Source: a virus
Taxonomy: Duplodnaviria > Heunggongvirae > Uroviricota > Caudoviricetes
DNA length: 35,920 nucleotides
Virus record (IMG/VR): IMGVR_UViG_649989946_000004
Reading direction: 5' to 3' (one strand)
How positions within the stretch are numbered: position 1 is the stretch's first letter; each line of letters starts with the position of its first letter. This document shows, one piece after another, positions 1 to 35,920 of the stretch. Under the pieces are notes generated by a model that was given only the letters and a program-made list of their open reading frames with translations, was not told the DNA's origin and made no database searches. Both the position numbers and the translations under genes were made by a program.

Positions 1-1143
1 CTATGCTGTTTTGATATCTACGATAATCCAGTCTTTACCACGATCATCATTGTATCGGTCGGTCATTTTTCTGGATTTATGGCCTAACAACTTTTGCGTA
101 TCCAGACCCTGTTCCCGATATAACCGTTCTGACAGAGATCGCTGCTCATGAAATGTGGGCGCAGTTCCTTGCTCCCATTTTATGCCACATTTTTCCCTGG
201 CCTTTTTAAAAGCCGTTGTCAGAGTATTTGCAGAAACCTGGTCTCCTCTGTTTGCTTGAGAGGTAGTGTGACGGTAATGGACCAGATATTTACTAACAAC
301 AGCATCCCTGCACTGAGATATAACTTCACGAAGGGTAATATTCAGAGCATCGCATTTCAGGTTAAGCGGAATAGCAAGTTTTGAACCGGTTTTTTCCTGA
401 GTAATGTGCAACATGTCGTCCCAGATATCAGAGAATTTCAAATTGCAGATATCACCTAAACGTTGTCCAGTAACAAGAGCAAGTAGCATGCCGCATTTTA
501 AATAGGGCTGCCGTCTGCTTACGCTTTCAAATATTGCCTGCCATTCGGGCAGTGACAATCTTTGGCGGTTTACTCGATTTCGCGGTTGTTTTGTTGCCTG
601 CGCTGGGTTAAATCCTGGCGGAACATGTCCTGCGTGTTGTGCTTCTTTGAAGACGTCGATCAACACCATTCTCACGACTTGCGCCATCCTGTTATGACCT
701 TCAGCCTTTACAGCATCAATTATTTCGGCAATATCAAGTGCGGTAATATCCTTGAGGTGTTGCATTCCACAATGCTCACGGAAAAGACGAATGGGTTTGC
801 CTTTTTGCCGATAGGAGTTGGGTCTTAGTTCATTATGTTGCAGCCTGTCCTCCTGGATAGAAATATATTTATCAAGCCATTCTGTCACCGTAATGTCTGA
901 GCGCCTGCCTTTCATTCTTTCCAGACGCTCATTGACGCTTAATATTTGTCTGGTACGTTGTTCAGCAATAATGGTATTTGCTTCAGTAGCAACTTGTTTT
1001 GCTTCATTCTCATCAGTTCCTAAGCTATGAAAACGACCGGATAGTGGATGTTTGTATTGCCAATATACCTTTCCGGTTCGCTTATCTAATTTGCAATATA
1101 AATTGGGTATAGAGATTTTGTGAGATCGGGGTCTAGCAGCCAT
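1..1143 (-). CDS. int: Phage integrase (tyrosine recombinase), DLP12 IntD-like
   Basis: 380-aa ORF; translation closely matches my recollection of E. coli lambdoid/DLP12 integrase, including the C-terminal ...HEQRSLSERLYREQGLDTQKLLGHKSRKMTDRYNDDRGKDWIIVDIK. ATG at 1143, stop at window edge; attL would lie just outside the window. Confidence 0.9.
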   Translation of the reverse strand: MAARPRSHKISIPNLYCKLDKRTGKVYWQYKHPLSGRFHSLGTDENEAKQVATEANTIIAEQRTRQILSVNERLERMKGRRSDITVTEWLDKYISIQEDRLQHNELRPNSYRQKGKPIRLFREHCGMQHLKDITALDIAEIIDAVKAEGHNRMAQVVRMVLIDVFKEAQHAGHVPPGFNPAQATKQPRNRVNRQRLSLPEWQAIFESVSRRQPYLKCGMLLALVTGQRLGDICNLKFSDIWDDMLHITQEKTGSKLAIPLNLKCDALNITLREVISQCRDAVVSKYLVHYRHTTSQANRGDQVSANTLTTAFKKAREKCGIKWEQGTAPTFHEQRSLSERLYREQGLDTQKLLGHKSRKMTDRYNDDRGKDWIIVDIKTA

Positions 1144-1369
1144 CAGCGATTATCCGTTGGAGTTTTGGGTTTGCGTTTATTGGGAGTTGCGGTTCTGCAA
1201 GCGTTCCTACAAAACGGGAATTTCGGTCAATCATCCAGTAGCGACCAACTTTTATAGCGGGTGGGGCCATCATTTTCCCTTGCGCGTATTTTTTCAGAAC
1301 TCGCTCACTTGGTGCTAAGTCCCCAAATTCTTCTTTAGCCCAGTCCTGTAAAGTGATTAGTCGAGACAT
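1133..1369 (-). CDS. xis: Excisionase (Xis)
   Basis: 78-aa ORF directly upstream of and overlapping int; strong SD (GAGGAGG) before ATG; small basic protein typical of lambdoid Xis. Confidence 0.8.
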   Translation of the reverse strand: MSRLITLQDWAKEEFGDLAPSERVLKKYAQGKMMAPPAIKVGRYWMIDRNSRFVGTLAEPQLPINANPKLQRIIADGC

Positions 1370-1508
1370 TTGTCCTCCTCTTAGCTGCTGAGGGAGTTTG
1401 TGACCGATATATCTGACATGATATTAAGCTCATGGCAGGTACATCTCTTGACTGGTCATAGAGATAAATTTAATGCTGAGGAATGCAGTATTGAATTTAT
1501 CAATTTTT

Positions 1509-1748
1509 CTATTTCCTGCGTATGGCACGTAACTTCTTAATGTGTTCTGCCGTTTCGATCTCTTCTGCTATCCGATCTGCATCAGCTTTATTCACAGGTT
1601 CAAAGTCATGATTAAAGCGGAACATGCTGGCGATACATGTTCTGCCTTTTCGGATGTAGTGAACTTTGTTGTGGGTAGAACGCAGGATTTTGCAGGGAGT
1701 GCCGTGGTGGTCGACGTACCAGGTGTTAGGAAAAATGATTCTGAACAT
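1509..1748 (-). CDS. Hypothetical early-left (b-region) protein
   Basis: 79-aa ORF with ATG and GAGGTG SD; same strand and operon context as the other early-left genes; no family recognised. Confidence 0.55.
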   Translation of the reverse strand: MFRIIFPNTWYVDHHGTPCKILRSTHNKVHYIRKGRTCIASMFRFNHDFEPVNKADADRIAEEIETAEHIKKLRAIRRK

Positions 1749-1795
1749 TTTTACACCTCAGTTGGACGATGTTGAAATTTGCTGCTTTGAGGCCA

Positions 1796-2014
1796 TCACA
1801 GTCCCCATTGTTTGTTCTTAAGTTCGATCTCCTCCTGGCAACTTGCACAAGTCCGACAACCCTGAACGGCCAGGCGTCTTCGTTCATCTATCGGATCGCC
1901 ACACTCACAACAATGAGTGGCAGATATAGCCTGGTGGTTCAGGCGGCGCATTTTTATTGCTGTGTTGCGCTGTAATTCTTCAATTCCTGATGCTGAATCA
2001 ATGATGTCTGCCAT
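1796..2014 (-). CDS. TraR/DksA-family C4 zinc-finger protein
   Basis: 72-aa ORF with CxxC...(17)...CxxC motif (CCECGDPIDERRRLAVQGCRTCASC) typical of phage TraR/DksA-like proteins. Confidence 0.7.
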   Translation of the reverse strand: MADIIDSASGIEELQRNTAIKMRRLNHQAISATHCCECGDPIDERRRLAVQGCRTCASCQEEIELKNKQWGL

Positions 2015-2111
2015 CTTTCATTAATCCCTGAATTGTTGGTTAATACGCTTGAGGGTGAATGCGAATAATAAAAAGGAGCCTGTAGCTCCATGATGATTTT
2101 GTTTTTCATGC

Positions 2112-2393
2112 TCACCGTTCCTTAAAGACGCCGTTTAACATGCCGATCGCCAGGCTTAAATGAGTCGGTGTGAATCCCATCAGCGTTACCGTTTCGCGGT
2201 GCTTCTTCAGTACGCTACGGCAAATATCATCGACGTTTTTATCCGGGAACTGCTGTCTGGCTTTTTTGATTTCAGAATTAGCCTGACGGGCAATACTGCG
2301 AAGGGCGTTTTCTTGCTGATGTGTCATTGAACAAGTCCCATGTCGGCAAGCATAAGCACACAGAATATGAAGCCCGCTGCCAGAAAAATGCAT
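2112..2393 (-). CDS. Hypothetical early-left protein (start uncertain; possible internal start at 2327)
   Basis: 93-aa ORF in tandem with neighbours; no obvious SD at either candidate start. Confidence 0.4.
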   Translation of the reverse strand: MHFSGSGLHILCAYACRHGTCSMTHQQENALRSIARQANSEIKKARQQFPDKNVDDICRSVLKKHRETVTLMGFTPTHLSLAIGMLNGVFKER

Positions 2394-2403
2394 TCAGTGG
2401 TTG

Positions 2404-2595
2404 TCATACCTGGTCTCTCTCATCTGCTTCTGCTTTCGCCACCATCATTTCCAGCTTTTGTGAAAGGGATGCGGCTAACGTATGAAATTCTTCGTCTGTT
2501 TCTACTGGTATTGGCACAAACCTGACTCCAATTTGAGCGAGGCTATGTGCCATCTCAATGCTCGTTCTTAACTCAACAGGAGATGCTTTGTGCAT
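2404..2595 (-). CDS. Small early protein, lambda orf63-position homologue
   Basis: 63-aa ORF with GGGGAG SD; size and position (two genes downstream of exo) match lambda orf63; acidic C-terminus. Confidence 0.55.
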   Translation of the reverse strand: MHKASPVELRTSIEMAHSLAQIGVRFVPIPVETDEEFHTLAASLSQKLEMMVAKAEADERDQV

Positions 2596-2750
2596 ACAGC
2601 TCCCCGTTTATTATTTATCTCCTCAGCCAGCCGCTGTGCTTTCAGGGGATTTCGGGTAACAGAAAGGCCGGGAAATACCCAGCCTCGCTTTGTAACGGAG
2701 TAGACGAAAGTGATCGCGCCTACCCGGATATTATCGTGAGGATGCTTCAT
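2568..2750 (-). CDS. Small early protein, lambda orf60a-position homologue
   Basis: 60-aa ORF starting with ATGA overlap on the exo stop codon; size and position match lambda orf60a. Confidence 0.5.
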
Positions 2751-3427
2751 CGCCATTGCTCCCCAAATACAAAACCAATTTCAGCCAGTGCCTCGTCCAT
2801 TTTTTCGATGAACTCCGGCACCATCTCGTCAAAACTCGCCATGTACTTTTCATCCTGCTCAATCACGACATAATGCAGGCCTTCACGCTTCATTCGTGGG
2901 TCATAGTTGGCAAAGTACCAGGCATCTTTTCGCGTCACCCACATGCTGTACTGCACCTGGGCCATGTAAGCCGATTTTATTGCCTCGAAACCACCGAGCC
3001 GGAATTTCATGAAATCCCGGGAGGTAAACGGGCATTTCAGTTCAAGGCCGTTGCCGTCACTGCATAAACCATCGGGAGAGCAGGCGGTGCGCATACTTTC
3101 GTCGCGATAGATGATCGGGGATTCAGTAACATTCACGCCGGAAGTAAACTCAAACAGGGCTCTGGCGTCGTTCTCGTACTGTTTTCCCCAGGCCAGTGCT
3201 TTAGCGTTAACTTCCGGAGCCACACCGGTGCAAACCTCGGCAAGCAGGGTGTGGAAGTAGGACATTTTCATGTCAGGCCACTTCTTTCCTGAGCGGGGCT
3301 TTGCTATCACGTTGTGAACTTCTGAAGCGGTGATGACGCCGAGCCGTAATTTGTGCCATGCATCATCCCCCTGTTCGACAGCTCTCACGTCGATCCCGGT
3401 ACGCTGCAGGATAATGTCCGGTGTCAT
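2747..3427 (-). CDS. exo: Lambda exonuclease (Red alpha)
   Basis: 226-aa ORF; translation ([69 protein letters not shown]...) is near-identical to lambda Exo as I recall it. Confidence 0.95.
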
Positions 3428-4209
3428 GCTGCCACCTTCTGCTCAGTGGCTTTCTGTTTCAGGAATCCGAGAGCTTTCACTGCTTCGGCCTGTGTCAGTT
3501 CTGACGATGCGCGAATGTCGCGGCGAAATATCTGGGAACAGAGCGGCAATAAGTCGTCATCCCATGTTTTATCCAGGGCAATCAGCAGAGTGTTAATCTC
3601 CTGCATGGTTTCATCGTTAACCGGAGTGATGTCGCGTTCCGGCTGACGTTCTGCAGTGTATGCGGTATTTTCGACAATGCGCTCGGCTTCATCCTTGTCA
3701 TAGATACCAGCAAATCCGAAGGCCAGACGGGCACACTGAATCATGGCTTTATGACGTAACATCCGTTTGGGATGCGACTGCCACGGCCCCGTGATTTCTC
3801 TGCCTTCGCGGGTTTTGAATGGTTCGCGGCGGCATTCATCCATCCACTCGGTAACGCAGATCGGATGATTGCGGTCCTTGCGGTAAATCCGGCATGTGCA
3901 GGATTCATTGTCCTGCTCAAAGTCCATACCATCAAACTGCTGGTTTTCATTGATGATGCGGGACCAGCCATCAACGCCCACCACCGGAACGATGCCGTTC
4001 TGCTTATCAGGGAAGGCGTAAATTTCTTTCGTCCACGGATTAAGGCCGTACTGGTTGGCGACGATCAACAATGCGATGAACTGCGCATCGCTGGCATCAC
4101 CTTTAAATGCCGTCTGGCGAAGAGTGGTGATCAGTTCCTGTGGGTCGACAGAATCCATGCCGACACGTTCAGCCAGCTTCCCTGCCAGCGTTGCGAGTGC
4201 TGTACTCAT
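3424..4209 (-). CDS. bet: Red beta single-strand annealing protein
   Basis: 261-aa ORF; near-identical to lambda Bet by recall; overlaps exo start (operon coupling). Confidence 0.95.
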
Positions 4210-4214
4210 CCGTT

Positions 4215-4511
4215 TTATACCTCTGAATCAATATCAACCTGGTGGTGAGCAATGGTTTCAACCATGTACCGGATGTGTTCTGCCATGCGCTCCTGAAACT
4301 CAACATCGTCATCAAACGCACGGGTAATGGCTTTTTTGCTGGCCCCGTGGCGTTGCAAATGATCGATGCATAGCGATTCAAACAGGTGCTGGGGCAGGCC
4401 TTTTTCCATGTCGTCTGCCAGTTCTGCCTCTTTCTCTTCACGGGCGATCTGCTGGTAGTGACGCGCCCAGCTCTGAGCCTCAAGACGATCCTGAATGTAA
4501 TAAGCGTTCAT
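4215..4511 (-). CDS. gam: Gam (RecBCD inhibitor), short GamS-length form
   Basis: 98-aa [24 protein letters not shown]...[10 protein letters not shown] matches lambda GamS; no in-frame upstream start for the long form. Confidence 0.9.
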
Positions 4512-4586
4512 GGCTGAACTCCTGAAAATGGCTGTGAAAATATCGCCCGCGAAATGCCAGGCTGATTAGGAAAACAGGAAAGGGGA

Positions 4587-4793
4587 TTAGTGATTGAGGC
4601 CGTTACCGCGTCCGTCGAGAAAAACTTCCACGAGCAAATCACGGGTATAAGTGCGCTCGATGCCGCGATGCAGATAAAGCCGTCCGCGTAAATTAGCTGA
4701 TGCAGTCCAGGTACCATCTTTGTGTTTGACCAGCATTCCTGGCATGACCGCACCGCGATTAACGGTCTGCGTTCCGTAATGTTGATGAACCAT
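4587..4793 (-). CDS. Hypothetical protein at the kil/N-equivalent position, first ORF downstream of PL (start ambiguous; frame stays open upstream to 4997)
   Basis: ATG at 4793 preceded by AGGAG SD gives a 68-aa product; the same frame stays open upstream to a TTG at 4997 and encodes an arginine-rich stretch (KRTRERRCDQ). Confidence 0.45.
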
Positions 4794-5069
4794 AAAAACT
4801 CCTGCCCGTAAGCTGGGCTGCTGAACATATAGAGACTTCTGCGCGTATTCAGGCGGTGGATGGCCGCCGGTTGTCATAACTAAGCCGCCTCGTTGAAGCG
4901 ACTGAGGTATAAAGTGTTGTGTTGATTTCAGCTGGTCACACCGACGTTCACGCGTCCGTTTCACCCCTCGCACTCCCCGAAGCCTGCTGAAATTCAAACT
5001 GCGGATCTAAGCGGTCATCGCCACGGTGAAACAGGTGGTTACCGTATCGTTGTGTCGTTGCGATGAATT

Positions 5070-5140
5070 TATTTAAAACTATAGTTGTTTTATCGTCAAC
5101 AACAAAAGTTGTTTTGTCGGTTGTTTTAAATATAACTGGT
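5070..5140. promoter_or_regulatory. Putative OL/PL operator-promoter region
   Basis: Clustered GTTGTT/AACAAC half-sites (e.g. GTTGTTTTATCGTCAACAAC) sharing the half-site of the OR palindrome at 6616-6636; positioned between the immunity operon terminator and leftward early genes. Confidence 0.4.
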
Positions 5141-5240
5141 TGTATTTAGGATGGATTTATTTTGTGACTTGCATCGCATAGCGATAACTGAAGTGAGGTG
5201 TGGTGGTTTTTTGGACGGTATGAGTTATGAGGGGGAGGAA

Positions 5241-5265
5241 AAGAAAACCCGGCGCGGTTGCCGGG
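5241..5265 (-). terminator. Rho-independent terminator ending the cI-lipoprotein transcript
   Basis: Minus-strand hairpin CCCGGCAACCGCGCCGGG followed by TTTTCTTTT. Confidence 0.55.
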
Positions 5266-5299
5266 TATGATTATCAGTCAGCCCAACCTGATTTCGAGT

Positions 5300-5653
5300 T
5301 TATTTGGGTTTCTGACATTGTGTATTTCTTAATCGTGTCATCGTTAAAAAGAATAGTAAGTTCTTTTTCGTACCGTTCGTTCCATTATGGAATAATCCAT
5401 AGAATGGAATAAAAGTGGTGCCATTAACTTTTACTTTTGCAAAGGCGTACTTCCAGATCTCGTTTCCACTGTCAGTATATGAAACAGCATCAGGAGAACC
5501 AAAGTAAGATTTAACCTCATTCTTGGTTGTTTTACCTTCCTGAAGTTTAGACTGGACACTAATTTCAGTTTCATTTTTGAGTTGCTGGTTGCCTGAAGAA
5601 GCACACCCAGCCAATACAGATGCCATCATGGCAGCGATTAGGATTTTTCTCAT
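5300..5653 (-). CDS. Prophage lipoprotein (signal peptide + lipobox LAGC; BamE/SmpA-OmlA-like motif) at the rexAB-equivalent position
   Basis: 117-aa ORF MRKILIAAMMASVLAGC...; motif G.SPD...G.EIWKY resembles BamE-like lipoproteins. C-terminus likely frame-shifted at the T5 run 5334-5338: corrected frame would read ...GTKKELTILFNDDTIKKYTMSETQINSKSGWAD and end at 5278, 12 nt before the terminator. Confidence 0.6.
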   Translation of the reverse strand: MRKILIAAMMASVLAGCASSGNQQLKNETEISVQSKLQEGKTTKNEVKSYFGSPDAVSYTDSGNEIWKYAFAKVKVNGTTFIPFYGLFHNGTNGTKKNLLFFLTMTRLRNTQCQKPK

Positions 5654-5882
5654 TTTATGTTTCCATTCATTATAATCAGAAACATCTTAACATAATGATT
5701 CGAAATAAAAACCGCTACGAGATAGGGGGACATTTTGCTGACAGTAGCAACAAATCTCAGCTAACAACGAGAATATTTACTGAAATATGCAAACAGATTT
5801 GGCGTTCTTATAGAGAATTTAGTGCAATATCTAATCCGAGTGGTATAAACCTTAACCTTCGCTCCCTTAAGTCGTAGATAAA

Positions 5883-6572
5883 TTAACCATGCTTCCTGTA
5901 CGTCTGCGGCATGCTTCCAATGACCTTACCGAATATGAACACCCGGTTCATCTCGTCTTTCTCGATCGGGTCCCACGGCGAGTAGCTCTTGTTATCAGAG
6001 ATAACCAGCAGCTTATCCTTCATCATTTGAAGACGTTTTACATGGGCAGTGTCGTCGTACAGAAACGCATAGATGCCATCACCGTCGAAAGATTTAACAG
6101 TGATATCAACGAACAGCAGGTCACCTGGTTCGATCGTCCCTGACATGCTGTCACCTCGCACGTTAATGATGCGGATATTTTCCGCCTTCCTGCCATCGAA
6201 CATGTGACGAGCATCGTCAAACGAGTACTCAACCGAGCGTAGAACTTCTACAAACTCACGGTTGATTACACCTGGCCCGGCACTGACTTCTATATCAAGA
6301 ACGTCAATTTTGAAGTATTTGGAATGGCTGACAGTTGATTGTATTGGTTGCACTGTACTGTCTGACATATTTCCAACGCCAGAAGATAACCATTCTGCGC
6401 GCACACCCAAAGCGTTCGCGATCTCCACGATTTTAGTTGTTTGGTTAGCTTTCCCTGTTTCGATTTTCTGAATAGCAGCTTGGCTAACCCCGACCAAATC
6501 CCCAAGCGCCTTTTGTGTAAGGCCTCGCGCTAATCTGGCTTCTTTAAGTCTTTCTGAGAGTGTTGTTTTCAT
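5883..6572 (-). CDS. cI: CI-type prophage repressor (HTH_XRE + S24 LexA-like peptidase domain)
   Basis: 229-aa ORF with N-terminal HTH (LTQKALGDLVGVSQAAIQKIETGK) and C-terminal autocleavage domain (GDSM ... HVKRL); ATG has no SD, consistent with a leaderless PRM-type transcript. Confidence 0.9.
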   Translation of the reverse strand: MKTTLSERLKEARLARGLTQKALGDLVGVSQAAIQKIETGKANQTTKIVEIANALGVRAEWLSSGVGNMSDSTVQPIQSTVSHSKYFKIDVLDIEVSAGPGVINREFVEVLRSVEYSFDDARHMFDGRKAENIRIINVRGDSMSGTIEPGDLLFVDITVKSFDGDGIYAFLYDDTAHVKRLQMMKDKLLVISDNKSYSPWDPIEKDEMNRVFIFGKVIGSMPQTYRKHG

Positions 6573-6676
6573 AGATCAAATGTACAACCAAGGTTTTATT
6601 TCATCAAACGAAAATGGTTGTTGACTAAAAACAACCATAGTTTTAATCTTGATTCGGATTAACCACGGAGGTTGTT
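6573..6676. promoter_or_regulatory. OR/PR/PRM immunity switch region
   Basis: 21-bp palindrome GGTTGTTGACTAAAAACAACC (6616-6636) overlapping a -35 TTGACT (6621-6626), 17-nt spacer, -10 TAATCT (6644-6649) pointing at cro; divergent cI start at 6572. Confidence 0.6.
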
Positions 6677-6907
6677 ATGAACCCAGCAATCAAAACAGCG
6701 ATCAATATCGTTGGTTCACAAAAGAAACTAGGCGATGCCTGCGAAGTTTCACAGCAGGCCGTCTATAAGTGGCTTCACAACAAAGCAAAGGTATCCCCTG
6801 AACATGTCGGCAGCATTGTTACGGCTACTGGTGGAGTTGTGAAGGCATACCAGATTCGCCCGGATCTTCCGAAGTTGTTTCCACACACCGAAAAGAACGC
6901 AGCTTAA
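6677..6907 (+). CDS. cro: Cro-like transcriptional regulator (YdaS-type HTH)
   Basis: 76-aa ORF with GGAGG SD, divergent from cI; HTH-like segment QKKLGDACEVSQQAVYKW. Confidence 0.75.
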   Translation: MNPAIKTAINIVGSQKKLGDACEVSQQAVYKWLHNKAKVSPEHVGSIVTATGGVVKAYQIRPDLPKLFPHTEKNAA

Positions 6908-6919
6908 ATTTCCATTTCA

Positions 6920-6933
6920 CGCTCTTTAACAAT
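6920..6933 (+). promoter_or_regulatory. boxA-like antitermination element (putative nutR boxA)
   Basis: Sequence CGCTCTTTAACAAT immediately downstream of cro matches the boxA consensus (CGCTCTTTA / rrn-type GCTCTTTAACAA); no obvious boxB hairpin follows. Confidence 0.35.
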
Positions 6934-6976
6934 AAGCAATCAACTTAACAGTCAATTCAAACTAAAGGAGTCAATT

Positions 6977-7516
6977 ATGCAACCACTTACATACCAACAG
7001 ACTAGCGGATTTATTCCGACTGCGGTGATAAATCGTTCTCAAACAAAACAAGCTCCAGGCCACGAAAAAATCCGTGATGCCGTCCGCGCCTGGTCGGCTG
7101 TAGATAATCAGGATGTCGTTGCCGCACTCATTGTGAATGAGTATCGGGAGCAGGGCGACGGCACCATCGATTTCCCTGATGATGTCAGCCGTGCACGCCA
7201 GAAGCTGTTCCGCTTCCTCGATAACAAATTCGATTCTGAAAAATACCGAAATAACGTGCGTGAACTGACCCCGGCAATTCTGGCGGTACTACCGCTGGAA
7301 TATCGCGGTTACCTGGTTGAGCAGGATAGCTTCATGACTCGGTTGGCTGAAATGGAAAAGGAACTCAGTGAGGCAAAACAGGCTGTCATTCTCAACGCAC
7401 CACGCCACCAGAAACTGAAGGAAATGAGTGAAGGTATTGTGTCGATGTTTCGTGTGGACCCGGATCTGGCTGGTCCATTAATGGCGATGGTGACCACCAT
7501 GCTGGGGGCAATATGA
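6977..7516 (+). CDS. YdaT-like protein (CII-position regulator)
   Basis: 179-aa ORF with AAGGAG SD; segment RELTPAILAVLPLEYRGYL resembles Rac prophage YdaT as recalled. Confidence 0.6.
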   Translation: MQPLTYQQTSGFIPTAVINRSQTKQAPGHEKIRDAVRAWSAVDNQDVVAALIVNEYREQGDGTIDFPDDVSRARQKLFRFLDNKFDSEKYRNNVRELTPAILAVLPLEYRGYLVEQDSFMTRLAEMEKELSEAKQAVILNAPRHQKLKEMSEGIVSMFRVDPDLAGPLMAMVTTMLGAI

Positions 7517-7602
7517 CAGGTTCAGAAATGGCGAAAGTCGGTCTGCGGGAACAGAACCGACTTTCAGGTGCAAATCGTAACACACTCATTGCGGGAGGAA
7601 TT

Positions 7603-8532
7603 ATGGCAAACACTGCTGAGATATTCAATTTTCCAGTGCCGGATGCGGCACAAAAGGAGCCGCGCGTGGCAGATCTCGATGATGGTTATACGCGCATTGC
7701 AAATGAGTTGCTGGAAGCTGTGATGCTGGCCGGATTAACACAGCACCAGCTTCTGGTCTTCCTGGCTGTCATGCGCAAAACATATGGCTTTAATAAAAAA
7801 CTGGATTGGGTGAGCAACGAGCAACTTTCCGAGTTGACCGGGATATTGCCGCACAAGTGTTCTGCTGCAAAAAGTGTTCTGGTAAAGCGTGGGATTTTTA
7901 TTCAGAGCGGGCGGAATATCGGCATTAATAATGTGGTCAGTGAATGGTCAACATTACCCGAATCAGGTAAGAAAAATAAAGTTTACCTGAAAGAGGTAAA
8001 TTTACCTGAATCAGGTAAGAAAAGTTTACCCAAATCAGGTAAAGGCACTTACCCGAATCAGGTAAACACAAAAGACAAACTAACAAAAGACAATATAAAA
8101 CCTTTTTCGTCCGAGAATTCTGGCGAATCCTCTGACCAACCAGAAAACGATCTTCCTGTGGAGAAACCAGATGCTGCAATTCAGAGCGGCAGCAGGTGGG
8201 GGACAGCAGAAGACCTGACCGCCGCAGAGTGGATGTTTGACATGGTGAAGACCATCGCGCCATCAGCCAGAAAACCGAATTTTGCAGGGTGGGCTAACGA
8301 TATCCGCCTGATGCGTGAACGTGACGGCCGTAACCACCGCGACATGTGCGTGCTGTTCCGCTGGGCATGCCAGGACAACTTCTGGTCCGGTAACGTGCTA
8401 AGTCCGGCCAAACTCCGCGACAAGTGGACCCAACTCGAAATCAACCGTAACAAGCAACAGGCTGGCGTGATAGCCGGAAAATCAAAACTCGACCTGACAA
8501 ACACTGACTGGATTTACGGGGTGGATTTATGA
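7603..8532 (+). CDS. O: Replication initiator O
   Basis: N-terminal domain (MANTAEIFNFPV...VADLDDGYTRIANELLEAVMLAGLTQHQLLVFLAVMRKTYGFNK) matches lambda O; GGAGG SD before ATG at 7603; iteron array inside the gene; stop overlaps P start. Confidence 0.9.
   Translation: MANTAEIFNFPVPDAAQKEPRVADLDDGYTRIANELLEAVMLAGLTQHQLLVFLAVMRKTYGFNKKLDWVSNEQLSELTGILPHKCSAAKSVLVKRGIFIQSGRNIGINNVVSEWSTLPESGKKNKVYLKEVNLPESGKKSLPKSGKGTYPNQVNTKDKLTKDNIKPFSSENSGESSDQPENDLPVEKPDAAIQSGSRWGTAEDLTAAEWMFDMVKTIAPSARKPNFAGWANDIRLMRERDGRNHRDMCVLFRWACQDNFWSGNVLSPAKLRDKWTQLEINRNKQQAGVIAGKSKLDLTNTDWIYGVDL
7954..8067. repeat. Origin iterons (ori) inside O
   Basis: Five ~19-bp direct repeats (TTACC(C/T)GAATCAGGTAA-like) within the O linker region, the arrangement of lambda ori. 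Confidence 0.8.
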
Positions 8533-9230
8533 AAAACATCGCCGCACAGATGGTTAACTTTGACCGTGAGCAGATGCGCCGGATCGCCAACAACATGCCG
8601 GAACAGTACGACGAAAAGCCGCAGGTACAACAGGTAGCGCAGATCATCAATGGTGTGTTCAGCCAGTTACTGGCAACTTTCCCGGCGAGCCTGGCTAACC
8701 GGGACCAGAACGAACTGAACGAAATCCGCCGCCAGTGGGTTCTGGCTTTCCGGGAAAACGGGATCACCACGATGGAACAGGTTAACGCAGGAATGCGCGT
8801 AGCCCGTCGGCAGAATCGACCATTCCTGCCATCACCCGGGCAGTTTGTTGCCTGGTGCCGGGAAGAAGCATCCGTTACCGCCGGGCTGCCAAACGCCAGC
8901 GAGCTGGTTGATATGGTTTACGAGTATTGCCGGAAACGTGGCCTGTATCCAGATGCAGAGTCTTATCCGTGGAAATCAAACGCGCACTACTGGCTGGTTA
9001 CCAACCTGTATCAGAACATGCGGGCCAATGCGCTTACTGATGCGGAATTACGGCGCAAGGCTGCCGATGAACTGACTTGTATGACCGCGCGAATTAACCG
9101 TGGTGAGGCGATACCTGAACCAGTAAAACAACTTCCTGTCATGGGCGGTAGACCTCTAAATCGTGCACAGGCTCTGGCGAAGATCGCAGAAATCAAAGCG
9201 AAGTTCGGACTGAAAGGAGCAACTGTATGA
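8529..9230 (+). CDS. P: Replication protein P (DnaB helicase loader)
   Basis: 233-aa ORF essentially identical to lambda P by recall (MKNIAAQMVNFDREQMRRIANNMPEQYDEKPQVQQ...). Confidence 0.95.
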   Translation: MKNIAAQMVNFDREQMRRIANNMPEQYDEKPQVQQVAQIINGVFSQLLATFPASLANRDQNELNEIRRQWVLAFRENGITTMEQVNAGMRVARRQNRPFLPSPGQFVAWCREEASVTAGLPNASELVDMVYEYCRKRGLYPDAESYPWKSNAHYWLVTNLYQNMRANALTDAELRRKAADELTCMTARINRGEAIPEPVKQLPVMGGRPLNRAQALAKIAEIKAKFGLKGATV

Positions 9231-9529
9231 CGGGCAAAGAGGCAATTATTCATTACCTGGGGACGCATAAGAGCTTCTGTGCGCAGGACGTTGCTGCGGT
9301 AACAGGCGCAACAGTAACCAGTATAAATCAGGCTGCGGCTAAAATGGCACGGGCAGGAATCTTGGTCGTTGATGGTAAGGTCTGGCGAACGGTGTATTAC
9401 CGGTTCGCTACCAGGGAAGAACGGGAAGGAAAGGTGAGCACGAATCTGATTTTCAAGGAGTGTCGCCAGAGTGCCGCGATGAAACGAGTGTTGGCAGTGT
9501 ATGGAGATATGAACTTAAACTTGCTGTGA
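9227..9529 (+). CDS. ren: Ren
   Basis: 100-aa ORF MTGKEAIIHYLGTH...KVWRTVYYRFATREEREGK matches lambda Ren. Confidence 0.85.
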   Translation: MTGKEAIIHYLGTHKSFCAQDVAAVTGATVTSINQAAAKMARAGILVVDGKVWRTVYYRFATREEREGKVSTNLIFKECRQSAAMKRVLAVYGDMNLNLL

Positions 9530-9777
9530 CGGTTTTCATCGGTAACACACCATGTAATCTAGCAGTCAGCTTAGAAATAGGAGCGGCAGTTAAAGATTTT
9601 TCAGTTAGTAGAAAATTACTGTTATTGCAGGGATCTAATCACCGGAGAGTCGTTCCATTTGTCTTATGATTACCTGAAGTCCGTTAGTTCGTTGGTAATC
9701 ACCGTTTTTGTTAGAGAAGTAAGCATCGCTGACAAAATATTCTCAACGATGCCTGCTTTATTGCTACTACAAATTAA

Positions 9778-11278
9778 TTAAATTGCATCTGCAAACTCTG
9801 GGGTTTTTCGCTCAGGTATAATTGATGAGTTGCTGTTGTCACTTTTTTTATTTTCATGATTACGAATAGCCAATGACTCATTAAAGTCTTTTGCGACTGC
9901 TGTCTCAATAAATTCAATTTCTGAATCAGAGTGTTTTTTAACAGCTTCTTTGATCTCATCCAGAGTAACATAGAAAAACTCTTTTCTACGATTTACAAGA
10001 TTGACTCTCTTTTTATCGAAGACATCATGTAGTTTTTTTCTAATGATGGAGCGTCCTCCGAATAAATCATGGCATGTACATCAAAAATAAAAGGAACAGA
10101 TGCATCACCGAGCTCATTTACACGGTCTTGCGGATCAAGACGTCGTGTCATGCCTATTTTATAAACATTCTCCCCAAAAGAACCTATGTTCGAAATAATA
10201 TAAACATGACCTTGTTTGGTTTGTTGTGCCATGGATAATGCTCTTTGATGCTTTGATTCAGCCTGCGACAAACTCTGTTCTAGTTCGGCAATGCGATTTT
10301 CGAGGCGCTGCTTCATGTCACCAGTAACTTTTTCCATTTCCTTTCTTGCAGCTTCAATTGCTTTTTTATAACGGCGCTCTTCTGCCTCTGCGTCTTGCAT
10401 GGCCTTTTCTATTTCTCGTTGTGCACGCTCCTCCTCTCTCATTTGTGCCCTTATTTCTGCCTGTTCTTCTTTTTCTTTCTGTTTTTGCTCACGATATTCA
10501 TGGGTAAGCCACAATTCCTCAAGTTTTTTATTGAGGTATTTAGTGTTTATATATATATGATTTTGCTCGTTTAGTTTATTTATGGCCTCAAATGCCTTTG
10601 TGATGCGTTCTTCCATTTTAGTGATGTTTTTCCACGTGCAATTGCTAATTGCAGCATCACATTCATTATTAAATGCTCTAGTAGTTAGCCTGATATTTCT
10701 GTCTGTCATTTTTTTACCCTCTGCTCGAGAGCCTTCAACAGTCCATTGGGTTGTACAATATACTGCGCCAGAGTGGGTTTTATCCCGCAGCATTAATTTC
10801 TGTTCATCCCTGATGGATTTTATTTTGTTTTTAAATTGCTCTGAATCTTCAAAATTAAAATGAGGTTCGTAAAATCCTAGTTCGGCTAGCTCAACATCTT
10901 CTGAATAAATAGAAATTTGCCTTACTAGTTTATCATATATTTCTTTCTTCTCTTTATAAGTTCTTCTTAGCTCTTGGATTTGTTTATTGATACCATCCAT
11001 TTTTTCAATGGTGTTTGTTAGTTCATTATTGGCATTTTCTTTTACTTTTAGGGATTCTTCTTTTATTATGGAGCATTCTTGCTCTGTTTTCTCAATAAGC
11101 TTCTTACATTCTTCTTCTACATTAAAATAATCTGCAAAGCGAGATTTGTATTCTTCATTTTTTTGATTGCTATCACTTAATTCTAATTGTATTTTTTGAT
11201 GCGTTTGATTGCAGCTATATAAAGAACAAGAACAACCAATAAAAATATGATTGCAAGTAATAGAGGAGTTTGAGTCAT
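9778..11278 (-). CDS. Membrane-anchored coiled-coil protein with C-terminal T5orf172/GIY-YIG-like domain (DUF4041-like architecture); reading frame interrupted twice at homopolymer runs
   Basis: ATG at 11278 encodes a TM helix (MTQTPLLLAIIFLLVVLVLYIAAIKRIKK) that stops unless the T6 run 11192-11197 is read as 7; main 435-aa ORF (9993-11300) has a long coiled coil and GHVYIISNIGSFGENVYKIGMTRRLDPQDRVNELGDASVPFIFDVHAMI; the domain continues in the -1 frame (LHDVFDKKRVNLVNRRKEFFYVTLDEIKEAVKK...) to a stop at 9778 if the T7 run 10043-10049 is read as 8. Confidence 0.65.
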
Positions 11279-11587
11279 TCGTGCTATTCCTTACGGACAA
11301 TTTAAGACGTTTTGTATTAAATCCTGTTCAATGTGTATGCGGGTGATTGCTACCGCTTACAATCTTCATAATTATCAGTTAGATAGACTCGCTAGTAAAT
11401 AATTTCATTTTTTGCAATATTCTTATTGAATATTTCAATTTATGAAATGAACTCTTTATCCTTTCAAGGCGAAAGGTTTCTTCTTCGGAAATATTTGCTC
11501 TCGTGTGACGTATAAAGACCTTTGATTTTCAAAAATCAGTAGGGAATAATATAGTTACTGTCGGCCTGAACACCCGGTGGTGGGGTT

Positions 11588-11692
11588 GCGCTAAACGGGG
11601 ACGTTTATGCGCACACACAATCCAAACTCTCATCTCCATTCACAGATGCAGAAATGCACCTACGATTTTTTACATTCGGTGTTTTACTTCGA
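11588..11692. repeat. Direct repeat copy A (~105 bp, ~90% identical to copy B)
   Basis: GCGCTAAACGGGGACGTTTATGCGCACA...TTCACAGATGCAGAAATGCACCT... recurs at 13521-13625. Confidence 0.8.
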
Positions 11693-11737
11693 CAGCCAGA
11701 ATTGGGAGTCTCTATTCGTCTGGCGGCTAAAGGTGAT

Positions 11738-11827
11738 ATGGAAATCGTTATGTTTTGGCCTGAGGTAGTTGTAACTGTTGTAGCAGCTATGGCTGTGATC
11801 ATCATGGTGTCCATTTACTGGGGTTGA
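11738..11827 (+). CDS. Small hydrophobic peptide ORF (29 aa), speculative
   Basis: AAGGTGA SD then ATG; MEIVMFWPEVVVTVVAAMAVIIMVSIYWG is a single predicted TM segment; lies just after repeat copy A. Confidence 0.25.
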   Translation: MEIVMFWPEVVVTVVAAMAVIIMVSIYWG

Positions 11828-11913
11828 CGACATGATTTATCCGGCGCTATATTCTGTGCGTTGCCGCAAAATCGGCACACGGGATTGGCGTCCCGGGATA
11901 CTACTCAACGCAT

Positions 11914-11934
11914 ACCGCGTTAAGCGGTTTTTTT
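11914..11934 (+). terminator. Possible weak rho-independent terminator
   Basis: Short stem ACCGC-GTTAA-GCGGT followed by T7. Confidence 0.3.
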
Positions 11935-12090
11935 GTGCGCTAAGCACGGCTATGCCCAAATTATGGTGGGCTGTGTGAGGGCTTCTTCGGAAGCGCCGGG
12001 TTTGAGTAGCCGGTTACGCCAACCTTACACAGTTCACCACCAGTCGATTGGCGTCGTTGGTGGTGATGGTTAACCTGATGAGGTGATACT

Positions 12091-12699
12091 ATGACTACTC
12101 AATTAGCATTCCACAAAACGACGTTTACCCCGATTTGCCACAATAACAGAATTTGGCTTACTGCCACTGAAGTTGGTTTAGCACTGGAATATGCGGACGA
12201 TAAAGCAGTTCAGCGCATTTACTCTCGGCACTCAGATGAATTCACAGATATGATGACAAGGGTGGTCAAAGTGACCACCCCTCGTGGAATGCAGGAGTCT
12301 CGAGTATTTAGCCTTCGCGGAGCCCATTTGATCGCCATGTTTGCTCGTACTCCTGTGGCCAAAGAATTCCGCCGCTGGGTTCTGGATATTCTCGATCGAG
12401 AAGTTCAACAATCCCCAATCACAAAACAATTCACTGATAACGAACTTTGCACACTCGCCTGGTTATGGCGAGCAAGTGATACGATGTTAACCGCCTGCCA
12501 GAACGTTACGCCCCTTCTTCAGGTCGCAGAGCATCGCGAAGCAGGTAGATTCACTTCAATCGAACAAGAATATCCTCGGATACTCAACAGGGCGCGAGAA
12601 ATCCTTGCCAGAGAAACGGCGCATGTAAAATTCCAACCGTGGCAGGATGATAAGTGGAGTCGTGTGTTACCATATTTCCGTCAGAATCTGTTGCAATAA
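12091..12699 (+). CDS. BRO-N / antirepressor-like protein
   Basis: 202-aa ORF with GAGGTGA SD; N-terminal pattern (LAFHKTTF...IWLTATEVGLALEY ... RVFSLRGAHLIAMFARTPVAKEFRRWVLDIL) fits the Bro-N / P22-antirepressor N-terminal fold. Confidence 0.6.
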   Translation: MTTQLAFHKTTFTPICHNNRIWLTATEVGLALEYADDKAVQRIYSRHSDEFTDMMTRVVKVTTPRGMQESRVFSLRGAHLIAMFARTPVAKEFRRWVLDILDREVQQSPITKQFTDNELCTLAWLWRASDTMLTACQNVTPLLQVAEHREAGRFTSIEQEYPRILNRAREILARETAHVKFQPWQDDKWSRVLPYFRQNLLQ

Positions 12700-12933
12700 A
12701 GTCACTAGTTAGAAATACTGCCAGCATTCTGCGATGACGGAAGTGCTGGCATTTTTTTGGTAATGTGCGAGTCCATTTCATAAAATACGGGTACTGGAAC
12801 TGGACGATATAATCTAAAAGATACCATTATCAGTAGCATTAAAATCGCTATGTGCCGATACGGATATAAATTATATTGATTGTTCACATACCTTATTGGA
12901 TATTACTGAGGGGTGTTTATATAAGGTGTAACG

Positions 12934-13443
12934 ATGATGTGGAACTTTGACAGTGCCGACTTAAGTGCAATAGCAGCAGGCATTTCTGCGTTTGGCACAT
13001 TAGCCGCAGCGGGGTCGGCGCTTGCAAGTTGGTGCACGTCAAAAAAAGCGCTGCAGCTACAAAATAGAGTTTACCTTTATGAGTCTTTAAAGGCTTGCGC
13101 TGAGAGAGCCAATTCATCAGCTAAAGATAAGCGCGGATCTGAATGGAGCGTTAATGATGCAGCGGATATCATCAGGTGCCTAGTACGGGCGATGGAGCTC
13201 ATCAAGCAGGATAGCCAGCAGAAAGAAGGTAATCAGGCATTAATGTTGAAACAGTACTTTGTTAATCTGCTAATAATGGAACTGTACGAGGAAGTTCATA
13301 ACGGTGATGCGGCTGATTCTGTTTTTAAAAGTACGGAACCTACACAAGTACTTGATAACTTATGGAGCAAATGGCAGGAGGCTATAGCTTTTTTTGATAT
13401 TTGGAATTACCCAGTTGCGACTGAGGAAGACTTGGCAGACTAA
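12934..13443 (+). CDS. Hypothetical membrane protein (N-terminal TM helix, cytoplasmic alpha-helical domain)
   Basis: 169-aa ORF with AGGTG SD, preceded by a ~230-bp AT-rich promoter-like region; hydrophobic segment LSAIAAGISAFGTLAAAGSALASW; no family recognised. Confidence 0.6.
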   Translation: MMWNFDSADLSAIAAGISAFGTLAAAGSALASWCTSKKALQLQNRVYLYESLKACAERANSSAKDKRGSEWSVNDAADIIRCLVRAMELIKQDSQQKEGNQALMLKQYFVNLLIMELYEEVHNGDAADSVFKSTEPTQVLDNLWSKWQEAIAFFDIWNYPVATEEDLAD

Positions 13444-13520
13444 TTTTCAGCACATTTGATTTCCAATAATCAACCAGCCATAATCATGCCATTGGAGCTT
13501 GAACAACTCCGGTGACTTCT

Positions 13521-13625
13521 GCGCTAAACGGGGACGTTTATGCGCACATACAATCCAAACTCTCTTCTCCCTTCACAGATGCAGAGATGCACCTGCGATT
13601 TTTTGCATCCAGCGTTTGACCTCTG
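13521..13625. repeat. Direct repeat copy B, immediately upstream of ninB
   Basis: See copy A; ends ~12 bp before the ninB GTG start. Confidence 0.8.
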
Positions 13626-13637
13626 CGGAGGTGAAGC

Positions 13638-14093
13638 GTGAACCTCCCACAAGACGGCATCAAATTGCATCGTGGTAACTTCACCGCTATCGGCCAGCAG
13701 ATCCAGCCTTATCTGGAGGAAGGCAAATGCTTTCGCATGGTGCTTAAACCGTGGCGTGAGAAACGCAGTCTTTCCCAGAATGCACTCAGCCACATGTGGT
13801 ACAGCGAAATCAGTGAATACCTCATCAGCAGGGGTAAAACGTTCGCCACTCCAGCTTGGGTAAAAGATGCTCTCAAACACACATATCTCGGTTATGAAAC
13901 CAAAGACCTGGTTGATGTCGTAACCGGTGAGATCACCACTATCCAGTCGTTACGCCATACCTCCGATCTTGATACCGGAGAGATGTATATCTTCCTGTGT
14001 AAGGTTGAAGCCTGGGCGGTGAATATTGGCTGCCACCTGACTATTCCGCAGAGCTGCGAGTTCCAGCTGCTCCGCGACAAGCAGGAGGCGTAA
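13638..14093 (+). CDS. ninB: NinB-family recombination protein
   Basis: 151-aa ORF, GTG start with GGAGG SD; motif [21 protein letters not shown] matches the NinB RSLDQN region. Confidence 0.75.
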
Positions 14094-14260
14094 TGGCTAC
14101 ACCGCTTATTCGTGTCATGAACGGACACATCTACAGAGTATCAAATCGTCGTAAGCGTAAGCCTGAGCTGAAGCCATCCGAAATACCAACTCTGCTCGGA
14201 TATACCGCTAGCCTGGTTGATAAAAAATGGTTGCGACTGGCAGCAAGGAGGAATCATGGC
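14093..14260 (+). CDS. ninE: NinE
   Basis: 55-aa [59 protein letters not shown] matches DLP12 NinE as recalled; TAATG overlap with ninB; below the ORF-track size cut-off. Confidence 0.75.
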
Positions 14261-14546
14261 TGATTTGAGAAAAGCAGCGCGTGGTCGGGAATGCCAGGTA
14301 AGAATCCCTGGCGTATGTAATGGCAATTCTGAAACGTCTGTACTGGCACATATCCGGCTGGCTGGATTGTGCGGTACCGGTATCAAACCGCCAGACCTGA
14401 TTGCCACCATTGCATGTTCTGCCTGCCACGACGAAATCGACCGCCGCACACATTTTGTCGATGCTGCATATGCAAAAGAATGCGCGCTGGAAGGTATGGC
14501 GAGAACACAGGTTATCTGGCTGAAAGAGGGGGTTATTAAGGCGTGA
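14256..14546 (+). CDS. ybcO: YbcO-like DUF1364 protein (putative nuclease)
   Basis: ATG with AGGAGG SD; [24 protein letters not shown]...[11 protein letters not shown] matches DLP12 YbcO as recalled. Confidence 0.8.
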
Positions 14547-14905
14547 ATACCTACAGTATCACATTACCCTGGCCTCCGAGCAATAATCGCTATTACCGCC
14601 ATAATCGCGGGCGCACGCACGTCAGTGCAGAGGGGCAGGCATACCGCGATAACGTCGCCCGAATCATTAAAAACGCAATGCTGGATATCGGCCTGGCTAT
14701 GCCTGTGAAAATCCGCATTGAGTGCCACATGCCGGATCGCCGTCGCCGTGACCTGGATAATCTGCAAAAAGCCGCTTTTGACGCACTCACTAAAGCAGGT
14801 TTCTGGCTGGATGATGCTCAGGTCGTTGATTACCGCGTTGTGAAGATGCCTGTTACCAAAGGTGGGAGGCTGGAACTGATCATCACCGAACTGGGGGATG
14901 AATGA
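14543..14905 (+). CDS. rusA: RusA Holliday-junction resolvase
   Basis: 120-aa [40 protein letters not shown]... matches DLP12 RusA. Confidence 0.9.
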
Positions 14906-15042
14906 TGTGTGAGTCATATATGGCAGAACTCCTTCGCCACCGCTGGGGGCGTCTGCGCTTATATCGTTTCCCCGGTTATGTTTTGACCGATTACCGAATA
15001 CTGAAGAATTACGCCAAAACACTGACAGGAGCAGGAGTATGA
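14902..15042 (+). CDS. ylcG: YlcG small protein
   Basis: 46-aa [49 protein letters not shown] overlapping the rusA stop; matches DLP12 YlcG as recalled. Confidence 0.7.
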
Positions 15043-15127
15043 AGTCAGAGATAACAATCAACTAATACTGTTTTGTTGATTTTTGCTTGTAATTGGCGTT
15101 CTGGTCTGAGTTTTGTGGAGTAAGTTG

Positions 15128-15511
15128 ATGCGTGATATTCAGATGGTTCTTGAGCGTTGGGGAGCGTGGGCGGCTAATAATCATGAAGATGTGACCTGGT
15201 CGTCCATTGCCGCCGGTTTTAAGGGATTAATTCCTTCAAAAGTAAAATCTCGCCCACAATGTTGTGACGATGACGCGATGATCATTTGCGGGTGCATGGC
15301 CCGTCTGAAAAAGAACAACAGCGATTTGCACGATTTATTAGTAGATTATTATGTAGTCGGTATGACATTCATGTCACTGGCAGGTAAGCATTGCTGCTCT
15401 GATGGTTATATCGGGAAAAGGTTACAGAAGGCTGAGGGCATAATTGAAGGGATGTTAATGGCATTAGATATCCGGTTAGAGATGGATATCGTTGTTAATA
15501 ACTCTAATTAA
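15128..15511 (+). CDS. quuD: Late-gene antiterminator Q (QuuD-type)
   Basis: 127 aa from ATG at 15128; [31 protein letters not shown]...[16 protein letters not shown] matches DLP12 QuuD. Confidence 0.85.
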
Positions 15512-15530
15512 TATGCCAATTGTTTACTAA

Positions 15531-15562
15531 AAATTATTAAAAATGGGGCGTTGAGACGCCCC
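15531..15562 (-). terminator. Rho-independent terminator, minus strand (porin gene)
   Basis: Hairpin GGGGCG-TTGAGA-CGCCCC followed on the minus strand by ATTTTTAATAATTTTT. Confidence 0.45.
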
Positions 15563-15652
15563 CAAAAATAAAGGGTAATATATAACAGAAGGTTTATATA
15601 GTTAGAAGCAAGGTTGTGCTTCTAAAGGAAGTGGCTTGAGGGAGCCACTTAT

Positions 15653-15690
15653 ATGTTGGGGAGGCAACGCCTCCCGCAACATATCTTTTT
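15653..15690 (+). terminator. tR'-like terminator downstream of Q/PR'
   Basis: Plus-strand hairpin ATGTTGGGGAGGC-AAC-GCCTCCCGCAACAT followed by CTTTTT, ~140 nt downstream of Q; PR'/qut expected in 15512-15650. Confidence 0.5.
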
Positions 15691-15700
15691 CGTAATCAGA

Positions 15701-16783
15701 TTAGAACTGGTAAACCATACCTACAGCAACGATATCATCGGTAGCAACGCCAGATGCTTTCGTGAAATCGCTCTTATCAATCAGGTTGATTTTGTAGTCA
15801 ACAAAAGTGGACATATTTTTGTTGAAGTAATAGGTTGCACCTACATCAATATATTCAACCAGGTCCTGATCACCCCAAGCACCCAAGTCTTTTCCTTTAG
15901 ATTGCAGGTAAGCAACGGACGGACGCAGACCGAAGTCGAACTGATATTGTGCAACTACTTCGAAGTTTTGTGCTTTGTTGGCAATATGGTTATTACCAAA
16001 AACAGTCATGTTCTGGGTTTCAGAATAGGTAGTAGCCAGATAGATGTTGTTCGCATCATATTTCAGACCAGCTGCCCATACTTCAGCATTTTGACCAGAT
16101 GCATTCAGGCTGTTGTTACCGTAGATAACCTGATTATTAGTGCGGTCAGATTTAGCATAGGTTGCACCTACGCCGAAACCTTCATACTCATAAGTAGTGG
16201 AGAAACCGAAACCATCACCATTAGCTTGAGTTACGTCAGTGCGGTCATTTTTACCCTGATACTGAGCAGCAAAGTTCAGACCATCAACCAGACCAAAGAA
16301 GTCGTTGTTACGATAAGTTGCAACACCTGTGGTGCGACCAGTCATGAATACATCTGTTTGGGTCCAGGTATCGCCACCGAATTCTGGCAGAACGTCGGTC
16401 CATGCACCAATATCGTATGCTACACCGTAGTTACGGCCATAATCGATGGAGCCGTAGTCACCGAATTTCAGGCCAGCGAAGGCAAGACGGGTTTTATCTT
16501 TGGAGGAACCTTGAGATTCAGCGCGGTTGCCTTTGAATTCATATTCCCACTGACCGAAACCAGTCAGTTGATCGTTGATTTGGGTTTCACCTTTGAAGCC
16601 AAGACGGGCATAAGTAGTATCACCATCATCTGCATCATTAGAGGAGAAGTAGTGCTTAGCATTAACTTTCCCGTACAGATCCAGCTTGTTACTGTCTTTA
16701 TTATAAATTTCAGCTGCCTGAGCAGACATCGCCATCAGTACTGATGCAGCTACAGCAGAAATTGCCACTGTTAATTTTTTCAT
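15701..16783 (-). CDS. nmpC: General porin, OmpC/OmpF family (NmpC-like), apparently intact
   Basis: Signal peptide [23 protein letters not shown] then AEIYNKD... and C-terminal ...VGMVYQF typical of enterobacterial porins; located between Q and the lysis cassette as in DLP12. Confidence 0.9.
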
Positions 16784-17210
16784 CGTGAGCCCTTTTTTTG
16801 AACTATTATTAAAAAATGATGTCACTGCGCGATAAATATTCATCTAATCAATGTGATTATTTCAAGATGTAAGTTTTGGTTTCTCGTTTGATTTGTGAAG
16901 TAGATCTCTATTTTTATCTGAACTTTTTTCTATCGAATCCTATTCATGGCTCTTGGCTGAATAAAAATAAATCTATTAGCCAATTTATATTAACGGCTGT
17001 CATTTATAAGTGCTCTATAATTTGAAGGTTCAATTTAAACCGGCTAAAAATAACGCTGGAAATTATTTGTTGGTTATTTGTTGATATTTGCTTATGTATT
17101 TGTAGTGGTGTTTTCAATACTCGGTAGCATTCTCGCAAATATCATTTAGTGGTTTACGTACGTAAAAAATTGGTTATGCTGTTAAGAGTGGTTACTTCGT
17201 CACACAGCTT

Positions 17211-17243
17211 AAACCCGCCGTCGAGCGGGTTTTTCCATTTTTT
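17211..17243 (+). terminator. Rho-independent terminator upstream of the lysis cassette
   Basis: AAACCCGC-CGTCGA-GCGGGTTT followed by TTCCATTTTTT. Confidence 0.5.
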
Positions 17244-17355
17244 GAGTCTCGATATTAGCTGATAACCCAATACCTGAGTTATTCACTGACTCCGAGTCTG
17301 TTACGTTTCGTAGTATTCCCTCAATTTACACCCGCTTTGTCTGCGAGGTGGGGTT

Positions 17356-17571
17356 ATGAAATCCATGGATAAGTTAACAACGGGTGTCGCCTATGGCACC
17401 TCAGCAGGTAGTGCCGGGTACTGGTTTTTACAGCTGCTAGATAAAGTCACGCCCTCACAGTGGGCGGCAATTGGAGTGCTGGGTAGCCTGGTATTTGGCC
17501 TGCTGACGTACCTGACAAACCTTTATTTCAAGATTAAAGAAGATAAGCGCAAGGCTGCGAGAGGTGGATAA
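17356..17571 (+). CDS. essD: Holin (EssD-type) with dual-start motif
   Basis: 71-aa [17 protein letters not shown]... with Met1-Lys2-Ser3-Met4 and TM segments; matches DLP12 EssD. Confidence 0.85.
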
Positions 17572-18068
17572 TGCCTCCATCATTACGAAAAGCTGTTGCT
17601 GCTGCTATTGGTGGCGGGGCTATTGCTATAGCATCTGTGTTAATCACTGGCCCAAGTGGTAACGATGGTCTGGAAGGTGTGAGACATAATCCTTACAAAG
17701 ACATAGTTGGTGTATGGACTGTATGTTACGGGCATACAGGAAAAGACATCATTCCCGGTAAAACGTATACCGAAGCAGAGTGCAAAGCCCTCCTGAATAA
17801 AGACCTTGCCACGGTCGCCAGACAAATTAACCCGTACATCAAAGTCGATATACCGGAAACAACGCGCGGCGCTCTTTACTCGTTCGTCTACAACGTGGGT
17901 GCTGGCAATTTCAGAACATCGACGCTTCTTCGCAAAATAAACCAGGGCGATATCAAAGGCGCATGTGATCAGCTACGTCGCTGGACATACGCTGGAGGTA
18001 AGCAATGGAAAGGACTGATGACTCGTCGTGAGATTGAGCGTGAAGTCTGTTTGTGGGGGCAGCAATGA
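17571..18068 (+). CDS. rrrD: SAR endolysin (phage lysozyme, RrrD/P21 R-type)
   Basis: 165-aa ORF with N-terminal signal-anchor-release segment ([21 protein letters not shown]) and lysozyme core; TAATG-coupled to holin. Confidence 0.85.
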
Positions 18069-18263
18069 GCAGAGTAACCGCGATTATCTCCGCTCTGATT
18101 ATCTGCATCATCGTCTGCCTGTTATGGGCTGTTAATCATTACCGTGATAACGCCATCGCCTACAAAGAGCAGCGCGACAAAGCCGCATCCACTATCGCTG
18201 ATATGCAGAAGCGTCAACGTGATGTAGCAGAACTCGACGCCAGATACACAAAGGAGCTTGCTG

Positions 18264-18430
18264 ATGCTAACGCGACTATCGAAAGTCTTCGTGCTGATGT
18301 TTCTGCTGGGCGTAAGTGGCTGCGCGTCAAAGCTGTCTGTCCAGACATGCATAAAATCACCGCCGCCTCCGGCGTGGATGATGGCACCAGCCCCAGACTT
18401 ACTGACACCGCTCAACGGGATTATTTCACC
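18264..18430 (+). pseudogene. rzoD: Rz1 outer-membrane lipoprotein spanin, embedded in Rz (+1 frame), also cut by IS2; remainder 19767-19800
   Basis: AAGGAG SD then [23 protein letters not shown]...[24 protein letters not shown] (lipobox, proline-rich), interrupted at 18430. Confidence 0.8.
18426..18430. repeat. IS2 target-site duplication, left copy (TCACC)
   Basis: TCACC directly flanks both IS2 ends (18426-18430 and 19762-19766). Confidence 0.8.
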
Positions 18431-18441
18431 TGGATTTGCCC

Positions 18442-19347
18442 CTATATTTCCAGACATCTGTTATCACTTAACCCATTACAAGCCCGCTGCCGCAGATATT
18501 CCCGTGGCGAGCGATAACCCAGCGCACTATGCGGATGCCATTCGTTATAATGCTCGAACGCCTCTGCAAGGTTCTTTGCTGCCGTTAACCCGTCTGGTTT
18601 GGGCATGATACTGATGTAGTCACGCTTTATCGTTTTCACGAAGCTCTCTGCTATTCCGTTACTCTCCGGACTCCGCACCGCCGTGTTCTTCGGTTCAAGT
18701 CCCAACATCCGGGCGAACTGGCGTGTTTCATTAGCCCGGTAGCATGAACCATTATCCGTCAGCCACTCCACTGGAGACGACGGAAGATCGTTGCCGAAGC
18801 GGCGTTCCACCGCTCCCAGCATGACGTCCTGTACTGTTTCACTGTTGAAGCCGCCGGTAGTGACCGCCCAGTGCAGTGCCTCACGATCACAGCAGTCCAG
18901 CGCGAACGTGACACGCAGTCTCTCTCCGTTATCACAGCAGAACTCGAACCCGTCAGAGCACCATCGCTGATTGCTTTCTTTCACGGCCACTCTGCCTGTA
19001 TGTGCCCGTTTCGATGGCGGTACAGCAGGTTTTCGCTCAAGCAACAGCGCATTCTGGCGCATGATCCGGTAAACACGTTTGGCATTGATCGCAGGCATAC
19101 CATCAAGTTCTGCCTGTCTGCGAAGCAGCGCCCATACCCGACGATAACCATACGTGGGCAGCTCTCCGATAACATGGTGTATACGGAGAAGCACATCCGT
19201 ATCATCAGTGTGACGACTGCGGCGGCCATCCATCCAGTCATCGGTTCGTCTGAGAATGACGTGCAACTGCGCACGCGACACCCGGAGACAACGGCTGACT
19301 AAGCTTACTCCCCATCCCCGGGCAATAAGGGCGCGTGCGCTATCCAC
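18442..19347 (-). CDS. insD: IS2 transposase OrfB (InsD)
   Basis: 301-aa ORF with DDE-type integrase core; matches IS2 InsD. Confidence 0.9.
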
Positions 19348-19670
19348 TTTTTTGCCCGTCCATATTCAACGGCTTCTTTGAGGAGTTCATTTTCCATCGT
19401 TTTCTTGCCGAGCAGGCGCTGGAGTTCTTTAATCTGCTTCATGGCGGCAGCAAGTTCAGAGGCAGGAACAACCTGTTCTCCGGCGGCGACAGCAGTAAGA
19501 CTTCCTTCCTGGTATTGCTTACGCCAGAGAAATAACTGGCTGGCTGCTACACCATGTTGCCGGGCAACGAGGGAGACCGTCATCCCCGGTTCAAAGCTCT
19601 GCTGAACAATTGCGATCTTTTCCTGTGTGGTACGCCGTCTGCGTTTCTCCGGCCCTAAGACATCAATCAT
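19305..19670 (-). CDS. insC: IS2 OrfA (InsC)
   Basis: 121 aa from ATG at 19670 ([25 protein letters not shown]...), HTH regulator; overlaps insD for the usual OrfAB frameshift fusion. Confidence 0.9.
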
Positions 19671-19761
19671 CTGTTCTCCAATGACTAGTCTAAAAACTAG
19701 TATTAAGACTATCACTTATTTAAGTGATATTGGTTGTCTGGAGATTCAGGGGGCCAGTCTA

Positions 19762-19766
19762 TCACC
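19762..19766. repeat. IS2 target-site duplication, right copy (TCACC)
   Basis: See left copy. Confidence 0.8.
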
Positions 19767-20224
19767 CTTAGAAAGCGGATTGAAACCAGTGATAAAATGA
19801 TCCGAGGCTTGCAGCAATACATTCGCACGCAGTGTGTAAGATGAGCAATCTTTGCTAATTAGCCATGAAATAGATAAATATCAGGCCAACGATGATTAGT
19901 GCCAGGCATCCTAATTGGTCAGAATGGCTGGCATTTGATCGTCTTGCTCTTCTTGCAGTTGATTGGACAGCCCTCTGTCCTCGACTTCCTCTTGGCATTC
20001 CTCTCATTTATTCTCTCTCAACATTGATATTGAACTGACAGATGATAATTATTTCATGAAAGTGGTATCTCGTTGATTTGATTACGCTACATAGTCGCCG
20101 GATTTTCGCATTTATCGGCATCGGGCGGTGCAAAATTGGCATAATCGAAACGTAGAGTTTTTGGCTGACAACAGCATTAGCGGTCACCCGGAGAGTGTTG
20201 TGAACATGTTAATTACATGACGCT

Positions 20225-20545
20225 TTAGATGCATCGACATTTGATGATGCTTGTCAGACCTGTCATTTTCTTTGCTTCATTTTCAACATTGAGGAAGTTG
20301 GTTGAGCATATTTTTTGATAATCTCCAGTTGTGAATCCTGTTTTATCGATCTTGCGTTTCAAGGGATTAATCGTTTTGCAAGATGCTCTATGGATTCTGG
20401 TAAAGCGTTCGTCAGATTTATTACCTTTACCTCTGGTTCGCTTCAATGCATTGACAACATATCCGTCTGGATTATCGCCAAGCCAATTACGATAGTCTGA
20501 TTCACTCTCAGTCTGAAGGTCACTTCTGAATACCTTTATGGACAT
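20225..20545 (-). CDS. Hypothetical basic protein at the bor-equivalent locus (between spanins and cos)
   Basis: 106 aa from ATG at 20545 preceded by AGGAG; MSIKVFRSDLQTESESDYRNWLGDNPDGYVVNALKRTRGKGNKSDERFTRIHRASC...; AT-rich gene with own AT-rich upstream region; no signal peptide; family not recognised. Confidence 0.6.
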   Translation of the reverse strand: MSIKVFRSDLQTESESDYRNWLGDNPDGYVVNALKRTRGKGNKSDERFTRIHRASCKTINPLKRKIDKTGFTTGDYQKICSTNFLNVENEAKKMTGLTSIIKCRCI

Positions 20546-20679
20546 GAAGATACTCCTGTGCATTTATGGTACGAAGAAATAGCAAAAGTATTTTTACCGT
20601 AAATTGCGAATCTACAAAAGCAAAACAATGCGTAATATCAGAGTGAATATTCTGCCTTTAATGTGGGTCCTTCTGATGA

Positions 20680-20720
20680 CCTGAGCTCTCACGGGGCGGG
20701 AGCGTCGCGGAAAAAGGCTA
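20680..20720. promoter_or_regulatory. Candidate cos site (cosN-like GC-rich core)
   Basis: GGGGCGGGAGCGTCGCGG ~170 bp upstream of the small terminase gene resembles the lambda cosN core GGGCGGCGACCTCGCGG. Confidence 0.3.
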
Positions 20721-20879
20721 GTTTTTGCATTTTTATCGGCCACCATCATCTTTGCATCTTATTGATTATTAATGGTTATTTGTTTTTTGTATGTCGAATT
20801 GAGCGGTTTTTGTTCGACATCGAACGCGTTTTCTTAAAGTTGTTCGCACGATGCATGTTTAAAGCTCTCCGGAGGAAAT

Positions 20880-21371
20880 ATGGATCATGAGTTGAAAAAC
20901 TTGGTGCTGAATATTAATCAACTGGCGGCTTTATCTGGTCTGCACCGCCAGACTGTCGTGGCAAGACTGAAAAACATTCGTCCCGCTGGTGGACATGACA
21001 AACTCAAGCTATATCGGTTGACCGATATTCTGACTGAATTTATGGGGTTACCACCGCCGGTTGCTGAGGGCGAAATGGATCCACATGAACGCAAAGCCTG
21101 GTATCAGTCTGAACGTGAGCGTCTTAAGTTCGAACAGGAAACGGCACAACTCATTCCGGCCAGTGATGTCAGACGGGAGTTTGCCATCTGGGCAAAAGCG
21201 GTCGTGCAGGTGCTGGAGACATTACCGGATATTCTGGAACGTGACTGCGGCCTGCAGCCTGCCGATGTGAGCCGTGTTCAGTCCATTATTGATGATCTGC
21301 GCGATCAGATAGCCCTGCGGGTGACCGAAGCAGGTGCGGATGATGAGGAGGAATTACAGCAGGAGGAGTAA
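20880..21371 (+). CDS. Terminase small subunit
   Basis: 163-aa ORF with GGAGG SD, N-terminal HTH-like segment, acidic C-terminus; immediately precedes and overlaps the large terminase. Confidence 0.8.
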   Translation: MDHELKNLVLNINQLAALSGLHRQTVVARLKNIRPAGGHDKLKLYRLTDILTEFMGLPPPVAEGEMDPHERKAWYQSERERLKFEQETAQLIPASDVRREFAIWAKAVVQVLETLPDILERDCGLQPADVSRVQSIIDDLRDQIALRVTEAGADDEEELQQEE

Positions 21372-23428
21372 TGCTGAATCAGGAAACCGCAAAGGCAGCA
21401 CGAACCGATTCAGGTTATATCCTTCGCGCACCGAGACGAATGCTGGTTGCTGATGCCGTTGCTCAGTATATGCGGGTGCCCATGGGGGCCGGGAATTCAG
21501 TCCCGTGGGATCCGCTGGTGGCACCGTATGTTATTGAGCCGATGAACTGCCTGGCCTCGCGTGAATACGACGCAGTGATATTTGTTGGCCCGGCACGAAC
21601 TGGCAAGACTATCGGCCTGATTGACGGCTGGGTGATTTACAATGTGATTTGCGATCCTGCTGATATGCTGATCATTCAGATGACGGAGGAAAAAGCCCGC
21701 GAACACTCCAAAAAACGACTTGCCAGAACGTTTCGCGTCAGCCCGGAAGTGGTCAGTCGCCTGAGTCCGAACAAAAATGACAACAACGTTTATGACAGAA
21801 CATTCCTTGCTGGCAACTACCTGAAAATCGGCTGGCCGTCAGTCAATATCATGTCCTCATCAGATTATAAATGCGTGGCGCTGACGGATTATGACCGTTT
21901 TCCGGAAGATATTGATGGCGAGGGGGATGCCTTCTCTCTTGCCTCAAAACGTACCACCACATTTATGTCCAGTGGTATGACGCTGGTGGAGAGTTCCCCC
22001 GGCAGGGATGTGAAGGATGTGAAATGGCGACGGACTTCACCGCATGAGGCTCCACCAACCACGGGGATACTGTCGCTCTATAACCGTGGCGATCGCCGTC
22101 GCTGGTACTGGCCCTGTCCACACTGTGGTGAGTATTTTCAGCCCTGCGGCGATGTGGTTGCTGGTTTCCGTGATATTGCCGATCCCGTGCTGGCAAGTGA
22201 GGCGGCTTATATTCAGTGTCCTTCCTGTTCAGGACGGATTATGCCTGAACAAAAACGTGAGCTGAACGGACGTGGGGTCTGGTTGCGGGATGGTGAATCC
22301 ATCAATGCGGATGGCAGTCGTTATGGTGATCCCCGACGCTCACGTATTGCGTCATTCTGGATGGAGGGTCCGGCAGCTGCTTACCAGACACTCTCGCAAC
22401 TCGTTTACAAACTGCTTACTGCAGAACAGGAATACGAGACAACCGGAAGTGAAGAAACACTCAAGACGGTTATCAATACCGACTGGGGATTACCTTATCT
22501 TCCCCGTGCCAGCATGGAGCAACGAAAAAGTGAACTGCTTGAGCAGCGGGCAGAGCCAGTTCCTTCCCGCAGTGTGCCGGATGGCGTTAATTTCCTGGTG
22601 GCGACAGTTGATGTGCAGGCGGGACGTCATCGCCGTTTTGTGGTTCAGGTAACGGGCTATGGCAGCCGTGGCGAACGCTGGATTATTGATCGTTACAACA
22701 TCACGCAGTCATTGCGCGGTGACAGCGACGGGGAGAGCCAGCGAATTGATCCGGCCAGCTATCCGGAAGACTGGGATGTCCTGCTGACGGATGTTTTTCA
22801 TAAAAGCTGGCCGCTGGCCTCCGATCCTTCTCAACAAATGCGACTGATGGCAATGGCGGTGGACTCCGGCGGTGAAGACGGGGTCACTGATAATGCCTAT
22901 AAATTCTGGCGTCGTTGCCGTCGTGATGGCCTTGGTAAACGTATTTACCTGTTTAAGGGCGACAGCATCCGGCGCGCAAAACTGATCACCCGTACATTCC
23001 CTGATAACACCGGACGAACGGGCCGACGGGCGCAGGCCGCAGGTGATGTGCCGCTCTGGCTTCTTCAGACGGATGCACTGAAAGACCGGGTGAATAACGC
23101 GTTATGGCGTGACTCGCCAGGTCCCGGCTATGTGCATTTCCCTGACTGGCTGGGGAGCTGGTTTTACGACGAACTGACGTATGAAGAGCGGAGCAGTGAC
23201 GGGAAATGGAGTAAGCCGGGTCGCGGTGCCAACGAAGCTTTTGACCTGATGGTGTATGCCGAGGCTCTGGTCATTCTGCATGGATACGAAAAGATCCGCT
23301 GGCCGGATGCACCGGAGTGGGCGAGCCGGGAAACCTGGCTGGAGTGTGTCCAGGACAGTACCGAACCGTCATCCTCACCGGAACCGGTATCCACGCCTGT
23401 TAAAAAACAAAACGGAAGAAAACAGTAA
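21371..23428 (+). CDS. Terminase large subunit (GpA-like)
   Basis: 685-aa ORF; Walker-A-like FVGPARTGKT, nuclease domain, zinc-finger-like CPHCGEYF...CPSC as in lambda gpA-family terminases. Confidence 0.9.
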   Translation: MLNQETAKAARTDSGYILRAPRRMLVADAVAQYMRVPMGAGNSVPWDPLVAPYVIEPMNCLASREYDAVIFVGPARTGKTIGLIDGWVIYNVICDPADMLIIQMTEEKAREHSKKRLARTFRVSPEVVSRLSPNKNDNNVYDRTFLAGNYLKIGWPSVNIMSSSDYKCVALTDYDRFPEDIDGEGDAFSLASKRTTTFMSSGMTLVESSPGRDVKDVKWRRTSPHEAPPTTGILSLYNRGDRRRWYWPCPHCGEYFQPCGDVVAGFRDIADPVLASEAAYIQCPSCSGRIMPEQKRELNGRGVWLRDGESINADGSRYGDPRRSRIASFWMEGPAAAYQTLSQLVYKLLTAEQEYETTGSEETLKTVINTDWGLPYLPRASMEQRKSELLEQRAEPVPSRSVPDGVNFLVATVDVQAGRHRRFVVQVTGYGSRGERWIIDRYNITQSLRGDSDGESQRIDPASYPEDWDVLLTDVFHKSWPLASDPSQQMRLMAMAVDSGGEDGVTDNAYKFWRRCRRDGLGKRIYLFKGDSIRRAKLITRTFPDNTGRTGRRAQAAGDVPLWLLQTDALKDRVNNALWRDSPGPGYVHFPDWLGSWFYDELTYEERSSDGKWSKPGRGANEAFDLMVYAEALVILHGYEKIRWPDAPEWASRETWLECVQDSTEPSSSPEPVSTPVKKQNGRKQ

Positions 23429-23468
23429 CTGATGATGTTAACCCCTGGCTGACTTCCGGAGGATGGTT

Positions 23469-23681
23469 ATGAACCAGAATGATATCGAAGCCATGATTCA
23501 GCGTTATATGGAAGCTGAAATGGCGGTGCTGGACGGAAAATCCGTCACCTTTAATGGTCAGCAGATGACCATGGAAAACTTATCTGAGATCCGGCAGGGA
23601 CGGCAGGAGTGGGAGCGCCGCCTTGCGGCTCTGATTACACGACGACGGGGGCATCCCGGGTACCGGCTGGCGAGGTTCTGA
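23469..23681 (+). CDS. Head-tail joining protein W-like
   Basis: ~70-aa ORF after GGAGG; C-terminus ...ITRRRGHPGYRLARF resembles lambda gpW (...QRRRGPAGFYV). Confidence 0.7.
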   Translation: MNQNDIEAMIQRYMEAEMAVLDGKSVTFNGQQMTMENLSEIRQGRQEWERRLAALITRRRGHPGYRLARF

Positions 23682-25189
23682 TGGCAATTCTTGATGATGT
23701 GATTGGCGTTTTTTCACCTGGATGGAAAGCGGCAAGGCTGCGTTCCCGTGCGGTGATCCAGGCTTATGAAGCCGTAAAAACGACGCGGACACACAAAGCC
23801 CGACGGGAGAACCGAACTGCCGACCAGCTAAGCCAGTACGGGGCCGTGTCGTTACGTGAGCAGGCCCGTTACCTTGATAACAACCACGATCTGGTTATTG
23901 GTGTATTTGACAAGCTGGAAGAACGGGTGGTGGGGAAAAACGGGATTATTGTCGAGCCACATCCGGTATTACGCAATGGGGCCATTGCCCGTGATCTGGC
24001 AGCGGAGATTCGCACCCGATGGAGTGAATGGTCTGTCAGCCCGGAAGTCACCGGGCAGTTTACCCGTCCGATGCTGGAACGTCTGATGCTGCGTACCTGG
24101 CTGCGCGATGGTGAGGTGTTTGCCCAGATGGTTTCCGGGCGCATAAACAGCCTGACGCCTTCTGCCGGTGTTCATTTCTGGCTGGAGGCGCTCGAGCCAG
24201 ACTTTATTCCCATGACCAGTGATGAGAGCAACAGGCTGAATCAGGGCGTGTTTGTTGATGACTGGGGGCGTCCCGAAAAATATCTGGTGTATAAAAGCCG
24301 TCCCGTATCCGGGCGGCAGATGGAAACCAAAGAAGTGGATGCAGAGCGAATGCTGCATCTTAAATTTGTTCGCCGTCTGCACCAGATGCGCGGGACGTCT
24401 TTGTTGTCCGGTGTGCTGATCCGCCTCAGTGCCCTGAAAGATTATGAAGATTATGAGCTGACTGCAGCAAGGATCGCCGCTGCTCTGGGGATGTACATCC
24501 GCAAAGGCGACGGGCAGAGCTATGAACCGGATGGTAATGGCAGCAAGGATAAGGAACGCGAGCTTACCATTCAGCCAGGCATTATTTACGACGATCTGAA
24601 ACCCGGCGAAGAAATCGGAATGGTGAAGTCGGATCGCCCCAATCCTAACCTTGAAACTTTTCGTAATGGTCAGTTACGTGCCGTGGCGGCGGGCAGTCGT
24701 CTGAGTTTTTCCAGTACAGCGCGCAACTATAACGGCACTTACAGCGCCCAGCGTCAGGAGCTGGTTGAATCCACTGATGGCTACCTGATCCTGCAGGACT
24801 GGTTTATTGGTGCTGTCACCCGCCCGATGTATCGTGCCTGGCTGAAACAGGCTGTGGCATCCGGTGTTATCAGGCTACCCCGCGATCTTGACCGTTCTTC
24901 ACTGTATACCGCGGTGTATTCCGGACCGGTGATGCCGTGGATTGACCCTGTTAAGGAGGCTGAGGCCTGGAAAATCCAGATTCGTGGTGGAGCGGCGACA
25001 GAATCAGACTGGGTACGTGCTGGTGGTCGTAATCCGGATGATGTCAAACGTCGGCGCAAGGCCGAAATTGATGAAAACCGCAAACTGGATCTGGTATTTG
25101 ATACCGATCCGGCCAGTGATAAAGGAGGCAGCAGTGCCGCAACGAAACGACAGGAGCCGCAGCACACCGACGACCAGTCCGAAGAATAA
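23681..25189 (+). CDS. Portal protein (lambda B family)
   Basis: ~502 aa from ATG at 23681 (TGATG overlap with W); size, position and acidic C-terminal tail typical of portal. Confidence 0.85.
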   Translation: MAILDDVIGVFSPGWKAARLRSRAVIQAYEAVKTTRTHKARRENRTADQLSQYGAVSLREQARYLDNNHDLVIGVFDKLEERVVGKNGIIVEPHPVLRNGAIARDLAAEIRTRWSEWSVSPEVTGQFTRPMLERLMLRTWLRDGEVFAQMVSGRINSLTPSAGVHFWLEALEPDFIPMTSDESNRLNQGVFVDDWGRPEKYLVYKSRPVSGRQMETKEVDAERMLHLKFVRRLHQMRGTSLLSGVLIRLSALKDYEDYELTAARIAAALGMYIRKGDGQSYEPDGNGSKDKERELTIQPGIIYDDLKPGEEIGMVKSDRPNPNLETFRNGQLRAVAAGSRLSFSSTARNYNGTYSAQRQELVESTDGYLILQDWFIGAVTRPMYRAWLKQAVASGVIRLPRDLDRSSLYTAVYSGPVMPWIDPVKEAEAWKIQIRGGAATESDWVRAGGRNPDDVKRRRKAEIDENRKLDLVFDTDPASDKGGSSAATKRQEPQHTDDQSEE

Positions 25190-25202
25190 TTCCTGGTTCA
25201 GG

Positions 25203-27161
25203 ATGCAGGCTGGTCACCAGAGTGACGCGGATATTTATATTTATGACGAGATTGGTTTCTGGGGTGTTACAGCGAAGCAGTTTATCAGTGATCTGAATGC
25301 ACTGGGCGATATCACCCACATTAATCTCCATATTAATTCACCGGGTGGCGATGTCTTTGAAGGCATCGCCATTTTTAATGCGCTGAAAACACATGGTGCG
25401 TCCATTACCGTTTATGTCGACGGTGTGGCGGCGTCAATGGCGTCGGTCATTGCGATGGTGGGAAACCCGGTCATTATGCCGGAAAACACCTTCATGATGA
25501 TTCATAAACCATTTGGCTTTACGGGCGGTGATGCGGAGGACATGCGCACCTATGCCGACCTGCTCGATAAAGTTGAGGCGGTTCTGTTACCCGCTTATGC
25601 ACAGAAAACCGGGAAAACCACCGATGAAATTGCTGTCATGCTGGCGGATGAGACCTGGATGTCCGGTGCCGAATGTCTGGCACATGGATTTGCTGATCAG
25701 GTATCGCCAGCCGTTAAGGCAATGGCATGTATTCAGTCAAAACGTACAGAGGAATTTAAAAAGATGCCGGAATCCATTCGAAACATGATTACTCCGCCAC
25801 GCAACAGTGCTCCACGCGTACAGGATGATGAACCTGCAGCCTCCCGGACGCCAGTGCAGGCAGCAGCACCCGTGGTGGATGAAAACAGTATCCGTGCGCA
25901 GGTACTGGCAGAGCAAAAAGCGCGTGTAAACGGTATTAATGATCTGTTTGCCATGTTTGGCGGGCGTTATCAGACGCTGCAGGCCCAGTGTCTTGCCGAT
26001 CCTGAATGTTCGCTGGAGCAGGCCCGCGAAAAGTTGTTGAACGAGATGGGGCGCGAGTCCACGCCATCCAATAAAAATACCCCGGCTCATATTTATGCCG
26101 GTAACGGTAATTTTGTGGGGGACGGGATCCGCCAGGCGCTGATGGCGCGTGCCGGATTTGAAAAAACCGAACGTGATAATGTCTACAACGGGATGACCCT
26201 GCGTGAATATGCCCGTATGTCACTGACTGAACGGGGTATTGGGGTTTCCGGTTATAACCCGATGCAGATGGTCGGTGCGGCGTTCACACACAGTACGTCT
26301 GACTTCGGTAATATTCTGCTGGATGTTGCGAACAAAGCCATTCTGCAGGGCTGGGAAGATGCCCCTGAAACCTATGAACAGTGGACGCGGAAAGGTCAGT
26401 TGTCTGATTTTAAAATTGCCCATCGCGTGGGTATGGGGGGCTTCAGTGCTCTGCGTCAGGTGCGTGAAGGGGCGGAATATAAATACGTCACCACCGGAGA
26501 TAAACAGGCCACTATTGCACTGGCGACCTATGGCGAGCTGTTCAGTATCACCCGTCAGGCCATTATCAATGATGATCTGAATATGCTGACCGATGTCCCG
26601 ATGAAGCTGGGCCGTGCGGCGAAATCCACTATTGCCGATCTGGTTTATGCCATTCTGACGTCTAACCCGAAAATCTCCACAGATAATGTAAGTCTGTTCG
26701 ATAAAGCGAAACATGCAAACGTACTGGAGGGCGCTGCAATGGACGTGGCATCGCTGGATAAAGCCCGCCAGTTGATGCGTGTTCAGAAAGAGGGGGAGCG
26801 TCATCTGAATATTCGTCCTGCGTTCGTACTGGTACCGACGGCGATGGAGTCTGTTGCTAACCAGGTCATTCGCTCCTCAAGTGTCAAGGGGGCTGACATT
26901 AACGCCGGTATTATTAACCCGGTGAAAGATTTTGCGACCGTTATTGCAGAGCCTCGTCTTGATGATAACAGCCAGACCACCTTCTACCTGGCTGCGTCAA
27001 AAGGCTCCGATACGATTGAAGTGGCTTATCTCAACGGTGTGGATACGCCATATATTGATCAGATGGAGGGCTTCAGTGTGGATGGCGTGACAACGAAAGT
27101 GCGTATTGACGCCGGTGTCGCGCCAGTTGATCACCGCGGTCTGGTGAAATGTACGGCGTAA
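25203..27161 (+). CDS. Prohead protease (ClpP/S14-like) fused to major capsid protein (HK97 fold)
   Basis: 652 aa from ATG at 25203; N-terminal ClpP-like region (HINSPGGDVFEGIAIFNALK...AASMASVIAM), linker, then capsid-like C-terminal half; no separate capsid gene follows. Confidence 0.8.
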   Translation: MQAGHQSDADIYIYDEIGFWGVTAKQFISDLNALGDITHINLHINSPGGDVFEGIAIFNALKTHGASITVYVDGVAASMASVIAMVGNPVIMPENTFMMIHKPFGFTGGDAEDMRTYADLLDKVEAVLLPAYAQKTGKTTDEIAVMLADETWMSGAECLAHGFADQVSPAVKAMACIQSKRTEEFKKMPESIRNMITPPRNSAPRVQDDEPAASRTPVQAAAPVVDENSIRAQVLAEQKARVNGINDLFAMFGGRYQTLQAQCLADPECSLEQAREKLLNEMGRESTPSNKNTPAHIYAGNGNFVGDGIRQALMARAGFEKTERDNVYNGMTLREYARMSLTERGIGVSGYNPMQMVGAAFTHSTSDFGNILLDVANKAILQGWEDAPETYEQWTRKGQLSDFKIAHRVGMGGFSALRQVREGAEYKYVTTGDKQATIALATYGELFSITRQAIINDDLNMLTDVPMKLGRAAKSTIADLVYAILTSNPKISTDNVSLFDKAKHANVLEGAAMDVASLDKARQLMRVQKEGERHLNIRPAFVLVPTAMESVANQVIRSSSVKGADINAGIINPVKDFATVIAEPRLDDNSQTTFYLAASKGSDTIEVAYLNGVDTPYIDQMEGFSVDGVTTKVRIDAGVAPVDHRGLVKCTA

Positions 27162-27247
27162 ACATCGCAGACAACAACTCTGATGGCCCGTAAGGGCTTT
27201 TTTTGTACCTGAAATCAGCCCCTGAACGGGGCTGTGTGGAGACAGTT

Positions 27248-27571
27248 ATGGCAAAGAATTTTGTAGAAGAAGGAAAAACGGTGGCGATTGTTGCCAGTGC
27301 AGCCATCAGCAGCGGAGATCTGGTGCAGGTGGGTGATGTTTTTGCGGTGGCGCTGACCGATATTCCACAAGGTGAAACAGGCGACGGTATGACCGAAGGT
27401 GTGTTTATGCTGCCTAAGCTGAAAACGGATGACATGAAAACGGGTAAGAAGGTTTATCTGAAGTCCGGAAAAGTTCAGCTGACTAACAGCGGCTCTGAGC
27501 CGCTGGTCGGGGTTGTCTGGGCAGATGCCGGAACCAGTGCAGAAGAAGTGCCGGTAAAACTCAATGTCTGA
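27248..27571 (+). CDS. DUF2190-type head protein (putative decoration/cement protein)
   Basis: 107 aa from ATG after GGAGA; small Gly/Val-rich protein immediately after the capsid gene. Confidence 0.6.
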   Translation: MAKNFVEEGKTVAIVASAAISSGDLVQVGDVFAVALTDIPQGETGDGMTEGVFMLPKLKTDDMKTGKKVYLKSGKVQLTNSGSEPLVGVVWADAGTSAEEVPVKLNV

Positions 27572-27839
27572 TCCCTTTTCCCGGCTGGCAGCGCGTATGG
27601 ATGCTATCACGGTCAGAAAGATGGGAAAGACAGCCTCGATTAATGATGTCGATATGACCGTGATCCCGGGAGAAACACTGGCAGAGCTGAATGCCCTGTC
27701 CGGACCTGCGGTCTCTCTGGTGGTGTTTTCTTCGGGATACCGCCCACGGCGCGGGGATCGCGTTGTTTATGACGGACAACAATGGACGGTCACACGGCAT
27801 GAACGCTTTAACGGTAAGCCAATGATCTTTATTGAGTAA
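27564..27839 (+). CDS. Head-tail adaptor/completion protein (FII-position)
   Basis: 91-aa ORF overlapping the previous stop; position between head and tail genes. Confidence 0.5.
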   Translation: MSDPFSRLAARMDAITVRKMGKTASINDVDMTVIPGETLAELNALSGPAVSLVVFSSGYRPRRGDRVVYDGQQWTVTRHERFNGKPMIFIE

Positions 27840-27850
27840 AGAGGTGTGGG

Positions 27851-28429
27851 ATGAAGGGGCTTGAGAATGCCATCCGCAATCTGAACAGCCTTGATACCCG
27901 TATGGTGCCACAGGCCAGCGCATGGGCGATAAACCGTGTGGCACAGAAAGCGGTCTCGGTTGCCACCCGGCAGGTTGCCGGGAATACCGTTGCGGGAGAT
28001 AACCAGGTGAAAGGGATCCCCCTGAAACTGGTACGTCAGCGTGTCCGGGTGTTTAAAGCCAGTCCGTCAGGAAAAATGACGGCCAGGATCCGCGTTAACC
28101 GGGGCAATCTGCCCGCCATTAAGCTGGGGACAGCCCGGGTCAGACTGGCCCGGCGTGGTGGAAAACTGCAGTACCGTGGCAGTGTGCTGAAGGTGGGTAA
28201 ATATCTTTTCCGGGATGCGTTTATTCAGCAACTGGCGAATGGTCGCTGGCATGTGATGCGGCGTATTGATGGCAAAAATCGTTACCCCATTGATGTGGTG
28301 AAAATCCCGCTTTCCGGACCGCTGACACAGGCATTTGAAGATGCCCGCGACCGCATCATTGCTGCGGAAATGCCGAAACAGCTGGGGTATGCACTGAAAC
28401 AACAACTGAGGTTATGGCTGACCCGATGA
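27851..28429 (+). CDS. Z: Tail completion protein Z
   Basis: 192-aa ORF; MKGLENAIRNLN...RVNRGNLPAIKLG...NGRWHVMRRIDGKNRYPIDVVKIP...LGYALKQQLR closely matches lambda Z as recalled. Confidence 0.8.
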   Translation: MKGLENAIRNLNSLDTRMVPQASAWAINRVAQKAVSVATRQVAGNTVAGDNQVKGIPLKLVRQRVRVFKASPSGKMTARIRVNRGNLPAIKLGTARVRLARRGGKLQYRGSVLKVGKYLFRDAFIQQLANGRWHVMRRIDGKNRYPIDVVKIPLSGPLTQAFEDARDRIIAAEMPKQLGYALKQQLRLWLTR

Positions 28430-28827
28430 ACCGACATACACAAATCCGCCAGGCCGTACTGGCACGCCTTCGGGAACAGTGTGGAGACAGCGCCACGTTT
28501 TTTGACGGGCTTCCGGCATTTATTGATGCGCAGGAACTGCCTGCCGTGGCGGTGTGGCTGAGTGATGCTCAGTACACCGGAAAAATGACGGATGAAGATG
28601 ACTGGCAGGCTGTTCTGCATATTGCTGTCTTCATCCGGGCACAGGCACCGGATTCAGAGCTGGATATGTGGATGGAGAGCACCATTTTCCCGGCCCTGAA
28701 TGATATACCGGCACTTTCCGGACTCATCGACACCCTGATCCCTCTCGGTTTTAACTATCAACGTGATAATGAGATGGCCACCTGGGCGATGGCGGAAATC
28801 ACGTACCAGATCACGTACACGAATTAA
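28426..28827 (+). CDS. U: Tail terminator U
   Basis: ATGA overlap with Z stop; ...ATFFDGLPAFIDAQELPAVAVWL...WQAVLHIAVFIRAQAPDSELDMWMES...DIPALSGLI...ITYQITY matches lambda U. Confidence 0.85.
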   Translation: MNRHTQIRQAVLARLREQCGDSATFFDGLPAFIDAQELPAVAVWLSDAQYTGKMTDEDDWQAVLHIAVFIRAQAPDSELDMWMESTIFPALNDIPALSGLIDTLIPLGFNYQRDNEMATWAMAEITYQITYTN

Positions 28828-28838
28828 AGGAGGTGGCA

Positions 28839-29582
28839 ATGACCACACCAAATCCACTGGCAAAAACGAAAGGTGCGGGAACGACGTTCTGGATGTACAC
28901 CGGCAAGGGCGATGCGTTTGCGAACCCTTTATCGGACACTGACTGGCTGCGTCTTGCGATGGTGAAGGATCTGCAACCTGGCGAAATGACCGCTGATGCA
29001 GAAGATGACTCTTATCTCGATGATGAAGATGCAGACTGGAAAACGACAACCCAGGGGCAGAAATCCGTCGGTGATACTTCGGCGACGCTGGCCTGGCGTC
29101 CGGGTGACAGCGGGCAGAAAAAACTGGTTCAGTTGTTCGACTCCGGTGAAGTCTGCGCGTTTCGTATCAAATATCCCAACGGCACTGTTGATGTTTTCCG
29201 TGGCTGGCTGAGCTCACTGGGTAAAACCATTGCCTCAAAAGACGTGATGACCCGCACAGTGAAAATCAGCGGTGTGGGGCGTCCGTATCTGGCAGAGGAA
29301 GGCACTGAAACAGTGAGCGTTACCGGGCTGACGGTGGCACCGGCATCTGCCAGTGTAAAAGTGGGAGCAACCACCACGCTGACCTTTACAGTAAAACCTG
29401 ACGGAGCCAGTGACAAAGCGATCAGTGTGCATTCGACAGATCCACAGACTGCCACGGTGACCCTGAACGGGCTTGTGGCCACGGTGAAAGGCGTGAAGCA
29501 GGGCAGTGTCAGCATTGTGGGCATGACTTCTGACGGCGATTTTGTGGCAGTGGCTGCGGTGGCTGTCAGCGCCGCAGGTTAA
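28839..29582 (+). CDS. V: Major tail protein V with C-terminal Ig-like (Big_2) domain
   Basis: AGGAGG SD; KGAGTTFWMYTGKGDAFANPLSDTDWLRLAMVKDL...YLDDEDADW...NGTVDVFRGW matches lambda V. Confidence 0.9.
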   Translation: MTTPNPLAKTKGAGTTFWMYTGKGDAFANPLSDTDWLRLAMVKDLQPGEMTADAEDDSYLDDEDADWKTTTQGQKSVGDTSATLAWRPGDSGQKKLVQLFDSGEVCAFRIKYPNGTVDVFRGWLSSLGKTIASKDVMTRTVKISGVGRPYLAEEGTETVSVTGLTVAPASASVKVGATTTLTFTVKPDGASDKAISVHSTDPQTATVTLNGLVATVKGVKQGSVSIVGMTSDGDFVAVAAVAVSAAG

Positions 29583-29639
29583 CAGGACGATACTCATCAT
29601 TTGCCCCGGTTATCCGGGGCTTTTTTGCAGGTGGAGAAC

Positions 29640-30029
29640 ATGATGTTTCTGAAACAGGGCACGTTTAATTATGAAAAGCAGTCCGTGGTGCTCAGTGAGC
29701 TGTCCGGGCTGCAGAGAATTGAATATCTGGCGTTTGTTCAGCAGCGAACGGCAAAGTTTGATGCCGAAGAGGGAGAACTGCCGGAGGCTGAACGACAGAT
29801 TGCTTTTCTGCGGATGGGGATGGATATCAATGCCTGGCTGGTTTCCCGCTCACTGTGGAATGCGGAACAGTCTCAGGATGTTGAGACGCTTTGCGCATCC
29901 GTTATTACAACATGGTCGTATGATGCCCTGGGAGCGGGGGCGGAGATGGTTCTGTCGCTGAGCGGTATGGGAGCCATTGAGAATGCCGGGGATTTGGAGC
30001 ATGAGGTGCTGACGCCGGAAAAGTCCTGA
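29640..30029 (+). CDS. G: Tail assembly chaperone G
   Basis: MFLKQG...VLSELSGLQRIEYLAF matches lambda G (MFLKTESFE...TLSELSALQRIEHLA). Confidence 0.85.
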   Translation: MMFLKQGTFNYEKQSVVLSELSGLQRIEYLAFVQQRTAKFDAEEGELPEAERQIAFLRMGMDINAWLVSRSLWNAEQSQDVETLCASVITTWSYDALGAGAEMVLSLSGMGAIENAGDLEHEVLTPEKS

Positions 30030-30367
30030 CGCGGGAAATGCAGTTTGTCATGCGGCTTGCCCGGGAGTTCCGGCGGGCAGACTGGCGGCGGATGCTGTCG
30101 GAAATGTCGGCCACTGAGCTTGGTGAGTGGGGCGATTATTTCCGGATGCAGAGCTTCAGTGATGTGTGGATGGATGCGCAGTTTGCCTCGCTGAAGGCAT
30201 TGATCGTGAGAATGGTGTCCGGTAGCAGTGATGCTGCGGTGGCTGATTTCAGCCTTTTACCGGAAGAGAACGGGATACCGGAGCGAACGGACGAAGAACT
30301 GATGCATCTTGGGGAAGGTATTTCCGGAGGTGTGCGTTATGGACCAGATAGCCAACCTGGTCATTGA
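29640..30367 (+). CDS. Tail assembly chaperone GT (programmed -1 frameshift product)
   Basis: The -1 frame is open from 30005 and continues 112 codons past the G stop (30027-30029) to 30367; the shift window 30005-30029 contains GGAAAAG; conserved G/GT arrangement of lambda-like tails. Confidence 0.7.
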
Positions 30368-33300
30368 TTTGGGGATTGATGCGGCAGAGTTTAAAAATGA
30401 AATTCCCCGTATCAAAAACCTTCTGAATGGTGCAGCCAGCGATGCAGAACGGTCTTCTGCCCGTATGCAGCGTTTTATGGAGCGTCAGACTCAGGCCGCC
30501 CGGCAGACAATGCAGGCGGCTTCTTCGGCTGCAACAGCCGCATCCGTCCATGCGCAGACGGTGGAGAAGAGCGCACAGGCTCATGAACGCATGGCCCGCG
30601 AGGTGGAGCAAACCCGCCAGCGTATGGAGGCACTGAGCCAGAAAATGCGCGAGGAACAGGCGCAGGCCATGGCTCTGGCGGAGACTCAGGATAAAGCGGC
30701 TGCCGCGTTTTATCGTCAGATTGACAGTGTGAAACAGGCCAGTGCGGGGCTGCAGGAATTACAGCGTATTCAGCAGCAGATCCGACAGGCCAGAAACAGT
30801 GGCGGGATTGGTCAGCAGGATTATCTGGCGCTGATTTCTGAGGTTACGGCGAAAACCGGTGTTCTTACGCAGGCTGAGGCAGAGGCTACCCGACAGAAAG
30901 TGGCGTTTATCCGTCAGCTTAAAGAGCAGGCAACCCGCCAGAATCTTTCTTCTTCTGAGTTGCTTCGTGCTAAGGCTGCCCAGCTGGGGGTAAGCAGTGC
31001 TGCAGAAGTGTATATCCGCAAAATGGAGCAGGCAGGAAAAGCCACGCATTCGCTGGGTCTGAAAAGTGCAGCGGCCCGCCAGGAGATAGGCGTTCTGATA
31101 GGTGAACTGGCTCGCGGCAATTTAGGTGCGCTGAGGGGATCCGGGATAACGCTGGCTAACCGTGCCGGATGGATAGACACACTGATGTCACCGAAAGGCA
31201 TGATGCTGGGCGGGGTTATTGGCGGTATTGCCGCGGCCGTCTATGGTCTGGGTAAAGCCTGGTATGATGGTCAGAAGGAGGGGGAAGAATTTAACCGCCA
31301 GTTGTCGCTGACGGGGCATTATGCCGGAGTCACTGCCGGGCAGCTGTGGACGCTCAGTCGTGCTATTTCCGGGAATGGTATTACGCAACATGCTGCAGCC
31401 GGTGCGCTGGCTCAGGTGGTGGGGAGTGGTGCATTTCGTGGAAACGATATCGGTATGGTGGCGAGAGCTGCCGCACAGATGGAGCGATCGGTTGGCCAGT
31501 CGGTCAGCGATACCATAAATCAGTTTAAGCGGCTGAAGGATGATCCTGTAAATGCCGCGAAGGCTCTGGACAATGAGCTGCATTTTCTTACTGCCACTCA
31601 GCTTGAGCAGATACGCGTCCTTGGGGAACAGGGGCGGTCCAGTGATGCGGCACGGATAGCCATGTCTGCACTGGCAGAGGAAACCGGTCGGCGTACTGCG
31701 GATATTGATAATAACCTCAATGCGCTGGGCAGTACGCTGAAGTATCTGTCTGATTTATGGAGTCGTTTCTGGGATGCGGCCATGAATATTGGTCGTGAAG
31801 ACTCGCTGGATGAACAGATTTCCGCTTTACAGGAGAAAGTGTCGCGGGCGAAAAGACTCCCCTGGACGGCATCATCTTCTCAGGTTGAGTACGATCAGCA
31901 GCGTCTTAACGAGCTTCAGGAGAAAAAACGCCAGAAGGATTTGCAGGATGCAAAAGAGCAGGCAGAGCGGAATTATCAGGAGCAACAGAAACGCCGTAAT
32001 GCTGAAAATGCTGCACTGAACCGGATGAATGAAACGGAAGCAGCACGACATCAGCGTGAAATTGCGCGTATTAATGCCATGCAGTACGCCGATCAGGCTG
32101 TCAGGGATGCGGCGATACAACGTGAAAATGAACGTTACGAGAAAGCCCTGGCATCCGGTAAGAAAAAACACGCGAACCCCGTAATGATGAGGCCACCCGG
32201 TTATTGCTGCAGTACAGTCAGCAACAGGCACAGGTGGAAGGACAGATTGCTGCTGCCAGACAGTCAGCAGGCATTGCCACGGAAAGGATGACAGAAGCGC
32301 ATAAACAGCTTCTGGCTCTGCAGCAGCGCATCAGCGACCTGGACGGGAAAAAACTGACGGCAGATGAAAAGAGTGTGCTGGCCCGTAAAGATGAACTGAT
32401 TCAGGCACTGACGCTGCTGGATGTAAAACAGCAGGAGCTTCAGAAACAGACGGCACTCAACGAGCTGAAGAAAAAACAATTCAGCTGACCAGTCAACTGG
32501 CTGAAGAAGAGCGCGCTCAGCGTCAGCAACATGACCTGGATATCGCCACGGTGGGTATGGGTGATCAGCAGCGGCAGCGATATCAGGTACAACTGAGTCT
32601 TCGCCAGAAATACCAGCAACAGCTGGAGCAGTTGAGGCGGGATAGTGAGCAGAAAGGAACATATAACACGGATGACTACAGAAAGGCCGAGCAGGCGCTG
32701 ACGGAGAGCCTGAACCGACAACTGAATGAGAATCGCCGTTACTGGCAACAGCTTGAAGTTGTGCAGGGTAACTGGAAAAACGGAGTCCTGCGTGCATTTC
32801 AGGATTTTACCGTGGATGCAGATAATACGGCAGGAACAGCAGAACAGGTGTTCTCGTCAGCCTTCAGCAACATGGGAAATGGCCTGGCAACTTTTGTCAC
32901 TACCGGCAAACTCAATTTCAAATCCTTCACCTCTTCTGTGCTGTCAGATATGGCGAAAATCCTGGCGCAGGCAACCATGATGAAATCGATAAAAGGGATT
33001 GGCAGTGTACTGGGATTTGATCTCAGCAGCCTTTCCCTGAATGCCAATGGGGGGATTTATCAGTCTGCTGATTTGAGTCGTTACAGTGGCACGGTGGTTA
33101 ACCGTCCGACGTTTTTTGCTTTTGCAAAAGGCGCGGGTGTGATGGGGGAAGCGGGACCTGAAGCCATTCTGCCACTGCGTCGTGGTGCTGACGGTAAGCT
33201 GGGGGTTGTGGCGGATATTGGTGGTTCAGGTATGGCGATGTTTGCCCCGCAGTACAACATCGAGATCAATAACGATGGCACGAACGGGCAGATAGGTCCG

Positions 33301-33402
33301 GCTGCCCTGAAGGTGGTTTATGACCTCGGGAAAAAAGCGGCAGCGGACTTTATGCAACAGCAGGCCCGTGATGGTGGTCGGTTAAGTGGAGCATATCGGT
33401 AA
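30339..33402 (+). CDS. H: Tail tape measure protein H (frame broken twice at A6 runs in this assembly)
   Basis: Three successive ORFs (30309-32291, 32204-32488, 32551-33402) are rejoined by adding one A to each of the A6 runs at 32163-32168 and 32471-32476; coiled-coil-rich; C-terminus ...NIEINNDGTNGQIGPAALKVVYD...DGGRLSG matches lambda H. Confidence 0.85.
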
Positions 33403-33731
33403 TGGAGACGTTTCACTGGAAAGTGCGCCCGGATATGAATGTGGTATCAGAGCCGAAAGTGGTGACAGTGAAGCTGGGCGATGGTTATGAACAGCGTCGT
33501 GCGGCGGGACTGAATAACCAGTTGTCGATTTACAGCGTGACGATACGTGTTCGTAAATGTGAACACCCATCTTTAAAAGCCTTTCTGGAACGGCACGGTG
33601 GCGTCCGCGCATTTCAGTGGACGCCACCTTATGACTGGAAGCCGATCAGGGTGGTTTGTCGTAAATGGTCGGCAAGCGTGGGGGCGCTGTGGATAACCAT
33701 AACGGCAGATTTTGAACAGGTCGTGGCATAG
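33402..33731 (+). CDS. M: Minor tail protein M
   Basis: METFHWKVRPDMNVVSEPKVV...GDGYEQRRAAGLN...FLERHGGVRAFQWTPPYDWKPIRV matches lambda M. Confidence 0.9.
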   Translation: METFHWKVRPDMNVVSEPKVVTVKLGDGYEQRRAAGLNNQLSIYSVTIRVRKCEHPSLKAFLERHGGVRAFQWTPPYDWKPIRVVCRKWSASVGALWITITADFEQVVA

Positions 33732-33740
33732 GAGGCTCTG

Positions 33741-34438
33741 ATGCAGGATATTCCACAGGAAACACATCATGAGACGACACGCCTCACTCAGTCAGCCCAG
33801 GTGGTGCTCTGGGAAATCGATCTGACAGAGGTCGGTGGTGAACGTTATTTTTCTGTAATGAGCAGAACGAAAAAGGTGAGCCGGTTACCTGGCAGGGGCG
33901 GCAGTATCAGGCATACCCCATTCAGGGGACGGGATTTGAACTGAATGGCAAGGGCAGTGCTGCCCGTCCGACACTGACGGTTTCTAACCTGCACGGCATG
34001 GTCACCGGGATGGCGGAAGACCTGCAGAGTCTGGTCGGCGGAACGGTGGTCCGGCGTAAGGTTTACGCCCGTTTTCTGGATGCGGTGAACTTCGTCAACG
34101 GAAACAGTGACGCCGATCCGGAGCAGGAGGTGATTAGCCGCTGGCGCATCGAGCAGTGCAGCGAACTGAGCGCGGTGAGTGCCTCTTTTGTACTGTCCAC
34201 GCCGACGGAAACGGACGGTGCCGTTTTTCCGGGACGTATCATGCTGGCCAACACCTGCACCTGGACCTATCGCGGTGACGAGTGCGGTTATCACGGTCCG
34301 GCGGTCGCGGATGAATATGATCAGCCGACGTCCGATATCACGAAGGATAAATGCAGCAAATGCCTGAGCGGCTGTAAGTTTCGCAATAACGTCGGCAACT
34401 TTGGCGGCTTCCTTTCCATTAACAAACTTTCGCAGTAA
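33741..34438 (+). CDS. L: Minor tail protein L (frame broken at the T5 run 33848-33852 in this assembly)
   Basis: N-terminal ORF MQDIPQETHHETTRLTQSAQVVLWEIDLTEVGGERYF and C-terminal ORF ...MVTGMAEDLQSLVGGTVVRRKVYARFLDAVNF... both match lambda L; reading one more T restores GERYFFCNEQNEKGEPVTWQGRQY... Confidence 0.85.
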
Positions 34439-34443
34439 ATCCC

Positions 34444-35186
34444 ATGACAGAGACAGAATCAGCGATTCTGGCGCACGCCCGGCGATGTGCGCCAGCGGAG
34501 TCGTGCGGCTTCGTGGTGAGAACACCGGAGGGGGAAAGATATTTTCCCTGCGTGAATATCTCTGGTGAGCCGGAGGCGTATTTCCGGATGTCGCCGGAGG
34601 ACTGGCTGAGTGCAGAAATGCAGGGAGAGATTGTGGCGCTGGTCCACAGCCACCCCGGTGGTCTGCCCTGGCTGAGTGAGGCCGACCGGCGGCTGCAGGT
34701 GCAGAGTGATTTGCCGTGGTGGCTGGTCTGCCGGGGGCGATTCATAAATTCCGCTGTGTGCCGCATCTCACCGGGCGGCGCTTTGAGCACGGGGTGACGG
34801 ACTGTTACACGCTGTTCCGGGACGCTTACCATCTGGCGGGAATTGAGATGCCGGATTTTCATCGCGGGGATGACTGGTGGCGTCACGGCCAGAATCTCTA
34901 TCTTGACAATATGGAGGCAACGGGTTTTTACCGTGTCCCACTGACAGAGGCGCAGCCTGGCGACGTGCTGCTGTGCTGTTTTGGTTCATCGGTGCCGAAT
35001 CATGCCGCCATTTACTGTGGCGACGGCGAGCTGCTGCACCATATTCCTGAACAACTGAGTAAACGAGAGAGGTACACCGACAAATGGCAGCGACGCACAC
35101 ACTCCCTCTGGCGTCACCGGGCATGGCACGCATCTGCCTTTACGGGGATTTGCAACGATTTGGTCGCCGTATCGACCTTCGTGTGA
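34444..35186 (+). CDS. K: Tail protein K (NlpC/P60-type) with one apparent single-base deletion near 34736-34740
   Basis: MTETESAILAHARRCAPAESCGFVV... and ...IHKFRCVPHLTGRRFEHGVTDCYTLFRDAYHLAG... both match lambda K but lie in different frames. Confidence 0.85.
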
Positions 35187-35731
35187 AAACGGGGGCTGAA
35201 GCCATCCGGGCACTGGCCACACAGCTCCCGGTGTTTCGTCAGAAACTGAATGAGGGCTGGTATCAGGTGCGCATTGCCGGGCGTGATGCAGGCGAAAATG
35301 AATTATCTGCCCGTCTTAATGAGCCGCTGGCAAATGGTGCCGTGATCCACATCGTGCCGCGTCTGGCGGGAGCTAAAAGTGGCGGTGTGTTTCAGGTGGT
35401 GCTTGGGGCGGCGCTGATTGCGGTGGCATGGTGGAACCCTGTGGGCTGGCTGGGGGCCGCGGCTGTATCGGGCATGTATGCGGCAGGGGCCAGTATGATC
35501 CTGGGCGGAGTGGCGCAGATGCTGGCACCGAAAGCCAGGACGCCCACGGCAGCCAGTACAGATAACGGCAAACAGAACACCTATTTCTCCTCACTGGATA
35601 ACATGGTTGCCCAGGGCAATGTTCTGCCGGTTCTGTACGGTGAAATGCGCGTGGGGTCACGCGTGGTTTCTCAGGAGATCAGCACGGCAGACGAAGGGGA
35701 CGGTGGTCAGGTTGTGGTGATTGGTCGCTGA
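35084..35731 (+). CDS. I: Tail assembly protein I
   Basis: MAATHTLPLASPGMARICLYGDLQRFGRRIDLRVKTGAEAIRAL... and C-terminus ...GNVLPVLYGEMRVGSRVVSQEISTADEGDGGQVVVIGR match lambda I. Confidence 0.9.
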   Translation: MAATHTLPLASPGMARICLYGDLQRFGRRIDLRVKTGAEAIRALATQLPVFRQKLNEGWYQVRIAGRDAGENELSARLNEPLANGAVIHIVPRLAGAKSGGVFQVVLGAALIAVAWWNPVGWLGAAAVSGMYAAGASMILGGVAQMLAPKARTPTAASTDNGKQNTYFSSLDNMVAQGNVLPVLYGEMRVGSRVVSQEISTADEGDGGQVVVIGR

Positions 35732-35750
35732 TGCAAAATGTTTTATGTGA

Positions 35751-35775
35751 AACCGCCTGCGGGCGGTTTTGTCGT
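35751..35775 (+). terminator. Hairpin plus T-run between I and J (terminator/attenuator-like)
   Basis: AACCGCC-TGCG-GGCGGTT followed by TTGTCGTTT. Confidence 0.35.
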
Positions 35776-35791
35776 TTATGGAGCGTGAGGA

Positions 35792-35920
35792 ATGGGTAAA
35801 GGAAGCAGTAAGGGGCATACCCCGCGCGAAGCGAAGGACAACCTGAAGTCCACGCAGTTGCTGAGTGTGATTGATGCCATCAGTGAAGGGCCGATTGAAG
35901 GTCCGGTGGAGTGGAATTAA
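35792..35920 (+). CDS. J: Tail tip / host-specificity protein J, N-terminal 42 codons (window edge)
   Basis: MGKGSSKGHTPREAKDNLKSTQLLSVIDAISEGPIEGPV matches the lambda J N-terminus; the frame hits TAA at 35918-35920, the last bases of the window. Confidence 0.7.
   Translation: MGKGSSKGHTPREAKDNLKSTQLLSVIDAISEGPIEGPVEWN

Follow-up and report, generated by a model that had tools for sequence, protein, structure and literature searches.

The locus between the spanin gene and cos

The window analyzed here, a viral stretch of 35,920 nt (IMG/VR record IMGVR_UViG_649989946_000004; Caudoviricetes), harbors a DLP12-like prophage in which Q (15113–15511) is followed by an antisense porin gene (15701–16843) and then by the lysis module. 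DLP12 shares both the antisense porin gene after Q and the homologous essD/rrrD/Rz lysis module, the latter being 91% identical in the two prophages. We focused on the interval that separates this lysis module from the packaging genes, the features of which are listed in Table 1. The left boundary is what the first-pass annotation had recognized as the remnant of a spanin gene; it is indeed the 3′ end of Rz, and its truncation is explained by insertion of IS2 with a 5-bp target duplication, the flanks of IS2 overlapping by 5 bp when aligned with the uninterrupted prophage of E. coli NT1F31. The cos site proposed at the right end also held up: the genome records of phages cdtI and Tritos have their first base at ~20694, and the E. 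coli copies of the module are near-identical from the spanin 3′ end to ~20700 (cos) and divergent beyond.

Table 1. Features of the interval and its borders, in positions of the window
Feature	Position	Strand	Basis or remark
IS2 (insC/insD) within Rz	18431–19761	(−)	1,331 bp; 5-bp target duplication; outside the moron
Rz-type spanin ("lysis protein"), 3′ end	19762–19844	(+)	Last 83 nt; aligns with the end of WP_001356226.1 in NT1F31; left boundary
Unannotated 50-aa ORF	19855–20007	(−)	Coding-type substitution pattern; purine run GAGAGAGA 5′ of the ATG
Spacer from the 106-aa gene to the small ORF	20008–20224	(−)	217 nt; no intrinsic terminator found
CDS of the 106-aa protein	20225–20545	(−)	Stop codon included; ORF list and RefSeq annotation
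5′ flank of the 106-aa gene, as far as cos	20546–20693	(−)	Expected promoter region
Shine-Dalgarno sequence AGGAG	20553–20557	(−)	7 nt 5′ of the ATG at 20545; direct sequence reading
Start of cos (GGGGCGGGAGCG)	20694–20705	(+)	Right boundary of the cargo module
DUF1441-type small terminase	20880–21371	(+)	RefSeq annotation of the identical locus; first packaging gene, divergent from the moron

Between these boundaries, the (−) strand contains a 112-aa ORF (20225–20563) with an internal ATG at 20545, from which a 106-aa protein ending in KCRCI would be translated. RefSeq annotates exactly this shorter form as a "hypothetical protein" (WP_000025003.1) at the identical locus in E. coli NT1F31, and its start methionine is common to the homologues of other genera. 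The start codon, the Shine-Dalgarno sequence, the length, the C-terminus, the richness in lysine and arginine, and the lack of a signal peptide had all been put forward in the first-pass annotation and were borne out by the sequence together with RefSeq. Specifically, the protein has a pI of 9.66, with 21 Lys and Arg residues vs 12 Asp and Glu residues, and contains four cysteines and one histidine. Its best 19-residue Kyte-Doolittle mean is −0.03; it has no hydrophobic segment and therefore no signal peptide, and the product is predicted to be small (12 kDa), soluble, and cytoplasmic.

The GC content of the gene is 38.6%, vs 49.3% for the window, and ranges from 37% to 46% across 19600–20900, with DNA of 50% to 58% GC on either side. 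The two flanks of the gene, ~370 bp and ~150 bp long, had been described as AT-rich and non-coding; they are AT-rich, but the longer one holds the 50-aa ORF and the shorter one abuts cos. No match to the 106-aa protein was found in Pfam (zero families at E ≤ 10), NCBIfam, or PADLOC, and the PHROGs collection returned a single family of unknown function with an E-value of 0.37. Literature searches on its RefSeq accessions found no papers. An Rfam scan over 19700–20900 yielded only STnc410, at chance level (18.8 bits vs a gathering score of 50).

The length of the ORF alone is weak evidence for a gene because 98 of 5,000 shuffles of 19846–20700 contained an ATG-initiated ORF of at least 106 codons. 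The decisive evidence is purifying selection, which establishes that the gene is real. Specifically, dN/dS ranged from 0.155 to 0.199 among the copies from Raoultella-type prophages, Citrobacter, and a Klebsiella phage, while comparison of these copies with that of E. coli gave a pS of 0.72 to 0.79 (saturated) and a pN of 0.22 to 0.24. A decaying, nonfunctional ORF is ruled out by this strong selection and by the intact length of the gene, which was found in 54 E. coli genomes and, one partial match excepted, in 67 viral contigs.

The conserved His/Cys signature

When 1.84 billion representatives were searched with a profile, 247 relatives of the 106-aa protein emerged at E ≤ 1e−3. Among 143 relatives, the near-invariant positions are Y18, W21, G28, V30, N32, H52, C56, T72, Y76, K78, C80, C103, and C105. 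All five of the His/Cys residues (H52, C56, C80, C103, and C105) are retained in 128 of the 143, and C80 is the only one of them that is replaced singly (five sequences). The candidate metal ligands are the other four, which occur in 142 (H52), 139 (C56), 139 (C103), and 136 (C105) of the 143 relatives. The last two cysteines form a C-x2-C pair in 112 relatives and a C-x-C pair in 23, the latter corresponding to the prophage subfamily.

We regard these conserved residues as a signature typical of structural zinc sites, and four putative ligands, as a His-Cys3 domain requires, persist across the family. From this pattern we infer that the 106-aa protein is probably a zinc domain of the His-Cys3 type, in which H52, C56, C103, and C105 would bind one zinc ion that stabilizes the domain. 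The C-terminal KCRCI, which the first-pass annotation had recorded without seeing its meaning, is half of the signature.

Structure prediction had been suggested as a check on the protein. AlphaFold2, run with an input alignment of 24 sequences, predicted with confidence a single alpha/beta domain (pLDDT 86.5; pTM 0.80) with the element order strand-helix-strand-helix-strand-strand-helix. The profile had zero matches among PDB sequences at E ≤ 10. As judged by these searches, the domain has neither a Pfam model nor a solved structural relative.

The closest approach to a named family was DUF6233 (PF19746; function unknown), on which our literature search found no papers. Sub-threshold matches to this model were observed at LH(R/K)AxC in 8 of 83 relatives (E-values of 0.014 to 1) and in the protein P0031. 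The best E-values were 0.0016 to 0.014, and the best relative scored 19 bits vs a gathering threshold of 27.6 bits. Membership in DUF6233 was rejected: the window protein has no match, its relatives fall below the gathering threshold, and the model is only 59 positions long.

It had further been proposed, from the basic composition of the protein, that it binds nucleic acid. The guess is reasonable in view of the nuclease fusions described below, but the argument from basicity is weak because the relatives span a pI of 5.1 to 9.5, so that basic charge is not a family-wide property. No known DNA-binding fold was detected.

Distribution, orientation, and neighbors of the gene

A protein search returned 24 clusters of close homologues with 58% to 99% identity, nearly all of them 105–110 aa long, and all named close homologues belong to the Enterobacteriaceae. 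Within E. coli, 54 of 5,426 complete genomes (1%) carry the gene, always with an identity of at least 98%; the copy in the enterotoxigenic strain H10407 is ETEC_RS25650. Packaging genes of both the DUF1441 type and the Nu1/NohD type are found after the E. coli block. In all eight prophage contexts inspected, the gene is flanked by lysis genes on one side and terminase genes on the other, both running opposite to it. Similarly placed homologues were found in Raoultella-type metagenome contigs, Citrobacter, Leclercia, Cedecea, and the Klebsiella phage ST846-OXA48phi9.2, and the flanking terminases are of at least four types (DUF1441, Nu1/NohD, Terminase_2, and Terminase_4 with HNH). A scan of IMG/VR added 67 loci on 67 viral contigs. 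Taking the longest ORF in the 900 bp to each side of the gene, we found it encoded on the opposite strand at 60 of 66 loci upstream and at 56 of 67 downstream. The neighbor clusters at these loci comprise Terminase_2 (21 loci), GpA-type large terminase (15), phage lysozyme (12), a 287-aa HNH protein (10), and Rz (4).

Morons, as defined by Hendrix and colleagues, are autonomous accessory units inserted between phage modules. They are recognized as dispensable cargo between conserved modules, by a promoter and terminator of their own, and by a deviating base composition. The 106-aa gene has the character of dispensable cargo: it is carried by 54 of the 5,426 E. coli genomes, DLP12 has replacement genes in its place, and the terminase modules beside it differ. 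Its base composition deviates as well, and the gene behaves as swappable cargo. Antisense morons are a familiar kind of element where lysis and packaging modules meet; the cargo carried here, an unannotated family, is not familiar. It adds a further type of cargo to the lambdoid lysis-packaging interval, one that is conserved across enterobacterial genera and has gone without annotation.

With regard to a promoter and terminator, the E. coli version and those of other genera gave different pictures. In E. coli, neither a tool-based nor a relaxed scan found a minus-strand promoter at consensus thresholds in 20546–20720, no terminator was found by scanning 3′ of the gene, and the RNA fold of the 3′ flank is no more stable than that of shuffled sequences (z = −0.86). 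Among 38 distinct flanks from other genera, 24 have a −10-like hexamer 30–37 or 51 nt 5′ of the ATG; six of these read TGTTATAAT, an extended −10. In these genera, a strong terminator (stem-loop and T-run) lies 3′ of the stop codon. Judged by these signals, the homologue in other genera looks like an autonomous transcription unit.

The first-pass annotation had called the site a bor-equivalent moron locus. This is correct, since the interval between Rz and nohD of DLP12 contains borD together with ybcV and ylcI. Like the 106-aa gene, bor of lambda and borD of DLP12 are minus-strand genes, antisense to the late operon, in the interval from Rz to cos or the small terminase gene. The likeness ends there. 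Bor is an exported lipoprotein, unlike the 106-aa protein, which is Cys/His-rich, predicted to be cytoplasmic, and devoid of a signal peptide or lipobox. A Bor-like envelope lipoprotein agrees with the data in position alone and is contradicted by the sequence, which has no hydrophobic stretch, no lipobox, and no Pfam family, just as a dead ORF is contradicted by selection; jointly, we give these two explanations next to no credence.

A regulatory precedent is taiEcA (orf63) of phi80, a tail-assembly-inhibition defense gene that has been shown experimentally to be made in the lysogen and whose product falls under Q-dependent convergent late transcription (PMC11364771). The expectation that morons at this position serve functions such as exclusion is supported by a documented case of a lysogen-expressed defense gene in the interval (PMC11364771). 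Like the 106-aa gene, taiEcA lies upstream of the packaging module and is antisense in the late operon; it differs in encoding 204 aa rather than 106 aa, and no adjacent counter-defense gene is evident here. The 106-aa protein is not a member of the Tai family, as BLASTP against TaiEcA gave no alignment and hhalign (profile vs sequence) a probability of 0.1%, nor was homology found to orf65 of phi80, a 99-aa antisense gene adjoining cos. Tha of Staphylococcus prophages has been described, like taiEcA, in "noncontiguous operon" terms (PMC11087260). HepS of Gifsy-1, a HEPN-domain protein, is a general precedent for prophage-encoded defense and no closer than that.

The 50-aa ORF of the 3′ flank is not annotated, and no gene caller reports it; we regard it as an example of the small-protein genes that annotation pipelines miss. 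Its predicted product has an Arg-rich N-terminal half and ~18 hydrophobic residues at the C-terminus. Eight polymorphic sites were found in six haplotypes, which were drawn from E. coli genomes and IMG/VR contigs; seven of the sites are synonymous third positions and one is a V>F change. Given six transitions and two transversions, the probability of this pattern is ~0.0013 for the frame in question, or ~0.008 allowing for six frames, and the antisense frame that shares its wobble positions gains a stop codon. On this evidence, the ORF is probably a small membrane-protein gene, linked to the 106-aa gene by position only. It has no homologue in any collection searched and zero NCBIfam or Pfam families at E ≤ 10; a known type I or small membrane toxin (Hok, Ldr, Ibs, TisB, or others) was accordingly discarded as an identification. 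An extended −10-like site on the (−) strand, TGaAATAAT (−35 at 20076–20071; −10 at 20053–20048), is a consensus match only and could be a candidate promoter of the ORF.

It is conceivable that the two genes form a module in E. coli, with the zinc protein acting as sensor or regulator and the 50-aa tail-anchored peptide as a membrane-damaging effector of the abortive-infection or toxin-like kind. The excess of synonymous changes in the small ORF would suit such a module, as would the shared strand with no terminator found between the genes, the identical count of genomes (54 of 5,426) for the 106-aa gene and the flank with the small ORF (19850–20220), and a plus-strand promoter-like site at 20024–20052 that points away from the start codon of the small ORF, as in type I toxin-antitoxin loci. 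However, the haplotype sample is small, the peptide matches no homologue or family, and gene callers pass over its ORF. Moreover, homologous loci in other genera lack the small ORF, and the larger gene there ends in its own terminator, which argues that the zinc-domain protein is independent of it. We therefore consider a two-gene module very unlikely.

Fusions to nucleases and the proposed role

Of the best 150 relatives, 55 proved to be multidomain proteins; the usual place of the zinc domain in them is the N-terminus, and it is sometimes duplicated. The Pfam domains found in the 55 are mostly of nuclease type: HNH in 15, HNH_2 in 8, HNH_5 in 2, and NOV_C (PD-(D/E)xK type) in 2. Partners seen only once were a protein kinase, a YgjP-like metallopeptidase, DUF6998, and an HTH domain. 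When the same 55 proteins were compared with PADLOC, models of Type IV methyl-directed restriction matched 14 and 11 of them, and PD-T4-6 and mad6 matched one each. What these Type IV models recognize is probably for the most part the catalytic portion, given that the 106-aa protein itself has no PADLOC match; in one fused relative, the PADLOC HNH models cover residues 93–228. The neighborhood of one HNH-fused relative was uninformative.

The layout, with the domain N-terminal to HNH or HNH_2, is that of McrA-like HNH Type IV enzymes (PADLOC mREase_IV). The 106-aa protein is not itself a Type IV restriction enzyme, having no HNH or PD-(D/E)xK match in Pfam or PADLOC and being filled over its whole length by the zinc domain. 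A non-catalytic domain placed before an HNH nuclease, as in modification-dependent restriction enzymes, is the best available argument for nucleic-acid recognition. On this comparison, nucleic acid is the most likely ligand of the domain, and it may be foreign or modified DNA. Other ligands are conceivable, since sensor domains fused to HNH, kinase, peptidase, or ATPase effectors may bind small molecules or proteins. Identifying the ligand could define a new recognition module of restriction enzymes that depend on modification, a useful addition to epigenetic tools.

Our preferred reading, which we hold tentatively, is that the gene is a lysogen-expressed moron for a stand-alone nucleic-acid recognition module that would probably serve phage exclusion or DNA shielding. 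On this view, the locus is a self-contained cassette that entered the late operon in reverse orientation, with the spanin gene on one side and cos on the other. Lacking a nuclease, the prophage version would be made in the lysogen and bind foreign or modified DNA without cutting it, and this binding would interfere with superinfecting phages or shield DNA. Once the prophage turns lytic, late transcription antiterminated by Q would pass through the gene from the opposite direction and turn it off. We propose expression in the lysogen and late shut-off because of the analogy in interval and orientation with taiEcA of phi80. If correct, the gene could also explain another way in which prophages protect or reprogram their hosts.

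A broader version of this idea, which we think unlikely, is that the 106-aa protein is the stand-alone form of a previously undescribed zinc-stabilized fold that reads foreign nucleic acid, for example a base modification. Evolution would have used such a fold time and again to target HNH, PD-(D/E)xK, kinase, and other defense effectors. In lambdoid prophages it would act on its own, with no nuclease, as a new kind of non-cleaving exclusion or DNA-shielding factor, accompanied in E. coli by the 50-aa tail-anchored peptide.

The same link to Type IV-like HNH proteins, with which the domain is shared, can be turned around to suggest anti-defense cargo. As a decoy, competitor, or sponge, the protein would occupy the target marks of Type IV nucleases that carry this reader domain or sequester the ligand of such a sensor and so protect the methylated DNA of the phage. 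Methyltransferase genes are indeed found near members of the family: the same DNA methyltransferase gene lies just upstream of the holin gene in all three annotated E. coli contexts, and a stand-alone relative from Paraburkholderia, at a prophage end, adjoins an N6_N4 methyltransferase and an integrase. This co-occurrence is uninformative, however, because methyltransferases are common in lambdoid phages. In Raoultella-type prophages, a Tad2-like anti-Thoeris gene occupies the same accessory interval, but on the late strand and not on that of the 106-aa homologue. The gene runs against the late operon and is remote from the early region, a setting that fits expression in the lysogen and not soon after DNA entry, the stage at which anti-restriction is required. 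We consider an anti-defense role quite unlikely.

The other alternative is a regulator of lysogenic conversion, that is, a small zinc-dependent DNA-binding protein that would alter host or prophage transcription and not act on incoming phages. A small, basic, and cytoplasmic protein would be suited to this task, bor and other conversion genes occupy this position, the same prophage has an antisense porin gene behind Q, and one relative has an HTH fusion. The remaining fusion partners are, however, mostly nucleases and defense-type effectors, no known DNA-binding fold was detected, and only 1% of the complete E. coli genomes carry the gene. We judge this role to be of low probability, and exclusion or shielding by a recognition module remains the reading we favor.

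The distant stand-alone relatives are orphan genes located at three loci, one being the prophage end in Paraburkholderia and the other two lying amid housekeeping genes, and no recurrent partner gene was found at the three. A relative with 45% identity overlaps a 124-aa gene without a Pfam match. Among the E. coli carriers of the 106-aa gene is the enterotoxigenic reference strain H10407, and the gene is therefore directly testable.

Unannotated 50-aa ORF beside the 106-aa gene

We found a 50-aa ORF between the 3′ end of the Rz spanin gene and the 106-aa gene, which encodes a basic, probable zinc-domain protein. The N-terminal half of its product is rich in arginine, and its C-terminal tail is hydrophobic. 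This small ORF is present in 54 E. coli genomes, a number equal to that found for the 106-aa gene, and seven of its eight polymorphisms across six haplotypes were synonymous (P about 0.0013). No match was returned by either a homologue search or a family search. Directly upstream of its start codon and facing the opposite way lies a promoter-like site, TTGATA-17-AATTAT, identified by consensus match only. This arrangement resembles the antisense RNA geometry of type I toxin-antitoxin loci.

Features of the prophage outside the 106-aa gene (window coordinates)
Feature	Position	Strand	Description
435-aa ORF	9993-11300	-	DUF4041 and MUG113 domains; early region of prophage
Q antiterminator gene	15113-15511
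Gram-negative porin gene	15701-16843	-	Full-length; Porin_1, E 4e-153
IS2	18431-19761		1331 bp; within Rz spanin gene; 5-bp target-site duplication
Small ORF	19855-20007	-	50 aa; unannotated
Promoter-like site	20024-20052	+	Consensus match only

The porin gene, a possible further accessory gene and the IS2 insertion

The porin gene, which immediately follows Q and runs antisense to the late operon, is a second conversion-type moron of this prophage and the counterpart of nmpC in DLP12. The 435-aa ORF may be a further accessory or defence-type gene. Among the top 20 matches listed from complete E. coli genomes, none had the junction between IS2 and Rz. The final lysis step of the prophage is probably impaired.

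Relatives of the 106-aa gene and their surroundings

A copy of the 106-aa gene was located at positions 152-472, i.e., at the very start, of NZ_CP174001.1 (E. coli SZQ1; 43,337 bp), a record classed as a plasmid. This record could be a phage-plasmid, or it could derive from a prophage that was circularised or had excised. A chromosomal relative of 109 aa, P0026 (45% identity), is encoded by a gene that overlaps by 22 nt a downstream 124-aa gene (L095 4953-5327 and L096 479-853). The latter, which had no match in a Pfam search, is a possible operon partner that was seen in a single lineage only.

Downstream of many homologues outside E. coli, a long hairpin (GCCATTACGATGGG...CCCATGGTGATGGC) is conserved directly before an intrinsic terminator. 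The hairpin was seen within the 60 nt past the homologue stop codon at loci L021, L058, L062, L074, L080, and L084, among others, with folding energies for this 60-nt region ranging from −17 to −29 kcal/mol. In addition, Raoultella-type prophages carry a Tad2-like gene (PF11195, the anti-Thoeris sponge family; L003 8769-9044, and also in L004-L006); this gene shares the strand of the late operon and is located two genes away from the homologue. Its position in the lysis-to-terminase interval indicates that this interval gathers counter-defence cargo too.
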